The notes beneath the pieces were generated by a model, which was not told the DNA's origin, searched no databases, and saw only the letters and a program-made list of their open reading frames with translations. Below, in pieces: positions 1-64,000 of a stretch of DNA of 64,000 bases. Every line of letters starts with the position of its first letter. Position 1 is the first letter of the stretch. Origin of the DNA: an uncultured Halanaerobiales bacterium (GTDB lineage: Bacteria > Bacillota > Halanaerobiia > Halanaerobiales > M55B127); the NCBI GenBank assembly GCA_913055675.1, contig CAJXKY010000009.1:47-64046 (forward strand), written 5' to 3'. The position numbers were made by a program, and so were the translations under genes.

Positions 1-46
1 AACCTTTAGCTGAATCGAACCATTTTACTTTACCACTGTAAATCAT
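1..46 (-). CDS. Cold-shock protein, N-terminal part (runs off window edge)
   Basis: Reverse strand reads MIYSGKVKWFDSAKG (CSD signature leading into RNP-1), with SD AGGAGG at 57-62. Not in the ORF track. Confidence 0.9.
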   Translation of the reverse strand, partial: MIYSGKVKWFDSAKG

Positions 47-282
47 TAAATTAATTCCTCCTAAATTTTCTTAAAACGGGTAAAATTGATATTTTTTCTT
101 ACCCAACGGAAATAAATATAACACTAATATGATAAAAAGTCAAGGTGTTAAGAGAATTAATTTGTATAAATTGAATAAAAAAACTGTTATAAGTTTGAAT
201 AAAACTATAATGTTCTATAAATAAATGAATTAAATTTGAAATACTATTAGTTTATATATATAATATTTATAAATACGAAATA

Positions 283-300
283 AATATCTGATAAGATATT
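283..300. promoter_or_regulatory. Candidate MarR operator
   Basis: Inverted repeat AATATCT-GATA-AGATATT immediately before the SD of the marR-MATE operon. Confidence 0.5.
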
Positions 301-312
301 AGGAGGTAAAAA

Positions 313-774
313 ATGACTTCAAGTAAGGAAACAAAAATAATAGATAAAAATATTAGAGATATTCATAAAAATTTAGTTAAATATACTAAAGGCAGTTTAA
401 GAGAAAATAATCTGACAATGCCTCGTTTTTTAGTTTTATGGTATATTACAAAACATCAACCAGTTAATATGAGCTTTTTACATGATAAGATGCATATGGC
501 AAGCAGTACTCTTACAGTAATTGTAGACAAACTAGTTGATAATGAGTTAGTAAAAAGATATCGCAATCCTGAAGACAGAAGAATAGTTCTTTTAGAATTA
601 ACTGAAAAAGGGGATAAAAAGCTGTGTAAGTTGCTTGATATCAGACAGAACTTTTTAGAAAAAGCTCTTGTTGATTTAGATGATAGTGAAAAAGAAGAAT
701 TAATAAGGTTATTAGGAACGGTTTTAGAAAACCTTGAAGAACTATTGAAAGCAGGTGAAAATTATAATGAGTGA
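313..774 (+). CDS. MarR-family transcriptional regulator
   Basis: wHTH with DRR wing motif (NPEDRRIVLLELTEKG); SD AGGAGG. Confidence 0.9.
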   Translation: MTSSKETKIIDKNIRDIHKNLVKYTKGSLRENNLTMPRFLVLWYITKHQPVNMSFLHDKMHMASSTLTVIVDKLVDNELVKRYRNPEDRRIVLLELTEKGDKKLCKLLDIRQNFLEKALVDLDDSEKEELIRLLGTVLENLEELLKAGENYNE

Positions 775-2188
775 TATAGATTTAGATACTAATGATCTAA
801 ATAATGAAGATAATATGATTAATAGTCCGCCTATGGGTAATAGAGAAGACATTCTAAATGGACCCATAGTAAGTACTATTTTCAAATTAGCTTGGCCCAT
901 AATGATAGGAAACACAATGCAGGTGGTATATAATCTTGCAGATACTTTCTGGCTGGGTAAATTAGGTGCTGAAGCGGTTGCAGCACTTTCGGTTGGTTTT
1001 CCCCTTGTATTTTTAATGGTTTCCATAGGAGCTGGTTTAACGATTGCTGGGACTACTCTAGTAGCTCAATATATGGGCGCTGGAGACGAGGAAATGACAA
1101 ATAAGGTGACTGGCCAGATTTTTTTAGTTGTAGGTACTATTGCTATTGTATTAGCTGGCTTTGGAGTATATTTTAATAGAGCTGTATTACAATTGATGGG
1201 GGCTCCCGCAAATATTTTAGGGGATGCATCTGCATATTTAAATATAATTTTTGCTGGGATACCATTTATGTTTGTATTTTTTATATTTTCTGCTTTATTA
1301 AGAGGTTATGGAGATACAAAAACACCTATGAAATTAATGGTGTTTTCAACATTATTAAACATTATAATAGATCCCTTATTAATCTTTGGGGTTGGAAGCA
1401 TACCTCAATTGGGTGTTAAAGGTGCAGCTTTTGCTACAATATTTTCAAGGGCTGTTGCTGGAATTATAGGCTTATATATTTTATTCAGTGGTAAAAAAGG
1501 TTTAACTTTATCATTAAGATCGCTTAAACCTAATTTTAAAGTTATTAAAAAAATACTAGTGATTGGATTTCCTTCTGCTGCTGAACAATCTATTATAGCA
1601 CTGGGAATGACCTTTTTAATGAGTATTGTATCTCAGTTTGGGACTTTAGTGGTTGCAGCTTATGGAATTGGTTCTCGCATTTTATCAGTTGTAATGTTAC
1701 CTTCCAGAGGATTTGCAACAGCCACTACAACGATGGTAGGACAAAATTTGGGTGCCGATAAAGTAAATAGAGCCGAAAAAAGTGCTTGGATTAGTACTGG
1801 AATAATATTAGTTGTTTTAACACTTTTAGCTGTTGTTTTTAACCTTTTTCCGAGAACAATAATTTCAATTTTCAATTCTAATCCTGAAGTTATTGAGATC
1901 GGAGTATCGTTTTTAAGAATCGTCGGTTTTTCATTTGGCTTTTTAGGAGTTAGATTTATATTAGGAGGTTCATTTAGAGGAGCTGGAAATACTGTAGTTG
2001 CAATGATTTTAGCTATTATTGCCTTATGGGGAATTCGTTTACCTTTGGCTCAATATTTAAGTATTAATCTTAGTTGGGGCACAAACGGTATTTGGTGGGG
2101 AATGTTCCTATCAAATTTCGTAACTGCAATAATTGCAGCCTTTTGGTTTAAAAGAGGGGGCTGGAAAGAGAAAGTGGTTAATAATTAA
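767..2188 (+). CDS. MATE-family efflux transporter
   Basis: 12-TM pattern with MATE motifs (YNLADTFWLG, GDTKTPM, VGQNLGA). Start moved to ATG 767 after SD AGGTGA. Confidence 0.9.
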   Translation: MSDIDLDTNDLNNEDNMINSPPMGNREDILNGPIVSTIFKLAWPIMIGNTMQVVYNLADTFWLGKLGAEAVAALSVGFPLVFLMVSIGAGLTIAGTTLVAQYMGAGDEEMTNKVTGQIFLVVGTIAIVLAGFGVYFNRAVLQLMGAPANILGDASAYLNIIFAGIPFMFVFFIFSALLRGYGDTKTPMKLMVFSTLLNIIIDPLLIFGVGSIPQLGVKGAAFATIFSRAVAGIIGLYILFSGKKGLTLSLRSLKPNFKVIKKILVIGFPSAAEQSIIALGMTFLMSIVSQFGTLVVAAYGIGSRILSVVMLPSRGFATATTTMVGQNLGADKVNRAEKSAWISTGIILVVLTLLAVVFNLFPRTIISIFNSNPEVIEIGVSFLRIVGFSFGFLGVRFILGGSFRGAGNTVVAMILAIIALWGIRLPLAQYLSINLSWGTNGIWWGMFLSNFVTAIIAAFWFKRGGWKEKVVNN

Positions 2189-2355
2189 TATAAATTTCAA
2201 CTAAATAGAAGCTATAGTTTATATGTAAAATAGTATATTGTAATTAATTTGTATTTGTGATATGTATTAAGTTGAATAAACAGGAAAGTAGTTTTTTACA
2301 AATAATATATTTAAGTACAAAGATTAAGTAAGATAATTATTTGAGGAGGGTTAAG

Positions 2356-2706
2356 ATGGAAAAATATTCAATAGAAAATTATATGGTTAATCCTGATGAA
2401 AAAGTAGCAAAAAGAGTAATTTATAGTGATGAAAATACTTTAGCATTTGTTCTAAATATATCTCCAGGCAACTCATTACCAGAACACACTCATTTTGATT
2501 CTACACTATTAATTGAAGTTATAGAGGGTAGTGGAAATATAAATGTTGATGGAGAACCAATAAATGTTGAAGAAAATGACTTAATGAAATTAGATGGTCA
2601 AGAGGTAATGTCAGTAGATAATACCGGTGATAAAACATTAGTTTTATATGTTACTATATCACCTTTACCACCTGAAGACAGGTATGCTAAAAATGCTGAT
2701 CTATAA
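2356..2706 (+). CDS. Cupin-domain protein
   Basis: PEHTH...EGSG cupin motif; ATG 2356 follows GAGGAGG. Confidence 0.8.
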   Translation: MEKYSIENYMVNPDEKVAKRVIYSDENTLAFVLNISPGNSLPEHTHFDSTLLIEVIEGSGNINVDGEPINVEENDLMKLDGQEVMSVDNTGDKTLVLYVTISPLPPEDRYAKNADL

Positions 2707-2715
2707 ATTTCAATA

Positions 2716-2747
2716 AATAGCCTGGGTATATAATAGCCCAGGCTATT
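2716..2747. terminator. Intrinsic terminator hairpin
   Basis: AATAGCCTGGG...CCCAGGCTATT just after the cupin gene. Confidence 0.7.
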
Positions 2748-2773
2748 AAATTTTAAAATTAGGGGGAAGTATA

Positions 2774-3220
2774 ATGAAAACCAAATTAACTTTATTTTTA
2801 ATTATGACTTTTGTATTAATTATTACTTTTAATACAGCAGCAGAAGATATTGGTTTTGCGCAGCGAAGTCAGACTAAAGATTTCTGTGATAGTTTTCTTA
2901 ACTTAATGGTTGAAGAAGATATTGAACAAGCATTTGATATGGTGGAAAAGGAGTGGCCTTTTTCAATTTCAGAAATCCAAAGTTTAGAAAGTTCGACAAT
3001 AAAACAGTTAGACTCTATTAAAGGAAGATTTGGGAAAATATTGGGATATGAATTAATTAAGGAAGACAAAATTAAAGAATCCTTTATAAAATATACATAT
3101 GTAATGAAATATGAAAAACATATAATAAGATGGAAGTTTATTTTTTATAAACCAGAAGATAAATGGATTTTAAATTCTCTTAATTTCGATGATTCTATCA
3201 ATAAGTTATTTAATGATTAG
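2774..3220 (+). CDS. Secreted hypothetical protein (NTF2-like/DUF3887-like)
   Basis: Signal peptide ending in A-A-E; SD GGGGAAG. Family assignment is tentative. Confidence 0.6.
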   Translation: MKTKLTLFLIMTFVLIITFNTAAEDIGFAQRSQTKDFCDSFLNLMVEEDIEQAFDMVEKEWPFSISEIQSLESSTIKQLDSIKGRFGKILGYELIKEDKIKESFIKYTYVMKYEKHIIRWKFIFYKPEDKWILNSLNFDDSINKLFND

Positions 3221-3246
3221 AACACTTAAATGTTAATATAATTGAG

Positions 3247-3900
3247 GTGGTTAGAATAATTTCAAAAGAAAATATCAAATTTAAAATTGTACTAGTCTGG
3301 TTATTTAGATTATTATTAATTGGTGCTATTATTGTTGATATAATAATATTAAATTGGTTAAGTTTATTTATCGCTTCATTAGCTTTAATGACTACATTTA
3401 TCCCTAATCTATTATCAGATAATAAAATTTTATATATACCATCTGATATTCAGGTAATTATCATCATATTTATTTTTGCATCTCTTTATCTAGGTGAATT
3501 AAGGAATTTTTACTACCGTTTCTGGTGGTGGGATAATATGTTACATGCATTTTCAGGAACAATACTTGGATTTATAGGTTTTACTTTAATATATTTTTTA
3601 AATCGTGAAGAAGAGATTGACATCGTTTTGAGTCCAATATTTGTAGCTCTTTTTGCATTTACCTTTGCAGTAAGTATTGGAGTCGTGTGGGAAATATTTG
3701 AATTTACTATGGATTCTCTATTTGCTCTTAATATGCAAAAATCAGGCCTTGTAGACACAATGTGGGATTTAATAGCAGATTGTATTGGAAGTGGGATTGC
3801 TTCTTATTATGGGTATAAATACTTAAAGAAGGGTCAACCTTCCTATTTTGAAAATACTTTCAAAAAAGTATTAACAGAAAACGAACAATTTTTTGAATAA
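3247..3900 (+). CDS. Integral membrane protein (DUF2238/YjdF-like)
   Basis: Multiple TM segments with WWDNMLH, WEIFEF and DTMWDL motifs. The annotated GTG lies inside the SD, so the true start may be ATA 3256 or ATT 3259. Confidence 0.7.
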   Translation: MVRIISKENIKFKIVLVWLFRLLLIGAIIVDIIILNWLSLFIASLALMTTFIPNLLSDNKILYIPSDIQVIIIIFIFASLYLGELRNFYYRFWWWDNMLHAFSGTILGFIGFTLIYFLNREEEIDIVLSPIFVALFAFTFAVSIGVVWEIFEFTMDSLFALNMQKSGLVDTMWDLIADCIGSGIASYYGYKYLKKGQPSYFENTFKKVLTENEQFFE

Positions 3901-3907
3901 ATAACAA

Positions 3908-3932
3908 AACCGGCAGTATTAAGCTGCCGGTT
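3908..3932. terminator. Terminator between convergent membrane gene and tRNA-Leu
   Basis: AACCGGCAG-loop-CTGCCGGTT, with a U-tract on the minus strand. Confidence 0.75.
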
Positions 3933-4000
3933 AATTAACTTTAATGATATTTAATAAAAACTAACAGTTAAAGTTATTAAATTTTGTGATCATAAAGAAA

Positions 4001-4088
4001 TGGTGCCGAAGGTGGGACTCGAACCCACACAGACAAGATGCCCACAGCGCCCTCAACGCTGCGCGTCTGCCAATTCCGCCACTTCGGC
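4001..4088 (-). tRNA. tRNA-Leu(GAG)
   Basis: Reverse complement GCCGAAGTGGCGGAATTGGCAGAC...CAGCG-TTGAGGG-CGCTG, long variable arm, GTTCGAGTCC, 3' CCA. Confidence 0.97.
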
Positions 4089-4253
4089 ACGATATATATA
4101 CTATCATATTATTCTTAATATTGTCAAGCAATTAACATATATTTTAACGTATATATATTATTATTTAGATGATAGGAAAGATATGAAAATAGTTTTATTA
4201 TATAAATTAAATAAAAAAAGATTTTTTTCAAACTCTAAAGGAGGTAAAAAAGA

Positions 4254-4784
4254 ATGACTGTTGAAGGCAAAAAGGTTGCTTTGTTTGTAGCAAATGAATA
4301 TGAAGATTTAGAAGCTTGGTACCCTTATCTCAGACTTAAAGAAGCTGGTGTAGAAGTTACAGTAATTGGTTCTGATAATGTAGAAGGCAATGTTGCAGAA
4401 AGTAAACATGGGTATCCTATTAAAATTGATAAAAAAGCAGCAGAAGTAGACCCTAAAAACTTTGATGGTGTCATCATTCCTGGCGGTTGGGCTCCAGATA
4501 AACTTAGAAGATGTAATAACACCTTGGATTTTGTTAGAGATATGTATGAAAATAATAAGTTAATTGCTTCAATATGTCATGGAGGTTGGGTTCTCGCTTC
4601 AGCTGATGTAGTTGAGGGCAAAACCTTGACATCAACTCCAGCAATTAAAGATGACTTGTTAAACGCTGGTGCAGTCTGGGTTGATGAAGAAGTAGTTGTA
4701 GATGAAAAATTAGTAACTTCCCGGTCTCCAAAAGATTTACCAGCATTTTTGAAAGAAATCTTACAGGAGTTAAAAAGTCTATAG
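4254..4784 (+). CDS. PfpI/DJ-1 family protein (type 1 glutamine amidotransferase-like)
   Basis: EDLE, IPGGWAPD and nucleophile-elbow ICHGG motifs. Confidence 0.9.
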   Translation: MTVEGKKVALFVANEYEDLEAWYPYLRLKEAGVEVTVIGSDNVEGNVAESKHGYPIKIDKKAAEVDPKNFDGVIIPGGWAPDKLRRCNNTLDFVRDMYENNKLIASICHGGWVLASADVVEGKTLTSTPAIKDDLLNAGAVWVDEEVVVDEKLVTSRSPKDLPAFLKEILQELKSL

Positions 4785-4807
4785 ATAATAGAATAAATAA
4801 CAACAAT

Positions 4808-4833
4808 AGGGGAGGAATTCTAATTCCTCCCCT
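4808..4833 (+). terminator. Intrinsic terminator
   Basis: AGGGGAGGAATT-CT-AATTCCTCCCCT hairpin followed by a T-rich tail. Confidence 0.75.
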
Positions 4834-4838
4834 TATAT

Positions 4839-4867
4839 TTGACAGTATAAACCATTGATGATATAAT
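4839..4867 (+). promoter_or_regulatory. SigA promoter of fprA
   Basis: TTGACA-17 nt-TATAAT with TGn extension; perfect consensus. Confidence 0.8.
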
Positions 4868-4931
4868 TCTGAGTAGAATAGTCAAGATTAGAAAATATTA
4901 ATAATTAAAGGCTACATAGGGAGGTTTATTT

Positions 4932-6101
4932 ATGAGTTTAAGGAAAATTAAAGATGATGTTTTTGCTGTTGGTGTAATTGATTGGGATAGAAGACTTTTT
5001 GATGAACTGATTCCACTACCAGATGGGACAAGTTATAACTCCTATTTAGTAAAAGGAGATAAAAAGACTGCACTGATAGATACTGTAGAACCAGACTTTG
5101 CTGGAGAATTAATTGGAAATTTAAAGAAAAGTAATATTACAAATATAGATTATATAGTTGCAAATCATGCTGAACAAGATCATTCTGGTTCAATACCGCA
5201 GATTTTAGATGTATATCCAACCGCTACTGTATTAACTAGTGAAAAAGGTAAGGATATGTTATTGAGTCTACTTGATATTGAAGAAGATAAAATTGAAGTT
5301 GTAGGTCATGAAGATAATATTTCTTTAGGTAATAAAACGTTAGAATTTATAGATACTCCATGGGTACATTGGCCAGAAACTATTTCAACTTATTTAAAAG
5401 AAGATAATATCTTGTTTTCATGTGACTTTTTTGGATCTCATTTAGCAACTAGTGATTTATATGTGAGAGAAGAAGCTGAAGTATATAGGGCTGCTAAGAG
5501 GTATTACGCAGAAATTATGATGCCTTTTAGAAAGGTTATAAAAGCTAATTTAACAAAAGTTAATAATTATGAAATAGATATGATAGCTCCTAGCCATGGT
5601 CCGATATATGATAATCCTGAATTCATTTTAGATGCTTATGAGGACTGGACAAGTGATGATGTAAAACCTGAAGTTATCGTACCTTATGTATCTATGCACG
5701 GAAGTACAGAAGATATGATTGATTACTTTGTAGAAAAGTTAATTGATAAAGATATAAAAGTTAAACCATTTAATATAGCGAAGATGGACTTAGGTGAACT
5801 TGCTATTTCATTAGTAGATGCTTCAACGGTAGTCTTGGGTTCTCCAACCGTTTTAACTGGACCACACCCAATGGCAGTCTATGTAACTTATTTATTTAAT
5901 GCCCTCAGACCGAAGACAAAGTATGCTTCTATTATTGGTTCTTATGGCTGGGCAGGTAATATGGTAGATGATGTTGTAGGTATGTTGGATAAATTAAATG
6001 TAGAGTTACTTGATCCTGTAGTATCTAAAGGTACTGCAACTGAAGAAGACTATCAAGCAATAGATAGATTAGTTGAGGAATTAGAGGAAAGACTAAAATA
6101 A
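4932..6101 (+). CDS. fprA: Class A flavodiiron protein (O2/NO reductase)
   Basis: GTSYNSY, NHAEQDHSG, HWPE, SCDFFG and PSHGP motifs, plus flavodoxin SMHGST and GSYGW. Confidence 0.92.
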   Translation: MSLRKIKDDVFAVGVIDWDRRLFDELIPLPDGTSYNSYLVKGDKKTALIDTVEPDFAGELIGNLKKSNITNIDYIVANHAEQDHSGSIPQILDVYPTATVLTSEKGKDMLLSLLDIEEDKIEVVGHEDNISLGNKTLEFIDTPWVHWPETISTYLKEDNILFSCDFFGSHLATSDLYVREEAEVYRAAKRYYAEIMMPFRKVIKANLTKVNNYEIDMIAPSHGPIYDNPEFILDAYEDWTSDDVKPEVIVPYVSMHGSTEDMIDYFVEKLIDKDIKVKPFNIAKMDLGELAISLVDASTVVLGSPTVLTGPHPMAVYVTYLFNALRPKTKYASIIGSYGWAGNMVDDVVGMLDKLNVELLDPVVSKGTATEEDYQAIDRLVEELEERLK

Positions 6102-6136
6102 TTATTGATAAAAAAATGAGAAATGATATAATTAAG

Positions 6137-6162
6137 GAGGAGCCGTAATTGGCTCCTCTTTT
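6137..6162 (+). terminator. Intrinsic terminator
   Basis: GAGGAGCC-GTAATT-GGCTCCTC followed by TTTT. Confidence 0.8.
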
Positions 6163-6264
6163 CTAATGGATATAGAAATAATATTACTATAGAGGCAGGA
6201 ATTGGCTTATTAGCTATTGAATAAGATTAAGTAGTATTTATTTTTTTAATGGAGGGCTTACATA

Positions 6265-7050
6265 ATGAATGAGGAGCAAGCAGATAGTAAAACTAGTAAG
6301 AATTGGATAATAGTATTAGTAATAATAATATTAGCTTTATTAGGTTTTTATGTATATAATTATTTCACCTTGTTTTTTGGAGAAGCTAATTTACAGGATA
6401 GGTTTAATAGAGAAGTGAATTTATTGGTTATAGGTCAGGATTCTGAAGAGAATGTAGATAAAAATACTGTACAATCTGATTCTATAATGTTAGTTAATTT
6501 AAGTCCTAATGATAGAAGACTTAATATAATTGCAGTTCCCTCACATAAAAAGTATAAAGATAAAAATTTGAAAGAATATAATAAAGACCAATTGATGGAA
6601 ATTATGGCAGATATATCTGGTATTAAACCTAATTATTATTTTGTTATAGATTATGAAGGTTTTAAAAATATAGTAAATCTTATGAGCGGGATAGAAATTG
6701 AATTAGACGAAGAATTTAAAGTACCAGAACTTGGATTATATTTAAAAGAAGGCACCAATCTTTTATCTGGTCAGGAAGCACTAAATTATGCTAGATATTA
6801 TAACCACAATAAAGATGAATTAAATAGAATATCTAGACAAAAGAAAGTTATAAATGGATTTTCTGATAAAGTATTTCAGAAAAATTCATTATTAAATATT
6901 CCCAAGTTATATAGAACAGTAATGGAAACAGTAAAAAATGTAGAAACTAATTTGGATTATGACTTAGCAATTGAAGCTTACACTTTTATTAATAATAGTG
7001 AAAATTTTAATATTGAATATCAAATAATGGAATTAGAGAATTCAAAATAG
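6265..7050 (+). CDS. LytR-CpsA-Psr (LCP) family protein, degenerate active site
   Basis: N-terminal TM; NLLVIGQD, SDSIML, GQEALNYAR and RISRQ motifs. Confidence 0.8.
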   Translation: MNEEQADSKTSKNWIIVLVIIILALLGFYVYNYFTLFFGEANLQDRFNREVNLLVIGQDSEENVDKNTVQSDSIMLVNLSPNDRRLNIIAVPSHKKYKDKNLKEYNKDQLMEIMADISGIKPNYYFVIDYEGFKNIVNLMSGIEIELDEEFKVPELGLYLKEGTNLLSGQEALNYARYYNHNKDELNRISRQKKVINGFSDKVFQKNSLLNIPKLYRTVMETVKNVETNLDYDLAIEAYTFINNSENFNIEYQIMELENSK

Positions 7051-7138
7051 TAAAATTTGTAATACGGAGCATTTAAAAGTATTTTAAAGTATGTTATAAT
7101 AAACATGAGTTAAATTGTAATAACTATATTTAAACCCT

Positions 7139-7167
7139 TTGACTTCGGTTTAACTTTTGTGTATACT
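7139..7167 (+). promoter_or_regulatory. SigA promoter of tRNA operon
   Basis: TTGACT-17 nt-TATACT. Confidence 0.65.
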
Positions 7168-7209
7168 ATTTATTGCTGGATGTAAAGTTCCATGCATTTT
7201 TAAAATATT

Positions 7210-7285
7210 GGGCGAATAGCTCAGCTGGGAGAGCACCTGCCTTACAAGCAGGGGGTCACAGGTTCGAGCCCTGTTTCGCCCACCA
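7210..7285 (+). tRNA. tRNA-Val(TAC)
   Basis: 76-nt cloverleaf; anticodon loop CTTACAA; encoded CCA. Confidence 0.97.
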
Positions 7286-7292
7286 TTTATAC

Positions 7293-7369
7293 GGAGGAGT
7301 AGCGAAGTGGTTGAACGCGCCGGCCTGTCACGCCGGAGATCGCGGGTTCAAATCCCGTCTCCTCCGCCA
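7293..7369 (+). tRNA. tRNA-Asp(GTC)
   Basis: Cloverleaf; CCGGC-CTGTCAC-GCCGG anticodon arm; GCCA end. Confidence 0.97.
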
Positions 7370-7377
7370 TTTTTTGT

Positions 7378-7453
7378 GGTGGGGTAGCTCAGGTGGTAGA
7401 GCAGTGGACTGAAAATCCTCGTGTCGCCAGTTCGACTCTGGCTCCCACCACCA
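7378..7453 (+). tRNA. tRNA-Phe(GAA)
   Basis: 76-nt cloverleaf; anticodon loop CTGAAAA; ACCA end. Confidence 0.95.
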
Positions 7454-7457
7454 TTTT

Positions 7458-8399
7458 TTAAAATTCTGGAAGCTCATCAATGGCTTCCTTTTTTTGTTTT
7501 TGATCAGTATGTGTATAGATTTGAGTTGTAGATATATTTTCATGACCTAATAAATCTTGCAATACTTTAATATTTTTTGTTTTATTGTAAAGCATAGTAG
7601 CAAAGGTGTGCCTTAGTTTATGTGGTGTAACCTTACTAGCATTTTTAATACCTGCCATTTTAGCATATTTTTTCACAAATAATTGAATTGAACGCGGACT
7701 AATTCTGTTACCCCTCGTAGATAAAAACAAGGCTTTTTCTGCATCTTTATTGTTGGTCTCTATTTTGTTTCTTTCTGGTAGGTATTGTTTAATTGAATTT
7801 ATTGTATCGGTATGTAATGGTACATAGCGTTCTTTATTACCTTTTCCAAAAAATTTTATTGATTTATCTTCGTAATCTATATCTTCAAGGTCAAGCTGCA
7901 CAAGTTCTGATACTCTTAAACCAGCATATAAAAATAATTTAACAATAGCTAAATCTCTTTTCTTATTTAATAAATCTGCTTCTTTAATTATTTTAATATA
8001 TTTTTTTGCTTCATCTAATTTTAGATATATAGGTTCAGCTGTAGTTCTCGTTTTTGATGATTCAATCGTCATAGCGGGATTTTTTTCTATATATTCTCTT
8101 TTTTGGAGAAATTTAAAAAATGAACGTATAGCATATAACTTCCGATTTCTAGTAACTGCACTGTTATCATAACTTAAAACAATGTCACTTAAAAATTCGG
8201 ATATTTCATATTTAGATATTTCAGATATATTAAAATCCTCATCAAAATCATGTTCGTTTTTTAAATATTTATATAATAGTTTGAGATCATGATCATATTC
8301 CTTCACAGTTAATTTTGAGTAAGCCCTGTCAACTGTTAAGTATTTTTTGAAGTTTTCTACTGCCTCTAAATAATTTAAATCTCTAGCCATTTTAATCAT
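7458..8399 (-). CDS. Xer-family tyrosine recombinase (XerC/XerS-like)
   Basis: SAM-like N-domain; catalytic R (GLRVSEL), K (GKGNKER), HxxR (TPHKLRHTFAT), LGH and Y (TTQIYTH). No arm-binding domain. Confidence 0.9.
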   Translation of the reverse strand: MIKMARDLNYLEAVENFKKYLTVDRAYSKLTVKEYDHDLKLLYKYLKNEHDFDEDFNISEISKYEISEFLSDIVLSYDNSAVTRNRKLYAIRSFFKFLQKREYIEKNPAMTIESSKTRTTAEPIYLKLDEAKKYIKIIKEADLLNKKRDLAIVKLFLYAGLRVSELVQLDLEDIDYEDKSIKFFGKGNKERYVPLHTDTINSIKQYLPERNKIETNNKDAEKALFLSTRGNRISPRSIQLFVKKYAKMAGIKNASKVTPHKLRHTFATMLYNKTKNIKVLQDLLGHENISTTQIYTHTDQKQKKEAIDELPEF

Positions 8400-8541
8400 A
8401 CTCCTTCATTTAATTAACATATTACTATATATACATAAATTCAATAATATTATTGTTAATCCTGCTTTCAGAGTGGATATTTACTTTGTTTATAATTTAT
8501 TATATAATTATAAAAAAGGAGAATGGGAGTGATTTAAAATC

Positions 8542-10023
8542 ATTATTCCTAGAAAAATACAAACTATTTTTTATATAATGAGTCCATTATTTATTCTACT
8601 TGGAATTGGATTACTAATTCCAATTATCTTTTGTGTTTTATATAATGAAGCACAAATATATTATCAAGCTTTTTACATACCTGCCATATTATCGTTTATT
8701 TTAGGTTTTATATTTTCATTTTTTAAAAAAGATGATATTAATTTAACATTAACGAACAGTATGCTTATTGTAGGATTATCTTGGATATTCTTTTCTTTAA
8801 TAGGTGGTATTCCTTTTATAATTGGTTTAGATAAAAGCTTTGTTGATGCTTTTTTTGAAGCGGTTAGTGGTTTTACAACCACTGGTATTACTGTATTTCA
8901 AAATCTGGACTCAATGGCCCATTCTGTATTATTATGGCGGGGTTTAATTCAGTGGTTCGGTGGTTTGGGAATTTTAACTTTCTTCTTATTTATTACTTTT
9001 AGAAGTGAAAGTGAATTATGGCAGTTGTTTACAGCTGAATCACATAAGATAGATACTTCACGTCCCGTGCCAAATATATTTAGATCAATAAAAATATTAT
9101 GGTTGATTTATATTTTGTTTACAGCTGTTGAATTTATATTACTTATTGCTTTTCAAATGTTACCTTTTGATGCTCTGATACATTCTTTAACAACTCTTTC
9201 TACAGGTGGTTTTTCAAATTATGACGCTAGTATAGGATACTATGCATTAAGTGGACATCCTAATTATAAAGTGTTTGAATATATCTTAACATTTTTCATG
9301 CTGCTTGGAGGTATAAACTTTTTAATTCATTATAAGGTTTTAAAGGGTGAGGTTAAAGAAATATTTACTAATTTTGAAATGAAATATTTTTGGAGCATTA
9401 TTGGATTGATAATGTTTTTGATTTTAAGCGGTAAAATTGTAGATCAATCTCTCAATCTTGGAAATATAGAGGTTGTTTTTAGAAAAACAATTTTTCAAGT
9501 TGTATCTGTAATGACAACAACAGGATATGGAACAGAATCTTTAACTTCTGGATTTTTCCCTGCTTTATCAAGACAGCTCTTTTTATTTCTAATGTTGGTT
9601 GGAGGTTGTGTTGGATCAACAGCAGGGGGGATCAAAGTTGTAAGGATTGCCATTTTGAACAAATTATTTGGTAGGGAAATCAAAAAGTTTTATTTACCCA
9701 AAAGAGCTATCATGCCTTTGAAGGTTGAGAAAAAGCTAATACCAAGAGATGAGATTTATAAAATTGCTGCACTCTTTTTCTTCTGGCTAGTCATTGTATT
9801 AGTTGGAGGTATAATTACTGCATTATTTTCAGACTTAAATGCTTTTCAATCTGTTTCTGGTATGTTTTCAGCAATGGGTAATATAGGTCCCTTTTACTTT
9901 TCAGTTGACAAGATGGCTTCTTTATCTCCCATTATTAAATTAACGTATATATTCGGAATGTTAGCCGGTAGGCTTGAAATCTTACCCGTATTTATTATCT
10001 TTACAAGAAAAGCCTGGAAATAG
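8542..10023 (+). CDS. trkH: TrkH-type K+ uptake membrane subunit
   Basis: Four selectivity-filter motifs (SGFTTTG, TLSTGG, TTTGYG, GNIGP). Frame is open from 8533; SD GGGAGTGA favours ATT 8542 or ATC 8539 over the SD-less ATG 8578. Confidence 0.88.
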   Translation: MIPRKIQTIFYIMSPLFILLGIGLLIPIIFCVLYNEAQIYYQAFYIPAILSFILGFIFSFFKKDDINLTLTNSMLIVGLSWIFFSLIGGIPFIIGLDKSFVDAFFEAVSGFTTTGITVFQNLDSMAHSVLLWRGLIQWFGGLGILTFFLFITFRSESELWQLFTAESHKIDTSRPVPNIFRSIKILWLIYILFTAVEFILLIAFQMLPFDALIHSLTTLSTGGFSNYDASIGYYALSGHPNYKVFEYILTFFMLLGGINFLIHYKVLKGEVKEIFTNFEMKYFWSIIGLIMFLILSGKIVDQSLNLGNIEVVFRKTIFQVVSVMTTTGYGTESLTSGFFPALSRQLFLFLMLVGGCVGSTAGGIKVVRIAILNKLFGREIKKFYLPKRAIMPLKVEKKLIPRDEIYKIAALFFFWLVIVLVGGIITALFSDLNAFQSVSGMFSAMGNIGPFYFSVDKMASLSPIIKLTYIFGMLAGRLEILPVFIIFTRKAWK

Positions 10024-10037
10024 GGAGGAATAAATAA

Positions 10038-10709
10038 ATGTATATAATTGTTGCTGGTGGTGGGGTCGTTGGTAGTGAAATCACATCAAAATTAATTAGA
10101 GATCATGATGTTGTGGTAATTGATGAAAAGCAAAGTGTAGCAGAAAAGATATATTCTAAATATGGAGCTGTTAGTGTAGTAGGTAATGCAACTAATATCG
10201 ATGTTTTAAAAGACGCCGGTATTGAAAAAGCAGATGTCGCAATAGGGGTAATGGACACTGATTCAAATAATCTAACATTTACCTTATTAGCTAAAAACTT
10301 TGGAGTAGATAAAATACTTGTTAGAATGCGTCACCCTGAATATGAGGATGCTTATGCAATGGCCGGGGCTACCAACATAGGTGCCGTTAATGAGATGCTA
10401 GTAGATAATTTTGTAATAGATATAGAAGAACCTAATATTAGGAAAGTTGTATCTATTGGTGAAGGTAGTGCTGAGGTTTCTATTATTACTCTTCCCGATG
10501 ATTTTAATAGAAATGGTAAGACAGTTTCTGAAATTGTTAACAATGAAGGTTTCCCAAATGAATGTGTAATTGCAGGTATTTTTGACCAGGATTCTCATAA
10601 GTTAAGAATTCCAAGAGGGGATACCAAACTATATAGGAATGACCAACTCTTTTTAGTAGCTACAAACGAAAACATGGAAAAAGCAGCAGATTTTTTACTA
10701 GAGTCATAA
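10038..10709 (+). CDS. trkA: TrkA/KtrA-type RCK K+ uptake regulatory subunit
   Basis: Rossmann GGGVVG, GNAT, C-terminal IPRGDT; directly follows trkH. Confidence 0.88.
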   Translation: MYIIVAGGGVVGSEITSKLIRDHDVVVIDEKQSVAEKIYSKYGAVSVVGNATNIDVLKDAGIEKADVAIGVMDTDSNNLTFTLLAKNFGVDKILVRMRHPEYEDAYAMAGATNIGAVNEMLVDNFVIDIEEPNIRKVVSIGEGSAEVSIITLPDDFNRNGKTVSEIVNNEGFPNECVIAGIFDQDSHKLRIPRGDTKLYRNDQLFLVATNENMEKAADFLLES

Positions 10710-10737
10710 ATTATTATAATACGAGGTGGTGTTTATT

Positions 10738-11085
10738 ATGTATAAAATTAATTCTTTTACATTTGGAAAAATTGAAATAGATAATAAGACCTATCAAAAT
10801 GATGTGATAATTTATCCTGACAGTTTAAATGATAATTGGTGGAGAGATGAAGGTCATAGACTTTTCAAAAAAGATATAGAGAAATTAAATGTATATGACC
10901 CGGATTTAGTTATTATTGGTACAGGTGCAAGTGGTCGAATGAAGGTAGATATTAAACTGAAGGAATATTTTGACCTAAATGGGATTGAATATTTTGTTTC
11001 TACCACAAAAGAGGCTGTAGAAAAACACAATGAGATGATTGAAGCTGGTAAAGATGTCTTAACTGCCCTTCATTTAACTTGTTAG
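10738..11085 (+). CDS. Mth938-like (DUF498) protein
   Basis: FGKIEID, IIGTGASG and C-terminal LHLTC motifs; ATG 10738 after GAGGTGG. Confidence 0.85.
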   Translation: MYKINSFTFGKIEIDNKTYQNDVIIYPDSLNDNWWRDEGHRLFKKDIEKLNVYDPDLVIIGTGASGRMKVDIKLKEYFDLNGIEYFVSTTKEAVEKHNEMIEAGKDVLTALHLTC

Positions 11086-11100
11086 GAGGAACATGTAAAA

Positions 11101-11901
11101 ATGAATTTTAAAGTAACCTTAATCCAGTGCAATATGAATATAGGTGAAGAAAATTATAATTTAAGGAAAATGAAAAAATATCTTACTAAAGCTGTTGAAG
11201 CTAATACAGATCTTGTTGTATTACCTGAAACTTGGTTAACTGGTTTTGGGAAAAAGATATTTGAAAATATTAATACTTATGCTAAAAAAGAAAATAATGA
11301 GATACTTCAGTATCTTAAAGATTTTGCATTTGATAAAGACCTCCATATTGTGGGAGGAACAATCCTAGAAAAGGAAAGAGACGGTAATATATATAATAAT
11401 CTATATTATATAAATCGAAATGGAATTGTTGAGGGCAAATATAGTAAAATGCATCTATATTCTCCGGGTGGAGAGCACAAGGTAGTTACCCCTGGTCATG
11501 ATATTAGTTTTGTTGAAACAGAGTTTGGAAAATTTGGTTTTATGATATGTTATGATATTCGTTTTCCTGAATTAGCCAGGCTTTATGCCCAAAAGGAAAT
11601 TGATGTGTTATATGTAGTTGCTAACTTCAATGATCCGAAAAAAGATCAGTGGTTAAACTTATTGAAAACAAGAGCTTTAGAGAACCAATTTTATGTTGTT
11701 GCTTGTAATAGAAGTGGAAAAAAATATTTTGGCAATTCTGTGATTATTAACCCAGAAGGAGATATACAACTAAATGCTGGAAGGAGAGAGGGGATATATA
11801 GTGGTTATGTTGACCTCTCCTTAATAAAAGCTATTAGAAAAGAATTTCCTTATCTTGAGGATATTAGAAATGATATATATAATTTAAAGCTAAATAAATA
11901 G
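11101..11901 (+). CDS. Carbon-nitrogen hydrolase (nitrilase superfamily amidase)
   Basis: E-K-C triad: VLPE, YSKMHL, ICYDIRFPE. Confidence 0.9.
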   Translation: MNFKVTLIQCNMNIGEENYNLRKMKKYLTKAVEANTDLVVLPETWLTGFGKKIFENINTYAKKENNEILQYLKDFAFDKDLHIVGGTILEKERDGNIYNNLYYINRNGIVEGKYSKMHLYSPGGEHKVVTPGHDISFVETEFGKFGFMICYDIRFPELARLYAQKEIDVLYVVANFNDPKKDQWLNLLKTRALENQFYVVACNRSGKKYFGNSVIINPEGDIQLNAGRREGIYSGYVDLSLIKAIRKEFPYLEDIRNDIYNLKLNK

Positions 11902-11915
11902 AAGTGGGTGGAAAG

Positions 11916-12836
11916 ATGAAGTATGTAAGGGAAAATATAGAATTACAAAATAAAGTTTATCGTTTACACCGTTGGATGCCAGATGTTAATAATTTCAAAG
12001 GTATGATTCAAGTAATCCACGGGATGGCTGAACATGTAAATAGATATTCTGAGTTTGCAGAATATTTTACAGAACGAGGGTTTATAGTTTTTGGTATAGA
12101 TCATTTAGGTCATGGAGAAACTGTAAAATTAAATAACGGTACTTTTGGATATTTTGCCAAAGAAGACGGTTGGGTTAAGGTAGTTAAAGCTAATAAATAT
12201 ATTTCAAAGTTAATGAGGGAAAGACATCCAGACCTTTCTCAAATCATTTATGGCCATAGCATGGGTTCAATTATAGCAAGATATTATTTAATTGGGGATA
12301 AAATTCCTGATGGTATAATACTTTCTGGAGTAATGACCGAGCGGGAAGTATTTAATGATATTATGAAAGTAATGGCTAAATTAGAAAAAGCATTAAAAGG
12401 CGATAAGAGTGATAACGTGATAGATAATTATTTAATGAACTTAACTTTCAACTGGAAGATTGATGGAGATGATGATAATAGTTGGATTAGTAGTCTAAAA
12501 GATGAAGTTGATAAGTATAACGAGGATGAGCTTTGTAATTTTGAAGTAACTAACCAGATGTTTATTGATATGTTTGGTGGTTTGAAAACAATAGATAAAA
12601 TAGAAAAAAATAAAGAGATATCAAAAGATATCCCTTTATTTATAGTTAGTGGTAAAGATGATCCGGTAAGCCAATATGGTAAAGATGTAAAGAAATTATT
12701 TAAAAGATATAAGGCAAAAGAACTTAAGGATTTAAAATATAAGGTTTATTCTAATATTAGACATGAAGTTTTTAGAGATAGAAGAAAAGAAGAGGTATAC
12801 TCTGATTTTGAAAAATGGATTACAGAGCATATTTAA
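11916..12836 (+). CDS. Alpha/beta hydrolase (lysophospholipase-like)
   Basis: HGMAEH, DHLGHG, GHSMG nucleophile, DPV and RHE motifs. Confidence 0.88.
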   Translation: MKYVRENIELQNKVYRLHRWMPDVNNFKGMIQVIHGMAEHVNRYSEFAEYFTERGFIVFGIDHLGHGETVKLNNGTFGYFAKEDGWVKVVKANKYISKLMRERHPDLSQIIYGHSMGSIIARYYLIGDKIPDGIILSGVMTEREVFNDIMKVMAKLEKALKGDKSDNVIDNYLMNLTFNWKIDGDDDNSWISSLKDEVDKYNEDELCNFEVTNQMFIDMFGGLKTIDKIEKNKEISKDIPLFIVSGKDDPVSQYGKDVKKLFKRYKAKELKDLKYKVYSNIRHEVFRDRRKEEVYSDFEKWITEHI

Positions 12837-14101
12837 CTTTTGTTTTTAATAATATATTTATCAAGTTTTTTAGATAGGTTATTAGGAATATAGGCATCCA
12901 TAAATATAAATTCATTTTTATATTTTTCTTTTTCAACAATACCTCTGTTATGAAGTGTTTCTATTATATTTGCATCATTATAAGGAATTTCTAAAGTATA
13001 TCTACCCATATTTTCTTCTACAAAATCACATAATTTATTACGAAGACGTTTCGTATTCATATTTTTTTCAGCGGAGATGAAGATTGCTTCAGGATATTGG
13101 ATTTCTAAATCCTTTTTAGTACTACTGTCAATAAGGTCAATTTTATTAAAGACTTTTTGAATTGGTTTATCCTGAATACCTAGTTCTATTAGCTCTTTTT
13201 CAACTACATTTATTTTTTGAATTACTTCCTCATCATTAGCGTCAATAATATGAAGTATTAAGTCTGCCTCAGTTATTTCTTCTAAAGTTGACCTAAAAGA
13301 AGCAATTAATTGGTGAGGAAGGTTTTTAATGAAACCAACAGTATCAGTTATAATTACGTTTTTGCCATTTGGTAGTTCATAACTGCGTGCTCTGGAATCT
13401 AAGGTAGCGAAAAGTTGATCTTCTACTAAGGAATCATCACCAGTAAGTGAATTTAAAATAGTAGTTTTTCCAGCATTAGTATAACCTACTAATGATATTA
13501 TAGGATCTTTTCTACTTTTTCTTTGAACTTCACGGTCTCCCTTGATGTCTTTGAGTTTTTCTTTTAATCTATGAATTTTCTTCTCGATTCTACGGCGGTC
13601 TACCTCGAGTTTAGTTTCTCCAGGTCCCCTAGTACCAATTCCACCTGCTAACCTTGATAATTCTTCACCCCGCCCTACAAGCCGGGGTAAAAGATATTCT
13701 AGTTGTGCTAATTCTACTTGAATTTTACTCTCTTTACTTCGAGCATGGAGAGCAAAAATATCCATTATTAATTGATTGCGATCTAGAATTTTAACTTGTA
13801 GTTCTTCTTCGATATTTCTTAACTGAGCAGGGGATAGTTGATTATCAAAGATAACTAAGTTTATTCCGTAATTACTAATTATATCTTTAATTTTTTTTAA
13901 GTTACCTTTTCCAATATAATAAGCAGGGTTTATTTTTTTAAGTCGGTATGTAAAGTATTTTATAGAATGAACACCTGAGGTGTCAGCAAGTTGACCTAAT
14001 TCTTTGATTGAGGTTTCATCATCACTAACTAGTAATGCATTTTCTTTTCTATTTTTAATCTTATATAAATTTTCATCATCTTTTTTAAAGTTTATAATAA
14101 T
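12833..14101 (-). CDS. hflX: Ribosome-splitting GTPase HflX
   Basis: GIGTRGPGETKLE, GYTNAGKT, LFATLD, DTVGF and NKID motifs. The frame stays open 112 codons upstream of ATG 13765, encodes the HflX N-domain (YIGKG, FDNQLSPAQLRNIE, ILDR) and has only ATT/ATA starts after SD AGAGGTGA. Confidence 0.93.
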   Translation of the reverse strand: MIINFKKDDENLYKIKNRKENALLVSDDETSIKELGQLADTSGVHSIKYFTYRLKKINPAYYIGKGNLKKIKDIISNYGINLVIFDNQLSPAQLRNIEEELQVKILDRNQLIMDIFALHARSKESKIQVELAQLEYLLPRLVGRGEELSRLAGGIGTRGPGETKLEVDRRRIEKKIHRLKEKLKDIKGDREVQRKSRKDPIISLVGYTNAGKTTILNSLTGDDSLVEDQLFATLDSRARSYELPNGKNVIITDTVGFIKNLPHQLIASFRSTLEEITEADLILHIIDANDEEVIQKINVVEKELIELGIQDKPIQKVFNKIDLIDSSTKKDLEIQYPEAIFISAEKNMNTKRLRNKLCDFVEENMGRYTLEIPYNDANIIETLHNRGIVEKEKYKNEFIFMDAYIPNNLSKKLDKYIIKNKS

Positions 14102-14276
14102 AAGTCACCTCTTTTTTAGATTGTTTTCATTATATCAGATATTTTAGTTAAGATAAATGGGTATTTATGAAGGAATAGCTTTGTGATATATTGAATTATG
14201 GTTATAAGAGTATGTTTATTGCTTATTATTTTTTTAGAATATAATTAAATCAAAAAATTAATTAGGAAGTGGAAAC

Positions 14277-15503
14277 ATGAAGTATGGATTAGTTTTAGAA
14301 GGTGGAGGAGCCAAGGGCTCTTATCAAATTGGAGCAGTTCAAGCTCTTTATGAAATGAATATTGAGATTGATGGTGTTGCTGGAACATCTATAGGAGCTT
14401 TAAATGGGGCATTAATAGTTCAAGGTGATTTAGATAAGGCTTACAACCTTTGGTATGATATTAGTCCTGAAAAGGTGTTTAATATAAAGCAGGACGCCTT
14501 AGATAAGATAAAAAATTTAAATTTTGATAAAAAAGATTTAAGTTATCTCTGGACTCAGATAAAAAATATTGTTGATAATAAGGGATTAGATGTTTCTTTA
14601 ATAGAAAATATAATGAAAGAAAATATTGATGAAAAAAAAGTTCGGGCTTCTGATAAGGATTTTGGAATGGTTACAGTTTCTTTATCAGATATGGAACCTG
14701 TAAAAATTTATCTTGATGAGATACCGGAAGGAAGATTAATAGATTATCTTTTAGCTAGTTCTAATTTGCCTACATTCAGGCAAGAAAAAAGAAACGGAAA
14801 ATATTTTTTAGATGGTGGTTTTTATGACAATCTTCCGGTTGATATGCTTATAGATAAAGGGTATGAAAATATTATTGCGATTAGAACTCATGGTTTAGGT
14901 ATAGTACATGATATAGAAAATGAAGAAGAATTAAATATAATATATATTGAGCCCGAAGTCGATTTAGGTAATACATTAAACTTTGAAACAGAATTGGCAA
15001 GAAAAAATTTGAAATTAGGTTATCTAGATGCCAAAAAAATATTTAATGAAAATATTAAAGGATTTAATTATTATATTCATATAGATAAGAGCCCGAAATA
15101 TTTTTTACAACTACTTATGAATATACCTGAAGATAGTATTCAAAGGATTTCTAATTATTTAGGTTTTGAGGAGATGAATCCTAGAAGAGCTCTTTTTGAG
15201 TTAATACTACCTCGATTAGCAGATTTTTTAGATTTAGAGAAGAGTCATAGTTATTTAGATATCATGATAGCAATATTGGAAGTAATTGCAGATGATATCG
15301 GGATAGAAAAGTTAAAATTATATGAATTTGATAAATTTGTTAAAGAAATTTCCCAGAAATATGAACCGCAAGAGTTTAACGGTTTTAATGTCCCTAAATT
15401 TGTTAAAAAGAGTGAAATTCTTTCTAAAGCAATTAAGGATAGAATTATTGATCTAGTTATTGCGGAGTTAATTGATAATATCATAAATCAAAAAGGAGAG
15501 TAA
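14277..15503 (+). CDS. Patatin-like phospholipase
   Basis: GGGAKG, GTSIG and DGG motifs. Confidence 0.9.
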   Translation: MKYGLVLEGGGAKGSYQIGAVQALYEMNIEIDGVAGTSIGALNGALIVQGDLDKAYNLWYDISPEKVFNIKQDALDKIKNLNFDKKDLSYLWTQIKNIVDNKGLDVSLIENIMKENIDEKKVRASDKDFGMVTVSLSDMEPVKIYLDEIPEGRLIDYLLASSNLPTFRQEKRNGKYFLDGGFYDNLPVDMLIDKGYENIIAIRTHGLGIVHDIENEEELNIIYIEPEVDLGNTLNFETELARKNLKLGYLDAKKIFNENIKGFNYYIHIDKSPKYFLQLLMNIPEDSIQRISNYLGFEEMNPRRALFELILPRLADFLDLEKSHSYLDIMIAILEVIADDIGIEKLKLYEFDKFVKEISQKYEPQEFNGFNVPKFVKKSEILSKAIKDRIIDLVIAELIDNIINQKGE

Positions 15504-15508
15504 TAAAG

Positions 15509-16393
15509 ATGGAAGATTATATGATTAGAGTTTTAACAGAAAACAAACAGATTAGAGCACTAGCAGTTAGATCAACTAATCTAGTTGAAAAGGCCCATCA
15601 GACACATAAAACTACACCTGTAGCAACCGCTGCACTAGGTAGAGCATTATCAGCAGTATCTATGATGATTGCCCTTGAAAAGTCAGGGGAAAAGATAGGA
15701 TTAAGAATAATTGGGGATGGCCCTATCGATCGGATTATTGCAGAAGCAAATATGGACGGCGAAGTAAAAGGTTTTGTAGGCAAACCACAAATAGATCTTA
15801 TGCTTAATGAAAATAATAATAAGAAAAAGTTAGATGTAAAAAAAGCTATAGGTAACGGTGAATTATATGTTAGAAAAATGATGGGCTTAAAAGAACCCTA
15901 TGAAAGTAAAATAAGGTTAATAAGTGGTGAAATAGGAGAAGATTTAACTTACTATTATACAAAATCTGAACAGGTGCCTTCATCTGTAGGCTTAGGAGTA
16001 CTAGTGGATAAGGATTCTTATGTTAAAGCAGCAGGTGGGTTTATTATTCAGTTATTACCGGAAACTCCGGAAGAAACAATATCAAAGCTAGAAAGTAATT
16101 TAAATTCCTTGGGATCTGTTAGTCGTCTAATAGAAGCAGGTAAAACTCCGGAAGAATTGCTAGAGATAGTTTTAAAAGGATTTTCTTATGATATCACTCA
16201 AGTTAATGAGGTAGAATATAAATGTAACTGTAGTAGAGAAAGGACTCTTGAAATTGTGAATACTTTAAATGCAGATGAAATTAAACAATCACTTGAAGAA
16301 GATGGGTATGTAGAAGTTACCTGTCATTACTGTAATGAGAGTTACCGTTATAACGAGGAGTATTTAAAGGAGCATCTTGAAAGGGAGTGGTAG
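15509..16393 (+). CDS. hslO: Redox-regulated chaperone Hsp33
   Basis: TAALGR, SEQVPS and AAGGFIIQLLP motifs; Zn site CNC...CHYC. Confidence 0.95.
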   Translation: MEDYMIRVLTENKQIRALAVRSTNLVEKAHQTHKTTPVATAALGRALSAVSMMIALEKSGEKIGLRIIGDGPIDRIIAEANMDGEVKGFVGKPQIDLMLNENNNKKKLDVKKAIGNGELYVRKMMGLKEPYESKIRLISGEIGEDLTYYYTKSEQVPSSVGLGVLVDKDSYVKAAGGFIIQLLPETPEETISKLESNLNSLGSVSRLIEAGKTPEELLEIVLKGFSYDITQVNEVEYKCNCSRERTLEIVNTLNADEIKQSLEEDGYVEVTCHYCNESYRYNEEYLKEHLEREW

Positions 16394-17490
16394 CAATTTC
16401 TGAAATATTTAATAATAGATTTTTTAAAATTAGTTTTGGTATTATTTTAGTCTTAACCATTTTTATATTACTACAACAAGTTACCTTTTTTATAAGAGCT
16501 TTTAGAATTATCACTTCTCTTTTTATAATACCTATGTTATTAGGGGGATTTCTTTATTATCTTTTAAGACCAATGGTTAATTTTTTAACTAAATATTTAA
16601 AATTTAGAACCTTAGCTATATTTATCAGCTTTGCAGTTATTGTAACTATTATCTTTTTTGTTGTCTATTTTGGTGGTAATATAATAACTGAACAGTCTAG
16701 GAATTTGATCAATCAGTTTTCAGATTATTATTATTCTGAAGCATCAGTTCCTACTGAAGATAATTTATTCTTCGAAGTTGGTACACAAATCATGGAATAT
16801 TTAGAAAAATACAATATACAGGAAAGGTTGTCTACTTTTCTTGAAAATTTGGTGGATGTAGTAAGAAATAATATATTTGGTATTTTTACTACTTTAACAA
16901 ATATCGGAACTGTAATTATTTTAATACCTTTTGTAGTATACTATTTACTGAAAGATGATCATAGAATGAAAGCTGCCTTTTTATCTTATTTACCAACTGA
17001 AAAAAGACATCATATGAATAGAATTTTGAATAAAATTGATGATACTTTGTCTAAATATATAACAGGACAGACCATAGTTGCTTTCATGCTAGGTATTTTA
17101 ACTTATATCGGGTTTATTATAATTGGTTTGCCCAATTCTTTAATTTTGTCAGTTATTGTTATGATTACATCTTTTATACCTTTTTTGGGACCTATTTTGG
17201 GAATTTTACCTGCTGTTTTCATTGGAATTTCTCAAAGTTTTGTTATGGTATTTCAAATAATATTAGTCTTGATTATTGTACAGCAGATCGAAGGTAATAT
17301 TATTCAACCCAAAGTTCAGGGAGAAAGACTTAAAATTCATCCATTGATAGTTATATTTATGATTTTAATATTTATTACTTTATTTGGATTTATAGGGGCT
17401 CTTTATGCCGTTCCTGCATATGCAGTGGCAAGACTATTATTTTTGGAATATCATGGCCGATATATAATGGCTGAGAGAAAAAATGAATAG
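16387..17490 (+). CDS. AI-2E family transporter
   Basis: YYLLRP, YLLKD, IPFLGP, QQIEGNIIQP and IHPL motifs. GTG lies within the SD; ATT 16396 is the alternative start. Confidence 0.88.
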   Translation: MVAISEIFNNRFFKISFGIILVLTIFILLQQVTFFIRAFRIITSLFIIPMLLGGFLYYLLRPMVNFLTKYLKFRTLAIFISFAVIVTIIFFVVYFGGNIITEQSRNLINQFSDYYYSEASVPTEDNLFFEVGTQIMEYLEKYNIQERLSTFLENLVDVVRNNIFGIFTTLTNIGTVIILIPFVVYYLLKDDHRMKAAFLSYLPTEKRHHMNRILNKIDDTLSKYITGQTIVAFMLGILTYIGFIIIGLPNSLILSVIVMITSFIPFLGPILGILPAVFIGISQSFVMVFQIILVLIIVQQIEGNIIQPKVQGERLKIHPLIVIFMILIFITLFGFIGALYAVPAYAVARLLFLEYHGRYIMAERKNE

Positions 17491-19315
17491 ACGTGATATT
17501 TGGATTTTATTTATAATTTTTATACTGATTTTTGCGGGATATATTTATCCTCTTGTCTATAATTTTCAAGAACAGGAAACAGTTACTATATTTGTGATTG
17601 ATACTTTTGGTGACGGGATGTTAAGTCACGGTGATATAGTGAGTTCAATTATAGAACAAGAGGTTCCTAATTATAATATAAAGAAGATGAATGTAAAAAA
17701 AGGGGATAGCTTTGGTGTTGAAAATTATTACCAGGCCCTAACTGAAATTTATAATTATAAAAGGAAAAATAACGATGAAAAAGTTGTTGTTAATATCAGC
17801 TTGGGGTTTTATGAAGCTGAAGGTTATCATGAAATACTTATTAACCAACTTTCTAATATTGGAGTAGGAATTGTAGCTGCTGCAGGTAATGATGATAGTC
17901 CCATTTCATTTTATCCAGCTGCTTTTGAAGATAAGGTAGTAGCAGTAGCTAGTATCAAAGGGAATTCTAAGACAGGTTATTCAAATTATGGTGAATATAT
18001 AGACATTTGTGCCGAGGGTAGTTTTTTTACAGCGATTAGCCTACCACAATTTATGAGTTATAGAGCTAGTGGTACTTCTTTTGCAGCCCCGAGAGTTAGT
18101 TCGTTTATTGCAAAAATTATGGCTGCTGAAGATATAAATTTTAAAGAGGCATTGACTCGTTTAAAAAATTTAAGTATTCCACTTGATGATCAATTATTTG
18201 AAAAAGGATTACTAGGAGAAGGAAAAATAAGTAATTGGAAGTTTCTAGTTGAATATAATAGGTCAAAACTTGTATTTAACTATCTATTACCTATTCTGAT
18301 TTTCATATTGATTTTTTATTTATTATTTAAAAAGATGGGCTTAATTGGTATTCCATATCTATTTCTAATCTCCGTAGTCTTAGGTCCGTTTTTTATAATA
18401 TTACGGGATCATTTCTTGAGTTTAATAAATTCAGAAATATTTACAATATATAATCTAAAATTTTTTGTATTATTTATATTATCTTATCTTACAGCAAAGG
18501 TAGTTACTAAATTTGAAAAGTATTTCTTATTAGAAATATATTTTATAATCAATACAATTATTTCACTTGTATTACATTATCAAGAAATTTTAAGCTTAAG
18601 ACTATTTACTTATTTAAATATATTCTTGATAATTACACTGTATTTATATGAATTTAGAATATACAGAAAAAAGAAAGAATCAACTAAAGTAAAAGATTTA
18701 AATAGTAATTCCTTTCAAGTTATAAATTCAGTTAAGGTAAACATCGCAAGCAAAGAAAAGTTCGATGAAATGACCTTATATAAGCTATTAAAACTATATA
18801 AAAATACAAATAAAAGGGCTGTCCAAAAAGCAATAATAGACCTTATATTTAAAAACGCAAACAAGGTTCCACTTTCCTATTTGGTAGGAAAATCAAACTC
18901 TTATATAATTCATCAATATATATTTGATAATATAGAAGATTACAAAGAAAAGATTACAATAGAAAACTTATTTACAATAATCAAATATTATCATGAATAT
19001 ATAGAAGTAATATTTTCAAATTATAATTTTGCTGAGATAAATAATCAGTTAAAAAAAGAATTTGAAAAGAAAGAGATATCAGTTAATAGATTGCTGAAAA
19101 TAATTAATTATTATAGAGATGCTTCAATAATAGATTTTCTATTAACTATATATGATAACTATAGTCAATGCTGGAATCGTTACCTTATTGCAAGAACTGT
19201 TTTAGAATTAGCTAGTGAAAATGATAGAGAAGAAATGTTAGAGAAGTTTAAAAAGGATAAATGTGGAATAGTACAAGAAGAAGTGGCACACTTTTTAAAG
19301 AGGAGGGAAAATTAA
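17483..19315 (+). CDS. Membrane-embedded S8 (subtilase) peptidase with multi-TM region and helical C-terminal domain
   Basis: Triad VIDT / SHG / GTSFAAP and oxyanion AAAGND, then about 5 hydrophobic segments and a HEAT-like tail. Confidence 0.8.
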   Translation: MNRRDIWILFIIFILIFAGYIYPLVYNFQEQETVTIFVIDTFGDGMLSHGDIVSSIIEQEVPNYNIKKMNVKKGDSFGVENYYQALTEIYNYKRKNNDEKVVVNISLGFYEAEGYHEILINQLSNIGVGIVAAAGNDDSPISFYPAAFEDKVVAVASIKGNSKTGYSNYGEYIDICAEGSFFTAISLPQFMSYRASGTSFAAPRVSSFIAKIMAAEDINFKEALTRLKNLSIPLDDQLFEKGLLGEGKISNWKFLVEYNRSKLVFNYLLPILIFILIFYLLFKKMGLIGIPYLFLISVVLGPFFIILRDHFLSLINSEIFTIYNLKFFVLFILSYLTAKVVTKFEKYFLLEIYFIINTIISLVLHYQEILSLRLFTYLNIFLIITLYLYEFRIYRKKKESTKVKDLNSNSFQVINSVKVNIASKEKFDEMTLYKLLKLYKNTNKRAVQKAIIDLIFKNANKVPLSYLVGKSNSYIIHQYIFDNIEDYKEKITIENLFTIIKYYHEYIEVIFSNYNFAEINNQLKKEFEKKEISVNRLLKIINYYRDASIIDFLLTIYDNYSQCWNRYLIARTVLELASENDREEMLEKFKKDKCGIVQEEVAHFLKRREN

Positions 19316-19827
19316 TGACAGATATTATAAAGAAGAGAAGAAGTATACGTTCTTATAAAAACAAAGAAGTGGCTGAAGAAAAAATCTATGATTTATTAGA
19401 GGCCGCCATGTTGGCCCCTTCAGCTGGGAATGAGCAACCATGGCATTTTATAATTTTAGATGATAAAGAAATTATTAATGAAATTCCTAAAATTCATCCT
19501 TATTCTCAAATGATCACCCAGGTAAATAAAGCAATCTTAGTATGTGCTGATGTTAATAATACTAAATATGAGGGCTTTTGGGTGCAAGACTGTGCAGCTG
19601 CTACAGAAAATATACTCTTAAAAGCAGTTGATCTTGGTTTAGGTGCTGTTTGGTTAGGGATATATCCTGATGAAGATAGAGTAGCTAAGTTCAAAAGTTT
19701 TTTTGAATTACCAGCAAATATTATTCCAGTTTCATTAATACCAGTTGGATATCCTGATGTAAATAAAGAGACACCTGATAGGTTAGATGAAAATAGAATC
19801 CATAGAAACAAATGGGAAAAATCATAA
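19315..19827 (+). CDS. Nitroreductase family protein
   Basis: RRSIR, APSAGNEQPW, QDCAAA and GLGAVWLG motifs; ATG 19315 after AGGAGG. Confidence 0.9.
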   Translation: MTDIIKKRRSIRSYKNKEVAEEKIYDLLEAAMLAPSAGNEQPWHFIILDDKEIINEIPKIHPYSQMITQVNKAILVCADVNNTKYEGFWVQDCAAATENILLKAVDLGLGAVWLGIYPDEDRVAKFKSFFELPANIIPVSLIPVGYPDVNKETPDRLDENRIHRNKWEKS

Positions 19828-19843
19828 TTGGGGGAGATATTAA

Positions 19844-20347
19844 ATGGAAAGTATTAAATTTAATGAATATCAAAAGGATGTTATGGATGTAATTGGTGAA
19901 GGCGCGTTATTAACTGTTAAAGATGGAGATAAATTAAATACAATGACCATTGGTTGGGGCAGCGTTGGTGTTATATGGGGTAAGCCTATGTTTACAGTTT
20001 TAGTAAGACATTCTCGTTATACTCATAGATTAATTGAAAATACTGACCAATTTACTGTTTCTGTACCTTTAAATGGTCAATTAAAAGAAGAAATCGATTA
20101 TTGTGGAACTAAATCGGGCCGAGATGTTAATAAATTTGAAGAGCTTGGACTAGAATTAGTTGAAGGTGAAGAACTAGAAACTCCCTTTATCAAAAATTTA
20201 GATATTCATTATGAATGCAAGATTGTTTATAAACAAGATATGAACCCTGATTTATTATTTGATGAAGATATTAGAAATAAATATTACCCTCAAGGAGACT
20301 ATCACACTGTATATTATGGTAAAATCATTGGAACCTACAAGGAGTAA
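19844..20347 (+). CDS. Flavin reductase-like FMN-binding (flavoredoxin-like) protein
   Basis: NTMTIGWG, SRYT, CGTKSGRD, ECKI and H motifs. Confidence 0.85.
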   Translation: MESIKFNEYQKDVMDVIGEGALLTVKDGDKLNTMTIGWGSVGVIWGKPMFTVLVRHSRYTHRLIENTDQFTVSVPLNGQLKEEIDYCGTKSGRDVNKFEELGLELVEGEELETPFIKNLDIHYECKIVYKQDMNPDLLFDEDIRNKYYPQGDYHTVYYGKIIGTYKE

Positions 20348-20362
20348 TGTGAGGATATAAAT

Positions 20363-22175
20363 ATGAAAAAAATCAGAAGTATTGAAGAAATAGATTTACA
20401 AGCTATTAAAAATAATCGAGAATACTATAATTCACCAGAGGATTGAAAAGATCAAATAATATATTTTCTCATCGTAAATCGATTTTCAGATGGAAATGAA
20501 GATAAGCGTGAATTATTTAATGAAAATGAAGATTTTGATAATATTAAAAAAACTGATTCTGTTGAAGAAGGGCAAAACTGGGGTTCTAAATGGAACGGGG
20601 GTAGTCTAAAAGGAGTTATATAAATTAGATTACCTTAACAACCTTGGTATATCAGTCATCTTGTTAAGTCCTATATTCAAGCAAGTGGCTTTTCAGGAGA
20701 GCTATCATGGATATGGAATCCAAAATTTTCTGGCTGTTGACCCTCATTTAGGATCAACTGAAGATTTAAAAAAATATTAGTTGAAGAAGCCCATAAAAGG
20801 GATATCTATGTTATTTTAGATATTATATTAAACCATTCTGGTAATGTTTTTGCTTATCAAGGGGATAACCCAAACTGGTCCGGTGATACTTTTAATATTA
20901 GAGCTTTTAGAGATAATAATGGGGAACCTAATATTAATTTAGATGAGATAAATGAAGAAGAGATTTGGCCTGATGGTGCGGTTTGGCCTAAAGAAATGCA
21001 GGATAAAGATATTTATGAGAGAAAGGGCTATAATAAAAATTGGGAGTATTATCCCGAATATGTACAAGGGTATTTTATGTCTTTAAAAACTTATTTTCTC
21101 GGCCATTATAGTGAAGAAGAAGGTTTTATACCCTCAAAAGCTTTAAATATTCTTACCAAAATTTATAAATACTGGATTGCTGAAACAGATATTGATGGAT
21201 ATAGATAAGATACTGTAAAACATCTTGATTGGGGAGCTACTAGGCATTTTGTAAGAGAAATACATGAGTTTACTAAAAGTATTGGCAAGAAAAACTTCTA
21301 TTTAATCGGAGAAATTACAGGTGGTTTTGACTTTGCTTATAACACCTTAAATAAAACCGGTTTGGATGCTGCTTTAGGAATTAATGATATACCTCATAGA
21401 CTTGAAGGGGTAGCCAAAGGATATATAGAACCAGAAAAGTATTTTAATATATTCACTAATTCTGATCTCCCAGAAGATGAAGATTATAAATGGTTTAAAG
21501 ATAATGTTGTTACGATGTTTGATGATCATGATATGGTTAGTCTTGCTGATGATTATAAATATCGTTTTTCGGCAGATGAAGAGACCTCACCATTGCTTTT
21601 AAATTGTATCCTGTTAAATATGACTACTTTAGGTATTCCTTGCCTATATTATGGGACTGAACAGGGATTTGACGGTAGTGGAGATAGTGATCCATACATT
21701 CGGGAATGTATGTTTGGAGGTAAATTTGGAGCATTTAGATCTCAAAACAAACACTTTTTTAATAAAAATACATCTTTATATAAAGGTATTAAAAATATTA
21801 TGAGTTTAAGAGATGAAAATGTTCCTTTAAAACACGGCCGACAGTATTTAAGACCTATTACTTATTCTAGTGACCAAGAATTCTTTATACCCCAAAAAGA
21901 AGATGAAGAAGAGGATCACTGATGTAATAGCGTGGTCTAGAGTATTAAGTGAAGAAGAATATATCTTAGCTGTAAATAATGATATTGAAAATAAAAAAGA
22001 GGTCTATATAAAAATAGACCCCTACTTAAATGATGAAAACCATGAATTTATCTGCATCTATTCATCTCATAAAAATCAAATTGGAAATAAAGCATCAACA
22101 AAAAATATTAATGGAAATATTTGTATAAAAACTGAAATAAATAAAAAAGGAAGAGTTGTATATAAAAAGATATAA
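20363..22175 (+). pseudogene. GH13 alpha-amylase family pseudogene
   Basis: Reconstructed motifs SPEDW, GGSLKG, YHGYG, LDIILNH, GYRxDTVKH, GEI and DDHD. Interrupted by TGA 20444, a frameshift at ~20621, a frameshift in the A7 run 20768-20774, TAA 21206 and a frameshift at ~21900. Confidence 0.88.
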
Positions 22176-22176
22176 T

Positions 22177-23007
22177 TTAGAAACTAATTAAAATTGCATC
22201 TCGATCTGCATAAGTTGCAATTGTTGGCCCCATTTCTGTAATAATTATTTCTTTAAAATTATATCTTTTTTCAACTTCTTCCTTAAAATTTTTTGCTTTT
22301 TCATAACAATCGTAATGGGCAATACCTAAATATTTATTTTCAAGTTCTGACCCGTAGTCATCTATATAATCAATTAGTTTTTCAAAAGCTCTTTGAGATC
22401 CTCGTATTTTTTCATAGACTTTAATTTCTCCTTTATTACTTGCCCCCAATAATAACTTAATATTTAGCATACTTACAATCTTACCCATGATTTTATTCAT
22501 CCGACCACTATTAATTAGATTATCCATATGTTCTAAGATAAAAAAGGTATTTAGACCCTCTATATAAGAGCCTAACTCATTTACAAGTGTATCATTGTCC
22601 ATGCTTTTTTCTCTAAGCTCGAGTAGTTTTAAGATAACTAGACCTTCACCCACGGAAGCAGAAAGAGTATCAAAAACATGTACAAAACTATCATTAACTT
22701 TTTCTAAAAACATTTCTTTAGCAATAGTGGCATTATTGTAACTACTACTTAAAGCAGAAGAAATTGCTATAATAAAATTATCTTGGTTTTCTTTAAGATG
22801 ATTTAAAAAATCTCCTGGAGAAGGAGCTGCAGAACCTGGACTATAGTTAATAGATTTTATTTTTTCATAAAATTCGGATGGAGATAAATTTACACGATCT
22901 TTAAAAACTTCATTTTTAAATTTTAAAGTCATGGGAGCTAAATTTATTTTTTCTAAATATTTTTTAGGTAGATCACAGGAACTATCTGCAATAATATTTA
23001 TTTTCAT
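22177..23007 (-). CDS. DegV family fatty-acid-binding protein
   Basis: IIADSSCDL, PSPG, ISSALSSSY, DTLSAS and SGR motifs. Confidence 0.9.
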   Translation of the reverse strand: MKINIIADSSCDLPKKYLEKINLAPMTLKFKNEVFKDRVNLSPSEFYEKIKSINYSPGSAAPSPGDFLNHLKENQDNFIIAISSALSSSYNNATIAKEMFLEKVNDSFVHVFDTLSASVGEGLVILKLLELREKSMDNDTLVNELGSYIEGLNTFFILEHMDNLINSGRMNKIMGKIVSMLNIKLLLGASNKGEIKVYEKIRGSQRAFEKLIDYIDDYGSELENKYLGIAHYDCYEKAKNFKEEVEKRYNFKEIIITEMGPTIATYADRDAILISF

Positions 23008-23133
23008 TAAAACAACCTCCAGAGAATATATTATTTGATTGAAAGATTAAAAAACGACCTTACTTAATATTATAATCTAAAAATAGAGGTTTTTAAAGGT
23101 AAATCGGCTTATATTTGTTAAAAAAAGAGTATA

Positions 23134-23161
23134 ATTTCGTAAAATATGTATTTTACGAAAT
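23134..23161. other. Candidate dif (Xer recombination) site
   Basis: Perfect 11-6-11 inverted repeat ATTTCGTAAAA-TATGTA-TTTTACGAAAT, intergenic, within 1 kb of the gene-strand switch. Confidence 0.6.
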
Positions 23162-23312
23162 AAAATAAAAATTATTTTGCACTATTTTTTAATATTTACC
23201 TATACTATTCACAAAAATATTTATCTACCCATCTCTAAATATGAATATTTTGATCTATTAAAGTTAATTAACAATATTTGTTTTGACTTTATTCAAATTA
23301 AATATTTGATTG

Positions 23313-23424
23313 CAAAAAAATAAAGTATACTTTTAATTAATAAAGTATACTTCTCAAGAGATCGCAGCTATTCGTTTTTAATTTATAAACTCGCCATTAA
23401 TAATCCTATAGGGGAATTTATCTA
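23313..23424 (-). ncRNA. Candidate small RNA (~110 nt)
   Basis: Minus-strand TTCATA-17-TATAAA promoter (23459-23431), GC-enriched body and terminator hairpin AAGTATACTTT/AAAGTATACTT with U-tract; no ORF. Confidence 0.3.
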
Positions 23425-23488
23425 TATCTATTTATACTTATGTTTTAATTATCTATGAAATGATATTTTTTATAATTTGTATTTAAAA

Positions 23489-23812
23489 TTAAACTTCTTT
23501 TTCTATTGGAACTTTTATTATCTGTCCAGGTGACAAATTAGAATTCTTTAAATTATTAATTTTTTTAATTTGATAAACATTTTTTCGAATATTACTTTCT
23601 TTACCGAACTCACTTTCGGCTATTTGCCAGAGTGTTTGTCCATTTTTGATTTCAATATCTTTATAATATATTTCTTTTTTTGTCATTGCTTTGAAAGATA
23701 GGACACTAATTATAAGAATTATGGAGAGTATAATGACTGATATAACAAGAATCTTATTGAAATTAGTCTTTTTTTCATCTTGCCTTGTTAGTTTTGCATT
23801 ACCTTTATACAT
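23489..23812 (-). CDS. yneA: YneA-like SOS cell-division inhibitor (TM + LysM)
   Basis: Single TM then LysM (GQTLWQIA...IKKINNL...LSPGQII); divergent from lexA; ATG 23812 after GGAGG. Confidence 0.8.
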   Translation of the reverse strand: MYKGNAKLTRQDEKKTNFNKILVISVIILSIILIISVLSFKAMTKKEIYYKDIEIKNGQTLWQIAESEFGKESNIRKNVYQIKKINNLKNSNLSPGQIIKVPIEKEV

Positions 23813-23826
23813 TTTATCTGCCTCCA

Positions 23827-23906
23827 ATACGTATGTTCTATATATTATTATAGCAGAACAAGTGTTTGAAGTCAAATTAAATTGGCATAAAATAGAACGA
23901 TTGTTT
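23827..23906. promoter_or_regulatory. Three LexA (Cheo) boxes in the yneA/lexA divergent promoter
   Basis: ATAC-GTAT-GTTC (23827), GAAC-AAGT-GTTT (23856) and GAAC-GATT-GTTT (23895) versus consensus GAAC-N4-GTTC. Promoters TTGACT-17-TATAAT (minus, 23875-23847) and TTGCTT-17-TATAAT (plus, 23905-23933). Confidence 0.8.
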
Positions 23907-24000
23907 GCTTTATAGGGTTTCGTGTGTTATAATTTAAGAAGTAACAGTTATTTGTAATAAAAAATTTTACATATTAAAGTATTATCTGGAGGGTATAAGA

Positions 24001-24657
24001 ATGGCTGATTTAGAAAGTTTAAGTTCGCGCCAAAGACAAATTTATTCATTTATTGTAGAAGAAATTGAGCAAAAGGGTTATCCCCCTTCTGTTCGAGAAA
24101 TTGGTAAGGCAGTTGGTCTAAAATCCCCTGCATCTGTACATAATCATTTAAAAACTTTAGAAAGATTAGATTATATACGGAGAGATCCATCTAAACCAAG
24201 AGCTATCGAAATATTAGATAACGAAAAGAAAGAAAAAGATTTTAAAGATAATTTCGATAAGGAAATGATTCATGTTCCTATTGTGGGAAGGGTTACAGCT
24301 GGTATACCTATCCTTGCTGAGGAAAACATAGAGGATTATTTTCCTGTTCCAACAAGTTTTATTAAAGTTAGAGGTAAAAAGTTATTTATGCTTGAAATTG
24401 ATGGGGAAAGTATGATAAATGCTGGTATTGAGGATGGAGACTATGTTATTGCCCAGCAGCAAAACACAGCAAATAATGGAGAAATAGTAATAGCCCTGAT
24501 AGATAACAGGGCTACAGTAAAAAGATTTTATAAAAGAGAAGATTATGTAGAACTAAAACCGGAAAATCCCAATTATGATCCGATATTAGTTAAAAACGTT
24601 AAACTTTTAGGTAAAGTTGTAGGACTTTTCCGTAATTTTGAGAAAAGAAAGTTTTAA
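24001..24657 (+). CDS. lexA: SOS repressor LexA
   Basis: GYPPSVREI HTH, Ala-Gly cleavage site (VTAG), GESM Ser and TVKR Lys. Confidence 0.97.
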   Translation: MADLESLSSRQRQIYSFIVEEIEQKGYPPSVREIGKAVGLKSPASVHNHLKTLERLDYIRRDPSKPRAIEILDNEKKEKDFKDNFDKEMIHVPIVGRVTAGIPILAEENIEDYFPVPTSFIKVRGKKLFMLEIDGESMINAGIEDGDYVIAQQQNTANNGEIVIALIDNRATVKRFYKREDYVELKPENPNYDPILVKNVKLLGKVVGLFRNFEKRKF

Positions 24658-25274
24658 ATATCATAGAGTTCTTCTATTCTATCAACAGCTTTTTTAATTT
24701 TTTTAAAATCCTTCCAGACAGGCTTTTTCATATTAGCATTTCTTAATAGATAGGCAGGGTGAAAGGTTGGTAAGAAGTATAAATCTCCTTTGTTATACCA
24801 TTTCCCCCTGTCTTCTGTTATTTTTATACTGGAATCAATTAAATATTGAGATGCAACTGCTCCTAAAGGTACTATGACTTTGGGATTTATATATTTCATT
24901 TCAGTTTTTAAAATTGGAGAACAAGCTTTCATTTCATTATCGGTTGGGTTTCTGTTTTCAGGTGGACGACATTTTACTATATTTGTAATATATATGTTAT
25001 TTCTTTTAATGTCGACAGACTCCAAAATTTTATCCAGGAGTCTTCCAGCCCGTCCAACAAAGGGTCTACCCTTTTTATCTTCACTTGCGCCTGGTCCTTC
25101 ACCAATAAACATAATCTTATGATCTAATGATCCTTCTCCCATGACTACCTGGGTACAGGTACTTCTTAAATTACATCGTTTACACTTTAAAGCTTTTTCT
25201 TTAAATTTTTTATAGTCATTTTCAGGATATTTAAACATAGTATCGGTTAATTGACCATTTTGATTAAATATCAT
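24654..25274 (-). CDS. Family 4 uracil-DNA glycosylase (4Fe-4S)
   Basis: CxxC, GEGPG, PFVGRAG, KCRPPENR and HPAYLLR motifs. Confidence 0.92.
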   Translation of the reverse strand: MIFNQNGQLTDTMFKYPENDYKKFKEKALKCKRCNLRSTCTQVVMGEGSLDHKIMFIGEGPGASEDKKGRPFVGRAGRLLDKILESVDIKRNNIYITNIVKCRPPENRNPTDNEMKACSPILKTEMKYINPKVIVPLGAVASQYLIDSSIKITEDRGKWYNKGDLYFLPTFHPAYLLRNANMKKPVWKDFKKIKKAVDRIEELYDI

Positions 25275-25289
25275 AAAAAGCTCTCCTAT

Positions 25290-25922
25290 TTAGTTATTAT
25301 TTAAAATTTCTCTTCCAAGACTACCTGATTTTGATAATTGATTTAAAGCCTTTAAAATATTACCTGTTTCATAATAGATTGCTCCCAATAATAAATGGGA
25401 AAACTCATTATCTTTGGTTTCTAAAGCTTTTTTGGCTTCTTTGATTGCTAAATCATATTCTTCTAATTCAAGGTGACTTGCTGATAGAAAATTACGAATG
25501 TTATAATTCTCAGGTGTTAATTTTAGAATTTTGTTGAAGTATTTGATTGACAAGTCATAATCTTCAACTATAACACCATAAAAGGCTGCATAATTTAATA
25601 AAAGAATATTTTCTTGATATTTTGAGAGTTCATATAAATAGGGTGATACCTTTTTTACAAATTTTTGTTCTTCGAAATCAGAGCCTAGTTTATTTATATT
25701 ATTATAAGCAGCTTTTATATCACCTAAATTTACTAATGAAATTGTTAAATTATAATTTGCCATAATATCGTCAGGTTTCTTTTCAAGTTTTTCAATGTTT
25801 TTTTCTTTAAGAGCTCGCCAATCTGGTTCTTGAACAGCTGCCGAAGCCGAAAAAGAAATTAGAAGTAACATAGATATTGTAATAACTATATAAATTATCT
25901 TATAACGTTTAATAATAATCAA
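25290..25922 (-). CDS. Exported tetratricopeptide-repeat protein
   Basis: Signal peptide (ASA-A) and TPR-like helices. TTG overlaps the SD, so an ATT start is possible. Confidence 0.7.
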   Translation of the reverse strand: MIIIKRYKIIYIVITISMLLLISFSASAAVQEPDWRALKEKNIEKLEKKPDDIMANYNLTISLVNLGDIKAAYNNINKLGSDFEEQKFVKKVSPYLYELSKYQENILLLNYAAFYGVIVEDYDLSIKYFNKILKLTPENYNIRNFLSASHLELEEYDLAIKEAKKALETKDNEFSHLLLGAIYYETGNILKALNQLSKSGSLGREILNNN

Positions 25923-25935
25923 CCTCTTTTAATTA

Positions 25936-27105
25936 TTATTTATAAACAAAATCACTTTCTTCAATTCTTTGAAGAGCTTCTTTGATTCTTTCTAATTCAA
26001 CGGTTAAGGCAATTCTTAAATAATTTTCTCCGTGATCTCCCCAACCGACACCTGGTGTAAAGAATACGCCAGTCTTTTTAAATAATTTTTTTGAAAACTC
26101 AGATGAATCAATATCTTCCGGTACATCAATCCAGAGATAGAAGGAAGCCTTATTTGGTTTAACTTCCCATCCTAATTCCGATAAACCTTCTACAAGTAGG
26201 TCTCTTCTTTCTTTATACAACTCAGTAACTTCTTCAATACTATCCTCTGAATTATATAGTGCTTCAATACCAGCATATTGTATTGCTTCGAAGATACCGG
26301 AATCAATATTAGTTTTTAAACGTCCTAAGGATTCAATTACATCTTCTTTACCACAAGCCCAACCAATTCTCCAGCCTGTCATATTATAGGGTTTAGATAA
26401 AGAATTAAATTCAATTGCAACGTCCTTTGCACCTTCTACTTCTAAAATACTGTGTGGAACTTCTTCATCTAAATAGATATCTGTATAAGCAGCATCATGG
26501 GCAATAATTATATTATATTGTTTTGCAAAATCAATTACTTTTTCAAAAAATTCGAAGCTAGCCATTGCTCCTGTAGGATTATTTGGATAATTTAGGTACA
26601 TAATTTTTGCCTTTTCAGCATCTTCTTCTTTAATACTATCTAAGTCAGGTAAAAAATCATTTTCTTCTAAAAGAGGCATCATGATTGGATTACCATCGGA
26701 AAGAAGAATACTTGTCTTATATACTGGATAACCAGGGTCTGGGACTAACGCTGAATCGCCTGGATTTATATAACAGAGTGGTAAATGAGCTATACCTTCT
26801 TTAGATCCTATCAAAGAAACAACTTCAGTTTCTGGATCTAAATCTACATCAAATCTCTTTTCATATCTTCTACTCACTGCAGTTCTAAATTCCGCTAGAC
26901 CTTCATAGGAAGGATAGCTATGTGTAGTAGGATCTTGAATAGCTTCTTTCATTTTGTTTACTATGTTTTCCGGTGTTGGTTGGTCAGGATCTCCTATTCC
27001 AAAATTAATAACATCCATTCCATCTGCTTTAGCTTCGTTAATCATTCTATCAATTTCAGCAAATAAATATGGTGGTAAATTTTTAATACGATTTGAATTT
27101 TCCAT
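25936..27105 (-). CDS. dapL: LL-diaminopimelate aminotransferase (class I PLP)
   Basis: LPPYLFAEID, IGSKEGIAH, NYPNNPTG and SLSKPYNMTGWRIG motifs; adjacent to dapF. Confidence 0.82.
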   Translation of the reverse strand: MENSNRIKNLPPYLFAEIDRMINEAKADGMDVINFGIGDPDQPTPENIVNKMKEAIQDPTTHSYPSYEGLAEFRTAVSRRYEKRFDVDLDPETEVVSLIGSKEGIAHLPLCYINPGDSALVPDPGYPVYKTSILLSDGNPIMMPLLEENDFLPDLDSIKEEDAEKAKIMYLNYPNNPTGAMASFEFFEKVIDFAKQYNIIIAHDAAYTDIYLDEEVPHSILEVEGAKDVAIEFNSLSKPYNMTGWRIGWACGKEDVIESLGRLKTNIDSGIFEAIQYAGIEALYNSEDSIEEVTELYKERRDLLVEGLSELGWEVKPNKASFYLWIDVPEDIDSSEFSKKLFKKTGVFFTPGVGWGDHGENYLRIALTVELERIKEALQRIEESDFVYK

Positions 27106-27107
27106 TA

Positions 27108-27974
27108 TTACATTCCTCCTGTCATTATTTCACCTTTGAATACAAAGGTTGAAGGACCGGTCATCATCATTTCATCTTCTTTATTTTGTGATATTTGAAG
27201 TGGTCCTCCTGGTAAGTTGATTTGTACATTTCTTTCTACTCTATTCTGGGCAATACTCACAGCTGCAGTAGCACATGCACCCGTTCCACAAGCTAGTGTT
27301 GCACCTGCACCTCTTTCCCAGACTTTTACGTTTATTTGATCTTTTTCAATAACTTCTGCAAATTCTACATTAGTCCCCTTTTTAAACAAAGGATGTTCTT
27401 CTATCTTTGGACCTATTTGTTTTACATTAACTTGATCTAAATTGTTTACATATATAATAGCATGTGGATTACCAGTTGAAGCTCCATTTATAATATATTC
27501 CTTATCATCAATTTTTAAAGGATAACAAAATAGCTTATTGATATTTGCATCAATCATTTTTTTGTTTACATGAAGTTTTTCTAAAGTATATTCTGGTTTT
27601 CCCATATTTACTCTAACAATGCTTTGATATGGCTCATATTCTATAATCTCGGGCTTTATTAAACCAGCAAGTGTTTCAATTTTCAGTGTTTTTTTATTTG
27701 TTAAATCGTTGATATGTAAGTAATGAGCAAAACAGCGAATTCCATTACCACACATCTCAGCTTCACTGCCGTCTGAATTAAAAATTCTCATTTTGAAATC
27801 TGCTTCATCTTTTTGAGAATTTTGGATAAGGATCATACCATCAGCACCAATACCAAAATGACGGTCACATAATTTTTTAGCTAGCTTTGGGTAATTTTCT
27901 ATTTGTTCTTTTAAATCATTTATCATAATAAAGTCATTACCCAGACCATGCATCTTAAAAAATTTAACTTTCAT
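27108..27974 (-). CDS. dapF: Diaminopimelate epimerase
   Basis: KMHGLGNDF, EMCGNG, GNPH and ERGAGATLACGTG motifs; start ATG 27974. Confidence 0.96.
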   Translation of the reverse strand: MKVKFFKMHGLGNDFIMINDLKEQIENYPKLAKKLCDRHFGIGADGMILIQNSQKDEADFKMRIFNSDGSEAEMCGNGIRCFAHYLHINDLTNKKTLKIETLAGLIKPEIIEYEPYQSIVRVNMGKPEYTLEKLHVNKKMIDANINKLFCYPLKIDDKEYIINGASTGNPHAIIYVNNLDQVNVKQIGPKIEEHPLFKKGTNVEFAEVIEKDQINVKVWERGAGATLACGTGACATAAVSIAQNRVERNVQINLPGGPLQISQNKEDEMMMTGPSTFVFKGEIMTGGM

Positions 27975-28218
27975 TATTACGTTCCTTGTTATGGTTAAAA
28001 ATAATATCTTTAATATTTTTCTTAGGCTCAATAGTAGATACTGCATGTTTGTATATAACTTTTAGATCGCTATCAGTTTCTAAAAGGATTGTAAAATCAT
28101 CAAAACCGACTACTTTTCCTTTTAGTTGTACACCATTCATTAGATATAATTTTACCTTGATACTGTTCTTTCGAACATGGTTTAAAATTGTGTCCTGAAT
28201 ATTGATTTTATTTTTCAT
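27964..28218 (-). CDS. hfq: RNA chaperone Hfq
   Basis: IQD, YLMNGVQLKG, FDDF and YKHAVST motifs; downstream of miaA. Confidence 0.95.
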   Translation of the reverse strand: MKNKINIQDTILNHVRKNSIKVKLYLMNGVQLKGKVVGFDDFTILLETDSDLKVIYKHAVSTIEPKKNIKDIIFNHNKERNNES

Positions 28219-28236
28219 TATCTTTTCCCCCTTGAT

Positions 28237-29181
28237 TTAAAGATTATTTCTAAGATGATTCAACACATTTTTAAATAGTTTTTCCTTATTGATTTTTGAT
28301 ATATTATACCATTTGATTGAATCATCTCTTTTAAAAAAGCTTAATTGCCTTTTAGCATACCTGCGAGTGTTTCTTTTAATTAATCTAACAGCTTCTTCCA
28401 GGTCATATTCACCATTGAAGTAATTGAATAATTCTTTATATCCAATTGCTTGCCGAGCAGTAGATTTATCGTCGAGTTCATAATTAATAAAAATATATTT
28501 AGCCTCTTCGATTAAACCTTCTTCAATCATTAAATCAACTCTTTTGTTAATTCTATCATATAATTCTTTCCTATCTCTAGTCAAGCCAATTTTAATTGCT
28601 TGCTGTCTAGGTGGTGCTTCTTTTTGTTTTTTCTTATAATAGGTTTTTGTATGACCGGTTAATTTATATATTTCAATTCCCCTAATAACTCTTCTTACAT
28701 CATTAGGATGTAATTTGTCTGCTAACTTAGGATCAATATCCTTTAATTTGTCATGGACATATTCATTTCCATTTTTTTTAGCTTCTTTTCTTAATTTTTC
28801 CCTCAATTCTTCATCAGGTTCCATATCAGGTAGGGAAAATCCTTCTAAAACTGCTTTTATATATAATCCAGTGCCACCTACGATAAGAGGTAATTTGTTT
28901 TTTTGAAAGATATTTTCAATAATAGGATCTACATCATCTTGATAATCAGCAACTGAATAATCTTTTTCTGGGGTGATAATATCTATTTGATGGTGGTGGA
29001 CTTTGTTTTGTATTTCTTCAGAGACTTTAGCTGTTCCAATATCCATATTTTTATAGATTTGCATTGAATCTGCTGAAATAATTTCTGCATCAAATTCATC
29101 AGCTATTTTTAAAGAAAGTTCTGTTTTGCCTGCTGCAGTTGGACCAACAACTGCTATTACTTTATCATATTTATCAACCAT
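28237..29181 (-). CDS. miaA: tRNA dimethylallyltransferase
   Basis: GPTAAGKT, DSMQIY, DIGTAK, VGGTGLY and TRRYAKRQ motifs. Confidence 0.97.
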   Translation of the reverse strand: MVDKYDKVIAVVGPTAAGKTELSLKIADEFDAEIISADSMQIYKNMDIGTAKVSEEIQNKVHHHQIDIITPEKDYSVADYQDDVDPIIENIFQKNKLPLIVGGTGLYIKAVLEGFSLPDMEPDEELREKLRKEAKKNGNEYVHDKLKDIDPKLADKLHPNDVRRVIRGIEIYKLTGHTKTYYKKKQKEAPPRQQAIKIGLTRDRKELYDRINKRVDLMIEEGLIEEAKYIFINYELDDKSTARQAIGYKELFNYFNGEYDLEEAVRLIKRNTRRYAKRQLSFFKRDDSIKWYNISKINKEKLFKNVLNHLRNNL

Positions 29182-30989
29182 TATCTACCAATCTCCTTAT
29201 CTATTTCGTCCTTAGATAGAATTAGTAATATTGGTCTTCCATGTGGGCATCTATCGTAATTATCAAGTTTAAATAGATTATTTACTATATAAGAAATTTG
29301 GTTATTGGGTAGCTGTTCACCAGCTTTTACAGCACTTCTGCAGGCTACATATTTTAATGCTTCTTCTACTAGTTGCGACTTTTCTACATTTTTGTTTTGG
29401 TTTATAATTTCGTCAATAATGTCCCTTACAATCTGTTTTTGATTTTGATCTTTTAAATAGGTGGGAATTTCATTAACTATTATACTTTTTGGTCCAAACT
29501 GTTCATAATAGATTCCTAGTTTTTCGAAAGTTTCTTGGTTATCCATTATTATATCCATTTCAGTATTACTTAGTTCAATATTAACTGGAGTTATTAAAGA
29601 CTGGGTATTTATAGTTTTATTATCATTATATTTTTCTAGAATTTCATTAAATATAATTTTTTCATGTGCATTGTGTTGGTCTATTAAATAAAGACCTTCA
29701 TCTGATTCAATTATTATATAGGTATTATAGAGTTGACCAAATATTTTAGTTATTTTAAAATCAAATTCTAAATCAAGGTCAATTTCATCTCGTTTGTTAT
29801 TATAGTTTTTTATATAAGTTCGAGCCCTTTGATTATTATAGTTATTTGAACTTTTTTCTTTAAATAGTTGTTCTTTTTTATATTCTTTTTTCTTTGAATC
29901 ATTTTTATTAAATGAAGAATCTGTACTTTGTTTATGATCTGTCTTAACTTGATGATTATTATTATCGTTTTGACCTTTAAAACTGATATTTTTAACTGTA
30001 TTAATTGAATTCAATTTTGTTTTTACAGCTTTTTCAATAACTTCCATTATAGTTTGGTAACGACTAAACTTAACTCTGCGTTTAGTAGGATGTACATTTA
30101 CATCGACCAAGATAGGATTTAGGTCAATAAATATAAAGGCAATTGGATTTTTGCCCTTATCAAGGTACCCTTTATACCCGTTTTCAACGGCTTTGGATAA
30201 TAGATTGCTTTCAACCGAACGTCCGTTTGCATAAAAGTATTGATGAATACGAGAAGATCGGTTAAAAGATGGATGTCCTATATATCCTTGAATTTTAACG
30301 AATTTTTCTTCATGTTCGACATATAATAGGTTATCGGTCATTTCTTTTCCAAAGACACTATAAATAGTATCTTTTACTTTACCATTACCGGGAGTATCCA
30401 ATAGTTTTTTGCCATCATGGTAAAATTTAAAGTTAATACCGGGGAAAGAAATAACTTCTTTATTTAATATATTACTGATATGTCTAAATTCAGTTCGAGT
30501 TGTTTTCATATATTTATAACGAGCTGGTGTATTGAAAAAGATATCTGTGACTGTAATATTGGTTCCAACTGGAGATCCAACTGTAGTGTTTTCTTTGATT
30601 TCTCCACCTTCAATTACTAGTTTTTTGCCTTTCATTTCATCTTGATGCCTTGTTATTACTTCAACCTTTGAGATAGATGAAATTGAAGCAAGTGCTTCAC
30701 CTCTGAAACCCAATGAAGATAGTGAAAAAAGGTCATCAGCATCCTCGATTTTACTGGTGGCATAGCGGGAAAAAGCAAGTTTAACTTGATCGGGTTTGAT
30801 ACCGGTCCCATCATCACTAACTTGAATTTTTTCTTTACCACCGTCTTTAATTTTTATAGTTATATTTTCACTGTCAGCATCGATTGCATTTTCAACCAAT
30901 TCCTTAACAATAGAGGCAGGTCTTTCAATAACTTCCCCTGCCGAAATCTGGTTGGCAACTGTTTCTGGTAACTGTATTATATCATTCAT
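29181..30989 (-). CDS. mutL: DNA mismatch repair endonuclease MutL
   Basis: AGEVIERP, GFRGEAL, DVNVHP, DQH..HE, ACR and CPHGRP motifs. Confidence 0.97.
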   Translation of the reverse strand: MNDIIQLPETVANQISAGEVIERPASIVKELVENAIDADSENITIKIKDGGKEKIQVSDDGTGIKPDQVKLAFSRYATSKIEDADDLFSLSSLGFRGEALASISSISKVEVITRHQDEMKGKKLVIEGGEIKENTTVGSPVGTNITVTDIFFNTPARYKYMKTTRTEFRHISNILNKEVISFPGINFKFYHDGKKLLDTPGNGKVKDTIYSVFGKEMTDNLLYVEHEEKFVKIQGYIGHPSFNRSSRIHQYFYANGRSVESNLLSKAVENGYKGYLDKGKNPIAFIFIDLNPILVDVNVHPTKRRVKFSRYQTIMEVIEKAVKTKLNSINTVKNISFKGQNDNNNHQVKTDHKQSTDSSFNKNDSKKKEYKKEQLFKEKSSNNYNNQRARTYIKNYNNKRDEIDLDLEFDFKITKIFGQLYNTYIIIESDEGLYLIDQHNAHEKIIFNEILEKYNDNKTINTQSLITPVNIELSNTEMDIIMDNQETFEKLGIYYEQFGPKSIIVNEIPTYLKDQNQKQIVRDIIDEIINQNKNVEKSQLVEEALKYVACRSAVKAGEQLPNNQISYIVNNLFKLDNYDRCPHGRPILLILSKDEIDKEIGR

Positions 30990-30990
30990 A

Positions 30991-33600
30991 TTAATCTTCC
31001 TCTTTTAGGTCTTTTTTAATTTCATAAAGAAAGTTCATTGCTTCCATCGGAGTAACATCCATAATATCAAAGTCTTTAACTTTTTTCTCTAATTCACTTT
31101 CTGTTTTAAATAATTCAAGTTGTTCTTTTTGTTTTTGAATTTCTTTTCTTTCTTTTTTATTATAAGTCATTTTTTCTTGATTGTTTTGGGCTTCTAATTT
31201 CTTTAAAAGCCGTTCCGCATTAATGATTATTTCTTGCGGAATACCGGCTAACCTAGCTACTTCAATTCCATAGCTTTGGTTTGCTTGTCCAGGAACGATT
31301 TTATATAGAAAATGGACTCCTTTTTCATCTTCTTCTACAAGAACATTATAGTTTTTGATACCCTCATGTTTTTCTTCAAGTTCAGTTAATTCATGGTAAT
31401 GAGTTGCAAAAAGGGTTCTAGCACCGATCTTTTCTGGATCATTAATATATTCGGTTACCGCCCAGGCAATACTAACTCCATCATAAGTAGAAGTACCTCT
31501 ACCTACTTCATCTAGTATGATCAAACTTTTTTCGGTAGCATTATTGACTATATTAGAAACTTCATTCATTTCCACCATGAAAGTACTTTGACCGGTTGTA
31601 AGGTCATCACTAGCACCGACGCGAGTGAATATTCTATCGACAAGACCTACAGAAGCCCTTTTAGCGGGAATGAAACTACCGATTTGGGCTAACAGTATAG
31701 TAAGGGCAACTTGCCTCATATAGGTCGATTTACCGGACATATTTGGACCTGTAATAATTAAAAAGCGGTTTTCTTTATTGTCTAAGAAGGTATCATTGGG
31801 CACAAAGTTATCAGTGACCATTTTTTCAACTACCGGATGACGACCATTTATTATTTCAATTTTGTTTGAATTATTAATTTCTGGTTTACAATAATTGTTT
31901 TCAATAGCAACTATTCCTAAGGATAATATTACATCTATTTTACTTATGATTGTTGCAGTTTCTTTTATTCGATTAATATTTTCTGAAATTTCTTCTCTAA
32001 TTTCCACAAAAAGATCATATTCTAAATCATTTATCTTTTCTTCAGCACCTAGTACCTTTGCTTCTTTTTCTTTAAGTTCAGGCGTAATATATCTTTCACT
32101 ATTAGTAAGGGTTTGTTTTCTTTCATAATCATCGGGTACTTTATCTAAGTTGGCATTTGTAACTTCAATATAGTATCCGAAAACTTTATTAAAACCAACT
32201 TTTAGAGAAGAAATACTTGTTCTTTTACGTTCTTCTTTTTGTAAATTTGTGATCCAATCTTTGCCTTCATCTCTTAGAGATCTTAATTCATCAAGTTCTT
32301 CATTATAGCCTTCTTTAATTAAATTACCTTCCCGAACGGTAACCGGTGGTTCGTCCACAATAGACTTTTTAATTAGTTCATACAAATCATCTAAAGTATC
32401 AAAGCTTTGGTGTAGATCATTTAAATAACTAACTTCAAAATCTTCAATACTCTTTTTGATATCAGGTAGTTTGTTTAAAGAAGTCCTGAGGAAGGCTAGA
32501 TCTCTAGCATTTGCAGTTTCATATGTAATTTTGCTTAATATTCTTTCTAAATCATAAATTTCTTCTAAATTTTCTTGTATTTCCTGCATTTTCATATAGT
32601 TGTCGCTTAATTCATCTACAGCATTTAGTCTTTGATTTATTCTATCCTTTTCAATTAAAGGCTGATTTATCCAGCGCTTAATTAATCTTGAACCCATCGC
32701 AGTAGTAGTTTTATCGATTATACTTAATAGACTACCTTCTTTTTTGTTCTCCCTTATTGTGGTAGTAAGTTCAAGATTTCTACGGGTAGAATAATCGAGA
32801 ACCATGTAATCATCAATATTATATCTTTTTAATTTATTGATATGAAAAATAGTTCTTTTTTGTGTATCTTTTAAAAAGTTCATTACCTGACCAGCGGCAA
32901 TAACACCAGCACGGTAGTCATCACAGCCAAAACCAGAAAGAGATTGTGTATTAAAGTGATCAATTAAGGTTTTATAAGCTTTTTCATAGCTCATTTTTTC
33001 TTTGTTTTTAACAACAAAATCTAATTTATTAGCTAGATATTCATATTTATCTGATTTTTCCAGCGTTTTATCAAAAATAACTTCACTAGGTTTTATGCGA
33101 TCTATTTCATCCCAGACTTTTCCCTTTTTTTCAATATCAATTTCAGTAATAAAGAAATCTCCTGTAGAAATATCTACATATGAAATGCCTATTTTTTCTT
33201 CGAATTTTACTACAGAAGTCAGAAAGTTATTTTCTGAAGAGTCTAAGATTTCATTTTCTATTATAGTTCCAGGAGTTATAACCCGGATTACATCTCTTTT
33301 GACGAGCCCACTGGCTTCACTAGGGTCTTCTAGTTGTTCACAGATTGCAACACTGAAGTCTAAATCAATCAATTCTGCTATATATGATTCAGCCGAATGA
33401 GCCGGTACACCGGCCATTGGTGTTTTTTCACCAGAACCTTTATTACGCGAGGTTAAGGCAATATCTAAATTTTTTGCTGCTACTTTAGCATCATCTTCAA
33501 ACATTTCATAAAAATCACCCATTCTAAAAAACAGAATTGAATCAGGATAGTTATCTTTTATTTTATGGTACTGCTGCATCATTGGAGTTAATTTAGCCAA
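30991..33600 (-). CDS. mutS: DNA mismatch repair protein MutS
   Basis: TPMMQQY, GDFYEMF, TGPNMSGKST, DEVGRGTS and FATHYHEL motifs; TTG start. Confidence 0.98.
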   Translation of the reverse strand: MAKLTPMMQQYHKIKDNYPDSILFFRMGDFYEMFEDDAKVAAKNLDIALTSRNKGSGEKTPMAGVPAHSAESYIAELIDLDFSVAICEQLEDPSEASGLVKRDVIRVITPGTIIENEILDSSENNFLTSVVKFEEKIGISYVDISTGDFFITEIDIEKKGKVWDEIDRIKPSEVIFDKTLEKSDKYEYLANKLDFVVKNKEKMSYEKAYKTLIDHFNTQSLSGFGCDDYRAGVIAAGQVMNFLKDTQKRTIFHINKLKRYNIDDYMVLDYSTRRNLELTTTIRENKKEGSLLSIIDKTTTAMGSRLIKRWINQPLIEKDRINQRLNAVDELSDNYMKMQEIQENLEEIYDLERILSKITYETANARDLAFLRTSLNKLPDIKKSIEDFEVSYLNDLHQSFDTLDDLYELIKKSIVDEPPVTVREGNLIKEGYNEELDELRSLRDEGKDWITNLQKEERKRTSISSLKVGFNKVFGYYIEVTNANLDKVPDDYERKQTLTNSERYITPELKEKEAKVLGAEEKINDLEYDLFVEIREEISENINRIKETATIISKIDVILSLGIVAIENNYCKPEINNSNKIEIINGRHPVVEKMVTDNFVPNDTFLDNKENRFLIITGPNMSGKSTYMRQVALTILLAQIGSFIPAKRASVGLVDRIFTRVGASDDLTTGQSTFMVEMNEVSNIVNNATEKSLIILDEVGRGTSTYDGVSIAWAVTEYINDPEKIGARTLFATHYHELTELEEKHEGIKNYNVLVEEDEKGVHFLYKIVPGQANQSYGIEVARLAGIPQEIIINAERLLKKLEAQNNQEKMTYNKKERKEIQKQKEQLELFKTESELEKKVKDFDIMDVTPMEAMNFLYEIKKDLKEED

Positions 33601-33677
33601 ATTACCACCTCATCTATATTAAATATACTTTTTATATACTAAATAATATTATAGCATAAGTTATATTTCTAATAAAG

Positions 33678-33708
33678 AAAACCCGAAAGATTAAATCTTT
33701 CAGGTTTT
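33678..33708 (-). terminator. Terminator after miaB
   Basis: AAAACCCGAAAGA-TTAAA-TCTTTCAGGTTTT hairpin overlapping the stop codon. Confidence 0.6.
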
Positions 33709-35031
33709 AACAACTTCACCATATAAGGTCCAGCTCTTTGCATTATTTATTTTTACTTTGACAACTTTTCCTATTAAACCAGGTTTTCTTGGGAAAATCA
33801 CCAGTTTGTTTGTGCGGGAACGCCCCATAAATGTTTCAGGATTTGTTTTGCTTTCCCCTTCAACAAGTACTTCTAGAGTCTTCCCTTCTAATTTTTCGTT
33901 TTCTTCCATACTTATCTTATTTTGAACATCCATTAGTTTTTGAAGACGTTTATCTTTAACATCTTCTTCTATTTGACCCTCTTTTTTAGCAGCCGGAGTT
34001 CCACTGCGCTTTGAATATTTAAAAGTAAAGGCCATATCAAATCTTGCTTTTCTAACTACATCAAGGGTTTCCTGAAAATCTTTATCAGTTTCTCCGGGAA
34101 AACCCACTATGATATCGGTTGTTATCGAATTATATGGTACATGTTTATTAATTAGATCTATTAATTTAAGGTATTCTTCTTTTGTATAACCTCTATTCAT
34201 CTCATAAAGCATCTCATCACTACCGGATTGAATTGGTAAATGGAAGTGTTCACATAATTTTTCACTTTCAGCAATAGTTTTAATAGTCTTCTCATTAAAG
34301 TCACGAGGATGAGAAGTCATATATCTAATTCTTTTTAAACCATCAAGTTGGTCTAGTTCAGTTAATAAATCAGCAAAGTCATAGTCTTCTTCTAAGTCCT
34401 GAGCATAAGAATTAACATTTTGTCCCAGTAAAGTTATTTCAACTACTCCATCTTTAACTAACTTTTTAACTTCTTTGATAACTTTATCCTTAGGTCTACT
34501 TCTTTCATGTCCCCTTACGTACGGAACAATACAGTAGCTACAGTAATTATCACAACCTTGCATAATAGTAACCCAGGCCTGGAAATCACTTTTTCTAACT
34601 GAAGGTAAATCTGGAATTAATCCTTTTTCTTGCTCCCATACCGAAATTATTCTTTCATCATTTTCTTCAATTTCGTTGATTAATTCTGGTAATTTGTGTA
34701 GGTTGTGAGTTCCAATAACAAGATCTACATGTTGGAATTTTTCTTTTATTTTTTCTACAGGTTCTTCAACCTGCATCATACAACCTCCGATCCCTATAAT
34801 CAGATCGGGATTTTCTCTTTTTAATCTTTTTAAAGAACCAACCTTACCAAAGACCTTAAGTTCGGCATTTTCTCTTATCGTACATGTATTTAAAAATATC
34901 AAATCAGCTTCTTCTAATTCATCAGTTGAACTATATCCCATTTCCTCTAACATACCGGCAATTTTCTCAGAGTCGTGTTCATTCATCTGACAGCCGTATG
35001 TTTTTATATAATAGTTTTTATCAACACTCAT
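33700..35031 (-). CDS. miaB: tRNA-2-methylthio-N6-dimethylallyladenosine synthase
   Basis: TYGCQMNEHDSE, radical SAM CDNYCSYC and C-terminal TRAM domain. Confidence 0.96.
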   Translation of the reverse strand: MSVDKNYYIKTYGCQMNEHDSEKIAGMLEEMGYSSTDELEEADLIFLNTCTIRENAELKVFGKVGSLKRLKRENPDLIIGIGGCMMQVEEPVEKIKEKFQHVDLVIGTHNLHKLPELINEIEENDERIISVWEQEKGLIPDLPSVRKSDFQAWVTIMQGCDNYCSYCIVPYVRGHERSRPKDKVIKEVKKLVKDGVVEITLLGQNVNSYAQDLEEDYDFADLLTELDQLDGLKRIRYMTSHPRDFNEKTIKTIAESEKLCEHFHLPIQSGSDEMLYEMNRGYTKEEYLKLIDLINKHVPYNSITTDIIVGFPGETDKDFQETLDVVRKARFDMAFTFKYSKRSGTPAAKKEGQIEEDVKDKRLQKLMDVQNKISMEENEKLEGKTLEVLVEGESKTNPETFMGRSRTNKLVIFPRKPGLIGKVVKVKINNAKSWTLYGEVVKT

Positions 35032-35149
35032 AATTGATTCTCCTTAAGTTAATAATATTTATCAAGCCTAATAAATATTATAACACAGGAGAATTGGTTT
35101 TTAAATATAAATCCCCAAAATATCTTAGTTAAGTACTAAAGATTATGTA

Positions 35150-35944
35150 TTATTGAAATATACTTAAAAATAAGGGTATAACAAAATGTAAGGCTATATC
35201 AGCAAAATAATGAGATACCATTGCATTTTCTAATCCCTTTTTATAATATAGCCAACCGAAGAATATGCCCGGTAAAGCATTTAAAAGTACTGTTCTGAAA
35301 ACTAATAATGGAGTTAAAGTTGTAATAGCACTTAATGCAGGTAAATGACCGATTCCAAATAAGAGAGCGGATAAAATAATTGCAATCCAGATTATAGTCT
35401 TGTTTTCCTTTACTTCTTCCTTTCTAAATTTAGCAATTATCCATGTTAAAACCCATGCATAGAATGTTAAAGAAAATAAGCGCATCAGTACTTCTTCAAA
35501 GATCCCACCATAAAAGGCAGCTAGGATTGATTTCCACCATACAAACTGATAACCAGAAGTTGCAATTGAAGTAGAAAATTCTTCTAGAAAGGGTGCGAAA
35601 AGTAAGTCAGTGGCATAAATAATAACACCAAATAATATCCCCATCAAGGGAGCAAATTTAACTAGAGATTTAATTTTAACTTCAGGTAATTTTTTTCCTG
35701 TAGTATAAGCTCTTAATATTGGAACATCAAGATTGATTTTTTTACCTAAAAGTAGTCCAATATATATTGCGAAAGTAGCTATTAAACCATTAGCTCCTAT
35801 ATATCTAAAAAACAGATTAAAAGTTATTTGATCTCCTTGTAATCCTGCTATATAGGGTAATCCTAGGATTAAGGCTATTATGGTTATTAATAACAAAACT
35901 CCATATAATTTCCAGTTTATTGAACTTTTTAATTTTTTTAACAT
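35150..35944 (-). CDS. CPBP (CAAX protease/Abi) intramembrane metalloprotease
   Basis: EEVLMR, FGIGH and H (MVSHY) motifs; ATG 35944 after GGAGG. Confidence 0.88.
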   Translation of the reverse strand: MLKKLKSSINWKLYGVLLLITIIALILGLPYIAGLQGDQITFNLFFRYIGANGLIATFAIYIGLLLGKKINLDVPILRAYTTGKKLPEVKIKSLVKFAPLMGILFGVIIYATDLLFAPFLEEFSTSIATSGYQFVWWKSILAAFYGGIFEEVLMRLFSLTFYAWVLTWIIAKFRKEEVKENKTIIWIAIILSALLFGIGHLPALSAITTLTPLLVFRTVLLNALPGIFFGWLYYKKGLENAMVSHYFADIALHFVIPLFLSIFQ

Positions 35945-36017
35945 ATGTATTGCCTCCAATTAATTTATGATTAATCATAAAATTTAGTACAATTAGTATA
36001 ACAATAATTCAATTTAA

Positions 36018-36782
36018 TTAGAATCCCATTTCCAAAAGCCATTTTGAAAGTTCTGATTCTCTCTTTTTAATATTATTCTTATTTTTATCAAACTTACTTA
36101 GTTTATACTCTCCTTTAATAATGCCATCTAACATAAAGATTACTCTCTCTGATTGAGAAGCAACTTTTATATCATGTGTTACTAACATTATAGTTGTTCC
36201 CTCTTCATTAATTGAATGTAAAATATCCATAATATTAGAAGCAGCTTTCGAGTTTAAGGCCCCAGTAGGTTCATCACCAAATAATATGATAGGATCATTG
36301 ATCAAAGCCCTACAGATAGCTGTTCTTTGTAATTGTCCTCCCGAAACCTGGGTAATATCATTATGTGCTAAATCAAATATACCGGTTTTTTTCATTAAAT
36401 CTTCTGCTTTTTTATTTATTGCTTCTTTTGGGCTATTTTTAGCTATATAGGCTGATAATATTATGTTATCTATAATACCTAAATTTTTTAACAAATTATT
36501 TTGTTGAAAAACAAATCCCATCTTATTTAACCTAATTTCTGATTGTTTACTTTCCGATAATTCATTTAACTGGATACCATCAAAAACCACTTCACCTTCT
36601 GACATTTTGTCCATTCCACTTATATTATATAATAAAGTGCTTTTACCGGAGCCGGATGGCCCCATAACCGAAACAAATTCTCCTTCATTAATAGTTAAAT
36701 TGACATTTTTTAGTATTTCTTTTTCTATATTATTTACAGTATATTTTTTACATAAATTATTTGCTTGTAATATTTCATTCAT
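36018..36782 (-). CDS. ABC transporter ATP-binding protein (LolD/MacB-like)
   Basis: GPSGSGKST, VSGGQ, DEPTGAL and VTHD motifs. Confidence 0.93.
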   Translation of the reverse strand: MNEILQANNLCKKYTVNNIEKEILKNVNLTINEGEFVSVMGPSGSGKSTLLYNISGMDKMSEGEVVFDGIQLNELSESKQSEIRLNKMGFVFQQNNLLKNLGIIDNIILSAYIAKNSPKEAINKKAEDLMKKTGIFDLAHNDITQVSGGQLQRTAICRALINDPIILFGDEPTGALNSKAASNIMDILHSINEEGTTIMLVTHDIKVASQSERVIFMLDGIIKGEYKLSKFDKNKNNIKKRESELSKWLLEMGF

Positions 36783-36800
36783 AATCTTAAATTCCTCCTT

Positions 36801-39131
36801 TTATTCAACATTAATATCTTCTATATTATAGTCTTCTATAGAATTAATACTTAATAAAGTTGTTACTGTAACAATTAAGATCAAAAATATTGGACTTAAA
36901 ATATATGCTTGAAGCGGATTAATAATGAATTGGATATTTTTTGCACCTAAGACTGATAGTAATAAACTTAATAAACCTTCTCCTAATGTGTTTGATAGGA
37001 TAGTACCCACAATAATACCAAGATTTAAAATAAATAGAGCTTTAGTTATATACTGAATTTTTATATCTCTTAAAGGGATACCTATGCTTTTCATAACAGC
37101 AATTTGAGACATATCTTTTGCTGTTAGCATTTTTAAGAAGAGTAATGTGATAAGTATAGTGATAAATATAGCTATTAGAATAGCAGTGATAGTTAATAAT
37201 TGCAACTGTTCTATAATATTTGAAACTGTTTGGTTAATATACCCTTCAATATCAGTAACCTTTATATTATCAAAAGTTGAATTATACTCATTAACTTTAT
37301 CAGGTATATTGGAATCCACATTGAAATTGATGTTATACCAAACTGCTTTATCATAATCAGGATTAATATTAGCTTTGGCAGTTTTACCTCCATTTGTAAT
37401 ATCCTGATATATTCCTGACAGTATCAAATTTTGTTTCTTGCCATTTGCAATAAGTACTATAGAATCTCCTACATTCTTTTCTAGTTCATTTGCGCTTAAA
37501 TAAGAAAGAGCCATTTCATTCTTTTCGGAAGGTGCTTTACCATTCACATAATCTATCGGAAAAATGTCAAAGTTTCCGGTTGTTACAAAAAGACTTTCCG
37601 CTGTGCCTTCCTGGTTTATAATTTCATATTTACCGGTAATATATGGGGCATATTTAGTAACATCTGGATCATTTTTAAGATAGGCAATTATATTTTCAAA
37701 TTGCTTTTGCATTTGTTGTGTATTTCTTAAATCAAGAATTATATCGCTTTTCCCTACTCCCATATATTTAATAAATTCAGGAGATTGAATTGTGTTAAGG
37801 AAATTTAAGGGAACGATAATTATAAAAGTACATAAGATAAAGACCAAAAATAATATAATATATGTCTTAAATCTCAAAACCACATCTCTTAAGCCTAAGA
37901 ATATATTTGAGTTGATGGTTTTATTTTTATAAAGAGCTAATTTATCATTATTTGAATAAATACCACCCGAACTACCCATTCTAATTGCTTCAACAGCTGA
38001 AACCTTTTTAAATCTTTTTAAAACAAATAAAGAAAACAAGATAACTATTAAAGCAATTAAAAATGAAGCTGCCGAAGGTAACAATAATTCAAAATAAGAT
38101 AAAGGGGTTTTTCCTATATATAGCATAATATTATCCATAAAGAGACTGTTAACAAATAGCGATAATAAATAACCTGTAAAAGCAGCTGTAATTGCTAAGA
38201 TAAAATATTTGGATAAGTATATATTTCTTATTTTTGATGGTGATATACCAATTGCCTTCATAACTCCAATTTCTCGATAATCTTCTTCAAGAGTTAATAA
38301 AATTATAAACCTTAAACATAATAAAGAAATTACGCATAATAAAATGCTTATTAAAATAATTACTGCTGCGATTAGACCATCTGTTAAGCTATTCATTAAT
38401 CTAAGGATTTGAATATCTATCGTAGGTCCCTTTTGTGGTAAATTAGATTGACTGTATTGGTTTCTAAATTCCTTCAAAGTATTTATATCTTTTAACTGAA
38501 AGGAAATTAGATATTCAGAATCTCCAAAATTATCTTTTAAAGTATTAAAATCAGTAGTATTGACAACAAATCTTTTTGAACTAATTATAGAGGGATTCAT
38601 TTGTACATCCCTTACAAAATCTGTAATAATAAAAGAAATTTCATTATTGTTATTTTGGATTCTTATAGTATCTCCAATTTTTAAATCTTTATTTTGCATA
38701 TAATGAATTGGAACTGCAATTTCTCCCTTTGTTACTTTTATTATGTTATTATCTAAATTTAAAAGATAATCAAATTCTTTACTCTGTTTTACAAAACCAT
38801 TATCTATGATACTGTGTTTTTCTGAAAGATTACTATTTATGTATAAATTAGAACCTGAAATATTAATCATCTCAATGGTCTGTCTACTTTTTATAAGATT
38901 GTTTTTTGTACTCCATTCATCAATAATATCTTGGTTAAAATCACCGGTATGTGATTGGGTAAAATGAGGTGCAGAAGCTTTTTCAAATATGTAATCTAGT
39001 GAATTCAACAAATTTATTATCATATTAGTTCCACTTGCCATTAACATAGCTGAAAGCATTATAAAAATAAAAACAGCAATTGTAATAATCTTTTTTCGTA
39101 ATAAATCTCTTTTTAATATTTTAAATATCAT
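36801..39131 (-). CDS. ABC transporter permease (duplicated FtsX/MacB-type)
   Basis: Two repeats of TM-extracytoplasmic domain-TMs, with EIGVMKAIG and IAVMKSIG motifs. Confidence 0.88.
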   Translation of the reverse strand: MIFKILKRDLLRKKIITIAVFIFIMLSAMLMASGTNMIINLLNSLDYIFEKASAPHFTQSHTGDFNQDIIDEWSTKNNLIKSRQTIEMINISGSNLYINSNLSEKHSIIDNGFVKQSKEFDYLLNLDNNIIKVTKGEIAVPIHYMQNKDLKIGDTIRIQNNNNEISFIITDFVRDVQMNPSIISSKRFVVNTTDFNTLKDNFGDSEYLISFQLKDINTLKEFRNQYSQSNLPQKGPTIDIQILRLMNSLTDGLIAAVIILISILLCVISLLCLRFIILLTLEEDYREIGVMKAIGISPSKIRNIYLSKYFILAITAAFTGYLLSLFVNSLFMDNIMLYIGKTPLSYFELLLPSAASFLIALIVILFSLFVLKRFKKVSAVEAIRMGSSGGIYSNNDKLALYKNKTINSNIFLGLRDVVLRFKTYIILFLVFILCTFIIIVPLNFLNTIQSPEFIKYMGVGKSDIILDLRNTQQMQKQFENIIAYLKNDPDVTKYAPYITGKYEIINQEGTAESLFVTTGNFDIFPIDYVNGKAPSEKNEMALSYLSANELEKNVGDSIVLIANGKKQNLILSGIYQDITNGGKTAKANINPDYDKAVWYNINFNVDSNIPDKVNEYNSTFDNIKVTDIEGYINQTVSNIIEQLQLLTITAILIAIFITILITLLFLKMLTAKDMSQIAVMKSIGIPLRDIKIQYITKALFILNLGIIVGTILSNTLGEGLLSLLLSVLGAKNIQFIINPLQAYILSPIFLILIVTVTTLLSINSIEDYNIEDINVE

Positions 39132-39265
39132 CGGTTCTCTCCTCTTCTTAGTTTACAAATATATAAGCAATAAATAGGGCTATATATTAATTAATATTAT
39201 TTATGTAAATTATTTGAAATAGTTCTTAATAATTAAGCATCAGCTGACTTTTTCCTTTATTTATA

Positions 39266-40060
39266 TTACATTTTTTTAAATTTTTCTATCCAAAAACTCT
39301 TTTCTTTTGTAATTAATACAATTACTATTAAAATATTAACAATGGTAAATAGATAATAAGCATTAGCAGCATTAATATTGAAATAATTTTGAGAGATATT
39401 AACTCCTCCATGTAAGATAACTGCCGGTATTATACTCTTATTCCCTATTTTATTTTGTAAAAAAGTAAGGATCATTGAAAGTGCTAAAATATTTAATAAA
39501 TACCATCCAAAAGGTAGATTAGCCTGAGGAGAAGCTTTTATAAAGTATAGAGGTATATGCCATATATACCAAATAAGTCCTATTACAATACTTGAAATAA
39601 ATGGGTTAAATTTATTTAAAAGCTTTGGTAATAAAAATCCTCTCCAGCCAAATTCTTCCTGTCCTCCACCTAAAAGCATTATAGTTAATAGATTTAAAGG
39701 ATAAAGATACCATTGGGTATTTACTTCTCTGATTAAATTATTAAGCTGAAAGGAATTTATTATTATATAGACCATAAAAGCAACTATTAAAGGATATGTA
39801 AGGGCGAATAAAATACTTTTTAAATTAGGTTTTGTTTTTATAATATTTTTAAACCACATGATAATTTGTTTTTTATCATTTGTAAAATAAATTGTAATTA
39901 ATGCACCAAAAACCGGTCCAAAACCACCTATAATAATCAACCATTGAGTAGAATTGTTTATATTTTGAGTAAAAATTAAATATGACCAAAGAACCCATGA
40001 AAATAAATAGGTAAAGATTATAAAACTGAATATTTGATTATTCTTAATAAGTTTTCGCAT
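39266..40060 (-). CDS. CPBP (CAAX protease/Abi) intramembrane metalloprotease
   Basis: EEFGWRG, WHIP and HGGVN motifs. Confidence 0.9.
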   Translation of the reverse strand: MRKLIKNNQIFSFIIFTYLFSWVLWSYLIFTQNINNSTQWLIIIGGFGPVFGALITIYFTNDKKQIIMWFKNIIKTKPNLKSILFALTYPLIVAFMVYIIINSFQLNNLIREVNTQWYLYPLNLLTIMLLGGGQEEFGWRGFLLPKLLNKFNPFISSIVIGLIWYIWHIPLYFIKASPQANLPFGWYLLNILALSMILTFLQNKIGNKSIIPAVILHGGVNISQNYFNINAANAYYLFTIVNILIVIVLITKEKSFWIEKFKKM

Positions 40061-40149
40061 AAAAAAATACCTCTTTTCACTAACTCTTGTAAATATTATA
40101 CAAGAGATAAGTTAAAGAGGTATTACCAAAATATTAATTATTTATTAAG

Positions 40150-41130
40150 TTATTGTGTTTCAAAAGGATATTTAAATCCTATAATTTCTCTAGCTCTGTC
40201 TAATATTTTCATATTGTTTAGGGTTATCTGTTTAGTAGCTATATTATTTTCGATATTATTATTCATTATATCTTGATTTACTGCTTTGATTTGATAAGTA
40301 TATCCTTTACTTTCTCTTTCATCTTCAATGTTTTCTTTGTTATCTCCTTTTACTAATACTGCTCTTTGAGCTCTTAAAAAATCCGGGATATAGATTTGGC
40401 CTTCAGTTCCATAAATTGTAGCTTCGGTTAAAATATCGGCTTGTATTGAACAGGTCAACTGAGCAATTTGTTCTTTGGGATATTTTAAAAGTAAAGCAGA
40501 GTGCTCATCTACACCTGTATCTCCTATATAACTAGATGCATTAACATCCTTTGGCTCCCCTTCAAGTAGATAATTTGAGAGGGCTACTGGATAAATACCA
40601 GTATCAAGCAGTGTACCACCGGCAAGTTTTGGATCAAACAATCTTTTATTTTCTTTCTTTACAGCATTAATACCGACGCGTGCTGTTAACAATCTTATTT
40701 CTCCTATTTTCCCTCCATTTATCAATTTTTTAACTTTAAGAATCGGTGGTAAAAAGTATGTCCACATTGCTTCCATTAAAAATAAGTTTTTTTCTTCAGC
40801 TAGTTTAAACATTTTTTGGGCCTGCTTTTCGTTAACAGCAATTGGTTTTTCACATAATACATGTTTATTATTATTTAAGCAAAGTGAAGTATTTTCTAAA
40901 TGATGACTATGAGGGGTAGCTATATAGATTACATCTATTTCATCATCTTTAGCAAGCTCTTCATAATTAGAATAGCTTTTTTCAATATTATTTTTTAATG
41001 CAAATTTTTCTGCTTTATCGCGAGAGCGAGATGCTATTGCAGTGATTTTTCCTTGTTCAATATAATCAAATTCTTCTGTAAAGACTTGAGCAATAAAACC
41101 GGCCCCAATAATTCCCCAGTTAATAGTCAT
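40150..41130 (-). CDS. Gfo/Idh/MocA oxidoreductase
   Basis: GAGFIA, YIATPH, HVLCEKP and GGTLLDTGIY motifs. Confidence 0.92.
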   Translation of the reverse strand: MTINWGIIGAGFIAQVFTEEFDYIEQGKITAIASRSRDKAEKFALKNNIEKSYSNYEELAKDDEIDVIYIATPHSHHLENTSLCLNNNKHVLCEKPIAVNEKQAQKMFKLAEEKNLFLMEAMWTYFLPPILKVKKLINGGKIGEIRLLTARVGINAVKKENKRLFDPKLAGGTLLDTGIYPVALSNYLLEGEPKDVNASSYIGDTGVDEHSALLLKYPKEQIAQLTCSIQADILTEATIYGTEGQIYIPDFLRAQRAVLVKGDNKENIEDERESKGYTYQIKAVNQDIMNNNIENNIATKQITLNNMKILDRAREIIGFKYPFETQ

Positions 41131-41223
41131 TTAAATTTACCTCCTTAAGGTATAAAAATATGTTCATAATTTTCTTAATATTATTGTATCAAAATTAAGA
41201 TGAAATTTACACTAAATAAAAAA

Positions 41224-41259
41224 AAGAGTTTGGAGATAATTTACTTTCTCCAAACTCTT
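41224..41259 (-). terminator. Intrinsic terminator
   Basis: AAGAGTTTGGAGA/TCTCCAAACTCTT stem, with a U-tract on the minus strand. Confidence 0.8.
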
Positions 41260-41302
41260 GATTAAGTCTTAGTGATTATATATTAAATTGTTTGGTTATA
41301 CT

Positions 41303-43606
41303 TTAATTTGCTTCTACCCAGATTGGGTTTGTATATAAATGGTTACCAGCTTTATCTACTATAATTAATGAATACCAAGTATCTTCAGAAGTAGGTAGAT
41401 AGAATTCATATTCTTTTTCTTCAACTTCTTCAAGGTCTACATATTGTGAAGAAAGAAGTCTTGATTTAATTTTTTCTCCTTCTTTTACTACATGTACTTC
41501 TTTTAGACCTTTAGCTGCTGCAGCCTCAAATGAAAGTTCAAAAACTCCATTTTCAAGTTGATAGGTTTGACCAAAGTCTTTTTCTGGATATACTAATGGT
41601 CCGCGACTAACAAAAGAATTACCTTCTTTAACTGCTGCTGAAAAAGTTTCTGCAGTTAAATCACCTTCCACATTAGCGAAAGTACGAATATAGCCGGTTG
41701 TATTGCTTTCAATATCATGTATATCAGTATTACCTACCATATATTTTTCTTTACCTTGATTCCATAGATTGTATAATTTATTGATAGTTTTCTTATCACT
41801 ATTTTTGATCTTTTGTTTTCTAATTTCTACGACATCATAATCATTATCATAACCACCTGGGATTGAGTCATTATTTTGGGCATTATAATATCCATAAGAA
41901 ATCCAGGGATGGTTTATTTGAATAACTACATCTTCTAATTCGCGAGCAGTTTCAAATATTTCACTAGCTGTTCCTGTACTATGAAGTTTTTCATATCCCA
42001 TAGGTAGTGGAAATACATTGAAGTGTGACCACATAGGGGAAATTTCCACAGATGGGATGAATGGTAAATCTCTTTGATTTGCAAATTCCTTTACTGCTCT
42101 ATGTCTTGCTACTGAGTCATGATCACTTACAAAGGCCAAATCTGTTTGTGCTGCTAGGTTTGAAATAACTAATTCTTTTGGAGTTGTAATTCCATCTAAA
42201 ATGTCTGAATGTTGATGGAGATCTGCACTATACCAATTATGGTCATTGGGTTGTTTTGTGATATTAATTGTAGCAGAAAGATTATTAGTTTCTCCACTTT
42301 TAACTGTAATATCTTCTAAAGTTGTTTCCTCTGCAACAAAAGGAGCACCAGAATTAATAGTCATATCATAAGTTGCAGGTGGAAATGCAAAACTTGCTTT
42401 TCCCTTATTATCTAAATTGGTAAATTTAGTAGTACTTCCTAAATATCTAATTGGATATTCCGGACCACCAGAAATCTCTATTTTTGCATCAAGAGGTTTT
42501 TCTGTATTATTTTCAGAGACTCCTAAATTAATATTACCGGGTCCTTTAACATCTGTTAAATTAACTGTTTTTTCTTCATTTTCTTTTACAGTTACCTTTT
42601 TACTACTACTGGGGGCATTTTTTTCTGCCATTGCTTTTAATTGATAAGTACCAGTAGGTAAGTCAAATGAATATTTTCCATCTTTTCCAATATTCCAACC
42701 AAATACTTCACCATTTTTATAGGCAACTACAATTAATTTTTCTAATTTTTGTCCCTGAGTATTGATAACTTTTCCCGATACTTTACCACGGGCTGTATCG
42801 TTGAGTTCCATGTTGAAGTCTATTACTGGAGATGATTCCCCCTTAGGAACAACCTGTAGCCAGGCTTCATAGGTTTTTTCATCTTCAGGATTAAAAGTAT
42901 TTGTTTTAAACTGTTCTGTCCAAGTGGTACCTCCGTCAACTGTACTATAGTAATTAGAATGTAGGCCAAAAGCCCAATTCTCATTATAGCCTACCATCCA
43001 GTCGCCGAGAGTGTTTTCTCTTGCACCACGGCCACCTGGAACATCGATCCAGCCACCTTCAATTGATAAGGTATAGCCTGAATTAATATCTTCATGTACT
43101 TCTTTAGCATTCTTTAAAGTTGATTCTAAATGAACGAATTCATCACCTTTTTCTAAAGTTATCGTGGTTATTAACTCTGCTTCATACCAGTCTCTTTTTA
43201 CTTCAACTACACCTTTTTTAGGTGAATTTTCTACTATTTTTACATCTTGATAATCTGTTGGCCAACCTGACCATCTATCTGGCAGGAAGTCAACTAGGAT
43301 TAGTCTATCTAATTGAATTTCTCCGTCTACAACTGGAGCACCATCAAGGATTCCACCTCTTGGAACACCCCAGGGAGGTTTACTTCCTTCTGTACCGGAT
43401 ATTGTTACTGCAAAATTACTGTTTTTCATTGTAATATCATTTTCTGAGTTAGCTTCGCCACCAGGAATTGGAGTCCAACCCTTTTCGACCTTTACTCCGT
43501 TGTCAGCTGCTTGAATTATTCCTGTAGATGTGCTTAGACTTACTAGTAGAACTAAAATTCCTAATGAGATTAATAAGTTTTTGAAATTGACTTTATCTTG
43601 TATCAT
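41303..43606 (-). CDS. Secreted CehA/McbA-like PHP metallohydrolase with carboxypeptidase-regulatory-like beta domains
   Basis: Signal peptide; DLHQHS, SDHD, HFN, INHP and NTDIH metal ligands in the C-terminal half. Confidence 0.75.
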   Translation of the reverse strand: MIQDKVNFKNLLISLGILVLLVSLSTSTGIIQAADNGVKVEKGWTPIPGGEANSENDITMKNSNFAVTISGTEGSKPPWGVPRGGILDGAPVVDGEIQLDRLILVDFLPDRWSGWPTDYQDVKIVENSPKKGVVEVKRDWYEAELITTITLEKGDEFVHLESTLKNAKEVHEDINSGYTLSIEGGWIDVPGGRGARENTLGDWMVGYNENWAFGLHSNYYSTVDGGTTWTEQFKTNTFNPEDEKTYEAWLQVVPKGESSPVIDFNMELNDTARGKVSGKVINTQGQKLEKLIVVAYKNGEVFGWNIGKDGKYSFDLPTGTYQLKAMAEKNAPSSSKKVTVKENEEKTVNLTDVKGPGNINLGVSENNTEKPLDAKIEISGGPEYPIRYLGSTTKFTNLDNKGKASFAFPPATYDMTINSGAPFVAEETTLEDITVKSGETNNLSATINITKQPNDHNWYSADLHQHSDILDGITTPKELVISNLAAQTDLAFVSDHDSVARHRAVKEFANQRDLPFIPSVEISPMWSHFNVFPLPMGYEKLHSTGTASEIFETARELEDVVIQINHPWISYGYYNAQNNDSIPGGYDNDYDVVEIRKQKIKNSDKKTINKLYNLWNQGKEKYMVGNTDIHDIESNTTGYIRTFANVEGDLTAETFSAAVKEGNSFVSRGPLVYPEKDFGQTYQLENGVFELSFEAAAAKGLKEVHVVKEGEKIKSRLLSSQYVDLEEVEEKEYEFYLPTSEDTWYSLIIVDKAGNHLYTNPIWVEAN

Positions 43607-43834
43607 TAATTTTTAACCTCCTGTTTGAATTTATTGAAATATTTTTCTTGATTGATAGTGACCGTTATAAATAATAACATATATATTTGACTTGTCAAGC
43701 CCTGTATAACTCTTAGAAAAAATCAGCTCTTAAATATTTAAACATTCTCTTACAATTTTGAATATATACCATTATTTCATAAATATTTAAAAGTTTTTAA
43801 CAATTATTTATCTTTTTCATATTAAAAATAAAAA

Positions 43835-43869
43835 AACCCTCCAATACCGTGAACTGGTAATGGAAGGTT
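43835..43869 (-). terminator. Intrinsic terminator after P-type ATPase
   Basis: Imperfect stem AACCCTCCAATACC/GGTAATGGAAGGTT with a long U-tract on the minus strand. Confidence 0.7.
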
Positions 43870-43879
43870 AATCAAATTA

Positions 43880-46564
43880 TTATTTAGTTTTTAAACGATG
43901 TCGTATCAACGAATATGCTTGAATCAATAATATGGGACATATTGCACCTAGCATAACGATGTACCACATATTAAGGGTAAGGTTTGTTGTATGAATTATT
44001 TTCTGTAAAAACGGGGTATAAACGGCTATAAGCTGTAATAAGATTGTAAATGCTACTGCTCCCCATAAATATTTGTTTTTAAGTAATGTCTTATCAAATC
44101 CAAGTCCGTTTTTACGTCTTACATTAAACACATGTAAGAGTTGTACAAATGCTAATGTCATAAAACCAATTGTTCTACTTTCGGTAAGATTGAAAATATT
44201 CAAAGAATACATATAAGTTAAAAGTGGACCTAAAGTAAGGATTAAACCCTGGATTCCAATTTTAATCTTAAATTTATTAGTTAAAATAGCTTTGTCAGGG
44301 TCTCTAGGTGGTTTATTCATTATATTAGCTTCCGGTTCTTCCCAGGCCATAACTAAGGCAGGGAATACATCTGTTACAAGATTCAACCATAAGATCTGTA
44401 ATGCTAATAAAGGGGTTGGTAATTGAAATAGGATTCCCAAAAAGATAAACATTATTTCACTTAAATTACAAGAAAATAGGAAGTGAATAAATTTTTGGAT
44501 GTTATCAAAAATTACTCTACCCTGTTTAATTGCATCAACAATAGTCCCAAATCTATCATCCAGTAAAACCATATCTGAGGCTTCTTTAGCTACTGCTGTA
44601 CCCCTTTGGCCCATTGAAACTCCAATATCAGCCTTTTTAAGAGCTGGTGCATCATTCACTCCGTCACCTGTCATGGCAGTAACTTCATTATTACCATTTA
44701 ATGCATCTATAATATCTAACTTATCTTTTGGTGAAACTCTAGCAAAAATTGAGTTGTTTCTAATTTTTTCTTTGAGTTCATTTAAGTCGAACTTTTTGAG
44801 CTGTGAACCGGTTATAGGATTTTGAGTATCATCACCAATACCGACCATTTTCCCTATTGCATATGCGGTATCACTTTGATCACCTGTAATCATTATTGTT
44901 CTTACTCCTGCCTGTTTAGCAGTGGCTATTGATTTTTTAACATCAGAGCGAGGTGGATCCATAATACCAGCAAAACCTAGAAAAATTAGATTATTTTCAA
45001 TATCATCATCTATATCTTCTTTTTCTTTTTCCTTATAGGCAACTCCAAGAACTCTTAATCCTTTTCTACCCATCTTGTGATTTATATTAGTAAATTCTTC
45101 TTTTGCATCTTCATTTAAATCTTCAATAGAATTTTTAACTAAATATTTATCACATTTATCTAGTACAACATTGGGAGCACCTTTAAAATAAATATATTCT
45201 TTATCTTCAGGTTCCGAATACGAGACAGCCATAAATTTCTTTTCTGAAGTAAAGGGAATTTCAGCTGTTCTACTATAATCATTTTTTTCCATTTCGTTCT
45301 TAGAAATATCGGCTTTATTTGCTGCAGTAACTAGGGCACCTTCAGTTGGATCTCCTACGACTTTCCATAAATTTTCATCCTTATTTATAGATGCATTGCT
45401 GCTTAGAGTAGCAGCTTTTAAAAATAGCTGAAGATCTTGATCATCTTCAACATCTATAACTTCATTATTTACTTTAAATTCACCTTCAGGTTTATATCCT
45501 GTACCTGTAACTTCAATATTTTTATCATTTAAATAAATTTGGTTAACGGTCATCTGGTTTTCTGTTAAAGTACCTGTTTTATCTGTACAAATTACTGTAG
45601 TTGAACCTAATGTTTCTACAGCTGGAAGACTTTTAACAAGGGCATTATGTTTAGCCATTATTCTCATACCAATTGCAAGAGTTATTGTGGCTACAGCTGG
45701 TAAACCTTCTGGAACTGCTGCAATAGCTAGTGCAATACCTGTTTTTAACATTTCTATGATATCTTTACCGTTAATGATTCCTAATAGGGAAACAACTCCA
45801 GCTAAAACCAAAGTTATTACGATTAAAGATTTACCTAACTGGTCTAGTTTTTCTTCCAATGGCGTTTTTTCATCTTTAGTTTGGCTTAAAAGGTCACTTA
45901 TTTCACCCATCTGGGTATTGTTACCTGTATCAGTGATAACTGCTACTCCATTACCTCTCGTAACAGCTGTTCCCATATATATCATATTTTCTGTATCGGC
46001 TATAGGAACATCTTCTTCAATTTTATTAGTATGTTTACTGACTGGTTCTGATTCTCCAGTTAAAGCAGATTCATCTAAAGCCAAGTTATCTGCTTCAATT
46101 AGTCTACCATCAGCAGTTACTCTGTCTCCTTCTTCTATAATTAAAATATCTCCAGGTACAACATTTTCTGAATTAATTTCTTTTACTTTACCATTTCTTA
46201 AAACTTTAGCTTGAGTTGTAATCATTTTCTTTAATTCTTCTACAGATTTTTCGGCTCTATATTCTGTTATAAAGCCAAATAAGGCATTTATGATAATTAC
46301 AGCCAGAATTGCGAATCCTTCAATAGTATCTCCAATAAAAAATGAAATACTTGAAGCCATTATTAAAAGAATTACAATAATATTTTTGAATTGGCTTATT
46401 AAAATTTCCCATGGGGAGATTTGTGAACCCCTTTTTAAAGAATTGGATCCATATTCTTTTAATCTTTGTTCTGCTTCGTTTTGCTTTAAACCATTTTTAT
46501 AATTTACATCCAAACTTTCCAAAACTTTTTTATAACTATACTTATATACTTCTTTAATTTCCAT
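43880..46564 (-). CDS. P2A-type cation (Ca2+/Na+-like) transporting ATPase
   Basis: TGES, AVPEGL, DKTGTLT, MITGD, TGDGVNDAPAL and NLVTD motifs; ATG 46564 after GAGGAGG. Confidence 0.93.
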   Translation of the reverse strand: MEIKEVYKYSYKKVLESLDVNYKNGLKQNEAEQRLKEYGSNSLKRGSQISPWEILISQFKNIIVILLIMASSISFFIGDTIEGFAILAVIIINALFGFITEYRAEKSVEELKKMITTQAKVLRNGKVKEINSENVVPGDILIIEEGDRVTADGRLIEADNLALDESALTGESEPVSKHTNKIEEDVPIADTENMIYMGTAVTRGNGVAVITDTGNNTQMGEISDLLSQTKDEKTPLEEKLDQLGKSLIVITLVLAGVVSLLGIINGKDIIEMLKTGIALAIAAVPEGLPAVATITLAIGMRIMAKHNALVKSLPAVETLGSTTVICTDKTGTLTENQMTVNQIYLNDKNIEVTGTGYKPEGEFKVNNEVIDVEDDQDLQLFLKAATLSSNASINKDENLWKVVGDPTEGALVTAANKADISKNEMEKNDYSRTAEIPFTSEKKFMAVSYSEPEDKEYIYFKGAPNVVLDKCDKYLVKNSIEDLNEDAKEEFTNINHKMGRKGLRVLGVAYKEKEKEDIDDDIENNLIFLGFAGIMDPPRSDVKKSIATAKQAGVRTIMITGDQSDTAYAIGKMVGIGDDTQNPITGSQLKKFDLNELKEKIRNNSIFARVSPKDKLDIIDALNGNNEVTAMTGDGVNDAPALKKADIGVSMGQRGTAVAKEASDMVLLDDRFGTIVDAIKQGRVIFDNIQKFIHFLFSCNLSEIMFIFLGILFQLPTPLLALQILWLNLVTDVFPALVMAWEEPEANIMNKPPRDPDKAILTNKFKIKIGIQGLILTLGPLLTYMYSLNIFNLTESRTIGFMTLAFVQLLHVFNVRRKNGLGFDKTLLKNKYLWGAVAFTILLQLIAVYTPFLQKIIHTTNLTLNMWYIVMLGAICPILLIQAYSLIRHRLKTK

Positions 46565-46665
46565 AAGTATTGACCCTCCTCGGGGCAAGCCTCAGTGGTT
46601 TGCGAGTGGTCTTAACTTCTATCACTCTCTTTAAGGTATTTAAAAAATATGTTTATTAAAAAAGA

Positions 46666-46687
46666 AAAACCAGTAATTACTGGTTTT
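46666..46687 (-). terminator. Terminator after ktrA
   Basis: AAAACCAGT-AATT-ACTGGTTTT with U-tract. Confidence 0.7.
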
Positions 46688-47333
46688 AAAGATGTCTAAC
46701 TTGATCTAAATTTTCATTTTTACCCATTACTATTAGAGTATCGTCTTCCAATATTTTATCATTTCCGCCTGGGGTCATATTAAGTGATTGACCTCGTTTT
46801 ATAGCCATAACATTTACATCATATTTATTTCGAAACCCAAGTTCTGCTAAAGTTTTACCAACCATAGTTTCAGAAGCCATAATTTCGACAACACTGTAAT
46901 TGGGGGCAAATTCTAAATAGTCTAATACATTGGAAGAAATTAGGTTATTAGCAATTCGTTCTCCCATATCCCTTTCTGGATAGACTACTCGATCAGCTCC
47001 TACTTTTGTAAGAACTTTACCGTGTAAATTATCCTGCGCTTTTACTATTACATAAGGGACCTCAAGTTCTTTTAATATTAATGTACACAATATATTTGCA
47101 TGTAAATTATCACCGATACTAACGATAGCAACATCAAAGTTTCTTACTCCTAATGTTTTTAAAGCTTCTTCATCAGTTGCATCAGCTTCTACGGCATGGG
47201 TTACTGAGTTTGAAATATCCTGTATAATTTGATGGTCCTGATCAATGGCAAGCACATCATAACCATTATCAGTTAGAGTTTTGGCAACACTAGAACCAAA
47301 TCTACCAAGACCTACAACAATAAACTGCTTCAT
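46686..47333 (-). CDS. ktrA: KtrA-type K+ uptake regulatory subunit
   Basis: VGLGRFG, DATDE and PERDMG motifs; RCK_C domain. Confidence 0.92.
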   Translation of the reverse strand: MKQFIVVGLGRFGSSVAKTLTDNGYDVLAIDQDHQIIQDISNSVTHAVEADATDEEALKTLGVRNFDVAIVSIGDNLHANILCTLILKELEVPYVIVKAQDNLHGKVLTKVGADRVVYPERDMGERIANNLISSNVLDYLEFAPNYSVVEIMASETMVGKTLAELGFRNKYDVNVMAIKRGQSLNMTPGGNDKILEDDTLIVMGKNENLDQVRHL

Positions 47334-47361
47334 ATTATTAGCCTCCTAATTAAAAACTATC

Positions 47362-48705
47362 TTAACCAACCATTACATCTTCTGTTGGATAATGATAAAT
47401 ACCTTTTCTTTCTTTTTCTGCAAAGGCAACTGCAAATGTTAATGGTCCGACTCTTCCGGCAAACATTGTAAAGATTATCAATGTTCGTCCAATTTCCGAT
47501 AAGTTAGGAGTAACACCGGTCGATAACCCAACAGTACCAAATGCAGAAACTGTTTCAAATAATATATCTAAAAAGGTAGCCTGTTCTGTAATAGTTAATA
47601 TTATAGTAACAAATACAACTAAACCCGCAGAAATCATGGTGATTGCAATAGCTTTAAAGATAATATCTTTTTCTAACTGTCTGTTAAAGATTTCTATATC
47701 TTTTTTCCCAATCATTAAGTTCCAAAGAGTTAAGATCATAACTCCAAAAGTTGTAGTTTTAATACCGCCTCCAGTTGAACCTGGTGAAGCACCAATAAAC
47801 ATTAATATTATTATAAAAAATAGTGTGGAATTTCTTAAAGACCCAGTGGGCACCGTATTGAAACCGGCGGTTCTTGGTGTTACAGAAAGAAATAGTGAAG
47901 ATAACATTTTATCACCAAATTTTAGATTCCCCATTGTTTCTGGGTTGGTAAATTCAAAACCAAAGATAACTATCATTCCAAATACTATTAAAAATCCCGA
48001 TATTAAAAATACTATTTTGGTTTGGAGACTTATGTGTTTGAATTTTTTAAGATTAAAGATTTCAGTTATTACTCCAAAACCTATTCCTCCGATAATTATT
48101 AAACTCATAACCACAAAGTTAATTGCGATATCACCAGTAAAACTCTCTAGAGAATTACCAAACAAGTCAAATCCTGCGTTATTAAAGGCAGAAACGGCAT
48201 GGAATACCGCTAAATATAGAGCGCGCATAGGTTCGTAATCTACAAGTAGCCGGAAAAACATGATTAAGGCTCCAATACCTTCAAATATCAAAGTGAAACC
48301 AATTACATATCTAATTAGTCTTACTAAACCAGAAATTTTAAATTGATTTAAATCTTCTTGTATTATCAATCTTTCTTTTAAAGTAATTTTTTTACCGATT
48401 ATAAAAGCTACAAGGGTTGACATAGTCATAATACCCAATCCACCGATTTGGATTAAAATCATAATTACAAGTTGGCCAAATACAGTAAAAGCAGAAGCTG
48501 TATTTACTACAATTAGACCAGTTACACAAGTAGCAGAAGTAGAAGTAAATAATGCATTTAGAAAGCTCATTCCACCTGCTTGGGTTGTGGCTGATGGTAA
48601 CATAAGTAGCATTGTACCTGTAATTATTATTACAAAGTAACCCGATACTAATATTTGTGCTGTAGACATATCTTCTATGTTAAGATTCAATATTTTTTTA
48701 AACAA
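47362..48705 (-). CDS. ktrB: KtrB-type K+ uptake membrane subunit
   Basis: SATCVTGL, SAFNNAGF, PRTAGF, SAFGTVGL and GRVG motifs; TTG 48705 after AAGGAG. Confidence 0.92.
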   Translation of the reverse strand: MFKKILNLNIEDMSTAQILVSGYFVIIITGTMLLMLPSATTQAGGMSFLNALFTSTSATCVTGLIVVNTASAFTVFGQLVIMILIQIGGLGIMTMSTLVAFIIGKKITLKERLIIQEDLNQFKISGLVRLIRYVIGFTLIFEGIGALIMFFRLLVDYEPMRALYLAVFHAVSAFNNAGFDLFGNSLESFTGDIAINFVVMSLIIIGGIGFGVITEIFNLKKFKHISLQTKIVFLISGFLIVFGMIVIFGFEFTNPETMGNLKFGDKMLSSLFLSVTPRTAGFNTVPTGSLRNSTLFFIIILMFIGASPGSTGGGIKTTTFGVMILTLWNLMIGKKDIEIFNRQLEKDIIFKAIAITMISAGLVVFVTIILTITEQATFLDILFETVSAFGTVGLSTGVTPNLSEIGRTLIIFTMFAGRVGPLTFAVAFAEKERKGIYHYPTEDVMVG

Positions 48706-48783
48706 GACAAACAGCTCCTTAACAATTAAACTTTCTAATAAACATTCTAAAATCAATTATACTATAATTCATTATAAAAGTAA

Positions 48784-48803
48784 AAACCGGGAAACCCCGG
48801 TTT
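48784..48803 (-). terminator. Terminator after rubredoxin
   Basis: AAACCGGG-AAAC-CCCGGTTT. Confidence 0.7.
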
Positions 48804-48828
48804 AATTACTTTCTAAATTTATTATGTT

Positions 48829-48990
48829 TTATTCATATGGTTCAAATAAGTCTTTACCTACTCCACAATCCGGGCAGACCCAATCATCTGGTAAGTCTTC
48901 AAAAGCGGTACCGGGTTCAATACCTGCAGTGGGGTCTCCTTTTTCAGGATCATAAATATACATACATACTGTACATTGATATTTTTGCAT
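48829..48990 (-). CDS. Rubredoxin (53 aa, absent from ORF track)
   Basis: [53 protein letters not shown]; SD GGGGAG; TTGACA-16-TATAAT upstream. Confidence 0.96.
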
Positions 48991-49062
48991 TAATATCTCC
49001 CCTTCCATATTATTAATATTATTATACCATAAAAAGTGTACTTGTCAATAATTGTTAATTCT

Positions 49063-50307
49063 TTACATTTCCTTATTGAATAATTCGGGAGAATAAATAC
49101 TTTTAACTTTCATTAAATTAAGGATAATAAAAGGAATAAATGCAGAAAGAATTAGTGGAAGTATAGAGTTAGGTAAATAAAACAACTCAAGAACTAAAAT
49201 AATACTCGCAATCGGGGTTTTTATTAAACCTGCCAAAATACCTACTAAACCACAAAGTGCTAAAAAGATTGGATTAATCGCAAAAGCTGGCCAAAAGATT
49301 AAACCAATTTTTCCAACAAGGAAGCCGGATAATAAACCAGTTAAAATCATTGGAGCAAACAAACCACCTGATCCTCCCGAACCAATCGATAAACTTGTTG
49401 CTATAATTTTTAAAAATAAGATAACTGTTAAGATAATGATAGGAACCTCAAATTTATTAAAGTTAGAAATAATATTACTTCCTGTTCCCATGATTTCAAT
49501 ATAAAAATAACCAATTGTTCCAACTAATAAACCACCCAAAGCAGGTCTAAAATACAATGGAATATCAAGTTTAAAAAAAATATTTTCACTTATTACTAAT
49601 GTATTTATAAATAACCAACCTACTATCGAAATCAAAAATGTGAAAACAATTAAGAAAATGTACTGATTTCTTCCCATACTTTGGATTGCAATATCTAAGT
49701 TGAAAAAGTATTTATAATTTGGATTAATTGTATTCATTACAATTAAGCTCGAAAAGGATGCTAATACTGTATATAATATATTCTTAAGAGACCATTTTTT
49801 ATGTATTACTTCTAATGAGAATATGGTAGCCGCAAATGGTGCCATAAAAACAGCGGAAAAACCTGCAGCAGTTGCACTTCCTATAAGTATTTGATAATCT
49901 TTTAATTCAAAATTTAAATATCGACCAATAATATCTGAAATACCTGTAGTTAATTCAATGATAGGCCCTACTAGACCTACAGAACCACCTGAAATTACAG
50001 TAAAAGTAGTTGCTAATCCTTCATAATGTAAGTCCTTTTTGGTCAATCCTTTTTTATTCGATTTAATCGAAGAGATAAGTAATGGTATACCATGTCCTTT
50101 AGCAGTTAGTGTTCCATATTTTAATAATAAACCTACAATTAAACCTCCGATAGCAGGAATAAATATCATCATTAGATTATTAGAAAAATGATTTATAACG
50201 TTTAGTGAAATTTGATCAACTAATAATAAAAATATATGTGTTAACAAAGCTGCCGGTAAACCTAAAAGTATTATTACTAAAAATAAAATTATATTTTTCT
50301 TATTCAT
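49063..50307 (-). CDS. ClC-family chloride channel/transporter (no CBS domains)
   Basis: GHGIP, GLVGP, GGLFAP and C-terminal SIY motifs. Confidence 0.88.
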   Translation of the reverse strand: MNKKNIILFLVIILLGLPAALLTHIFLLLVDQISLNVINHFSNNLMMIFIPAIGGLIVGLLLKYGTLTAKGHGIPLLISSIKSNKKGLTKKDLHYEGLATTFTVISGGSVGLVGPIIELTTGISDIIGRYLNFELKDYQILIGSATAAGFSAVFMAPFAATIFSLEVIHKKWSLKNILYTVLASFSSLIVMNTINPNYKYFFNLDIAIQSMGRNQYIFLIVFTFLISIVGWLFINTLVISENIFFKLDIPLYFRPALGGLLVGTIGYFYIEIMGTGSNIISNFNKFEVPIIILTVILFLKIIATSLSIGSGGSGGLFAPMILTGLLSGFLVGKIGLIFWPAFAINPIFLALCGLVGILAGLIKTPIASIILVLELFYLPNSILPLILSAFIPFIILNLMKVKSIYSPELFNKEM

Positions 50308-50509
50308 TTTAAATACCCCATGTTTTTAATTGTTAGTTATATTATGATTTAATAAAATTCAAATATTTTTTAAGAGCTGATATATTATTTCTATTTTATA
50401 AATTAAAGATTATATACAATATTCCTTTTAAATAAAATAATTATGTAATGTTATTTTGCATATATAAATACTAATACTTTTGTTTATTTTAAAAAATTAG
50501 TAATAACAG

Positions 50510-50842
50510 CTTATTTTTTAACCACTTTTTTCTAAACATAATAAAAAGAAAACCTATAGCAACCTGTACTATAGATAAAAACAATAAACTATAAATATAT
50601 TTTAGGCATTAAAAAAAAAGCAAAATTATACTCACTAAAATGTATGACAAACCGCTATATAATGGTTTTTTCCAAAAGAAGAATAAAATTATTAATAGAA
50701 TAGCGAATGGAATGAGTTGGATTAGAAAACCTCCAATTTGTTGAAATAATAAAGCTTCGATAGAAAAACATCAAATGCAAAAAGCGATAAGATAAATATA
50801 AAAATCAGGCTTAAGATTCGGGGTATCCAAATTTTTTCTCAT
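50510..50842 (-). pseudogene. Frameshifted small membrane protein gene
   Basis: ATG 50842 with SD GAGGG. Fragments WIPRILSLIFIFILSLFAFDVF / QQIGGFLIQLIP...WKKPL / IGFLF lie in different frames, shifting at homopolymer runs. Confidence 0.6.
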
Positions 50843-50901
50843 TTCTTATCCCTCTCTTCTTTTTTAATTGAATAAAGGATATATTTTAATAGGGTAAATA
50901 T

Positions 50902-50931
50902 AATCCCACAATTTTTTAAAACTGCGGGATT
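50902..50931 (-). terminator. Terminator after parE-like gene
   Basis: AATCCCACA...TGCGGGATT hairpin. Confidence 0.55.
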
Positions 50932-50938
50932 GTTGTAT

Positions 50939-52846
50939 TTAAATATCGATTTCTGTTGCTAAATCAGCATTTTTGAAAATAAATTTCTTTCTTAGCTTAG
51001 AATTAGATCCCATTAATTTTGTAAATACATCATCTGCTTCAATTTCATCATTAATTTCAACTTTTTGAAGTTTCCTTGTTTCAGGGGACATTGTAGTTTC
51101 CCACAACTGATCTGCATTCATTTCACCAAGACCTTTATATCTTTGAATACTAAAATTACCAGCCCCATGTTCTTTTCTGTATTCTTCTAACCCTTGTTCA
51201 TTAAAAATATACTGACTGTTTTTTCGATATGTTACTTTATATAGGGGTGGTCTTGCTAAATAAACATGCCCTTCTTCAATTAATTCTTGCATGTAACGGT
51301 AAAATAGAGTTAAAATTAATGTAGATATATGGGCACCATCTATGTCGGCATCAGTCATTATAATTATTTTTTCATATCTTAAATTACTTAAATCAAAATC
51401 TTCACCTACGCTTGTACCAAGTGCTGTAATTATAGAAGCTACCTCAGTATTGTTTAAAATCTTATCAAGACGTGCTCTTTCTACATTAAGTATTTTCCCT
51501 TTCAATGGCAGAATAGCCTGATTATGACGGTTTCTAGCTTGTTTAGCCGATCCACCAGCTGAGTCTCCCTCAACAATAAATATTTCACTGTTTTCAGCTT
51601 TCTTGCTAGCACAATCTGCTAATTTGCCGGGTAGAGAACTTGAAGAAAGAACTGATTTTCTTTTTGTTAATTCACGAGCTTTTTTAGAGGCTTGCCTTGC
51701 TCTTACTGATTTAAGTGCTTTATTTACAACTGCTTTACCTAATTCAGGGTTTGTATCTAAATAAAGACTTAAATAGTCATAGGCACTTTTTTCTACGATA
51801 CTTCTTAATTCACTATTCCCTAATTTTGATTTAGTCTGTCCTTCAAACTGTGGGTTAGGGAGTTTTACATTAATTACGCCGGTGATACCTTCCCTTACAT
51901 CATGTCCGCTTAGACCATTAACACTTTTAGGTAATAAATTATTCTTTTTTGCAAAATTATTGACAGCTTTTGTTAAAGCTGACTTAAAACCGGTTAAATG
52001 ATATCCACCATCAACAGTATTTATATTATTGGCATAAGAAAATATTCTTTCTGAGTATCCTTGATTGTATTGTATTGCAAATTCTAATTCATATTCATCT
52101 ATTGTATCCTGATTATATATAATTTCTTGATGTAAAAGATCTCTATTTTGGTTAAGATATTCTATAAATGCTTTAATACCACCATCATATTGATAGGTTT
52201 CTTTTTTATCATTTCTTTCATCTTCTAAAACTAAAGTCAAATCTTTATTTAAATATGCCGATTGTTTAAATCTATGTGCTAAAGTTTCAAACTTGAATTT
52301 AGTTGTATCAAAAATTTCACTATCCGGTTTAAATGTAATAACAGTACCGGATTTATCGGTTTTTCCTTCTTTTGAAAGATTATTGACTGGTAATCCTTTT
52401 TTATAGGTCTGAGTATATTTACGACCTTCCCAGTGGGTTTCAATTACTAATTTTTCAGATAAAGCATTTACAACTGAAACACCTACTCCGTGTAATCCAC
52501 CAGCTACTTTGTAACTATTATTATTAAATTTACCGCCAGCATGAAGTGTAGTTAAAACTATCTCTACAGCGGGACGACCTGTATCTTTATGTACATCTGC
52601 GGGAATACCTCTTCCCCAGTCTTCAACACTTACGCTGTTATCTTCATGAACGGTAATCTTAATTTTATCACCAAAATCTGCTAGAAATTCATCGATACTA
52701 TTATCAACTACTTCCCATACAAGATGGTGTAGTCCTTTAATACCGGTTGATCCGATATACATTCCTGGTCTTTTTCGAACTGCTTCTAAACCTTCTAGTA
52801 CTTCAATTTTGTCTGCACTATATCTGTCTTTGTCAAATAAGTCCAC
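50939..52846 (-). CDS. parE: Type IIA topoisomerase B subunit (probably topo IV ParE)
   Basis: LEGLEAVRKRPGMYIGS, GGLHGVG, VEGDSAGG, PLKGK, DADIDG and RYKGLGEM motifs. Partner lacks a GyrA-box and the pair is far from the oriC-linked gyrBA context. Confidence 0.8.
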   Translation of the reverse strand: MDLFDKDRYSADKIEVLEGLEAVRKRPGMYIGSTGIKGLHHLVWEVVDNSIDEFLADFGDKIKITVHEDNSVSVEDWGRGIPADVHKDTGRPAVEIVLTTLHAGGKFNNNSYKVAGGLHGVGVSVVNALSEKLVIETHWEGRKYTQTYKKGLPVNNLSKEGKTDKSGTVITFKPDSEIFDTTKFKFETLAHRFKQSAYLNKDLTLVLEDERNDKKETYQYDGGIKAFIEYLNQNRDLLHQEIIYNQDTIDEYELEFAIQYNQGYSERIFSYANNINTVDGGYHLTGFKSALTKAVNNFAKKNNLLPKSVNGLSGHDVREGITGVINVKLPNPQFEGQTKSKLGNSELRSIVEKSAYDYLSLYLDTNPELGKAVVNKALKSVRARQASKKARELTKRKSVLSSSSLPGKLADCASKKAENSEIFIVEGDSAGGSAKQARNRHNQAILPLKGKILNVERARLDKILNNTEVASIITALGTSVGEDFDLSNLRYEKIIIMTDADIDGAHISTLILTLFYRYMQELIEEGHVYLARPPLYKVTYRKNSQYIFNEQGLEEYRKEHGAGNFSIQRYKGLGEMNADQLWETTMSPETRKLQKVEINDEIEADDVFTKLMGSNSKLRKKFIFKNADLATEIDI

Positions 52847-53035
52847 TTAACATCCACCCTTTCTTATTGTAACCATTATTATTATAACAAACAGTAGGAG
52901 TATTTGCCACCTATTCTTGCAATAATATGACTACATGGTATAATATCAAATAGAAAACAAATTGTGAAATATATTTTTAAAATCGAATTTATTTAATTAT
53001 TATTATTTATACTATACTTTTGAAAGGGGTATATT

Positions 53036-55435
53036 ATGTCTGAAAAAATTTCCTCTATTGCGATCGAAGAAAAAATGAAAGAAGCTTATTTAAACTATTC
53101 ATTGAGTGTTATTGTTTCTCGTGCTCTGCCCGATGTTAGAGATGGTTTAAAACCGGTACATAGAAGGATTCTCTATGCTGCAAAAGAATTAGGATTAACT
53201 TTTGATAAGGACCACAAAAAATCTGCAAGAATTGTTGGTGAAGTATTAGGTAAATACCATCCTCACGGAGATCAAACAGTTTATAATGCAATGGTCAGAA
53301 TGGCCCAGGATTTCAATCAAAGGTATCCTCTAGTTGACGGACACGGTAATTTTGGTTCTGTGGACGGAGATTCACCAGCAGCAATGAGATATACTGAAGC
53401 AAAATTAACCGAACTATCAGACTATCTTTTAAAAGATATTGAAAAAGAAACAGTTAGTTTTAGTGAAAATTTTGATGGTAATTTAAAAGAACCTGATGTT
53501 GTTCCTTCCCGAGTTCCAAATCTTTTAATTAATGGTTCGAGTGGAATTGCAGTCGGGATGAGTACCGATATTCCTCCTCATAATTTAAATGAAGTTGCTG
53601 ATGCTATTATTGCTTTAGTTAAAGATCCAGAACTTTCAATTGACGAAATTATTGATAATCATATATCTGGTCCAGATTTCCCTACTGGTGGGACAATTGT
53701 TGGAAATGAAGGTATTAAAGAAGCATATAAAAAAGGTAAAGGCAAACTTAATGTAAGAGGAAAAACTAAAGTTGAAAATGTCGGTCGACATAAACAACTA
53801 GTTATCACAGAAATACCTTACCAGGTTAATAAATCTAAATTAATTGAAGAAATAGCTAAATATATTAGTAAAGGAAAATTGGAAGAAATAAGGGATTTAC
53901 GCGATGAAACCGATAAAGAAGGGTTACGTATTGTTGTCGAATTGAAACAAGGTGCAGACGTTAATATAGTTCTTAACAGACTATATAAATACACCCGTCT
54001 TCAAAATAGTTATAGAATTAATCTATTAGCCCTAATTGATAATAAACCTGAGGTTATGAGTCTTTTAAAAATCTTGAAGTACTTTATTCGTTTCAGAAAA
54101 AAAGTAATTACCAAAAGAGCTAAATATGAACTTGAACAATTACAATCAAGATTTCATCTTTTAAAAGGTCTAATGAAAGCAATTGACAAATTAGATTTAG
54201 TGATCTCTATAATAAGGAATTCCGAGTCTACAAATGAAGCACATAAAAAATTGGTAGATGAACTAGATATTACCGATGAGCAAGCGAAAGCAATTTTAAA
54301 TATGCAGCTTAGAAGATTGGTCGGAATGGAAATTGAAAAACTCGAAGCTGAAGTTAGTGAATTGAAAGAAAATATAAAGGACCTAAAACAAATATTAGGT
54401 AGTGAAAAGGAATTAAATCAGGTAATTATAGATGAACTCAAGGAAGTAAAAGAAAAATTTGGGGATGAAAGAAGAACTGAAATTATAAGTGATAAAAATA
54501 AAGCAGTAATTACTAAAGAGGATTTAATTAAAGAAAAAGAAGCTGTTATTTCTTATTCATTAAGACAGAACATTAAAAGAAATTCAGATGAAAGCAATAT
54601 GCGTTCTTCTAAAAATGATTATCTCTTAGAGTTAATGAAAGGTAGTTCTTATGATAAGCTACTGTTCTTTACTGAAGGCGGTAAAGTCTACACGTTATCG
54701 ATCCATGATATTGAGGAACATCACGGTTTATCTACTGGAGAACCGCTTAATAAGTATTTAAGAATACCAATGGATGAAACTATTGTAAAAGTGTTATGTT
54801 TAAATGATGATCTTAAAGAAGAATATATAGATATATTAACTGAACAAGGAAAAGTTAAAAGAACGATTGGAGAAGAATATGATTCCAATTATTCTTCTAT
54901 AAATGCAATTAAGTTAGCGGATGGAGATAAAGTAATAGATGTAATTGAAAGTCAGGGAGGTAATGATTTAATTATTGGAACTGATAATGGAAAAACAATA
55001 AGATTTGAAGAGGATTCAGTCAGTAGTACAGGACGTTATACGATGGGAAGTTCTGGTATAAAACTAGATGAAAATAAAGCAATTTTTATGGATAAAGCAG
55101 ATAATTATGATTACTTAGTATCCATTTCATCTGACGGAAAATCTAACAAAATTGCAGTAGATAACTTTACTAAACAAAATAGAAATGGTAAGGGTAGAAA
55201 TACATCAAAATCTGGTAATTATGAGATGTATTCAATGTTCTTAGCTGATAAAGAGGATAAATTGTTACTTGTTACTGAAGAAAATAAAATGATAGAATTA
55301 GAAGTAAGTGATGTCTCTGAAACCCAAATGCCGGGTTATATGTATAAAATCAAAGAATATGATGATTCTGATAATATTAAAAATGTATATAAACTACCTA
55401 AAATAGAAACTAAAAAAGAAGAACTTGAAAAGTAA
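53036..55435 (+). CDS. parC: Type IIA topoisomerase A subunit (probably topo IV ParC)
   Basis: [17 protein letters not shown] and AAMRYTE (catalytic Tyr). First CTD blade lacks the QxRGGKG GyrA-box. Confidence 0.8.
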
Positions 55436-55456
55436 AATAGACAAAATAATAATAGG

Positions 55457-55493
55457 GAGGAATATACCTTTAGAAGGTGTATTCCTCTTTTTT
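55457..55493. terminator. Terminator between convergent genes
   Basis: GAGGAATATACCTT-TAG-AAGGTGTATTCCTC followed by T-run. Confidence 0.8.
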
Positions 55494-55699
55494 TAATTAT
55501 CAGTTGATTTTTCATAGAGAAAAATATCTTCAATTTTAACATCAAAATATGTGGCTAATTTAAAGGCTAATGTTAAAGATGGTTCATATCTTTCCTTTTC
55601 TATTGAGATTATAGTTTGACGAGTTACGTCAACTTCTTCAGCTAATTCTTTTTGTGTTAAATCATACCTTGCTCGGAATACCTTCAGATTGTTTGTCAT
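55493..55699 (-). CDS. Small XRE-family HTH regulator
   Basis: LTQKELAEEVDVTRQTIISIEKERYEPSL; ATG 55699. Confidence 0.9.
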   Translation of the reverse strand: MTNNLKVFRARYDLTQKELAEEVDVTRQTIISIEKERYEPSLTLAFKLATYFDVKIEDIFLYEKSTDN

Positions 55700-55709
55700 C
55701 GAAACCCAC

Positions 55710-56090
55710 CTACATTTTTCTTTCAAGATAGGCAAAAAATATTATATATAAAATAAGAATAAACGAAATACTGGTTAGGATAGTGTGAGAGATTATCATT
55801 TGTATCTCTCCACCCGCTATGTATAACCAAAGCCCTATTACTGTACCAAGTAATGAATAGATCACGACAGCATTTCTCATAGCTTTTCTTCCAATTGTTT
55901 TATCCCTTTCGTCTTCAATTACCTCTTCTACTTGAGTCTTAGACCACATTATAAAAGGTACACCTATTCCTACTACAACAAGAGGGATTATTAAACCTCC
56001 AATAAAAATACTAAATCCAAACGAAGCACCTACTATTATAGGAAACATCTTTCCTATTTTTTCATATGTTTCTTTTTTCAAATTGATCAC
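55710..56090 (-). CDS. DUF2178-like membrane protein
   Basis: Four TM segments with central EDERD motif; typical partner of a small XRE HTH. Confidence 0.7.
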   Translation of the reverse strand: MINLKKETYEKIGKMFPIIVGASFGFSIFIGGLIIPLVVVGIGVPFIMWSKTQVEEVIEDERDKTIGRKAMRNAVVIYSLLGTVIGLWLYIAGGEIQMIISHTILTSISFILILYIIFFAYLERKM

Positions 56091-56205
56091 TCTCTTCCTC
56101 TTAAATTTTATTAGTAAATATTTTAAAAAGATTAAATATAATATTTACTATATATATTGTAAAGCAAAATTTACTTAATGTCAATTAAACTTTACATATT
56201 AATTA

Positions 56206-56231
56206 AAAAAAGGGGGCAATGCCCCCTTTTT
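56206..56231. terminator. Intrinsic terminator after alkaline phosphatase
   Basis: AAAAAGGGGGCA-ATGCCCCCTTTTT. Confidence 0.85.
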
Positions 56232-56254
56232 AGTTTTATTGTATCTATAGAAAA

Positions 56255-57607
56255 TTAATTTCCAGGTTTAAATGCATCAAATAGTACCTGGTGAAATTCT
56301 GTATTATCTAATACATCGTTAAATTCATTAGATTCAGGACCAAAGGCAAAAATTGGTACTGAATTAAGTGTGTGTCCACCAGTTGAAGAGTCTGCTCTAA
56401 TATCAGCAGGTAAGACACCAGCACTATATTCTGATGCTATTACTGAACCAATTTCCCATCCAATCATATATTGATAGTACATATTCCCTTCATTGTTGAT
56501 TATTGATTGGTTAAATTCTTTTGCTTCTTTGTCAGTCATTTCAACATTAGCATATTCAGCAAATACATCTTTAATACTTTCTATTGTCATGCCAGGTTCG
56601 CCTTCTTTTTCTACCATCTGGCCTGCCATGTATTCAGGTGAAACTTCGATATTCATTAAAGCTTCTTTATTGATAGGCTCAGTAACTGAGAAGCCCATTG
56701 TTTCATGGTCTGCAACAACTACGACCATAGTATTTCCATTTTTCTTAGCCCAGTTAACTGCATATTCAACAGTTTCATCAAATTCTAGAGTTTCAGCAAC
56801 AACACCTGGAATGTCTGCAGCATGAGCGGCGTGGTCAATACGAGCCCCTTCACTCATTAAGAAGAAACCATTTTCATTACGGGAAAGAATATTGACAGCT
56901 TTTTTAGTCATTTCTTTTAAGGAAGGTTCTTTTGAATTTAAATCATCACGATCAAGTTTATAGTTCATATAGGAGTCATTGAACAGGCCTAATAATTTAT
57001 TATTTGAAGCCTGTGCATTTGCTAATTCATTTTGATTGGTTACATAATCATAACCCATGTCTTGTGCTTGAGCTACAACATCTTCTTCTTCAGTAAATTC
57101 ATCTGCTCCACCACCAAGGACTACATCTACATCATTATTTAAAATAGCTTTTGCAATTGCTACTTCATTGTCTCTGCTTTTAGCAGATACAGAAAATGCA
57201 GCTGGAGTTGCATCAGTTACTTTGTTTGTACTAATGATACCGGTAGATTTATTTAGAGTTTCTGCATAATCTAAAATAGAATCTAATTCAGCACCATTAG
57301 GTGACATACCTACCATACCATTTTTAGTTTTATGACCAGTAGCCATTGCGGTACCAGCTGCAGCTGAATCTGGAACACCTTGAGTAGAACTTGTCATCAT
57401 CATACCTATATTTGGTAACTGCATCAGTTCTAATTGACCATCTTTATCTTCTGACATGTATCTTGCCATATCGATTTGACCTTGTCCAAGACCATCACCA
57501 ATTAAGACGATCATATTTTTTACTTCTGCTTGTGCTCCTGCTGTTAAAGCAAGTGAAAATGTTAAAAATAATGTTAAGACTAGTAAGCCCTTCTTATTTT
57601 TTAGCAT
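56255..57607 (-). CDS. Secreted alkaline phosphatase (PhoA family)
   Basis: IGDG, DSAAAGTA (catalytic Ser), ATPA, EGARIDHAAH, ADHET and GHT motifs. Confidence 0.93.
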   Translation of the reverse strand: MLKNKKGLLVLTLFLTFSLALTAGAQAEVKNMIVLIGDGLGQGQIDMARYMSEDKDGQLELMQLPNIGMMMTSSTQGVPDSAAAGTAMATGHKTKNGMVGMSPNGAELDSILDYAETLNKSTGIISTNKVTDATPAAFSVSAKSRDNEVAIAKAILNNDVDVVLGGGADEFTEEEDVVAQAQDMGYDYVTNQNELANAQASNNKLLGLFNDSYMNYKLDRDDLNSKEPSLKEMTKKAVNILSRNENGFFLMSEGARIDHAAHAADIPGVVAETLEFDETVEYAVNWAKKNGNTMVVVVADHETMGFSVTEPINKEALMNIEVSPEYMAGQMVEKEGEPGMTIESIKDVFAEYANVEMTDKEAKEFNQSIINNEGNMYYQYMIGWEIGSVIASEYSAGVLPADIRADSSTGGHTLNSVPIFAFGPESNEFNDVLDNTEFHQVLFDAFKPGN

Positions 57608-57714
57608 AAATTTTTTCCTCCTTGAATTATTTTATTAATACTTCCAATATTATTTATTAAATAAAATCCAGTATTTTCCTCTTGTTAATTTACACAAATT
57701 TCTTTATTTAAAAA

Positions 57715-57756
57715 ATAAAAAGCATGTAAACTAAGTTATAGCTTACATGCTTTTAT
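57715..57756 (-). terminator. Terminator ending the exbB...hydrolase operon
   Basis: AAAAGCATGTAA...TTACATGCTTTT stem, with a U-tract on the minus strand. Confidence 0.75.
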
Positions 57757-57777
57757 GATCTATTCAATTTTATCGTT

Positions 57778-58398
57778 CTATTTTGCAAATATATGGTTTC
57801 CTATTCTAACAGTAACCTCATAACGATCGAAAGCTTCAGGATTTTCTGATTTATCAGGGTTAAAGAAGAACAAGGCACCTTGTGAAGGGTCTTCACCATT
57901 TATGGCTCTTCTTGCAGCTCTGTATGCACTTTGATTAGGAGCTAAGTTGATTTGTCCATTATTAACACTCATAAATTGATTAGATTGATATAAAACACCT
58001 TCAATTGTATTAGGAAATTTTGGACTTTCCATCCTATTAACTATAACTGCTCCCACTGCAACTTGTCCTTCAAAAGATTCTCCTCTAGCTTCTGCATGAA
58101 TTACTTTTGCCAAAAGTTCTACGTTTATAGAATCTATTTCAATATCATAATCTCTACTATTATTATTAAGATCAGTTGTATCAACTTCTGATTCTACTAA
58201 ATTATCATTATCAGTTGTTTCAAATAACATATATAGTACAAAGGCTATACCTAAACCTGTTATAAGGTCATTTTTTTCAAGACCGGCCGCCTCTGTTTTA
58301 GGAGTAAGAATTGGATTGGTAAAAACTACTGAGTTTATCATAACTGCAAATAGAATAATTAATAAGATAGAAGTTGATTTTATTAAAATACTTTTCAT
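57778..58398 (-). CDS. Cell wall hydrolase (SleB/CwlJ Hydrolase_2 family)
   Basis: LAKVIHAEARGE, VAVGAVIVNR, QF, GALFFFNP and IGNHIF motifs; N-terminal signal/TM. Confidence 0.9.
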   Translation of the reverse strand: MKSILIKSTSILLIILFAVMINSVVFTNPILTPKTEAAGLEKNDLITGLGIAFVLYMLFETTDNDNLVESEVDTTDLNNNSRDYDIEIDSINVELLAKVIHAEARGESFEGQVAVGAVIVNRMESPKFPNTIEGVLYQSNQFMSVNNGQINLAPNQSAYRAARRAINGEDPSQGALFFFNPDKSENPEAFDRYEVTVRIGNHIFAK

Positions 58399-58399
58399 A

Positions 58400-59221
58400 T
58401 TAGCTACCCAGTAATAGTGCTAGTAGAACTGCAGCACCTAAATATAATGTAGTTTGGTTTCCTTTAAGTTGACCTTCTTCTTCCTCACTTGTTAATTGAG
58501 TAAGTTGATCATTATTTTCATTTACATTTTGCTGCAATTCTTGTAATCTGCCTTGTAAGGTATTAACTTTAGATTCTAAAGCAGAATTTCTATCTTTCAA
58601 TTCCTGAATATCAGTTCCCTGTAATTCAGTTCTTAATTCTTCTATTTTTTGGTCTTTCTCAGTTAATTTTTGATTTGTAGTAGATAAATCTTCTTCTAAG
58701 GTTTTAACTTTATTACCTAATTCATCTACTCTATTATTTAATTCACTAAGAGTTGCAATTTCATCAAGTATTTGTCTTACTTCTTCTTGTACACTTGAGA
58801 GTTTTTCGTTTGCTTTTCCAATTTCTTCATCTTGTATTACATTTTTTTTCTGAACTTGATTTAAATTTTTAGAAAAAGCATTTTGTTTGTTTGCTATATC
58901 AACTAATTCGTCTCTAAAATCTAAGGATAATTCTCTTAAAGTATCAACATCATCTTCACTCATTTCAGTATCACCAGCTGCTACATCGTTAAGCATTCTT
59001 GCTATAATTTCAGCAAGTTCATATCTGCTAACCTTATTTGTGCCTTTAAAAGTATCATCTTCATATAAGGATAAGTAACCTTTTTCGACTAATAAATTGA
59101 CACTATCGTACGCCCAATGGCTTTCTGGGACATCTTTTATTTCAGCACCTAGGGCAGAAAATGAAAACAGCATTGTAAATATCACAGTAATAACTATGAA
59201 ACTACTATTAAATCTTCTCAT
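58400..59221 (-). CDS. SLH + coiled-coil protein with C-terminal hydrophobic anchor (OmpM/Omp-alpha-like)
   Basis: Signal peptide; DVPESHWAY...TFKG...SRYELA SLH; long heptad repeat; C-terminal LYLGAAVLLALLLGS. Confidence 0.85.
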   Translation of the reverse strand: MRRFNSSFIVITVIFTMLFSFSALGAEIKDVPESHWAYDSVNLLVEKGYLSLYEDDTFKGTNKVSRYELAEIIARMLNDVAAGDTEMSEDDVDTLRELSLDFRDELVDIANKQNAFSKNLNQVQKKNVIQDEEIGKANEKLSSVQEEVRQILDEIATLSELNNRVDELGNKVKTLEEDLSTTNQKLTEKDQKIEELRTELQGTDIQELKDRNSALESKVNTLQGRLQELQQNVNENNDQLTQLTSEEEEGQLKGNQTTLYLGAAVLLALLLGS

Positions 59222-59228
59222 CTTAAAA

Positions 59229-61208
59229 CTATTCCTCCTTTAAATTTTCAAAAATTATATTTATTTCATTATCATTTTGATTAAAAGCTTGGAGCTTACT
59301 AATTTGTAAATTAAGTGGATTATCATTCTTTTTACTAAACTGGATAGTACCTATTACACCACTACTTTCAGAATCAGGAAGAGTTTCATTAAAATTAATT
59401 TTGCCCTTAGAAGTAATGGGGTCTTCCCATAAGATTATTTTATTATTTTGTACAAACATGTCACCTGGGAATATATAATTAATATCATAACCATCCGGAT
59501 TATAATCCAATTCCAAATTAATGTTATTTACTTGGGAAAGATTTTCACCTATTATATTGTAAGTTAGGTAATCTTCACTGAACTCAACTTTTTCTAAATA
59601 AATATATGGTTCTAGTTTTGGAATATCAAGATTCTCCCGTCTGGTTTTACTATAATTATTTAGACCATTTACATTAATGGAATAAGGCAATTCTCCAGTA
59701 ACATTTAAAACTTTTACAGACCAATTTACATTAATACTTTCACCACTTTGAAGATAACCTAAATATTTTTTATTGACCTCTTTTTCAGAAAAGGTTAATC
59801 CAGGTGGTAATGCTAATTCTGTTTTTGCATCAAATAAGGTAGAACCACCAATATTAGTAAATTTTACTTGAAGGTCAAATGGATTTGGTAATATTTTACC
59901 TTTTTCTTTTCTTAAATCTTCATCTAACATAATTTCAGTTTCAATCATTGGCGGACCAACGAAAGTAATATTTCTTTGTACTTCATTAGAATCCGTATTA
60001 TCAGCGGTGACTCGAACTGTATAGGTCATATTACCCGGTATTTCTTCTCCGGAAACTCCCACTTCCCAATTGACTTGGGCAGTATCTTTAGATTCTAAAT
60101 CGCCAATTTCTTTGATAATTTTATTACGGGTCTTGAATTGTTCAGGTAGTTCAATTTCTACTTTAACATTTTCTGCATTGATTTCTGATGTATTTTCAAT
60201 ATAAGCTACTACAGGAAAATATTGATTATTTTCATCAAATGTGAATTCGGCAGGTGAAGTGACACCTAAGGCTAATAATCCTGGTACACTCTTTATTCCA
60301 CCTAAACCGTAATTTGTAACATAAGTTACTTCTTCATTCGGTTTAAGAATTTTTGGTTCCCACATCATAGCTATTGCACTATCAATTTCATATTCACCTT
60401 TTCGAACAAATTCTTCACCAGGATTGAAATCAAAGTTCCAAACCCTATCAGCCAAACTTCCCCAATCAGAAAAGTATACTTTATCGGGGGCAGTGACTCC
60501 AGGACCTTTAAAAGTTCCCTGAGATGTTACAGTAGGATTACTTATACTATCAAAGGCTTGCCAGAAGATGGGAAGTTCATCTTGTAAGTAAAGGTTATCT
60601 GTTGTAACTGCATTTTCTGCAAGTCTAAACGGAGCCCCATCATTTTGGCCTAGCATCGTATCAAGCATAATTCTTAAGCCAACTTCTTTTTCCTGATTAC
60701 TAGTATTAACTAGCCGATATTTGATTTGAGCTGTATCAGATAATCCTGTTGTACTGCTTTTTACTATAGAAAGTATTTGTTCTACTTTTATATCATCTAT
60801 TAGTGAACTGGTATAAATTTGATCATTTCTAACAACAGGTTCTTCAGTTACTTCGCCGTAATTAGCACCTTCACCAGCTCTTCTTCTGGTTGATCCTCCA
60901 AAAACATGATTTACATTATTTACCTTAATGGTTGTATAAGAAGTCCATGGTTTAGGTCTTCCATAAACTAGAGGTTTGTTTTCATCTCCGGTCTCCATGG
61001 GTGCGCCTCCGGTTGTTTCTATTGCAAAACGACCTTTTGCATTATCATCTTGATTTATTACAATTACTATATAATCATTACCCAATCTAAGATTACCATT
61101 ATTATCTACTTCATTAAAAACATCAGCTTGAGCAGACGTAATAAGAGAAGTAAACAATAATGAAATGAGTAAAAATGTAGTTAATATTAATCTTTGTCTT
61201 TTCTTCAA
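59229..61208 (-). CDS. Secreted multi-domain beta-sandwich protein (two Ig/CARDB-like repeats, C-terminal cohesin-like domain)
   Basis: Signal peptide (AQA-D); repeated N...LP...G.L...V.W.V units; cohesin-like LELDYNP...PGD region. Domain calls are by eye. Confidence 0.55.
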   Translation of the reverse strand: MKKRQRLILTTFLLISLLFTSLITSAQADVFNEVDNNGNLRLGNDYIVIVINQDDNAKGRFAIETTGGAPMETGDENKPLVYGRPKPWTSYTTIKVNNVNHVFGGSTRRRAGEGANYGEVTEEPVVRNDQIYTSSLIDDIKVEQILSIVKSSTTGLSDTAQIKYRLVNTSNQEKEVGLRIMLDTMLGQNDGAPFRLAENAVTTDNLYLQDELPIFWQAFDSISNPTVTSQGTFKGPGVTAPDKVYFSDWGSLADRVWNFDFNPGEEFVRKGEYEIDSAIAMMWEPKILKPNEEVTYVTNYGLGGIKSVPGLLALGVTSPAEFTFDENNQYFPVVAYIENTSEINAENVKVEIELPEQFKTRNKIIKEIGDLESKDTAQVNWEVGVSGEEIPGNMTYTVRVTADNTDSNEVQRNITFVGPPMIETEIMLDEDLRKEKGKILPNPFDLQVKFTNIGGSTLFDAKTELALPPGLTFSEKEVNKKYLGYLQSGESINVNWSVKVLNVTGELPYSINVNGLNNYSKTRRENLDIPKLEPYIYLEKVEFSEDYLTYNIIGENLSQVNNINLELDYNPDGYDINYIFPGDMFVQNNKIILWEDPITSKGKINFNETLPDSESSGVIGTIQFSKKNDNPLNLQISKLQAFNQNDNEINIIFENLKEE

Positions 61209-61229
61209 TGATTAAACCTCCCGACTTAA

Positions 61230-62063
61230 TTAGAGAAAGTTTACGCTGCCAATTTCAACATTGACATTGGGATTACCACTATCATCAATATTAAAATCTA
61301 CGGTAACATCTATCTGATATCTTTGCTCATAACTTTTAAATTCCCATCCGTTTTCTATTGTTAACCTTGCATTTCTATCCATACTATCAATATTGCTTGA
61401 ATTAGTTACTATTATATTTTCTAATTCACCATTTTGATTTACTTTAACGCTTAGACCAACTTTTCCACTTTGAGCTTCACTTACCAGATACTTGGGGTAT
61501 ACTGGTTTGGGAGATAAGCCAATTAATTCCCCAGCAGTTGGTGGGGGCGGAGGTGAAGGTTCCGGTTCTGGTTCAGGCTCAGGTTCAGGCTCAGTTTCTT
61601 CTGTTTCCTGCTCTCCCTGGGTTTCTTGTTGTTCGACTTCTATTTCAGTATCGCTTTCTTCACTTGTTATTACTTCCTGTTCTTGATTGGTTTCAGTTTC
61701 TTCCACCTGCTCTTCTGTTTTATTTTCTTGAGCTATTTCTATATTTTGGTCATTAGTTTGTTCTTCTGGTTCCGGTTCTGGTTCAGGCTCAGGTTCAGGT
61801 TCGGGTTCTGGTTTTGGTTCTTCTTGAGGTTCTTCGGGTTCTTCCGGAGCCTCTTGTTCAGGCTCTGGTTCTTGTTGTTCTTGAGTTTCATTTGATTGAG
61901 ATCTATAATCTACATATTGTACATAACCAAAATTATCACCAGAAGCTTCTTCTTCACTAAAACCCTGTAGAAAACCAAAAGGGAAAAAATAAAAAACAAG
62001 AAGGTGGAATATTAATGATATTATTACATACAGGAATAATCTGTTCCTGTCATTATTGATCAT
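61230..62063 (-). CDS. TonB/TolA-like energy transducer
   Basis: N-terminal TM with SxxxH (SLIFH), acidic EP-repeat spacer and TonB_C (PVYP...GKV...SS...DRNA). Confidence 0.88.
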   Translation of the reverse strand: MINNDRNRLFLYVIISLIFHLLVFYFFPFGFLQGFSEEEASGDNFGYVQYVDYRSQSNETQEQQEPEPEQEAPEEPEEPQEEPKPEPEPEPEPEPEPEPEEQTNDQNIEIAQENKTEEQVEETETNQEQEVITSEESDTEIEVEQQETQGEQETEETEPEPEPEPEPEPSPPPPPTAGELIGLSPKPVYPKYLVSEAQSGKVGLSVKVNQNGELENIIVTNSSNIDSMDRNARLTIENGWEFKSYEQRYQIDVTVDFNIDDSGNPNVNVEIGSVNFL

Positions 62064-62074
62064 ACTAACACCAC

Positions 62075-62479
62075 CTAATTTTCTTTCTTTTCTGCTGCTA
62101 AGGCAAGATTATATATTCCAACTTGTCTTACACTATCCATTACTGTGACAACATCACTATATTTAGTTGCACTGTCAGCATTTATAATAACTACTAGATT
62201 ATTATTATTTTGATATTTTTCTTTGGCTAGTTCACTAATTTTTGCAATCGGGAGATTTTCTTCTTGATAGAAAAATTCACCCTCTTTAGTTATATTAACA
62301 ACAAAATTTTCCTGTTTTTGTTCAGTTACAGTAACAGCTTTGGGTAATTGCATTTCCATTCCATATGGATTAGTTCTAAAAGATGTAAACAACATAAAAA
62401 ATACCAATAAGAAAAAGATAACATCAATCATTGGAATGATGTTTATTGATGTTTTCTTTTTATGTGTAGGTTTGAACAT
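62075..62479 (-). CDS. exbD: ExbD/TolR
   Basis: INIIPMIDVIFFLLVFFM (conserved Asp), LP and ADS...Y..V..VMD motifs; ATG 62479. Confidence 0.92.
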   Translation of the reverse strand: MFKPTHKKKTSINIIPMIDVIFFLLVFFMLFTSFRTNPYGMEMQLPKAVTVTEQKQENFVVNITKEGEFFYQEENLPIAKISELAKEKYQNNNNLVVIINADSATKYSDVVTVMDSVRQVGIYNLALAAEKKEN

Positions 62480-63104
62480 CTCTTTCACTCCTGTCTGTAA
62501 TAACATCCATAATATCAATCATGCTGAGGTTCATTTCATGTGATTTTTCCTCAACCTTATTAATATAGTAGGAATAAAAGATTGCTGTAGGGATTGCAAT
62601 AATTAGTCCCATAGCTGTACTTATTAAAGCAGAAGCTATCCCTGAACTAATTTGAGCAGGATTAGCTGCACCTGCAGCTGTACCTAATATATTGAAACTG
62701 CTGATAATTCCCAGTACAGTACCTAATAAACCCAATAAAGGTGAGATCATTGCAATTACATCTAGTACTGGTAAATGTTTTTCCATTTTCTTGATTTCAT
62801 CTTCTCCAACGGCCTGTAAGACTTCTCTAATACGATCCGGGTCTTCTTCATAGTGAGAAAGTGCTGTTGAAAGCAATTTAGCATTTGGACCTTTTTCTCC
62901 TTTAAGTTCATTTAAGGCTCCAATAATATCATCATTTTCAACTTTCAATTCAATTCTTTTTAATAGTCTTAAACTGTTATCTTTTCTTCTAATAAAAAAC
63001 ACAGCTTTTTCTATTATTACAGCTAAACTGAAAATTGAAGTGATAATAAGAGGAATTGCCATTGGTCCTCCAAGTGAAATAAAATTATAAATTTGAGTTA
63101 ACAT
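62460..63104 (-). CDS. exbB: ExbB/TolQ/MotA proton channel
   Basis: PLLGLLGTVLGI and GIASALISTAMGL motifs. Confidence 0.92.
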   Translation of the reverse strand: MLTQIYNFISLGGPMAIPLIITSIFSLAVIIEKAVFFIRRKDNSLRLLKRIELKVENDDIIGALNELKGEKGPNAKLLSTALSHYEEDPDRIREVLQAVGEDEIKKMEKHLPVLDVIAMISPLLGLLGTVLGIISSFNILGTAAGAANPAQISSGIASALISTAMGLIIAIPTAIFYSYYINKVEEKSHEMNLSMIDIMDVITDRSERDVQTYT

Positions 63105-63173
63105 TAATCGACACTCCTTATCCTAAAATAATTTATATTCATAAATATTAATCCTAATTAATCTAATTCTATA

Positions 63174-64000
63174 TTAAGATGATAAATCCTTCTTAAATGA
63201 GTTATCATCTATAAGTATTTTGTGCTTTTTTAACTTTTCAAGATATCTGTAATCTAAGCATATTTTACCAAGTCTTAACCCTTCTTTGTTTTTAGGTCCA
63301 TGGCAGTCGGAACCACCGGTAATTAACAAAGAATTATCTTTTGCTAATTTTTTGTAATTTTCAATTTGCTTTTTTGTATGTTCAAGGTAATATACTTCTA
63401 AACCTTTAATGCCATAATTAATAATTTGATGTACAGTATTATCATCTTCTATTAGTCCCGGGTGGGCTATTACTGGAATTCCATTAGCTTTTTTAATAAT
63501 ATCGATGGCTTCAAAAGGGGTTATCTTATTTCTACTTACATAGGCTGGCTGACCACTCCCAATATATTTATCAAAAACTTTTTCCCAAGACTTAACATAT
63601 CCTTTTTTTGTAAGCAACCTAGCAATATGTCCTCTACCTAAAATATTATTAGCACAAATTTCCTTTATTTCTTCTAATGATATATTAAAATTATAGAGTT
63701 CTTTTAACAAGTCTATCATTTTTTCGATTCTTTCTCTACGTTCTTTTTTAATTTTATCTAATAAATTTAATAGTTCTTTATTTTGATAGTCGATAAAATA
63801 ACCTAGTATATGGACTTTTGTTTTGTCTAATAAAGTATTAAATTCAACTCCCGGAATAACTTCTAAATTATTTTTTCGGCCTGCTTTTAAACTTTTTTTT
63901 ATTCCGGCAATAGTGTCATGATCAGTTACAGCAATAGCTGAATATCCTAGTTCTTTAGCTTTTTTAACTAAATCTTCTGGGGTATATGATCCATCAGAAT
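63174..64000 (-). CDS. PHP-domain phosphoesterase (TrpH/YciV-like), 5' end beyond window
   Basis: Frame is open to the window edge: SDGSYTP, AVTDHD, PGVEL, HILGY, AHP and GGSDCHG. Confidence 0.9.
   Translation of the reverse strand, partial: SDGSYTPEDLVKKAKELGYSAIAVTDHDTIAGIKKSLKAGRKNNLEVIPGVEFNTLLDKTKVHILGYFIDYQNKELLNLLDKIKKERRERIEKMIDLLKELYNFNISLEEIKEICANNILGRGHIARLLTKKGYVKSWEKVFDKYIGSGQPAYVSRNKITPFEAIDIIKKANGIPVIAHPGLIEDDNTVHQIINYGIKGLEVYYLEHTKKQIENYKKLAKDNSLLITGGSDCHGPKNKEGLRLGKICLDYRYLEKLKKHKILIDDNSFKKDLSS

Follow-up and report, generated by a model that had tools for sequence, protein, structure and literature searches.

The question raised by this locus is what a TonB-type motor does in a two-membraned Firmicute when its genes stand in an operon with a wall-binding protein and no receptor gene. 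In Gracilicutes, the Tol-Pal system keeps the outer membrane attached and constricts it at division. According to PMC12204202, Tol-Pal is confined to Gracilicutes, and outer-membrane Terrabacteria are without it (PMC12204202; Witwinowski preprint). The host lineages are central to the debate on outer-membrane loss by monoderm bacteria, and the module described here supplies testable parts for the question of how non-receptor outer-membrane processes are powered in Terrabacteria: a motor, a wall tether, and a domain that is predicted to bind TonB through specified residues.

The window (the whole stretch of DNA analysed, 64,000 nucleotides) belongs to a source genome of 2.41 Mb in 110 contigs (79% complete). 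The initial annotation had proposed six co-oriented, closely spaced genes ending at a single terminator, and this arrangement was borne out by ORF coordinates, Pfam matches and a hairpin scan, the six minus-strand ORFs being found where it had located them. Intergenic gaps calculated from the coordinates are 11, 21, 7 and 1 nt from exbD to the hydrolase gene. The gene exbD is listed as starting at a TTG codon, but the ATG in the same frame at 62479, which gives a protein of 134 aa, is the likelier start, and the exbB/exbD overlap is thus 20-59 nt depending on the start chosen. A terminator-like hairpin (57718..57754, minus strand; 16-pair stem, 5-nt loop and T-rich tail) lies directly 3' of the last gene and is the sole minus-strand site of this kind between 56000 and 64000.

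The first two genes encode an exbB/tolQ-family proton-channel subunit (214 aa, 62460..63104, minus strand; Pfam MotA_ExbB, E 5.6e-33) and an exbD/tolR-family subunit (62075..62518, minus strand; 147 aa if the TTG is used; Pfam ExbD, E 1e-30). ExbB scored below all NCBIfam equivalog cut-offs (107 bits for TolQ, 74 bits for ExbB). On the cluster stator, the TolQ/TolR models outscored the ExbB/ExbD models, yet stayed far under their own cut-offs; since receptor-linked ExbB/ExbD paralogues gave the same pattern, it was not considered as a mark of Tol-likeness. In the ExbB tree, the present protein falls with the 37 cluster-linked sequences, and a branch supported at 96/80 sets these apart from the 4 paralogues encoded outside the cluster. 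The membrane helix of ExbD carries, in the motif IPMIDVIFF, an aspartate which we take to be the equivalent of the ExbD/TolR proton-relay aspartate. The third gene (61230..62063, minus strand) encodes a TonB-like force transducer of 277 aa, built of an N-terminal helix (Ser16/His20), an acidic proline-rich linker with a conserved motif in its middle (about residues 128-142), a poly-proline run and a TonB_C domain (Pfam, E 1.3e-11, residues 185-258); in an alignment of 33 cluster TonBs, H20 and K191 were invariant, and S16 and P190 were at least 90% conserved. All features used to recognise a Ton-system motor were found (MotA_ExbB, ExbD with its membrane Asp, TonB Ser/His helix, proline-rich linker, TonB_C), and it is strongly indicated that ExbB and ExbD form a proton-driven stator.

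The absence of a TonB-dependent receptor, already noted for the operon and the window, extends to the whole source genome (79% complete), in which searches for the Plug and for the receptor barrel gave 0 matches, and whose only TonB_C is that of the cluster. Of 101 genomes of the class, 35 have the Plug and 36 have the barrel. Neither was found in the single-contig genome G018 or in G003 (6 contigs, 94% complete), which each retain one TonB_C and one ExbD, both belonging to the cluster. Receptor-bearing relatives have two TonB/ExbD copies (G020 and G033) or three (G028), and three of the four extra copies lie at 1-3 kb from a receptor gene, the third copy of G028 being tens of kb off. No barrel gene was found within or beside the cluster in 40 loci. 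These gene contents support the view that the cluster TonB system would work independently of TonB-dependent receptors.

The fourth gene (59229..61208, minus strand) encodes an exported protein of 659 aa (P659), described from an AlphaFold2 model and from its relatives as a signal peptide, an N-terminal supersandwich, Ig-like domains and a C-terminal cohesin. The model is all-beta (mean pLDDT 90.6), as had been read from the sequence, and the cohesin module at its C-terminal end completes that earlier description. Pfam gave only NPCBM_assoc/DUF11 (residues 334-409). The N-terminal domain (residues 29-325, 60234..61124, minus strand) is a galactose-mutarotase-like beta-supersandwich (model pLDDT 87; alignment columns of 36 sequences 62% identical on average). 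With Foldseek it matched, at TMq 0.43-0.57 and E from 2e-7, the N-domains of GH94, GH116 and GH38 as well as a mutarotase-like enzyme and YidC P1. The C-terminal module (residues 535-647, 59268..59606, minus strand) was identified by matching the family profile to solved cohesins, the best being ScaB 3l8q (E 2.5e-12, profile positions 535-646), and 24 cohesin/scaffoldin entries matched at E up to 0.1. A canonical dockerin was not found in four of five genomes; Dockerin_1 was found in one of the five, the source genome being without it.

Complex modelling of the TonB C-terminal domain with P659, one of the checks proposed at the outset, docked the former on the supersandwich with an ipSAE of 0.74 (runs 0.74, 0.70 and 0.75) versus 0.00 for the best of 3 controls, with at least 63% of contacts common between runs and a partner pLDDT of at least 72. 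This value passes a mark that 58 of 80 complexes of solved structure also passed, as did 2 of 110 mismatched pairs, counts which are approximate with the present alignments. The predicted contact is made domain to domain, around the Tyr-Pro-Lys motif of TonB (a motif general to TonB domains), and involves residues 54-56, 83-86, 88-89, 107-110, 249-250, 269-273 and 276 of P659; classical TonB-box strand pairing was not among the named contacts of the model. On the P659 side, 10 of 21 contact residues were at least 90% conserved versus 81 of 297 residues in the domain (p = 0.03), and the TonB-side contacts were not enriched in conserved positions (3/16 versus 18/103, p = 0.56). BamA-negative genomes encode giant TonB-less surface proteins that carry the same N-terminal domain and have kept most of its core invariants, and at L163, in one such genome, a P659-type N-domain and SLH domains are found in one protein of 2248 aa. 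Three TonB-less paralogues kept 27 of the 34 invariants outside the contact, whereas of the 10 contact positions that are conserved only 3, 3 and 4 remained (Fisher p = 0.006, 0.006 and 0.025, the paralogues not being independent of one another). Together with the complex model, these paralogues, taken as a natural control, indicate a predicted docking of the TonB C-terminal domain on the P659 supersandwich, and a TonB_C domain could, on this model, be devoted to a soluble non-receptor partner. Since the domain is present in TonB-less surface proteins, its primary activity may be glycan binding instead of force reception.

The fifth gene (58400..59221, minus strand) encodes a putative Omp-alpha-like tether of 273 aa, with an SLH domain (Pfam, E 7.3e-9) and a coiled coil, which also matches many coiled-coil families of Pfam. 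Its description as an SLH-coiled-coil protein was kept among the six gene descriptions and is extended here by a C-terminal hydrophobic helix: all 41 SLH homologues have a four-part layout of signal peptide, one SLH, coiled coil and C-terminal hydrophobic helix. Their lengths span 210-869 aa, an oddly wide spread if they are to bridge a periplasm of fixed width. Passages of PMC3387000 describe OmpA1/Omp-alpha of T. maritima as an N-terminal SLH, a long coiled coil and a hydrophobic C-terminus, a layout that anchors the outer sheath to the wall in Thermotoga; compared by description, the same layout was found throughout the cluster SLH protein family (41/41).

The sixth gene (57778..58398, minus strand) encodes a cell-wall hydrolase of the SleB/CwlJ family (206 aa), with N-terminal hydrophobic segments and a Hydrolase_2 match that spans positions 1-100 of the 100 of the Pfam profile (E 2.4e-34). 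The earlier label of SleB-type hydrolase is right for Hydrolase_2, the sole domain found, and needs correction for SleB itself: the SleB model was its best NCBIfam match (E 3.5e-45), at 154 bits for a cut-off of 236.5, and the SleB wall-binding domain was not found. Its identity as a SleB spore cortex-lytic enzyme was rejected on this sub-cut-off score, the missing peptidoglycan-binding domain, and the fact that SpoIVA was found in 0 of 13 genomes of the source genus; a hydrolase paralogue encoded elsewhere has the canonical SleB layout. In each of the 20 loci of the order, the gene lies directly 3' of the SLH gene, and in the sister order ndk sits between the two. Outside the class, no wall hydrolase follows the SLH gene in 18 loci, which contradicts its inclusion as an integral part of the machine; judged from gene neighbourhoods, the hydrolase is a class-specific addition, outside the conserved and presumably ancestral core.

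Synteny was compared in 20 loci from 20 Halanaerobiales genomes of 8 families, in which all six genes occur in the same order in 18 loci, the remaining 2 being cut by contig ends, and gyrA/gyrB adjoin the cluster in 19. The five-gene core (exbB, exbD, tonB-like, P659 and SLH genes) was complete in 17 of 20 loci of other orders or classes, the incomplete ones being one without detectable TonB and two cut by contig ends. Core order is held across classes at 33-47% P659 identity, with wholly different flanking genes. P659 was present in all 33 good-quality relatives and, in a single phylum sample of 151 genomes (the relatives sampled not being independent of one another), full-length P659 was found in 32 of 36 BamA-positive versus 0 of 115 BamA-negative genomes. 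The 4 BamA-positive genomes without P659 (G070, G116, G156 and G074) imply that an outer membrane can be maintained without it. The neighbourhood check initially suggested was positive, the motor being linked to P659 and the SLH gene across classes of diderm Firmicutes, and it is strongly indicated that exbB-exbD-tonB, P659 and the Omp-alpha-like gene are inherited as a unit in outer-membrane-bearing Firmicutes.

The whole is best explained, with moderate probability, by a TonB-type module that is dedicated to force transduction and bypasses TonB-dependent receptors. The ExbB/ExbD stator would drive the TonB-like arm, whose C-terminal domain would engage the P659 supersandwich, and P659 would in turn engage, via its cohesin or Ig-like domains, an SLH rod with its SLH head on the wall and its C-terminal helix in a membrane (the outer membrane if it is Omp-alpha-like). 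Motor strokes on P659 would remodel or reposition the tether, as TolQRA acting on TolB mobilises Pal, and in Halanaerobiia the added membrane-anchored SleB/CwlJ-family hydrolase may open the wall locally. By analogy with Tol-Pal, we infer a putative role in outer-membrane/peptidoglycan remodelling or in division. A more specific proposal is tentative and on balance doubtful: the module would do in diderm Firmicutes the work that Tol-Pal does in Gracilicutes, with a PMF-driven arm pulling P659 (a TolB analogue), which would release or relocate the Omp-alpha-like rod (a Pal/Lpp analogue) and redistribute tethers to the division site, a dedicated lytic enzyme being coupled in Halanaerobiia. If true, the envelope problem handled by Tol-Pal would have been solved here independently and with non-homologous parts. 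No paper describing the module was found in the literature, and it may be an undescribed outer-membrane-maintaining machine of two-membraned Firmicutes.

In its textbook role TonB energises import, and the genes could also serve glycan uptake, TonB energising an unrecognised outer-membrane channel and P659 being a substrate binder that hands over carbohydrate. This would suit the fold of the P659 N-domain, which is the carbohydrate-binding supersandwich of mutarotase and of the GH94, GH116 and GH38 N-domains, and the sharing of its deepest invariants with TonB-less surface proteins. We nevertheless consider it unlikely, given the 0 of 40 loci with a barrel gene in or beside the cluster, true receptors that mostly bring their own TonB/ExbBD, a module partner that is a wall-binding rod and no transporter, and a distribution (33/33 good-quality relatives of any niche, gyrA-adjacent in 19/20) atypical for substrate-specific uptake. 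Cohesin and SLH modules are also parts of cellulosome anchoring proteins, and P659, with its cohesin match, could form a wall scaffold with its SLH-bearing neighbour, in an S-layer-type anchoring where the motor would only aid export or assembly; the L163 protein does join both kinds of domain. Such a scaffold is improbable in view of the dockerins not found in four of five genomes and of the restriction of full-length P659 to BamA-positive genomes, and the TonB-contact residues are conserved specifically in the operon subfamily, as would be expected of a lasting functional coupling with TonB more than of passive anchoring.

The spore cortex-lytic enzyme model being the best NCBIfam match of the hydrolase, this enzyme could lyse the spore cortex while the motor serves inner-to-outer membrane remodelling in diderm spore formers, and PMC13018214 reports that diderm Firmicutes remodel membranes in sporulation. 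Such a role in sporulation or germination is largely refuted and very improbable: 28 of 41 relatives gave no SpoIVA match, 11 of the 20 hydrolase-carrying loci of the order come from SpoIVA-less genomes, the hydrolase is missing from the module beyond the class, and the SleB score, the lacking wall-binding domain and the canonical-layout paralogue all speak against it. Hardly any credence is given to a neighbourhood without functional coupling, in which an ordinary Ton system would lie by chance beside envelope genes near the replication-origin region; the gyrA/gyrB adjacency (19/20) does denote a region of generally stable gene order, but the core order is held at 33-47% P659 identity between different flanks, the spacing is 1-21 nt, and the complex model passes with controls at zero.

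The dedicated TonB-type module shares with Tol-Pal (TolQ-TolR-TolA-TolB-Pal-CpoB) a 5:2-type MotA/ExbB-family stator with a TonB/TolA-type transducer. The next gene of the operon encodes a soluble periplasmic protein, for which binding to the C-terminal domain of the transducer is predicted, and a wall tether comes after it; the module is likewise found where an outer membrane exists. It differs in that P659 has no beta-propeller and no TolB_N, and in that its tether is an SLH/coiled-coil/helix protein whereas Pal is an OmpA-domain lipoprotein. The lack of a TolB propeller and of a Pal lipoprotein, reported at first for the window, also holds in five genomes, as judged from TolB_N and OmpA-domain matches: TolB_N was found in 0 of 5 (source genome included), and no Pal candidate was seen among their OmpA-domain proteins (one each in 4 relatives, 253-292 aa; three matches in G000, one of them MotB-like given a MotA gene about 550 nt away). 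The parallel initially drawn with Tol-Pal stands for P659 at the place of TolB, as far as the predicted complex goes, and fails for a hydrolase in the core.

With the Ton system, the module has in common all three inner-membrane parts with their family hallmarks, but it has no Plug/barrel partner, most true receptors of relatives are accompanied by a separate TonB/ExbBD, and the protein that TonB is predicted to contact, domain to domain, is soluble and multidomain. In the H. orenii genome paper of 2009, an ExbB/ExbD/TonB set without receptor was already remarked on, with the guess of "a different function", of which the partners proposed here would be the missing half. Williams-Jones et al. 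2025 (vWA transducers; PorE) likewise propose that a 5:2 motor acts on a periplasmic effector of non-canonical type where classical Tol-Pal is missing, but with other proteins and in other lineages; among diderm Firmicutes they report Ton systems in Negativicutes only, and they mention SLH 0 times. Cellulosome-anchoring scaffoldins also combine a cohesin module with an SLH wall anchor, which are here carried by two proteins, with no dockerin repertoire found, in outer-membrane genomes only and tied to a motor. The likeness to Omp-alpha (OmpA1)/Omp-beta of Thermotogae lies in the layout of the SLH protein, judged from description, whereas no porin gene adjoins the cluster and its SLH gene is tied to a TonB motor; ExbD and TonB_C had no match in the T. 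maritima control genome. OmpM of diderm Terrabacteria consists of an SLH head and a coiled-coil stalk on the wall with a beta-barrel; the cluster protein has a similar wall-binding head and stalk but is without the barrel. On another contig, a separate 938-aa protein was observed with SLH and a weak barrel signal.

The six genes of the cluster were all recovered on the minus strand where the initial annotation had placed them, and their Pfam domains and closing hairpin agree with the arrangement it described. They comprise exbB (62460-63104, 214 aa; MotA_ExbB), exbD (62075-62518, 147 aa from the listed TTG start; ExbD), a tonB-like gene (61230-62063, 277 aa; TonB_C), the gene of an exported 659-aa protein (59229-61208; hereafter P659) in which Pfam recognises only an Ig-type NPCBM_assoc/DUF11 stretch, a gene for an SLH/coiled-coil protein (58400-59221, 273 aa; SLH) and a Hydrolase_2 gene of the SleB/CwlJ family (57778-58398, 206 aa; Hydrolase_2). 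More probably, exbD begins at the ATG at 62479, and the overlap of exbB and exbD is 20-59 nt depending on this choice; the following intergenic gaps are 11, 21, 7 and 1 nt. A 16-pair hairpin (57754-57718, minus strand), directly after the Hydrolase_2 gene, is the sole terminator-like site of that strand in 56000-64000. NCBIfam equivalog cut-offs were exceeded by none of the cluster's proteins.

Within the order Halanaerobiales, 37 of 41 relatives, from 8 families, have P659, including all 33 with a completeness of at least 90% and a contamination of at most 5%; the genomes without it (G002, G012, G027, G031) are 62-93% complete. Synteny was compared at 20 loci from 20 genomes representing all 8 families (L029-L048). 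All six genes occur in the same order as in the window at 18 of them, and the other two are cut at a contig end and concordant up to there. The gyrase region (gyrA/gyrB at 50939-55435 in the window) is the conserved chromosomal address of the cluster in the order, gyrA adjoining it in 19/20 loci. Beyond the order, P659 was matched in 38 genomes of a 151-genome phylum sample, and 20 loci of these matches (2 from the sister order, 18 from other classes) were searched using HMMs built from the order's proteins. The series exbB-exbD-tonB-P659-SLH is complete and in order in 17 of the 20; in L060 a 0.9-kb gap holds no detectable TonB, and two loci are cut by contig ends. Linkage of the downstream genes to exbBD-tonB in other genomes, on which the initial annotation had made its reading depend, thus holds for P659 and the SLH gene in both samples. 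As P659 identity is 33-47% in the wider loci and the flanking genes are unrelated from locus to locus, the five-gene order is maintained by selection and not by recent common descent. In public records, the best 80 of 427 relatives belong to Halanaerobiales, Limnochordia or unclassified Bacillota: records with close P659 relatives carry titles such as Halanaerobiales, Halanaerobium, Halothermothrix and Orenia, and those at 33-47% identity are titled Limnochordia or unclassified Bacillota.

The sixth gene behaves differently. Its inclusion in the operon stands for the order, where the hydrolase gene follows the SLH gene by 4-70 nt in 20/20 loci, and falls outside it, since none of the 18 loci of other classes has a hydrolase after the SLH gene. 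At all 18, SLH is followed by unrelated genes, namely ndk, spoVA, cheW, a sugar kinase, a MiaB-like enzyme, yceD or transporters. The two sister-order loci have ndk inserted ahead of the hydrolase gene, directly after SLH (L049:9942-10352, L050:9696-10106). A sporulation link was considered and rejected: 28 of 41 relatives gave no SpoIVA hit, nor did any of 13 genomes of the window's genus (G000-G012, G000 being the genome of the window), and 11 of the 20 hydrolase-bearing loci of the order come from such SpoIVA-less genomes. P659 is likewise retained in SpoIVA-less genomes of other classes. Given its presence in SpoIVA-less genomes and its restriction to the lineage, the hydrolase is a vegetative enzyme added in this lineage rather than one of the spore, and is considered accessory to a five-gene core. 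Among the three Hydrolase_2 proteins of G000, the cluster copy has hydrophobic N-terminal segments only; read by eye, one of the other two has a canonical SleB-type N-terminal wall-binding region and the other LysM-like repeats. With three SleB/CwlJ-family paralogues kept and SpoIVA found in none of its 13 genomes, the window's genus looks like an asporogenous lineage that has retained "spore" hydrolase families.

The distribution of P659 follows that of the outer membrane. BamA (Omp85) was found in 36 genomes of the same phylum sample and not in the other 115. Full-length P659 (an ORF of 639-751 aa, E at most 1e-90) occurs in 32 genomes, all among the 36; the four BamA-positive genomes without it are G070, G116 and G156, of one family, and G074. 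Full-length P659 was found in none of the 115 BamA-negative genomes, six of which hold partial matches in proteins of other sizes. TonB-dependent receptors are distributed otherwise. Neither receptor barrel nor Plug domain was found in G000 (2.41 Mb in 110 contigs, estimated 79% complete, with the window on contig 9). In the class Halanaerobiia, Plug domains occur in 35/101 genomes (31/69 of good quality) and receptor barrels in 36/101 (32/69), and the window's genus has a receptor in 1 of 12 genomes, an atypical 918-aa frame in a 5%-contaminated assembly.

Five relatives were inspected, four of them single contigs (G018, G020, G028, G033) and the fifth, G003, in 6 contigs and 94% complete. 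In G018 and G003, which have no receptor, the cluster's TonB_C and ExbD are the sole copies. The receptor-bearing relatives have two copies of each (G020, G033) or three (G028); three of the four extra copies lie within 1-3 kb of a receptor gene, one such locus reading BtuB-like receptor, TonB, ExbB, ExbD, and the third copy of G028 lies tens of kb from the nearest receptor gene. In an ExbB tree (midpoint root, long branches, four outsiders only), a branch with support of 96/80 divides 37 cluster-linked sequences from 4 non-cluster paralogues. In a quick ExbD tree, where group support is weak, the non-cluster paralogue L160 falls in an unresolved polytomy with cluster ExbD. Since the receptor-less genomes keep the cluster copy alone, and given the ExbB split, the cluster motor is a paralogue of its own, kept even where receptors are lacking. 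That its TonB serves only distant nutrient receptors, the other outcome the initial annotation had named as fatal, is refuted for the receptor-less genomes.

In an alignment of 33 sequences, His20 is invariant and Ser16 nearly so in the N-terminal helix of the TonB-like protein, the pattern of the TonB/TolA motor-contact motif; the helix is followed by a long linker, acidic and rich in Pro, then by a poly-Pro run and a Tyr-Pro-Lys that opens TonB_C. P659 is modelled as an all-beta protein (mean pLDDT 90.6) and ends in 115 residues with a match to solved cohesins (E 2.5e-12); a dockerin partner was not found in 4 of 5 genomes. A fold search with the whole chain returned only generic Ig-stack matches (e.g. 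integrins, TM ~0.2), and the N-terminal 300 residues, by far the most conserved part (62% mean column identity, 39 invariant positions), were therefore modelled alone (pLDDT 87). This N-domain is predicted as a galactose-mutarotase-like supersandwich resembling the N-domains of GH94 phosphorylase and of GH116 and GH38 enzymes, and YidC P1 (TMq 0.43-0.57): by its model, a fold of carbohydrate-binding type with no sign of a catalytic domain. A Protein Atlas search with the N-domain gave, as leads only, only unnamed clusters (scores of 0.93-0.94) and one cluster named as a cellulosome anchor (0.89).

A complex of TonB_C with the 659-aa protein, proposed as a check by the initial annotation, was modelled using P659 residues 29-659, TonB residues 120-277 and custom alignments, and came out in favour of contact. 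The ipSAE was 0.74 (runs 0.74, 0.70, 0.75) against 0.00 for the best of 3 controls; the runs have at least 63% of contacts in common, and partner pLDDT is at least 72. That mark is reached by 58/80 solved complexes and 2/110 mismatched pairs in a benchmark that is rough here because of the custom alignments. The model supports binding of TonB to P659, with predicted contacts all on the N-domain (54-56, 83-86, 88-89, 107-110, 249-250, 269-273, 276) and, in TonB, at 188-191 (including YPK), 194-196, 230-238 and 262-265. Residues at least 90% conserved make up 10/21 of the P659 contacts vs 81/297 in the domain (p = 0.03), and no such enrichment was seen among the TonB-side contacts (p = 0.56). 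The N-domain also opens giant proteins in three BamA-negative genomes (2028 aa, 2248 aa, and split 297 + 1338 aa), one with C-terminal SLH domains; no ExbB, ExbD or TonB gene lies near the three. Of the 34 invariant residues away from the predicted interface, these TonB-less paralogues retain 27; of the 10 conserved ones within it, they retain only 3, 3 and 4 (Fisher p = 0.006, 0.006 and 0.025, the three not being mutually independent), and two of the three lack the 107-110 loop. With most of the conserved interface lost and most of the core kept, the predicted contact surface is specific to the TonB-linked subfamily, and the paralogues form a natural control that strengthens the predicted contact. 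The deeper conserved core of the N-domain, possibly a glycan site, is older than this surface. Within the otherwise variable TonB linker (gene at 61230-62063, minus strand), a short acidic motif of strand-like character at residues ~128-142 is conserved across classes; it makes no contact with P659 in the complex model and may be a stator (ExbD) contact.

The SLH protein starts with a signal peptide whose cleavage site is directly followed by one SLH domain; a coiled coil comes next, and the extreme C-terminus is a hydrophobic helix. This layout is common to all 41 homologues examined (210-869 aa). Thermotoga Omp-alpha/OmpA1, a rod tying the outer sheath to the wall, is described with the same layout (PMC3387000; Witwinowski preprint). 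The window's genus has only one other SLH protein; in G000, which has two in all, a 938-aa protein on contig 41 (L161:554-3370, minus strand) that combines SLH at its N-terminus with a weak OMP beta-barrel signal towards its C-terminus is probably an unusually long OmpM-like tether of the lineage. At three loci from other classes, exbB is preceded by a further Omp-alpha-like SLH gene, shorter than the first (L058:4305-4898, L062:4132-4737, L064:2130-2864), and the SLH gene after P659 is present as well.

Compared with known systems, the cluster's inner-membrane trio has every tested feature of a Ton system except the defining partner, a receptor. As to Tol-Pal, TolB was found in 0/5 genomes and no Pal candidate was seen, four relatives having one OmpA-domain protein each (253-292 aa). 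G000 has one TonB_C, two MotA_ExbB genes and three OmpA hits; the second MotA_ExbB gene adjoins an OmpA-domain gene and is thus MotAB-like, its neighbour being MotB-like. An OmpA-domain match (G000:C27:9414-9638) is interrupted by an in-frame TAG in a 103-aa frame, which may reflect a disrupted gene or an artefact of the contig edge. Higher scores against TolQ/TolR than ExbB/ExbD models were rejected as a sign of Tol-likeness: receptor-linked paralogues score alike, so that stator orthology to TolQR is unreadable from model scores. Likeness to tolQRAB-pal lies in the gene order of motor, transducer, predicted transducer-binding periplasmic protein and wall tether, with non-homologous parts; the parallel drawn initially stands for these four roles, and its hydrolase step is not part of the core.

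In the H. orenii genome paper (2009), ExbB, ExbD and a putative TonB are reported together without a receptor, and "a different function" is suggested (PMC2626281). A 2025 survey of force transducers places Ton systems among diderm Firmicutes in Negativicutes only and Tol-Pal in Gracilicutes only, expects further outer-membrane-stabilising systems, and makes no mention of SLH (PMC12204202). A description of the module was not found in the main texts of the literature on OmpM, ExbB, TonB, Tol-Pal, SLH and cohesin in Halanaerobiales, Limnochordia, diderm Firmicutes or Terrabacteria. Glycan uptake and a surface scaffold are both possible roles of the module. Comparative genomics and one controlled model give good support to a TonB motor that works without a receptor and is linked to a periplasmic adaptor and to an SLH tether, for which a Tol-Pal-like function is suggested by analogy.

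Some minor features of the loci were also recorded. In G032 the cluster exbB matches in two pieces (L047:9217-9784; residues 1-152 and 178-213), pointing to a frameshift or a misassembly. In L028, what looked like a 967-aa fusion was rejected, TonB and P659 being bridged by a run of masked bases. A PHP-domain phosphoesterase gene (63174-63998, minus strand) precedes exbB at a distance of 69 nt and in the same orientation; as this neighbour is present in 5/20 loci of the order, it was placed outside the conserved module. Downstream, a secreted alkaline phosphatase gene (56255-57607, minus strand; Pfam E 9e-83) lies between the cluster terminator and a pair of small genes (55493-56090, minus strand) encoding an 80-aa HTH-type protein overlapping a 126-aa membrane protein. 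In L029, a locus of the same genus, this pair (67% identical) comes directly after the cluster, so that the alkaline phosphatase gene looks like an insertion in G000.
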